NCBI GenBank assembly: GCA_003558085.1 | Contig: PWMT01000112.1 | Span: 1 to 13,860 of the forward strand | Direction of reading: 5' to 3' | DNA length: 13,860 nucleotides | DNA from: Methanobacteriaceae archaeon | Lineage (GTDB): Archaea; Methanobacteriota; Methanobacteria; Methanobacteriales; Methanobacteriaceae | Shown: piece by piece, positions 1 through 13,860 of the stretch | How positions within the stretch are numbered: position 1 is the first letter of the stretch | Layout: the number at the start of each line of letters is the position of its first letter | Notes under the pieces: generated by a model | What the model was told of the DNA's origin: nothing | The model's database searches: none | What the model saw: only the letters and a program-made list of their open reading frames with translations | Made by a program: the position numbers and the translations under genes

Positions 1-5
1 ACCAT
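1..5 (-). CDS. mvhA: Start (ATG GT.) of the next gene, expected to be the F420-non-reducing [NiFe] hydrogenase large subunit; runs off the window edge
   Basis: ATG at 5..3 overlaps the mvhG stop (TAATG coupling) and is preceded by GGAGGG (17..12). Identity is inferred only from the established mvhDGAB order; just 5 nt are visible. Confidence 0.6.
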
Positions 6-931
6 TATTTACCCTCCTTTCTCATTTTTACGGGTACTAAAGCCGCAGGGAGTGTGAATGTATAGAAGGTGCCTACGATATCATCTAATTGTTCAGCTAC
101 TTCTTCAGGATCTACAGTTTTATCTTCTTCTAAACCATAATCTGAAGCTATAGCACTGATCATTTTTGCTCCTTGATCTTGCACTTTAGGAGTGGGTCCG
201 TAGCAACCTCTGCACTGTATAGCTATAGTGGGACATTCAGCTCCACAAAGAGAGATGGTGGCAGGCCCCATACATATAAGTCCCTGGGGGATTAAACATA
301 ATTCTTCTTCTGGTTTGCCGATTTCAAATTGTCTTTTTATGAAATCCATAGCTAAACCTTCTGGTGGTTTTTCTCTGGGACATACTTCACAAAGGTTAGT
401 AGATGGTAATTCTACCGGTTCACCTTTAAGTAAAGCGAGTACTGCCTCCGCAACCACGTCAGATCGTGGCGGACAGCCTGGCACAGAAAAGTCCACATCA
501 ATTACTTCATTAAGTGGCCTAACTCTGCTTTCTAAATGAGGTATTTCCTCACTGGGTATGATACCTTCTTCGTTAGGGGTACTAGCTGAATTGATATATG
601 CTTCTTCTGCTAATTCTTCTGGAGTATATAAGTTTCCTAAACCAGGTATACCACCGTAAACAGCACAAGTACCATAGTTAATAATGAACTTAGCTTTTTC
701 TCTTATTTTCTCAGCCATTTCCCGGTTTTCTTCGTTTCGAATACCGCCTTCAATAATAACTAAATCCATCTCTGGTATTTCATCGTATTTGGTATCCATT
801 AATACTGGGCTGAATTCGAATTCTGCCAGTTCCAAAACATCCAGTAAAGCTTCGTGAAAGTCAGCGATGGAAAGGTGACATCCAGCACATCCACTTAGCC
901 ACATGGTTCCTATTTTTGCTTTTTCAGCCAT
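5..931 (-). CDS. mvhG: F420-non-reducing (methyl viologen-reducing) [NiFe] hydrogenase small subunit
   Basis: 308 aa with small-subunit Fe-S motifs WLSGCAGCH, YGTCAVYGG, PGCPP, CEVC, CLIPQGLICMGP and CRGCYGP. GGAGG SD upstream; follows mvhD. Confidence 0.96.
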   Translation of the reverse strand: MAEKAKIGTMWLSGCAGCHLSIADFHEALLDVLELAEFEFSPVLMDTKYDEIPEMDLVIIEGGIRNEENREMAEKIREKAKFIINYGTCAVYGGIPGLGNLYTPEELAEEAYINSASTPNEEGIIPSEEIPHLESRVRPLNEVIDVDFSVPGCPPRSDVVAEAVLALLKGEPVELPSTNLCEVCPREKPPEGLAMDFIKRQFEIGKPEEELCLIPQGLICMGPATISLCGAECPTIAIQCRGCYGPTPKVQDQGAKMISAIASDYGLEEDKTVDPEEVAEQLDDIVGTFYTFTLPAALVPVKMRKEGK

Positions 932-945
932 TTTTTTTCCTCCGC

Positions 946-1374
946 TTAAGCTTCAACATTAATTTGTTCCTTTAAAGGAGATGCGCCTAAGGATTTTATT
1001 CTATCCACCATCATTGTTACGGTATCAGCGAATTTTTCTCCTTCTGAAGCAGAAATCCAGTCATGGTAGACTCTATTTCTACCAATACCCATATCTTCTA
1101 CTAATTTATAAATAAGTCTCATTCTTCTATCTAGTTTGTAATTTCCTGCATCATAGTGACAGTCACCGTGGTGGCAACCAGCTACAATTACTCCATCTGC
1201 TCCTTCACGGAAAGCCTTCAACACAAATTGTGGTTCGATCCTTCCGGAACACATTACGCGTATTACCCGTACATTAGGAGGGTATTGCATCCTTGCGGTA
1301 CCTGCTGTATCAGCACCACCATAGGAGCACCAGTTGCAACAAAACATTACAATTTTTATGTCATCCTCAGCCAT
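946..1374 (-). CDS. mvhD: Hydrogenase [2Fe-2S] subunit delta, the adaptor to HdrA
   Basis: 142 aa with [29 protein letters not shown] and WISASEG. All ligands are Cys (no in-frame TGA/Sec). SD AGGAGG at 1387..1382. Confidence 0.97.
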
Positions 1375-1396
1375 TGAGTTTCCTCCTTGCTATTAA

Positions 1397-1444
1397 AAAT
1401 GTACATCAATTAGTACTATGAAATGTACCATTAATTGTACTTAT
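1397..1444. promoter_or_regulatory. Operator-like array: four GTAC at 12-bp spacing (two 24-bp tandem units; two interleaved 28-bp dyads)
   Basis: GTAC at 1401, 1413, 1425 and 1437. Units are AAATGTACATCAATTAGTACTATG (1397-1420) and AAATGTACCATTAATTGTACTTAT (1421-1444). Perfect dyad GTACAT-N16-ATGTAC at 1401-1428. The pattern is directly visible; the regulatory role is inferred. Confidence 0.7.
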
Positions 1445-1465
1445 TATAAGGATTTAAGAGAAGTA

Positions 1466-1481
1466 AGTATAAAGGTTACTT
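1466..1481 (-). promoter_or_regulatory. Candidate TATA box for the mvh operon
   Basis: Minus strand reads AAGTAACC-TTTATA-CT (TTTATA = 1473..1468). This would put the TSS near 1445, just upstream of the GTAC array. AT-rich context limits confidence. Confidence 0.4.
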
Positions 1482-1493
1482 ATGAAAATAAGT

Positions 1494-1508
1494 CGAAAAT
1501 TTTATATA
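1494..1508 (+). promoter_or_regulatory. Candidate BRE + TATA box facing sufC
   Basis: CGAAAAT-TTTATATA matches the archaeal BRE/TATA consensus well. A second candidate, AAAC-TTAATATA, lies at about 1633-1644. Confidence 0.45.
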
Positions 1509-1677
1509 TTAGATTAATGATTGGGGTTTTTGTAATAAAAATTCAAGTGACCTTTCAAAATTAATTTTTATGATACTGTTGATATAATGTTAATCTATAA
1601 ATCGATAATGGAATTTGAATTAATTATTTATTAAACTTAATATATACTTAATAGTTAATTACTATAACAAAAACAAG

Positions 1678-2448
1678 GTGGTGGTTAAACTGCTACTTGA
1701 AATAAACGATTTAGCAGTAGAAGTTAGTGGTAGGCAAGTTCTTGAACATATAGATTTGTATATAGATCAGGGAGAAACTCATGTTTTATTAGGGCCTAAC
1801 GGATCAGGCAAAAGTACTCTTTTTATGGCCATACTAGGATTTCCTAAATATAAGGTCACTAATGGAGAAATTATATTTAAAGGTGAAGATATCACTGATC
1901 TCACTACCACAGAAAGAGTCAGGAAGGGTATTGGTGTTAGTTTTCAAAATCCTCCTTCAGTAAGAGGAGTAAAGTTAATGGATTTATTAAAAGTGGAAAG
2001 CGGTCAGGACCCTAAAGATGAAAAACTTTCACCACAAATAAAGGAATTAGCCAATAAATTGAAATTTGATCAAAGATTCCTGGATAGAGACGTGAATTTA
2101 GGATTTTCTGGAGGAGAAGTAAAAAGGTCAGAAATATTGCAACTTTTAGCCCAAAAACCAGATTTCATCATGTTTGACGAACCAGATTCAGGAGTGGATA
2201 TTGAGAATGTAGAACTTCTAGCAGATCAAATAAATGTCCTACTGGATAAGGAAAAGAAGCTCGGCATGCGGAAAAAATCAGGGCTTATAATTACCCATCT
2301 AGGCTATATTCTTAATTTTGTAAATGCAGACACTGCCAATGTCTTATTAGATGGTAGAATAGCTTGTTCAGGTAATCCTGCAGAGATAATGGAAGATATA
2401 AGGGAAGAAGGATTTAAAGGGTGTGTGGAATGTTGCAAAGTCAATTAG
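1678..2448 (+). CDS. sufC: Fe-S cluster assembly ABC ATPase SufC (SmsC of the SUF-like minimal system); true start may be CTG at 1690
   Basis: Walker A GPNGSGKST, Q-loop FQNP, signature FSGGEVKR, Walker B IMFDEPDSG, H-loop ITH and a C-terminal C-X18-C-X2-C. Directly upstream of sufB. Confidence 0.94.
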   Translation: MVVKLLLEINDLAVEVSGRQVLEHIDLYIDQGETHVLLGPNGSGKSTLFMAILGFPKYKVTNGEIIFKGEDITDLTTTERVRKGIGVSFQNPPSVRGVKLMDLLKVESGQDPKDEKLSPQIKELANKLKFDQRFLDRDVNLGFSGGEVKRSEILQLLAQKPDFIMFDEPDSGVDIENVELLADQINVLLDKEKKLGMRKKSGLIITHLGYILNFVNADTANVLLDGRIACSGNPAEIMEDIREEGFKGCVECCKVN

Positions 2449-3665
2449 AAAAAGCTAAAAAGGCAAAGGAAAAAAAAGCCCTTTATGGTGAAGATATTGA
2501 CCTAGAAGAATTCATTAAAGAAGAAGCAGGTGAACATGAAACATTAACTGAAGGTAGTGAAATTCCTAAAAAAGTCCAAGAATCCTTACTTAAAGTGGGA
2601 GTAGATCCAGAAGAAAAAGAAAGAGCAGGTACTTTTATTCAAATGGATCAAAGTGGCATATACAGTACATCTATGGATGAATCAGTAGAAATAATGGGTA
2701 TGAATGTAGCTTTAGATAAATACAAATGGTTAAAAGATTACATGTGGAAAGCCGTGCCTGTTGATGCTGATAAATATACCGCGCAAACTGCTCTTCGCGA
2801 ATCAGAAATAGGAGAAAGCAGCGGATATTTCATAAGATCTCTTCCAGGTTCCAAGGAAGTTTTTCCTTTACAGGCCTGCATGTTCATTGGTGATGAAAAA
2901 ATAATGCAAACCGCACATAACATTATCATAGCTGAAGAAAATTCTGAATTGCACATCATTACTGGTTGTGCCACTGGAGAAGACGTAAGTTCTGCATTGC
3001 ATGTTGGAGTTTCAGAATTTTATCTAAAAAAAGGTGCTAAAATTACTTTTACCATGGTACATAACTGGGCAGAACAGGTGGATGTGCGACCCCGCACCGG
3101 TATTATGGTGGGAGATAATGCCACTTTCATGAATAATTACATTCTTACTAGCCCTGTAAAAAGTATACAGTCTTATCCCACGGCCTATTGCACAGGTAAA
3201 AATTCTAGAATCGGATTTCAATCTATATTAGGCGGTCAGAAAGAATCAATACTAGATATTGGAGGTAGAGTACTCTTAGAAGGAGAAGGCTCAAGTGCAG
3301 AAATAATCTCCAGAGCAGTTTCCAAAGATCAATCTCAACTCTATGCACGAGGCCATCTGGCAGGTAGAACTCAAAACGTCAAGGGACACTTAGAATGTCA
3401 CGGCCTAGTCTTATCAGATGATTCCATGATTTATGCAGTTCCAGAACTGGAAGGTAGTGCAACTGAACTAGAAATGTCTCATGAAGCTGCCGTAGGTAAA
3501 ATATCTGAAGAAGAAGTATTATATCTTACTTCTAGAGGACTTACCGAAGATGAAGCAGCTTCCATGATAGTAAAAGGATTTTTAAGTATGGATATAAAAG
3601 GTTTACCTCCTGAATTAGCAAAAGAAACTAAAAAAATGTTAGATATGAGTTTAGAGGGCATTTAA
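2430..3665 (+). CDS. sufB: SufB/SufD-family Fe-S scaffold protein (SmsB)
   Basis: 411 aa from ATG 2430 (SD-like GGGTG at 2419-2423). Contains HNIIIAEENS, IITGC, GHLECHGL and PELE...SHEAAVGKI...YLTSRGLTEDEA typical of SufB/D. Confidence 0.94.
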   Translation: MLQSQLEKAKKAKEKKALYGEDIDLEEFIKEEAGEHETLTEGSEIPKKVQESLLKVGVDPEEKERAGTFIQMDQSGIYSTSMDESVEIMGMNVALDKYKWLKDYMWKAVPVDADKYTAQTALRESEIGESSGYFIRSLPGSKEVFPLQACMFIGDEKIMQTAHNIIIAEENSELHIITGCATGEDVSSALHVGVSEFYLKKGAKITFTMVHNWAEQVDVRPRTGIMVGDNATFMNNYILTSPVKSIQSYPTAYCTGKNSRIGFQSILGGQKESILDIGGRVLLEGEGSSAEIISRAVSKDQSQLYARGHLAGRTQNVKGHLECHGLVLSDDSMIYAVPELEGSATELEMSHEAAVGKISEEEVLYLTSRGLTEDEAASMIVKGFLSMDIKGLPPELAKETKKMLDMSLEGI

Positions 3666-3669
3666 ACCA

Positions 3670-3690
3670 TATTTTTTAATTTTTTTATTT
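3670..3690 (+). terminator. Oligo-T terminator of sufCB
   Basis: TATTTTTTAATTTTTTTATTT begins 4 nt after the sufB stop; typical archaeal U-tract. Confidence 0.6.
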
Positions 3691-3903
3691 CAAAAGCAAT
3701 TTGTATCTATAACTTAATTTTTCTAGAAAAATTTGATTTGTATTTAGACAACATCTTATAATCTATATAGGATTAATTATTTTTCATAAAGAGTCTAGAA
3801 TATTAATGATCCTATTTAAAATAAAAAAAGATTATGGAATCTTAGAAATACTAAAAAGAACAAATTATAAATATGTTCTAAATTTAATAAGTGAAAAAAA
3901 TGA

Positions 3904-4173
3904 TTATTCAGAAATTATAATAAATTCGCCAACTTTTTCCACTTTCCCGAAAGGAACTAGTAGATAATCTTCTTTTTTCTTAGCTCCTTTAACATTAACA
4001 TTACGTCCTTTTTCAGTTTTAATAACCACATCAGTTATTTTTCCAGTTTTATCATTGATAATCAATTCTTCCAGTTCGCCTAAAATCCTAGCATTACTGG
4101 TAGCTACCTGATATCCCTTAATTTCACTCCAAAATTTTTCTTCCCCTTTAATGAGTTTCCTCTCTTCAAGCAT
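3904..4173 (-). CDS. Stand-alone PRC-barrel domain protein (CdpB-like candidate)
   Basis: 89 aa with the PRC pattern SEIKGYQV-x4-RILG-x-LEELIIN-x-KTGKI...VPFGKVEKVGEFIII. SD GGTGA overlaps the cobY stop; T7 tract after the stop (3900..3894). Confidence 0.88.
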   Translation of the reverse strand: MLEERKLIKGEEKFWSEIKGYQVATSNARILGELEELIINDKTGKITDVVIKTEKGRNVNVKGAKKKEDYLLVPFGKVEKVGEFIIISE

Positions 4174-4177
4174 TTTA

Positions 4178-4765
4178 TCACCAAAACTTTTCTAAGATTT
4201 TTAGATCATGATCCGTATTAATATTTAAGGCAAGTTCAATTTTAGGAACTAAAAAAACTTCCTCATCTTGTATCTTATTTAAACTCCTTAATATATTTAC
4301 TCCTGAGGGTACTATTCCCTCAATTACCAGGGATGGTTTCAGATTATATTCTTGGAATAGTTCTACAGGCACCGCCACACACATGGCAGGCAAAGGAGAT
4401 GCTTGGTACTGCTTGATAATTTCATCAATTATTTCTGCCTTAACTAATGGAAGATCGGAACTAATGATGAATAAAACTTGGCAAGGATCTTTAGCTTCAA
4501 AATAAGAAAGTATGAATTTTAAATCTTCTAAATAACCCTTACCGGGGGTTTTTATGATTTCCATTCCCCTCTTTTGTATATGATCCTGGGTAAGGGGAGT
4601 ATGCGGACTGGTGGCCACTACTATTTTTTCAATTTTGGAGGAGTTCTTCAGATTATGAATAACCCAGTCTATCATGGCCATACCCTTTAATTTTAGTAAG
4701 GGTTTCTCCGCAACCAGGTCCATTCTGGTTCCTTTACCACCAGCCATAATCAGTGCAGTAGGCAT
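4178..4765 (-). CDS. cobY: GTP:adenosylcobinamide-phosphate guanylyltransferase (NTP transferase family)
   Basis: 195 aa with ALIMAGGKGTRM-x4-EKPLL, TPGKGYLEDL, SSDLPL, VPSGVNIL and LNINT; matches the archaeal CobY pattern. Confidence 0.85.
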   Translation of the reverse strand: MPTALIMAGGKGTRMDLVAEKPLLKLKGMAMIDWVIHNLKNSSKIEKIVVATSPHTPLTQDHIQKRGMEIIKTPGKGYLEDLKFILSYFEAKDPCQVLFIISSDLPLVKAEIIDEIIKQYQASPLPAMCVAVPVELFQEYNLKPSLVIEGIVPSGVNILRSLNKIQDEEVFLVPKIELALNINTDHDLKILEKFW

Positions 4766-4837
4766 GAAAATTCCATGTTAATATTTTTTTAAAAAATTTA
4801 CTACAAAGTAACTAATTTTTAATCTTCAGTTAAATAG

Positions 4838-4858
4838 TTTAATAAAAGATTTATTAAA
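4838..4858 (-). terminator. AT-only hairpin directly after the marker-14 stop (possible terminator or processing site)
   Basis: TTTAATAAA-AGA-TTTATTAAA is a perfect 9-bp stem 2 nt after the TAG. It is thermodynamically weak and has no clear U-tract. Confidence 0.3.
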
Positions 4859-4860
4859 GC

Positions 4861-6342
4861 CTAATCTATCCATTTATCCTCTTTTCGTTTTTGTATTTTT
4901 CTTCTAGCCCCTAAGATACAGGGCCCGCCTTGTCTTCCACCAATAGGTATTTGGGGAGTTCCGATGGAATTCATACATCGGGCCATGATAGCTGCACCCA
5001 TGGCCAGTGCATCAGATACAAATAGACAATCCTTAAAACGATCCTGGGTATAATCCAATATTAATTCTGGTTTACGTCCAGTGATTCCCGCTCTTCCTGT
5101 AACTCCCAATACAGAGCCTTCTTCCACAACATCTTCATCGAATGCTTCATCAATCAATCTTTTAACTATTAAAGCACTTACATGATCTAAAGTTGCAAAC
5201 AAAGTATTAATACCGTCTTTTTTATAAATTTCATGGCCGATTCTGGTCATATCTTCTAATTTATCCCCATTTTTTCCTATATCGCAACCAATTAAAGTAG
5301 TTCCTGCATCATAAGCTGCTATTGGATCTACCGGAACAGTACCAAACCTAGTTCTATTTTCAGGGACTTTTCTAATATCGATTAAATTATGGGCTCTTTC
5401 TGCATTTTTTAAAGCTTTCTTCCAGTTGGCTTTTTTTAAAATATCTTTATTATATAGATCTAAAGCTGCGCCTCCTCTTTTATCTACCATTTCTGTGCCT
5501 CTTATTAGAGCATCAGGTGCGGCCCCAGCCAAACCACAAAAATTACCCACAGTACGAGCATAAGGTTCCTGATTATTTACTATTCTACCCGCCAAGGTGG
5601 TTCCAAAATCTAAGGATACGCAAGGATTTCTAAAATCAATATCAGTCCATTTAGCTCCTAATTTTATTCCAGCAGTAACCAATTCTCCTTCCATTTCATT
5701 AGCCACAACTTGTCTTCCAGTGGGGGGAATAACACTAACCACTGCTCCATCAAAAACCACTTTTTCCAGTAGGGAAAAGGGCTTCAACCTATCTGGAATA
5801 TTTTCAATGGAAAGAGCCGGGGCCATTTTACGGGGGGGTATGCCCGCCTCCAGGCATCCGTCTGCCAGTGCTATAATTAATTTTCCAACATCATCGGGAG
5901 ATCCAAAACCAGCAGTAACACCCGTAGATCTTACCACAAAATCAAGATCTTCATTAATATCGATTCTAGCTTTTTTGACTGATTCTAGAATAGTATTTTT
6001 TACCAAATCAGATACTGATTCTTTAGTTAATTCCACACCCCAAATAGTACTCCCAAAGATTTTTTCACCTTTAGCTGGTGGTCTAATATCCCGGGTCATT
6101 TTCACGGTCTTATCCAAAAGGTAGCTGCGAGAGGTATTCAAATTGGTAGCAGTGAGTATACATTTAGTGGTGGTGTTACCTAGTTCCACGGAGGCCACAA
6201 TGTAAAATATATCTGGCCTCATTGAATAACCTGATCCTACTGTTTTTTGAGTGAACGGAGCAGTTTTAATCTTTTCAATGGTAATATATCTACTTTTTGC
6301 AATTACTGGTTTTTTGCCAAACAACTTTTTGAGAAAGGACAA
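4861..6342 (-). CDS. Methanogenesis marker protein 14 (DUF2114), predicted ASKHA-fold ATPase
   Basis: 493 aa, TTG start with GGGGGT SD. Recognised from YIVASVELGNTTTKCIL, DLDFVVRSTGV, VANEMEGELVTAG, DFGTTLAG and MARCMNSIGTP, and from its position downstream of mtr. Confidence 0.85.
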   Translation of the reverse strand: MSFLKKLFGKKPVIAKSRYITIEKIKTAPFTQKTVGSGYSMRPDIFYIVASVELGNTTTKCILTATNLNTSRSYLLDKTVKMTRDIRPPAKGEKIFGSTIWGVELTKESVSDLVKNTILESVKKARIDINEDLDFVVRSTGVTAGFGSPDDVGKLIIALADGCLEAGIPPRKMAPALSIENIPDRLKPFSLLEKVVFDGAVVSVIPPTGRQVVANEMEGELVTAGIKLGAKWTDIDFRNPCVSLDFGTTLAGRIVNNQEPYARTVGNFCGLAGAAPDALIRGTEMVDKRGGAALDLYNKDILKKANWKKALKNAERAHNLIDIRKVPENRTRFGTVPVDPIAAYDAGTTLIGCDIGKNGDKLEDMTRIGHEIYKKDGINTLFATLDHVSALIVKRLIDEAFDEDVVEEGSVLGVTGRAGITGRKPELILDYTQDRFKDCLFVSDALAMGAAIMARCMNSIGTPQIPIGGRQGGPCILGARRKIQKRKEDKWID

Positions 6343-6514
6343 TTAATTACCCCCTATTATATTTAAGCATAATCTATCATGGAGAATATAAATCTTTATA
6401 AAAAAATCTGTAAGATTAGATTATTATGCTAAAAATTATATCTTGAATTTATAAAAAATCTAAATCATAAGATAAGTTTTTGTAAGAGTTCTTGTAAAAG
6501 TTTATATTCTTTTT

Positions 6515-6946
6515 TTATACCGTACGTACCAAGAGAACGGTGCAGGGAGCAGAATGTATCACCTTTTCAGATACACTGCCCAATAAATGTTTATCTACAA
6601 GGCCTTTACCAGTACCCATCACAATAACATCCACTTCTTCTTTCTCTGCAATTTTAACAATTTCATCAGCAGGATCTCCTTTAACCAATATTGGACGAAA
6701 TTTTACATCAGAATCTGTAGCTGCTTTTATTCCTTTCTCCATATCAGCCAGTATCTCCTTGCCTTTAGAAGTTAATTCTTTTATCATCATTTCCTTTACT
6801 TTCTTGGGAGTTAGAAAAGGTACTTTTGTTTCAACCACATAAAGACAGATTACTTCTGCTTCACGACCTCGAAAAAGGTCTACGGTATGTGCAATTATTT
6901 CGTCCATATATTCTCCCATAGTAGTGACTAATATTTTCTCATACAT
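6515..6946 (-). CDS. Universal stress protein (UspA family)
   Basis: MYEKILV start and [22 protein letters not shown]...[23 protein letters not shown] 6946 has GTGA 5 nt upstream; ATG 6952 (TGATG overlap) and GTG 6955 are alternative starts. Confidence 0.93.
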
Positions 6947-6951
6947 TTCCA

Positions 6952-7902
6952 TCACTTTAGTAGATATATTCTAAGTAAAGCATAAATTAGATAAGTGCTG
7001 ATTAAAATTATCCCACTTACCCTATTTAATTTAATGCCTTCCCTTTTAATGAGTATAAGTAGTAATAAATTTACCAAAATCATTACCTGTGCATCGAAAA
7101 TTAAGGAAAATGTTTCCACAGTAATATTTATAAATAATGCAGGTATTCCAATTCCCATTAGAATATTAAAGATGTAACTACCTAGTACGGTTCCTATGGA
7201 TAATTCATGTAAACCTTTTATGCGGAGGTAATAGTAACCATCATCTCTGGTATACTGGTACCTATAGACAAAATAAAAAGTCCCATAATCATTTCTGATA
7301 TTCCAGCTAATTGTGCTAACTCTGTTCCGGTGAACACTAAAATTCTACAACCTATTATTAAGCCTATAATCCCCAATATAACTAATAGTAACTCTTTTAT
7401 GGTGATTTCTTTCTTTTTAAAATTTTTCTTTTTATTTCCATCTGAATATTGTTTTTGGGCTTTAATTAAAAGCCATAGATAAAATAGATAAACCAAGATC
7501 AGTACGGAGGCCATTCTGGTTATATGGCCCCATGCCATGAAAAATATTAAAATTAATCCAGTTGCCAGGGTTATAATGCCATCTCTTACAATATTCCTAG
7601 CATCGGCTGTAATACTTCCAGCAAATATAGCACACAATCCTAATATTCCTGCTAAGTTCCAATATTTGAGCCAAAAACCGTTCCCACACCAATTCTGTGC
7701 TTCCTGTTAATGAAGCAATTAGTGCCGAGCCGAACTCATGTAGCGATGTACCTATAGCAGCTGCAGTAACTTCTTAAATATTCTTTGAAATCCCTAGAGA
7801 TAATCCACTATCCATAATGTTATCTACAAATATATCTGAAGATTTTATTATTATAATTAAGGAAAAACCCAATGCTGTAATCAATATTATTATTTCTAAC
7901 AA
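6952..7902 (-). pseudogene. Disrupted calcium/sodium antiporter (CaCA family), paralog of 8039..8992
   Basis: Manual reconstruction: TTG start at 7902 (SD GCGGTG), MLEIIILITALGFSLIIIIKSSDIFVDN..., in-frame TAA at 7776..7774, and three 1-nt deletions (about 7693, 7662, 7220) joining ORFs 7218..7637 and 6952..7158. Retains GTSL(H)EF, GTVFGSNIWN, GTSIPE and GTVLGSYIFN. Confidence 0.92.
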
Positions 7903-7931
7903 ATAAAACACCGCTAAAATTATCTCTAGAT

Positions 7932-7947
7932 ATTATAAACTTTTTTT
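7932..7947 (-). promoter_or_regulatory. Candidate BRE + TATA for the pseudogene-usp transcript
   Basis: Minus strand reads AAAAAAAG-TTTATAAT, about 30 nt upstream of the TTG at 7902. Confidence 0.5.
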
Positions 7948-8038
7948 AAAGTTGATAGTAATAGCTTAATTAATTTCTTTAATAAGTTAGTTCTTTAATT
8001 GCAAAATTTTTATAATGACTCTTTAGGCCATGATTTAA

Positions 8039-8992
8039 TTAAAATGGTGTTAAAGTTCTAAAGAGTAGGTAAAGACCATAGAAGAAAATTAGAATGATCC
8101 CTTCTCTACGACTAAGCCTATATTTCATACGCATTAACACTAGAATGGTGATAATCATTAATATCATCACTGGTGTATCATAGAAAATAGCAATATTATC
8201 CACAGGTATAGTTACCAGTAAGGCCGGCACTCCTAAACCGATGAGAATATTGAATATGAAACTTCCTAGTACAGTTCCTATAGCCAGATTAGAGAGGCCT
8301 CTTTGAGCAGAAGTTAATACTGTGAAAAATTCTGGAGAAGTAGTACCAAAAGCCAATAATATACCGGCAAACATGGCAGGAATGCTGTAAATATCAGATA
8401 TTTCAACAGTACAGTACACCATAATCCGGCACCCAATGGCTAAACCAAATAATCCGATTAAGCCCCACCAAATATTTTTCCGTATGTTTCTAGTATTTTT
8501 ATCTTCTTCTTTAACAATTTTTAATTGATTTTCTTTTTTCTGGTCTTTTATCAAATAATAAATATAAACAAGATAAGCTAGTATGAGAATAGAACCTGTC
8601 AACAAATTAACATTGTTAAAAATAAGTAAAAAAATGAAGAGTATTAAGGAGGTGATTAAGGCCATTGAACCATCTCGCTTTAGAGAAGATTTTTTGGTGG
8701 AAATGATGCCAGATAAAATAGCAGATATTCCTAATATACCTCCAATGTTCCATATATTAGCCCCTAGGGCTAAGCCCACCCCTAAGTCTGGGCTGCCACT
8801 TAAAATGGAAATTATAGCAGAACCGAATTCAGGAAGAGAGGTCCCCATAGCTGCAGCAGTTACCCCTAAAACCACTTCTGAAATACCAAAAGAGGATCCT
8901 ATCTCAACCAGATTTTCCACAAAAATATCTGCAGCCTTAATGACTGCAAGAAGAGCTATAAGGAGTAAAATTATAAGAATTAATCCTAACAT
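8039..8992 (-). CDS. Calcium/sodium antiporter (CaCA superfamily, YrbG/NCX_Mj-like)
   Basis: 317 aa with about 10 hydrophobic segments in two repeats. Alpha-1 GTSLPEF...GANIWN and alpha-2 GTTSPEF...GSFIFN, separated by a charged central loop. Confidence 0.93.
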   Translation of the reverse strand: MLGLILIILLLIALLAVIKAADIFVENLVEIGSSFGISEVVLGVTAAAMGTSLPEFGSAIISILSGSPDLGVGLALGANIWNIGGILGISAILSGIISTKKSSLKRDGSMALITSLILFIFLLIFNNVNLLTGSILILAYLVYIYYLIKDQKKENQLKIVKEEDKNTRNIRKNIWWGLIGLFGLAIGCRIMVYCTVEISDIYSIPAMFAGILLAFGTTSPEFFTVLTSAQRGLSNLAIGTVLGSFIFNILIGLGVPALLVTIPVDNIAIFYDTPVMILMIITILVLMRMKYRLSRREGIILIFFYGLYLLFRTLTPF

Positions 8993-9025
8993 TATTTTTC
9001 ACAGAACAATCTTTCCCTTTACTAT

Positions 9026-9039
9026 GTATATAGTTTTTT
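9026..9039 (-). promoter_or_regulatory. Candidate BRE + TATA for the intact antiporter
   Basis: Minus strand reads AAAAAAC-TATATAC, about 35 nt upstream of ATG 8992. Confidence 0.4.
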
Positions 9040-9141
9040 AAAAATAAGAGTAGTACTAGGCATCCATACAAAATCATTTAGGATTAAAGAAATTATATTA
9101 TCAATTAAAAGTCTATGGGATAGTCTAAGAGAAATGTATTC

Positions 9142-9174
9142 AAAAAAAAAAAATAATTAGGCGCTAAACGCCTA
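9142..9174 (-). terminator. Hairpin + T12 terminator of the mtr operon
   Basis: After the mtrH TAA the minus strand reads TAGGCG-TTTAG-CGCCTA (9174..9158), then ATTA and 12 T (9153..9142). Confidence 0.85.
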
Positions 9175-9175
9175 T

Positions 9176-10108
9176 TTAAAGCAATTTGAAGAATGGGTGT
9201 TCTTCGATAGGTTCAGTGCCTATGTCACTGGCAGCTTCTGATATGAATATATCAGCCATACCGCAAGCAGGGAAAGCCATTTTAGAGTTTTCTATAGGAC
9301 CATACAGTACGAAATCACCGCCTACTGTTTGCTGGATTAAGTTGGATCCAACGTCACATACTGGCCAGGCTTCAGGATGATCTTTTTTGTATTCCCGTAG
9401 CCAATCCCAGGCAGACGGTACATTGTGAATACCACTTCCCACCGGGTAACCCCATTTACTCTTAACCGCAAATGATGTTCTACAGGGAGGCCCAGCTCCC
9501 TGACCTAGTGGGGTTATAGCAACATCCATGAATGGTTTAGTGATTCCACAATCTTCTGACATAGCCAGAAGACCTTTATCCAAAACGCTTCCACCACTTT
9601 CCCAGATATTAATTTTACCTTCAACACCAGGTTCCATAGGATTGAAACCTAATACAATGGAAGCTGAAATATCAGTCTCTCGAATTGCATCCAATTCAGT
9701 CTCTTCTGAGGCCATGTTAATGGAATTGTAAATGGCTCTGTCTGCTATTCCTGCGTCATGAGCATATTTTGAACCAGCGATTTTAGCCTCAGCTGAAGTT
9801 GAATCTATCATGAATGGTGCATCTGTTACTTCACCTACAAATTCCAAGTACTTCACAATAGCTTCAGGAGTTTGACCGAAAGTCTGAACGATACACGGGT
9901 TTCCAGTGACATCAGACATTTCTTCCATTTCTTTTATTAGTGCATCTGCCTTGTCTTTATCAAAGACACCTGCTTTTTCGTCTTCAATTATAGAGTGTCC
10001 TCCGTAAAATATAGTTCCAGCCAATACAGTTGGATATTCGCCAGGTTGGCCTCCAACCTGAACTCCGGCAACATCTATTACAACTTGTTCTTTATCAAAC
10101 CTAAACAT
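9176..10108 (-). CDS. mtrH: Tetrahydromethanopterin S-methyltransferase subunit H
   Basis: 310 aa with MFRFDKEQ, GGQPGEYPTVLAGTIFY, IDSTS, YNSIN, GSGIHNVPSAWDWL and GDFVLYGPIEN. Confidence 0.97.
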   Translation of the reverse strand: MFRFDKEQVVIDVAGVQVGGQPGEYPTVLAGTIFYGGHSIIEDEKAGVFDKDKADALIKEMEEMSDVTGNPCIVQTFGQTPEAIVKYLEFVGEVTDAPFMIDSTSAEAKIAGSKYAHDAGIADRAIYNSINMASEETELDAIRETDISASIVLGFNPMEPGVEGKINIWESGGSVLDKGLLAMSEDCGITKPFMDVAITPLGQGAGPPCRTSFAVKSKWGYPVGSGIHNVPSAWDWLREYKKDHPEAWPVCDVGSNLIQQTVGGDFVLYGPIENSKMAFPACGMADIFISEAASDIGTEPIEEHPFFKLL

Positions 10109-10129
10109 ACGTAAACCTCCAAATCCAAT

Positions 10130-10384
10130 CTATATGCCTAATAAGGACAGGAACGCCCCTATGGCTAAGACTCTGTACGTAATTAACAGGATAATTAATC
10201 CTATTATTAATCCATATAAAATACCTACATCTCTACCTACTTGTTGACCTAATCTTTGGTAGTATTCACCAGCAGTAAATTCTACCTTTTCTTCGATATC
10301 GTCCAATCTAGTATTGGCATTGTTAAAGTCGTCAGCAGAGACCAGTACACGGGGTATGGTAGTTTTCTCATTTTCATCAGACAT
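10130..10384 (-). CDS. mtrG: Mtr subunit G
   Basis: 84 aa with [33 protein letters not shown] and a C-terminal TM helix; operon position. Confidence 0.96.
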
Positions 10385-10389
10385 TCATA

Positions 10390-10593
10390 TCACCCCATCA
10401 ACAAAGCCCATAAAAGGGGCAGGCCCACTAGTATCAGTGCCAGTATAAAACCAATAGCCATACCACTTATACGGGTAACTATTAGACCAGCAAAGAGTCG
10501 ACCGTCACGACCAATCAATTGACTTCGATATTTCATATCTTCAACTACGTTTTTTATGCCGCGTAGGTTTGGTTTATTAGATAATATTATCAT
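10390..10593 (-). CDS. mtrF: Mtr subunit F
   Basis: 67 aa with SNKPN...VEDMKYRSQLIGRDGRLFAG and a TM helix; operon position. Confidence 0.95.
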   Translation of the reverse strand: MIILSNKPNLRGIKNVVEDMKYRSQLIGRDGRLFAGLIVTRISGMAIGFILALILVGLPLLWALLMG

Positions 10594-10607
10594 TTAGAAA
10601 CCTCCCA

Positions 10608-11327
10608 CTAGAATATAAAGAGTAGTACTCCCACAGTCAGCATAAAGGCCAGTCCTAACATTATACCTTGGACTTTACCAGAGTACATTCCAGCAAACAT
10701 CCGGTTAGCCGTACCGACCAATTTGACTTGGGTCTGAATATTTCGCATTCTAGCTTCGATAAGAGCGGTTTCAGGAGCAACAGGCCTTACTTCTTCGCCT
10801 TCCTCTTCGTCTCCTTCTTCTTCCACTTCTATTATCATAGCTTCTTCTTCAAATGCTCCAGGATCCTTTTCAATACACTCTTTTACCTTAGATTGTATAG
10901 TGCTTGCATCTTCCACATCTATCAAATTCACAATTTCCAACTGTTGCTGGAAACGTTCAATACCTTCATCAGGTACATTTTCAATATATGGAATGGCGCC
11001 AGTAGCACCTTCAATTTTTCGTTTGTCAGGATCTATACCATTTGCGTGAAGAGCTTCTACACTTTGGCCAACAATATGTCCTTGTACCTCTGATCCACAT
11101 AAGACGAGGAAGCGAATGTTTGGGTTGGATATGATATTAGCCATCATCTTTTCAATACCGAGGTTTTCGGTTTTGCATGGTCCGGCAATAGCAGCACCAG
11201 CATCTACAGGTACATCTTCATTGTGAGAAGCAAGAGTAGTAGCAGCTACTGGGCTTTCAGGATCCCCTACTATGTAGTCTCCATTAATTACCGGCCATCC
11301 TTCTGCAGGTGATTTTTTTTCAGCCAC
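10608..11327 (-). CDS. mtrA: Mtr subunit A (corrinoid protein)
   Basis: 239 aa, GTG start with [36 protein letters not shown] (cobalt-ligand His), GAIPYIEN, acidic linker and C-terminal anchor. Confidence 0.97.
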
Positions 11328-11339
11328 TTATAACACCTC

Positions 11340-11642
11340 CTAAAGCAGTAAAGCAATCAGCAAGATTAAACCCAGTATGAAACCATACACTATGTTGGTT
11401 AGTTTACCTGCAGTGAGGTATACTCCTTCCCTTCCAGGGAAAGCACCCTCAGAAGTGGTGGAAGGATCAAGTGAGTTAACAAGGTCATCTGCTGTAGCCT
11501 CTAAAGTATTTATTTCTGAGTTTATATCATCCATTGATAATATTAAGATCTCTCTGCCAAGAGCAGCACCGATCATACCAGTGGAGGGATCTAAAGTTAA
11601 ATTTGATTCAGGAACTACTTTAATTAAAGGTAACATTTCCAT
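11340..11642 (-). CDS. mtrB: Mtr subunit B
   Basis: 100 aa with [32 protein letters not shown] and a C-terminal TM helix. Confidence 0.96.
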
Positions 11643-11653
11643 TTTGATTCCTC

Positions 11654-12457
11654 CTATTCCTCCTCTTTAGGCCATAGCCCAGCCCATTTTACAGATGCTG
11701 CCTCATTATAGGAAGCTGTAAAGAAAGACCTTATAGATATAAACCATGATAAAGCACCAATTACTGCCACTACCCACCAGGCTTCAGAAACTCCTATGGC
11801 TAAAAGTCCAATTATAGCCATGGATAAAAATCCAGTGGATGCAGCTAATTTCAAGGTTCTTAACTGATTTTCATTTGGTCCTAAACAGGCGTTGAAAGGA
11901 TGTTGTATGGCCATGGTGTTCAAAATGAACAAAAGGGCAATATATCCTGTGGCAACTACTGAAGTCATGATGGCTTGCATGGAATAAGTTCCTGCAATGG
12001 CTGCAGAGAATCCAAGAACCGATAAAGCAGCCGCACCAGATATTTCAGCGGTACATCTCTCCAAGATAGGAATTTTCATATTAATTATTTTTTTACCTAC
12101 AAGGGCAACAATGGCCCCTAAAATCATGGCTAATATTAATCCTAATATAGGGCCAATTGGGAGGGCTGGTAATAAAAACGCGCCAGCTAATCCACCTATA
12201 GCACCTACAATACCTATTGCCAATGACATATATCCAATGGAAGGTACACCTGTACCTAGACCATAACTAGCTACTCTTCGGATCGCGTCAGCACCCCATA
12301 CTATAGCGCAAACTGCACCTACTGAAGCAATTAACGGCCCTAAAATCGGATTGAGGGGAGTGACATATATACCCACAAGCCCTCCTACAATTCCCAGAGC
12401 CATTAGTCTTCCCGGGGCTATGGCGGCGCCGGCGGGTCCACCCGCTGCAACTGACAT
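11654..12457 (-). CDS. mtrC: Mtr subunit C
   Basis: 267 aa from ATG 12457 (TAATG overlap with mtrD; SD GGAGGTG). Contains [21 protein letters not shown] and [14 protein letters not shown]. Confidence 0.96.
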
Positions 12458-13155
12458 TAGAAGACACCTCCATTTATTAAGAGTAATGATATTACTCCGA
12501 TTACCACCGAAGCAATTAAACAAGCAACTATTCCACTCCCAATTTTCTTAAATTTGGGATCGTGAAATCCTTCTATAGTACCTCCTATATTATAGGAAGC
12601 AATCACTGCGTTAATGAAAAATATGCCTACTGCAAATATACCGGCTAGACCAACAGCAGCTTCTGCAAATCCAGTGCCTTGTAATGCTTCAAATAAGCCC
12701 CAGTAGATTAATCCTCCACCAATTCCACCTAAGGCAGCACCAATTAAACCACTAATGAAACACACCGTAGGAAGACCATGCCCTTCAGTACCAGGTGAAA
12801 CATATTTTTCTTGATTTAACCTAGTTATAGGGTCTACTGTAACCTTAGCTGAAGCAGGTACACAACCTACACCATATACAAATATTAAGTTACCTACTAG
12901 CATGGTAATTCCAATCATTAGCATAGCACCCACTGCCCCGGCAGCCATAATCATTAAAGGCGACTGACCAGTCATGAGAGCAGCAGTGATTAAACCAGTT
13001 AAACCAGCACCGGCGGCTAACATAGCTGTACCGGTACCTACACCTGTAGCAGTTGCCATAGCTGCAGGAGCGCCCCCCACAGGTACGAAATGAACTCCGC
13101 CCCCTATGAGAACCCCACCGACAGTTATAGCTCCGATTAATGTTAATGGATCCAT
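12457..13155 (-). CDS. mtrD: Mtr subunit D
   Basis: 232 aa with [32 protein letters not shown] and [18 protein letters not shown]. Confidence 0.97.
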
Positions 13156-13166
13156 TTTATATCCTC

Positions 13167-13860
13167 CTATTCTTCCTTGTATGGTCCATAATTAGTTCTA
13201 GCGAACATTTCTACTCTACTATTGAGTATTATCAGTATTAGGACTATTATTAAACCTGCTATTAAGCCTCCAGTTAAACCGAACACAATGGTGATCCAGA
13301 AACTAAAGAAGACAATTGTCCCAAAGGCTAAACCAGTAAGCGGACCTCCGTATTTTGCACAGAAGTTTACTACATCCATGGAGTTCCTGGCTCCCATCTC
13401 AGCTTTAGTTACTATGTCACCGTGCACAGATACAGGGACTCCCGCACCAAAGGGATACTGTTGATATTGTCTTTCAGCTCCGTAATGAACGTCGCCTGTA
13501 GATGAACCTATCGCCCCAATAGTTATTCCCCATATCACAGCCAGAAGTGGGAGTGGGAATGGGTGAGCGGGTTGTAAGGCTGTAATCATCAGATAGGATA
13601 ATCCTACAATAGAAAAAGTAGTTATAAATCCATGCCCAGCAATCGGTCCTAATGATTGGACCAAAATATCTAGGTATAATGGTTGATTGAATTGGGATTG
13701 GCTAACAATCCGTCCCATGTGAGATGTTGCAGTATATATCGAGTGTACTAAAGCAGCTATTAAAGCCCCTATAGCTATAGCCATTATCACTGGTAAACCT
13801 AATGCAGATATCATTGCAAATGTTACAGAACCGTCTATACCACACCAAGCCCCGTAAGAT
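13167..13860 (-). CDS. mtrE: Mtr subunit E (Na+-translocating); 5' end lies outside the window
   Basis: The frame is open to the window edge (...[21 protein letters not shown]...). Contains the conserved [22 protein letters not shown] and [11 protein letters not shown]. Confidence 0.97.

Follow-up and report, generated by a model that had tools for sequence, protein, structure and literature searches.

What does methanogenesis marker 14 do, and does the position of its gene behind the mtr operon point to the process that it serves? The question is raised by the window analyzed here, a whole stretch of 13,860 nucleotides from a Methanobacteriaceae archaeon (assembly GCA_003558085.1, contig PWMT01000112.1), in which a marker 14 gene lies together with mtrEDCBAGH in the genome of a methanogen that has Mtr. 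To our knowledge, Mtr catalyzes the only step of hydrogenotrophic methanogenesis that conserves energy, and its cob(I)amide is easily oxidized. In the part of a 2025 structural paper that bears on this point, the enzyme that would re-activate the Mtr cobamide is called 'as-yet uncharacterised' (PMC12774963).

Both the family and its connection with Mtr have been published before. According to the relevant part of Borrel 2014 (PMC4153887), arCOG04866, the marker 14 family, has mtr in its vicinity in four orders and is missing from three Methanomassiliicoccales that have no Mtr, and on these two grounds a role in Mtr functioning was 'suggested' and considered probable. The 'undescribed Mtr maturation module' announced in a preliminary description of this DNA had thus been anticipated, since a role in Mtr was inferred in that paper. 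The absence is itself a confounded observation, because methanopterin chemistry is likewise not known from the Methanomassiliicoccales. No functional study of marker 14 was found in the literature searched by family names, identifiers and locus tags.

A full-length marker 14 protein with an ASKHA fold

Positions 4178-6342 comprise two co-oriented minus-strand genes, a 493-aa and a 195-aa ORF (Table 1). The longer one, whose start codon is preceded at 6 nt by GGGGGT, is a full-length methanogenesis marker 14: its product matches Pfam DUF2114 (PF09887) with 732.6 bits (cut-off 25; profile positions 2-449 of 449) and NCBIfam TIGR03285, 'methanogenesis marker 14', with 742.9 bits (cut-off 274; profile positions 1-446 of 446). 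The same family, of which MMP1223 of M. maripaludis is an example, is catalogued as arCOG04866 and COG4065, and it is present in 189 of the 201 genomes of a phylum-level set (all Methanobacteria). Nothing sets the present high-scoring protein apart from its Methanobacteriaceae orthologs, to which it is 63-86% identical and with which it shares a typical N-terminal extension of about 45 residues outside the Pfam model. Fused longer forms were absent among 8000 scored candidates, which is weak evidence. The family is a known one, and the present window is a clean methanogen example with supporting counts, not a discovery.

The AlphaFold2 model (mean pLDDT 92.3, pTM 0.92) gave 393 Foldseek matches in the PDB at E<=0.001, and all title-identifiable entries among the listed matches were ASKHA proteins, namely TsaD/Kae1, glycerol kinase, glucokinase, the putative sugar kinase MK0840, RACo and FtsA. 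The two-domain actin/Hsp70/sugar-kinase fold that had been read from the letters of the sequence is therefore borne out. However, the closest-fold comparison returned generic similarity, with TsaD/Kae1 and sugar kinases ranked above RACo (TM about 0.33-0.38), and what Foldseek, Pfam and profile comparison showed in common with DdrA, EutA or RACo did not go beyond the shared superfamily. At the sequence level, phmmer found no PDB match (E<=10), a profile search of the PDB gave two chance matches only (E 0.73 and 1.3), and DUF2114 was the only Pfam domain assigned in 30 of 30 family members (E<=10).

All seven peptides quoted in the preliminary description were found in the ORF where it had placed them, and the five ASKHA motifs occur in the right order, with residues conserved in 89-96 of 96 aligned family members, the alignment on which all conservation counts are based. 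Conservation of this kind shows that the motifs are no accidental resemblance. In phosphate-1, Glu53 replaces the usual Asp, and Lys60 is present. Judged by these residues, the nucleotide-binding motifs are intact, and marker 14 would be a soluble ASKHA-fold protein that binds, and probably hydrolyzes, ATP. The two C-terminal cysteines to which attention had been drawn are indeed kept across the family; they lie in ARCMNS (4983-4966) and GPCIL (4926-4912, minus strand), in a tail that is confidently modeled (pLDDT 88-91 for residues 461-480), and are, on sequence grounds, candidate metal or Fe-S ligands.

Table 1. Coordinates of the marker 14 gene, its motifs and its neighbors in the window; fractions are counts in the 96-member family alignment.
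Feature	Position	Strand	Details
mtr operon: mtrE (truncated at the window end), D, C, B, A, G, H	9176..13859	-	Pfam, ORFs
MtrA	10608-11327	-	PF04208, E 2.4e-85
MtrH	9176-10108	-	PF02007, E 1.7e-145
Intact Na+/Ca2+ exchanger	8039-8992		between mtrH and marker 14
Na+/Ca2+ exchanger remnants	7084-7830		between mtrH and marker 14
Universal stress protein gene (usp)	6515..6955	-	PF00582, E 2.3e-29
AT-rich spacer usp/marker 14	6343..6514	-	172 bp; oligo-T runs, TATA-like boxes
Methanogenesis marker 14 gene	4861..6342	-	493 aa, TTG start, ASKHA-fold protein; PF09887, TIGR03285, AlphaFold2, Foldseek
Phosphate-1 motif VASVELGNTTTK	6163..6198	-	residues 49-60; E53 95/96, G55 96/96, N56 96/96, K60 95/96
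Cys163 codon	5854..5856	-	94/96; near-invariant, end of helix 149-165
Connect-1-like motif VVANEMEG	5686..5709	-	residues 212-219; N215 96/96, E216 92/96, M217 95/96, E218 95/96
Phosphate-2 motif SLDFGTTLAG	5587..5616	-	residues 243-252; D245 95/96, G247 96/96, T248 95/96, T249 94/96, G252 96/96
Cys353 codon	5284..5286	-	89/96; LIGCD strand
Adenosine motif VLGVTGRAG	5086..5112	-	residues 411-419; G413, G416, R417 each 96/96
Connect-2 helix DALAMGAAIMA	4981..5013	-	residues 444-454; D444 95/96, G449 96/96; model helix 445-457
C-terminal tail, Cys456 (ARCMNS) to Cys475 (GGPCI)	4918..4977	-	C456 96/96, C475 95/96, P466 92/96, G469 94/96
cobY homolog (adenosylcobinamide-phosphate guanylyltransferase family)	4178..4765	-	195 aa, 95 bp downstream of marker 14
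PRC-barrel protein	3904..4173	-	4 bp after cobY; PF05239, E 1.7e-10

Genomic association with mtr and cobY

Marker 14 had been described as lying between the mtr operon and cobY. The co-oriented order holds, but mtrH does not adjoin the gene: usp and Na+/Ca2+ exchanger genes intervene, as an insertion that some Methanobacteria loci have and others lack. A position behind mtr is also what the corresponding part of Borrel 2014 (PMC4153887) gave for Methanobacteriales. On either side of marker 14 there is an AT-rich spacer (172 and 95 bp), and co-transcription with mtr or cobY is therefore not indicated; the longer spacer may carry the gene's own promoter. As for the downstream gene, its naming as cobY stands as far as homology is concerned, with matches to M. 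jannaschii CobY in the PDB (2mzb and 3rsb, E 3e-32 and 3e-31, residues 4-193) and to TIGR00454 (189.2 bits, cut-off 174.7), but the score against the equivalog model NF045495 stays below its cut-off (158.7 versus 250 bits).

Across the class Methanobacteria, the orders mtr-marker 14-cobY and marker 14-cobY-PRC are conserved. Among 80 Methanobacteriaceae loci, the upstream flank is 5 kb or longer in 47, and a co-oriented mtrH is located upstream of marker 14 in 46 of them, with gaps of 110-4460 bp. On the downstream side, 53 Methanobacteriaceae loci have a flank of 6 kb or more, and in 51 of these marker 14 is followed by a co-oriented cobY; its distance from marker 14 ranges from 10 to 5087 bp, with inserted genes in some Methanobacteria loci. 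All five genomes from three other Methanobacteria families have the complete mtr-marker 14-cobY order, one of them with mtrH about 70 bp away. Because the Methanobacteria loci belong to kin, they count as one observation.

A metagenome scan provided 79 marker 14 loci, 65 of which are not Methanobacteria-type. In six of these 65, which fall into two distinct clades of the tree built for marker 14, mtrH is immediately upstream, at spacings from a 38 bp overlap to an 18 bp gap. The order in one locus, L193, is metF (MTHFR)-mtrH'-anchorless mtrA-mtrH-marker 14-cofE (F420 ligase) according to Pfam, and a second locus, L165, shows by BLAST the same succession of mtrH'-mtrA-mtrH-marker 14. In the fetched L193 and L165 loci, none of the membrane subunits of Mtr could be detected, which argues that the link of marker 14 is to MtrA/MtrH. 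The synteny between marker 14 and Mtr is thus real and occurs in several lineages, whereas the pairing with cobY recurs in Methanobacteria but is loose and does not extend beyond Methanobacteria-type loci (12 of the 79 metagenome loci). The fetched flanks of 58 of the 79 metagenome loci, including 55 of the 65 that are not Methanobacteria-type, hold no mtr gene. In M. maripaludis the locus numbers of marker 14 (MMP1223) and MtrA (MMP1564) are far apart, as given in the pertinent part of Gao and Gupta 2007 (PMC1852104). Other recurrent neighbors, unrelated to Mtr, are DUF1890/DUF1894, DUF2098 with MptA, thioredoxin and Trm1; MptA (GTP cyclohydrolase) is a convergent neighbor in 10 loci.

A Cys-rich downstream partner, 'c6' (protein Atlas score 0.83), was considered as a PriL-type Fe-S domain and rejected, the NCBIfam matches being weak (E 1e-5 to 1e-2) and far under the cut-offs. 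Its model (pLDDT 79.7) had no Foldseek match at E<=0.001, and no homolog was found in the present genome.

Proposed function and competing explanations

Marker 14 travels with Mtr and is thus a good candidate for a helper that keeps the Mtr cobalt cofactor active. Our best guess, held tentatively, is that it is an ATP-driven activase of the MtrA cobamide, and its most likely job would be the ATP-driven re-activation of cobamide oxidized to inactive Co(II)/Co(III). Such a protein would make contact with MtrA and, as an accessory that binds transiently, assist the corrinoid portion of Mtr (MtrA plus MtrH); it would serve neither the Mtr membrane pump nor methyl-CoM reductase. The refined cryo-EM structure of Mtr(ABCDEFG)3 from M. 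marburgensis has 27 chains; marker 14 is not mentioned in the portion of that paper drawn on here (PMC10998594), and it is therefore presumably not a stable subunit.

The RACE domain PF14574 has no match anywhere in the present genome (95.9% complete). Among Methanobacteria genomes of at least 95% completeness, it was found in 21 of 61 and not in the other 40, and none of the nine genomes of the genus g28 contained it; of the controls, M. acetivorans alone was matched, and M. jannaschii, which has marker 14, was not. As RACE proteins were not found in the present genome, in 40 of the 61 Methanobacteria or in M. jannaschii, marker 14 becomes the best genomic candidate for the activase. Its near-invariant cysteines C163, C353, C456 and C475 may be ligands of a metal or of an Fe-S center for electron transfer, or, alternatively, a separate carrier might supply the electrons. 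No Fe-S, flavin or ferredoxin domain was recognizable in marker 14 with Pfam (30 members, E<=10), so that no electron path is evident for the proposed activase. Further points against the activase are the generic nature of the structural similarity, an mtr synteny that is far from universal, and the Glu in phosphate-1. A complex prediction for MtrA (residues 1-172) and marker 14, run without controls, had a score of 0.27 (mark 0.32) and speaks neither for nor against contact between the two.

It is unlikely, on present evidence, that marker 14 is instead a cobamide loading or exchange chaperone, which, like EutA and DdrA, would spend ATP on opening its partner, here MtrA in the apo or damaged form, so that the cobamide can be inserted or replaced, with the adjoining cobY supplying the finished cofactor. 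The ASKHA fold, the intact nucleotide motifs and the Mtr synteny would suit this explanation as they suit the activase, and the co-oriented cobY downstream, together with the GxTTT phosphate-1 signature common to EutA and marker 14, would speak for it in particular; EutA clusters are also the nearest non-DUF2114 clusters by language-model features in the protein Atlas (0.83, a lead only). However, hhalign aligns the EutA profile with the phosphate-1 region only (E 0.06-0.09, probability <1%), leaving the EutA lead uncorroborated; Pfam EutA (PF06277) matches neither marker 14 nor anything else in the genome; and the cobY adjacency, apart from being restricted to Methanobacteria-type loci, includes gaps that reach 5 kb. 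In addition, methyl-transfer corrinoid proteins are known to be damaged by oxidation, and their repair is a reduction and not an exchange.

Similarly unlikely is another Mtr-specific role away from the cobalt center, such as assembling or docking MtrH/MtrA onto the complex, regulating methyl transfer, or acting as a nucleotide-dependent scaffold. This explanation would account for the observation that the tightest coupling of marker 14, in the six loci mentioned above, is to mtrH and not to mtrA. MtrH is a loosely attached subunit of Mtr, and MtrR is reportedly a small Mtr-binding regulator. MtrH is not among the Mtr(ABCDEFG)3 chains in the cited portion of the cryo-EM paper (PMC10998594), and a precedent for small regulators that bind Mtr is provided by MtrI (PMC12774963). 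On the other hand, marker 14 persists in the L193 cluster, where, with membrane subunits undetectable, there would be no membrane complex to assemble, and the strict conservation of catalytic-type ASKHA residues suggests chemistry or ATP-driven work over a passive scaffold.

Less probable still is a small-molecule kinase in the biosynthesis of a cofactor (cobamide, methanopterin or F420) whose gene merely lies near cofactor users. Glycerol kinase, glucokinase and MK0840 are included in the top Foldseek matches, and cofactor genes are neighbors of marker 14 in three lineages (cobY in Methanobacteria, cofE in L193 and the convergent MptA in 10 loci), but the translational coupling of marker 14 is to mtrH. 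A. fulgidus makes methanopterin, F420 and corrinoids, and the Methanomassiliicoccales depend on corrinoid methyltransferases. The phyletic pattern does not fit a kinase of this kind: in the relevant part of the Gao and Gupta 2007 table (PMC1852104), MMP1223/COG4065 is one of the entries directly above the heading under which proteins shared with A. fulgidus are given, and the Methanomassiliicoccales treated in the part of Borrel 2014 cited above lack marker 14 (PMC4153887).

A function unrelated to Mtr, for example in connection with methyl-CoM reductase or cytoskeleton-like filaments, with the synteny a historical accident, is very improbable: the 55 of 65 loci outside Methanobacteria without mtr nearby, the definition of the family only as a 'methanogenesis marker' and the presence of FtsA at rank 42 of the Foldseek matches would agree with it, but an adjacent mtrH is met again in no fewer than three distinct clades of the marker 14 tree, marker 14 is kept beside MtrA/MtrH in a cluster without an mcr gene in the fetched locus, and it is absent from the Mcr-containing Methanomassiliicoccales covered by the same part of Borrel 2014 (PMC4153887).

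The activase reading can be extended to a bolder and slightly more doubtful proposal, in which marker 14 would be the long-missing enzyme that uses ATP to activate the corrinoid subunit of Mtr reductively and would represent a second, non-RACE class of ASKHA activases. It would lack a ferredoxin domain but have a Cys-ligated metal or Fe-S site of its own, and it would occur in all archaea with Mtr and be kept where soluble MtrA/MtrH modules outlive the loss of methanogenesis. If this is true, one of the last 'methanogenesis markers' still without an assigned role would acquire a function, and corrinoid activases would gain a new class. The retention of marker 14 alongside soluble MtrA/MtrH in non-methanogens would be accounted for, and marker 14 would become a specific target for inhibiting methane formation.

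Comparison with known ASKHA systems

Kae1/TsaD and the sugar and glycerol kinases have the two-domain ASKHA topology in common with marker 14 (8iey_A, E 3e-7; 4bgb_A, E 9.3e-7), but these top Foldseek matches reach a TM of only 0.35-0.38 on the query and a sequence identity of 9-15%, and marker 14 differs from them in its Cys-bearing C-terminal tail and in a segment at about residues 166-215 that is inserted in addition. When the 96-sequence marker 14 alignment was compared by hhalign with EutA (11), RACE (12) and Kae1-Bud32 (16), all probabilities were below 5%; because controls between known ASKHA families also remained below 5%, these alignments are too shallow to rank ASKHA subfamilies.

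EutA and DdrA are ASKHA-type ATP-dependent reactivases of adenosylcobalamin enzymes, and eutA of E. coli is annotated as a reactivase. DdrA is not found among the listed Foldseek matches of marker 14. While the partner of EutA and DdrA is a radical AdoCbl enzyme, the proposed partner of marker 14 is a methyl-transfer corrinoid protein, and no adenosylcobalamin-dependent lyase or dehydratase is encoded beside marker 14, whose neighbors are Mtr, Usp, the Na+/Ca2+ exchanger, CobY and the PRC-barrel protein.

The RACE activators RamA and RACo have an ASKHA core, as does marker 14, and they act on corrinoid methyl-transfer proteins, the target class proposed here; RACo (4c1n_I) is the 29th-ranked Foldseek match of the marker 14 model (E 7.4e-6). 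Nevertheless, the RACE ATPase domain RACo_C_ter (PF14574) is absent from marker 14 (30 members, E<=10), the ferredoxin-type Fe-S domain of RACE proteins has no Pfam counterpart in it, hhalign gave no meaningful alignment between the marker 14 profile and 12 Methanobacteria RACE homologs, and the phyletic patterns differ (21 of 61 Methanobacteria for RACE, 189 of 201 genomes for marker 14). By analogy, marker 14 might be a functional counterpart of RamA and RACo drawn from a different ASKHA family.

The activases of the HgdC/BcrAD-BadFG type, also ASKHA proteins, use ATP to drive low-potential electron transfer via a Cys-ligated [4Fe-4S] cluster. The BcrAD_BadFG Pfam model matches marker 14 weakly, in 1 of 30 members only (E 0.051), and the ASKHA core and conserved cysteines of marker 14 are compatible with ATP-driven electron delivery of this type, without a ferredoxin domain.

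Family, motifs and fold of marker 14

The 493-aa protein of the window is a full-length methanogenesis marker 14, scoring 742.9 bits against TIGR03285 (cut-off 274) and 732.6 bits against PF09887/DUF2114. It had been assigned preliminarily to the ASKHA (actin/Hsp70/sugar-kinase) ATPases, and every peptide quoted for that assignment was found in place. The motifs are real, since in a 96-sequence alignment (the window protein, 16 cluster representatives and 79 metagenome loci) their key residues are each kept in 95 or 96 members: E53, G55, N56 and K60 in phosphate-1; N215 and E218 in connect-1; D245, G247 and T248 in phosphate-2; G413, G416 and R417 in the adenosine motif; D444 and G449 in connect-2. 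With a 30-sequence alignment as input, AlphaFold2 gave a confident model (pLDDT 92.3, pTM 0.92), which drew 393 matches at E<=0.001 in a Foldseek search of the PDB. Those among the top matches listed that can be recognised are ASKHA proteins and bear out the fold, including TsaD/Kae1 (8iey_A, E 3e-7), glycerol kinase, glucokinase, the M. kandleri kinase-like protein MK0840, the corrinoid activator RACo (4c1n_I, rank 29, E 7.4e-6) and FtsA (rank 42). TM-scores on the query are modest (0.33-0.38) and a sequence-based PDB search with marker 14 detected no chain, which indicates a distinct ASKHA family that is not close kin of any solved one.

Four cysteines are near-invariant, namely C163 (94/96), C353 (89/96), C456 (96/96) and C475 (95/96). 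The model is also confident for the C-terminal tail that holds the last two (ARC-x9-P-x-GG-x5-C, pLDDT 88-91), and their conservation fits the candidate metal site guessed at in the preliminary description.

A divergent DUF2114-like subfamily (proteins P0185, P0187, P0188, P0189, P0191, P0200, P0201, P0205, P0210 and P0218; ~383-409 aa, 19-24% identity to the window protein) falls under the TIGR03285 cut-off, with 102-141 bits versus 274 in the seven of ten members scanned. Its members have a degenerate phosphate-1 loop and lack both the insertion at ~166-215 and the Cys-bearing C-terminal tail, and one, from an archaeon of candidate division MSBL1, is recorded as hypothetical. The subfamily is possibly a non-catalytic paralogue. 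In addition, the NCBI names of three full-length homologues (P0130, P0133 and P0140) point to groups without known methanogens: 'DPANN group archaeon', 'Candidatus Hodarchaeaceae archaeon' and 'Candidatus Undinarchaeales archaeon' (the last also as 'Methanopyri archaeon'). They are true remnants or come from mislabelled bins.

Gene order in the window and in Methanobacteria

Coordinates of features in the window and in other marker 14 loci or genomes
Feature	Sequence	Coordinates	Strand	Position
mtrE (cut by window end), mtrD, C, B, A, G, H	window	9176-13859	-	first in minus-strand order
mtrA C-terminus	window	10608-10780	-	
mtrA-mtrG gap, 223 bp	window	10385-10607	-	expected place of mtrF
Na+/Ca2+ exchanger	window	8039-8992	-	after mtr genes
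Second exchanger, fragments	window	7084-7830	-	after intact exchanger
139-aa ORF	window	7218-7637		one of the exchanger fragments
Universal stress protein (Usp)	window	6515-6955	-	directly before marker 14
Marker 14, 493-aa ORF	window	4861-6342	-	between Usp and CobY homologue
CobY homologue	window	4178-4765	-	after marker 14
PRC-barrel protein	window	3904-4173	-	after CobY homologue
DUF1890-DUF1894 pair	locus L154	1745-2233	+	after marker 14
DUF1890-DUF1894 pair	locus L184	11470-11811	+	after marker 14
Cys-rich protein	locus L176	11361-12095	+	directly downstream of marker 14
PF14574 match	genome G003, contig C14	25368-26081	+	inside 590-aa open frame

The window, a Methanobacteriaceae contig (G000:C174, from a genome of 95.9% completeness), also carries sufCB on the opposite strand, followed by vhuD and vhuG. 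The second exchanger is split over two reading frames, its fragments aligning to residues 24-70, 30-62 and 231-275 of the intact copy, and is probably a decayed duplicate; an intact 'exchanger-usp-exchanger-usp' duplication is seen in related loci. The mtrA-mtrG gap contains no ORF of at least 80 aa, and the C-terminal part of MtrA (residues 184-230) gives a weak match to MtrF (PF09472, E 0.0034).

Of 201 genomes sampled across the phylum, 189 have marker 14; among the 12 in which it was not found, several have sequence that is missing or withheld. Of the 80 Methanobacteriaceae loci, 47 extend 5 kb or more upstream, and 46 of these have mtrH on that side and co-oriented (gaps 110-4460 bp, below 400 bp in 11/46). 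Downstream, 53 extend 6 kb or more, and cobY follows co-oriented in 51 of them, L063 and L068 being the exceptions (gaps 10-5087 bp, median 133). The order recurs in five genomes that represent the class's three remaining families, and in one of them ~70 bp separate mtrH and marker 14. The window's exchanger and Usp genes are thus optional inserts in an ancestral mtrH-marker 14-cobY-PRC arrangement. As these genomes are kin, they count together as one observation. Two loci with typical Methanobacteriaceae mtr-marker 14-cobY synteny carry discordant record titles, which are probably binning or labelling errors: 'Bacteroidaceae bacterium' for L073 (CAVDAS010000029.1; 63% identity to the window protein) and 'Methanomicrobiales archaeon' for L006 (JBNGDB010000003.1; 76%).

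Along its whole length, the CobY homologue aligns with M. jannaschii CobY structures (E 3e-32 and 3e-31); its score is above the TIGR00454 cut-off but below that of the NF045495 equivalog. The first CobY to be characterised, M. thermautotrophicus MTH1152, lies a few genes from mtr (MTH1156-1163), which would fit the window synteny. The pairing of marker 14 with cobY, as proposed preliminarily, holds in the window, where cobY is downstream and co-oriented, but it does not extend beyond Methanobacteria-type loci: of the 79 metagenome loci, 12 have it, and every one is of this type. It also tolerates inserts (ArsR and an unknown gene in six loci; gaps up to 5 kb), and in the window 95 bp of AT-rich sequence containing oligo-T runs lie between marker 14 and cobY. 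As evidence for a cofactor-loading role, the pairing is weak.

Association with mtr genes outside Methanobacteria

A metagenome scan seeded by non-Methanobacteria members yielded 80 loci, in which ORFs were called and neighbour genes clustered. A full marker 14 gene was present in 79; a neighbour rule classed 14 of these as Methanobacteria-type and 65 as other, the latter including three short loci that nevertheless group with the Methanobacteria clade in the tree. Within the fetched sequence, mtr genes occur in 21 of the 79 loci and are absent from 58; 10 of the 65 non-Methanobacteria-type loci carry them. In six of these ten, mtrH is directly upstream and co-oriented, at a spacing (38 bp overlap to 18 bp gap) that suggests an operon, and in the marker 14 tree the six are divided between two distinct clades. 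In L153, L167, L170 and L181, mtrH-marker 14 opposes further mtr genes on the other strand, which in L181 comprise mtrG, mtrA, mtrC, mtrD and mtrE in that order. According to Pfam and alignment, locus L193 has the order MTHFR, MtrH', anchorless MtrA, MtrH, marker 14 and the F420 ligase CofE, and BLAST revealed the same mtrH'-mtrA-mtrH-marker 14 series in L165. No Mtr membrane subunit was detected in the fetched loci L193 and L165, which argues that marker 14 is tied to MtrA/MtrH chemistry and not to the sodium pump or methyl-CoM reductase.

Elsewhere, neighbours unrelated to Mtr include a Cys-rich protein of 237-244 aa (13 loci), DUF1890 (9), DUF1894 (8), a convergent DUF2098 with MptA (10), thioredoxin (6) and Trm1. 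The DUF1890-DUF1894 pair, homologous to the structurally solved MTH0777 (1kjn) and MTH0776 (1z9v), follows marker 14 co-oriented in another clade (L154, L184 and similar loci). The Cys-rich protein is confined to one clade of the marker 14 tree, where it occurs in L176 and 12 further loci (L147, L150, L160, L161, L163, L169, L175, L178, L180, L188, L189 and L194) at spacings from a 4 bp overlap to a 37 bp gap. Its length is 226-244 aa, apart from one cut locus that keeps a 137-aa piece, and it bears five invariant cysteines (FPPC, CPxC, C, PDExC). It has no Pfam family, no homologue in the window's genome and, for its model (AF2 pLDDT 79.7), no Foldseek match at E<=0.001; weak matches to the PriL C-terminal domain (E 1e-5 to 1e-2) lie far under the cut-offs. 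In that lineage, it could serve marker 14 as a metal or Fe-S partner.

Possible roles of marker 14

The preliminary description interpreted marker 14 as a corrinoid loading or reactivation factor for Mtr. This interpretation is partly supported: both the ASKHA fold and the connection to Mtr stand firm, although the latter is already published and not new. Borrel et al. (2014, PMC4153887) report markers 10 and 14 (arCOG00950, arCOG04866) as absent from three Mtr-less Methanomassiliicoccales, place marker 14 near mtr in four orders and suggest for it a part in the working of Mtr. Adam et al. (2022, PMC9635834) describe a marker 'm26', not equated here with marker 14, as 'tied to Mtr' and as persisting in Thorarchaeia and Mtr-bearing Bathyarchaeia. 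No paper found in the literature search assigned marker 14 a function.

The ATPase domain of the RACE (RamA/RACo-type) activators, PF14574, has no match in the window's genome (95.9% complete). It occurs in 21 of 61 Methanobacteria genomes at least 95% complete, with 0/9 in genus g28 and 0/1 in g29, and among 14 control genomes in M. acetivorans only, M. jannaschii, a marker 14 carrier, being without it. This pattern indicates that any ATP-dependent Mtr activase in these organisms, if needed, is not a RACE protein. The open frame containing the PF14574 match in the Methanobacteria genome G003 has one in-frame TAG. This stop could come from a sequencing error, be read through, or belong to a pseudogene.

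A chaperone for cobamide loading or exchange, like EutA or DdrA, seems rather unlikely. EutA clusters rank nearest in a language-model search (0.83, a lead only), but profile comparison with EutA aligns the phosphate-1 loop only. With the shallow alignments used, the hhalign comparisons could not rank ASKHA subfamilies, known ASKHA pairs themselves falling below 5% probability. The Mtr link could also reflect another Mtr-specific role, to which we likewise give a low probability. Archaeoglobus fulgidus possesses methanopterin, F420 and corrinoids and is not known to have Mtr. In a table of Gao and Gupta (2007, PMC1852104), MMP1223/COG4065 stands among the entries just before the heading for proteins common to A. 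fulgidus. Together, these points argue against a general cofactor-biosynthesis role, and a cofactor-biosynthesis kinase is improbable. A function unrelated to Mtr is more improbable still, and very little is left to no reading at all.

To our knowledge, all well-studied corrinoid methyl-transfer systems need repair of oxidised cobalt, and in anaerobes the repair route is an ASKHA ATPase (RamA, RACo). Given such ATPases elsewhere and a universally conserved ASKHA protein coupled to mtrH/mtrA, the simplest reading would be an Mtr-specific activase. That marker 14 may be a reductive or redox activase of MtrA is the most favoured of the readings, yet held tentatively, as possible and somewhat short of probable. 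Electron entry is its weak point, no Fe-S or flavin domain having been found by Pfam in 30 marker 14 members. The activase reading is nonetheless plausible and would fill a recognised gap, with marker 14 repairing the oxidised cobalt of MtrA as RamA and RACo do for other corrinoid proteins.
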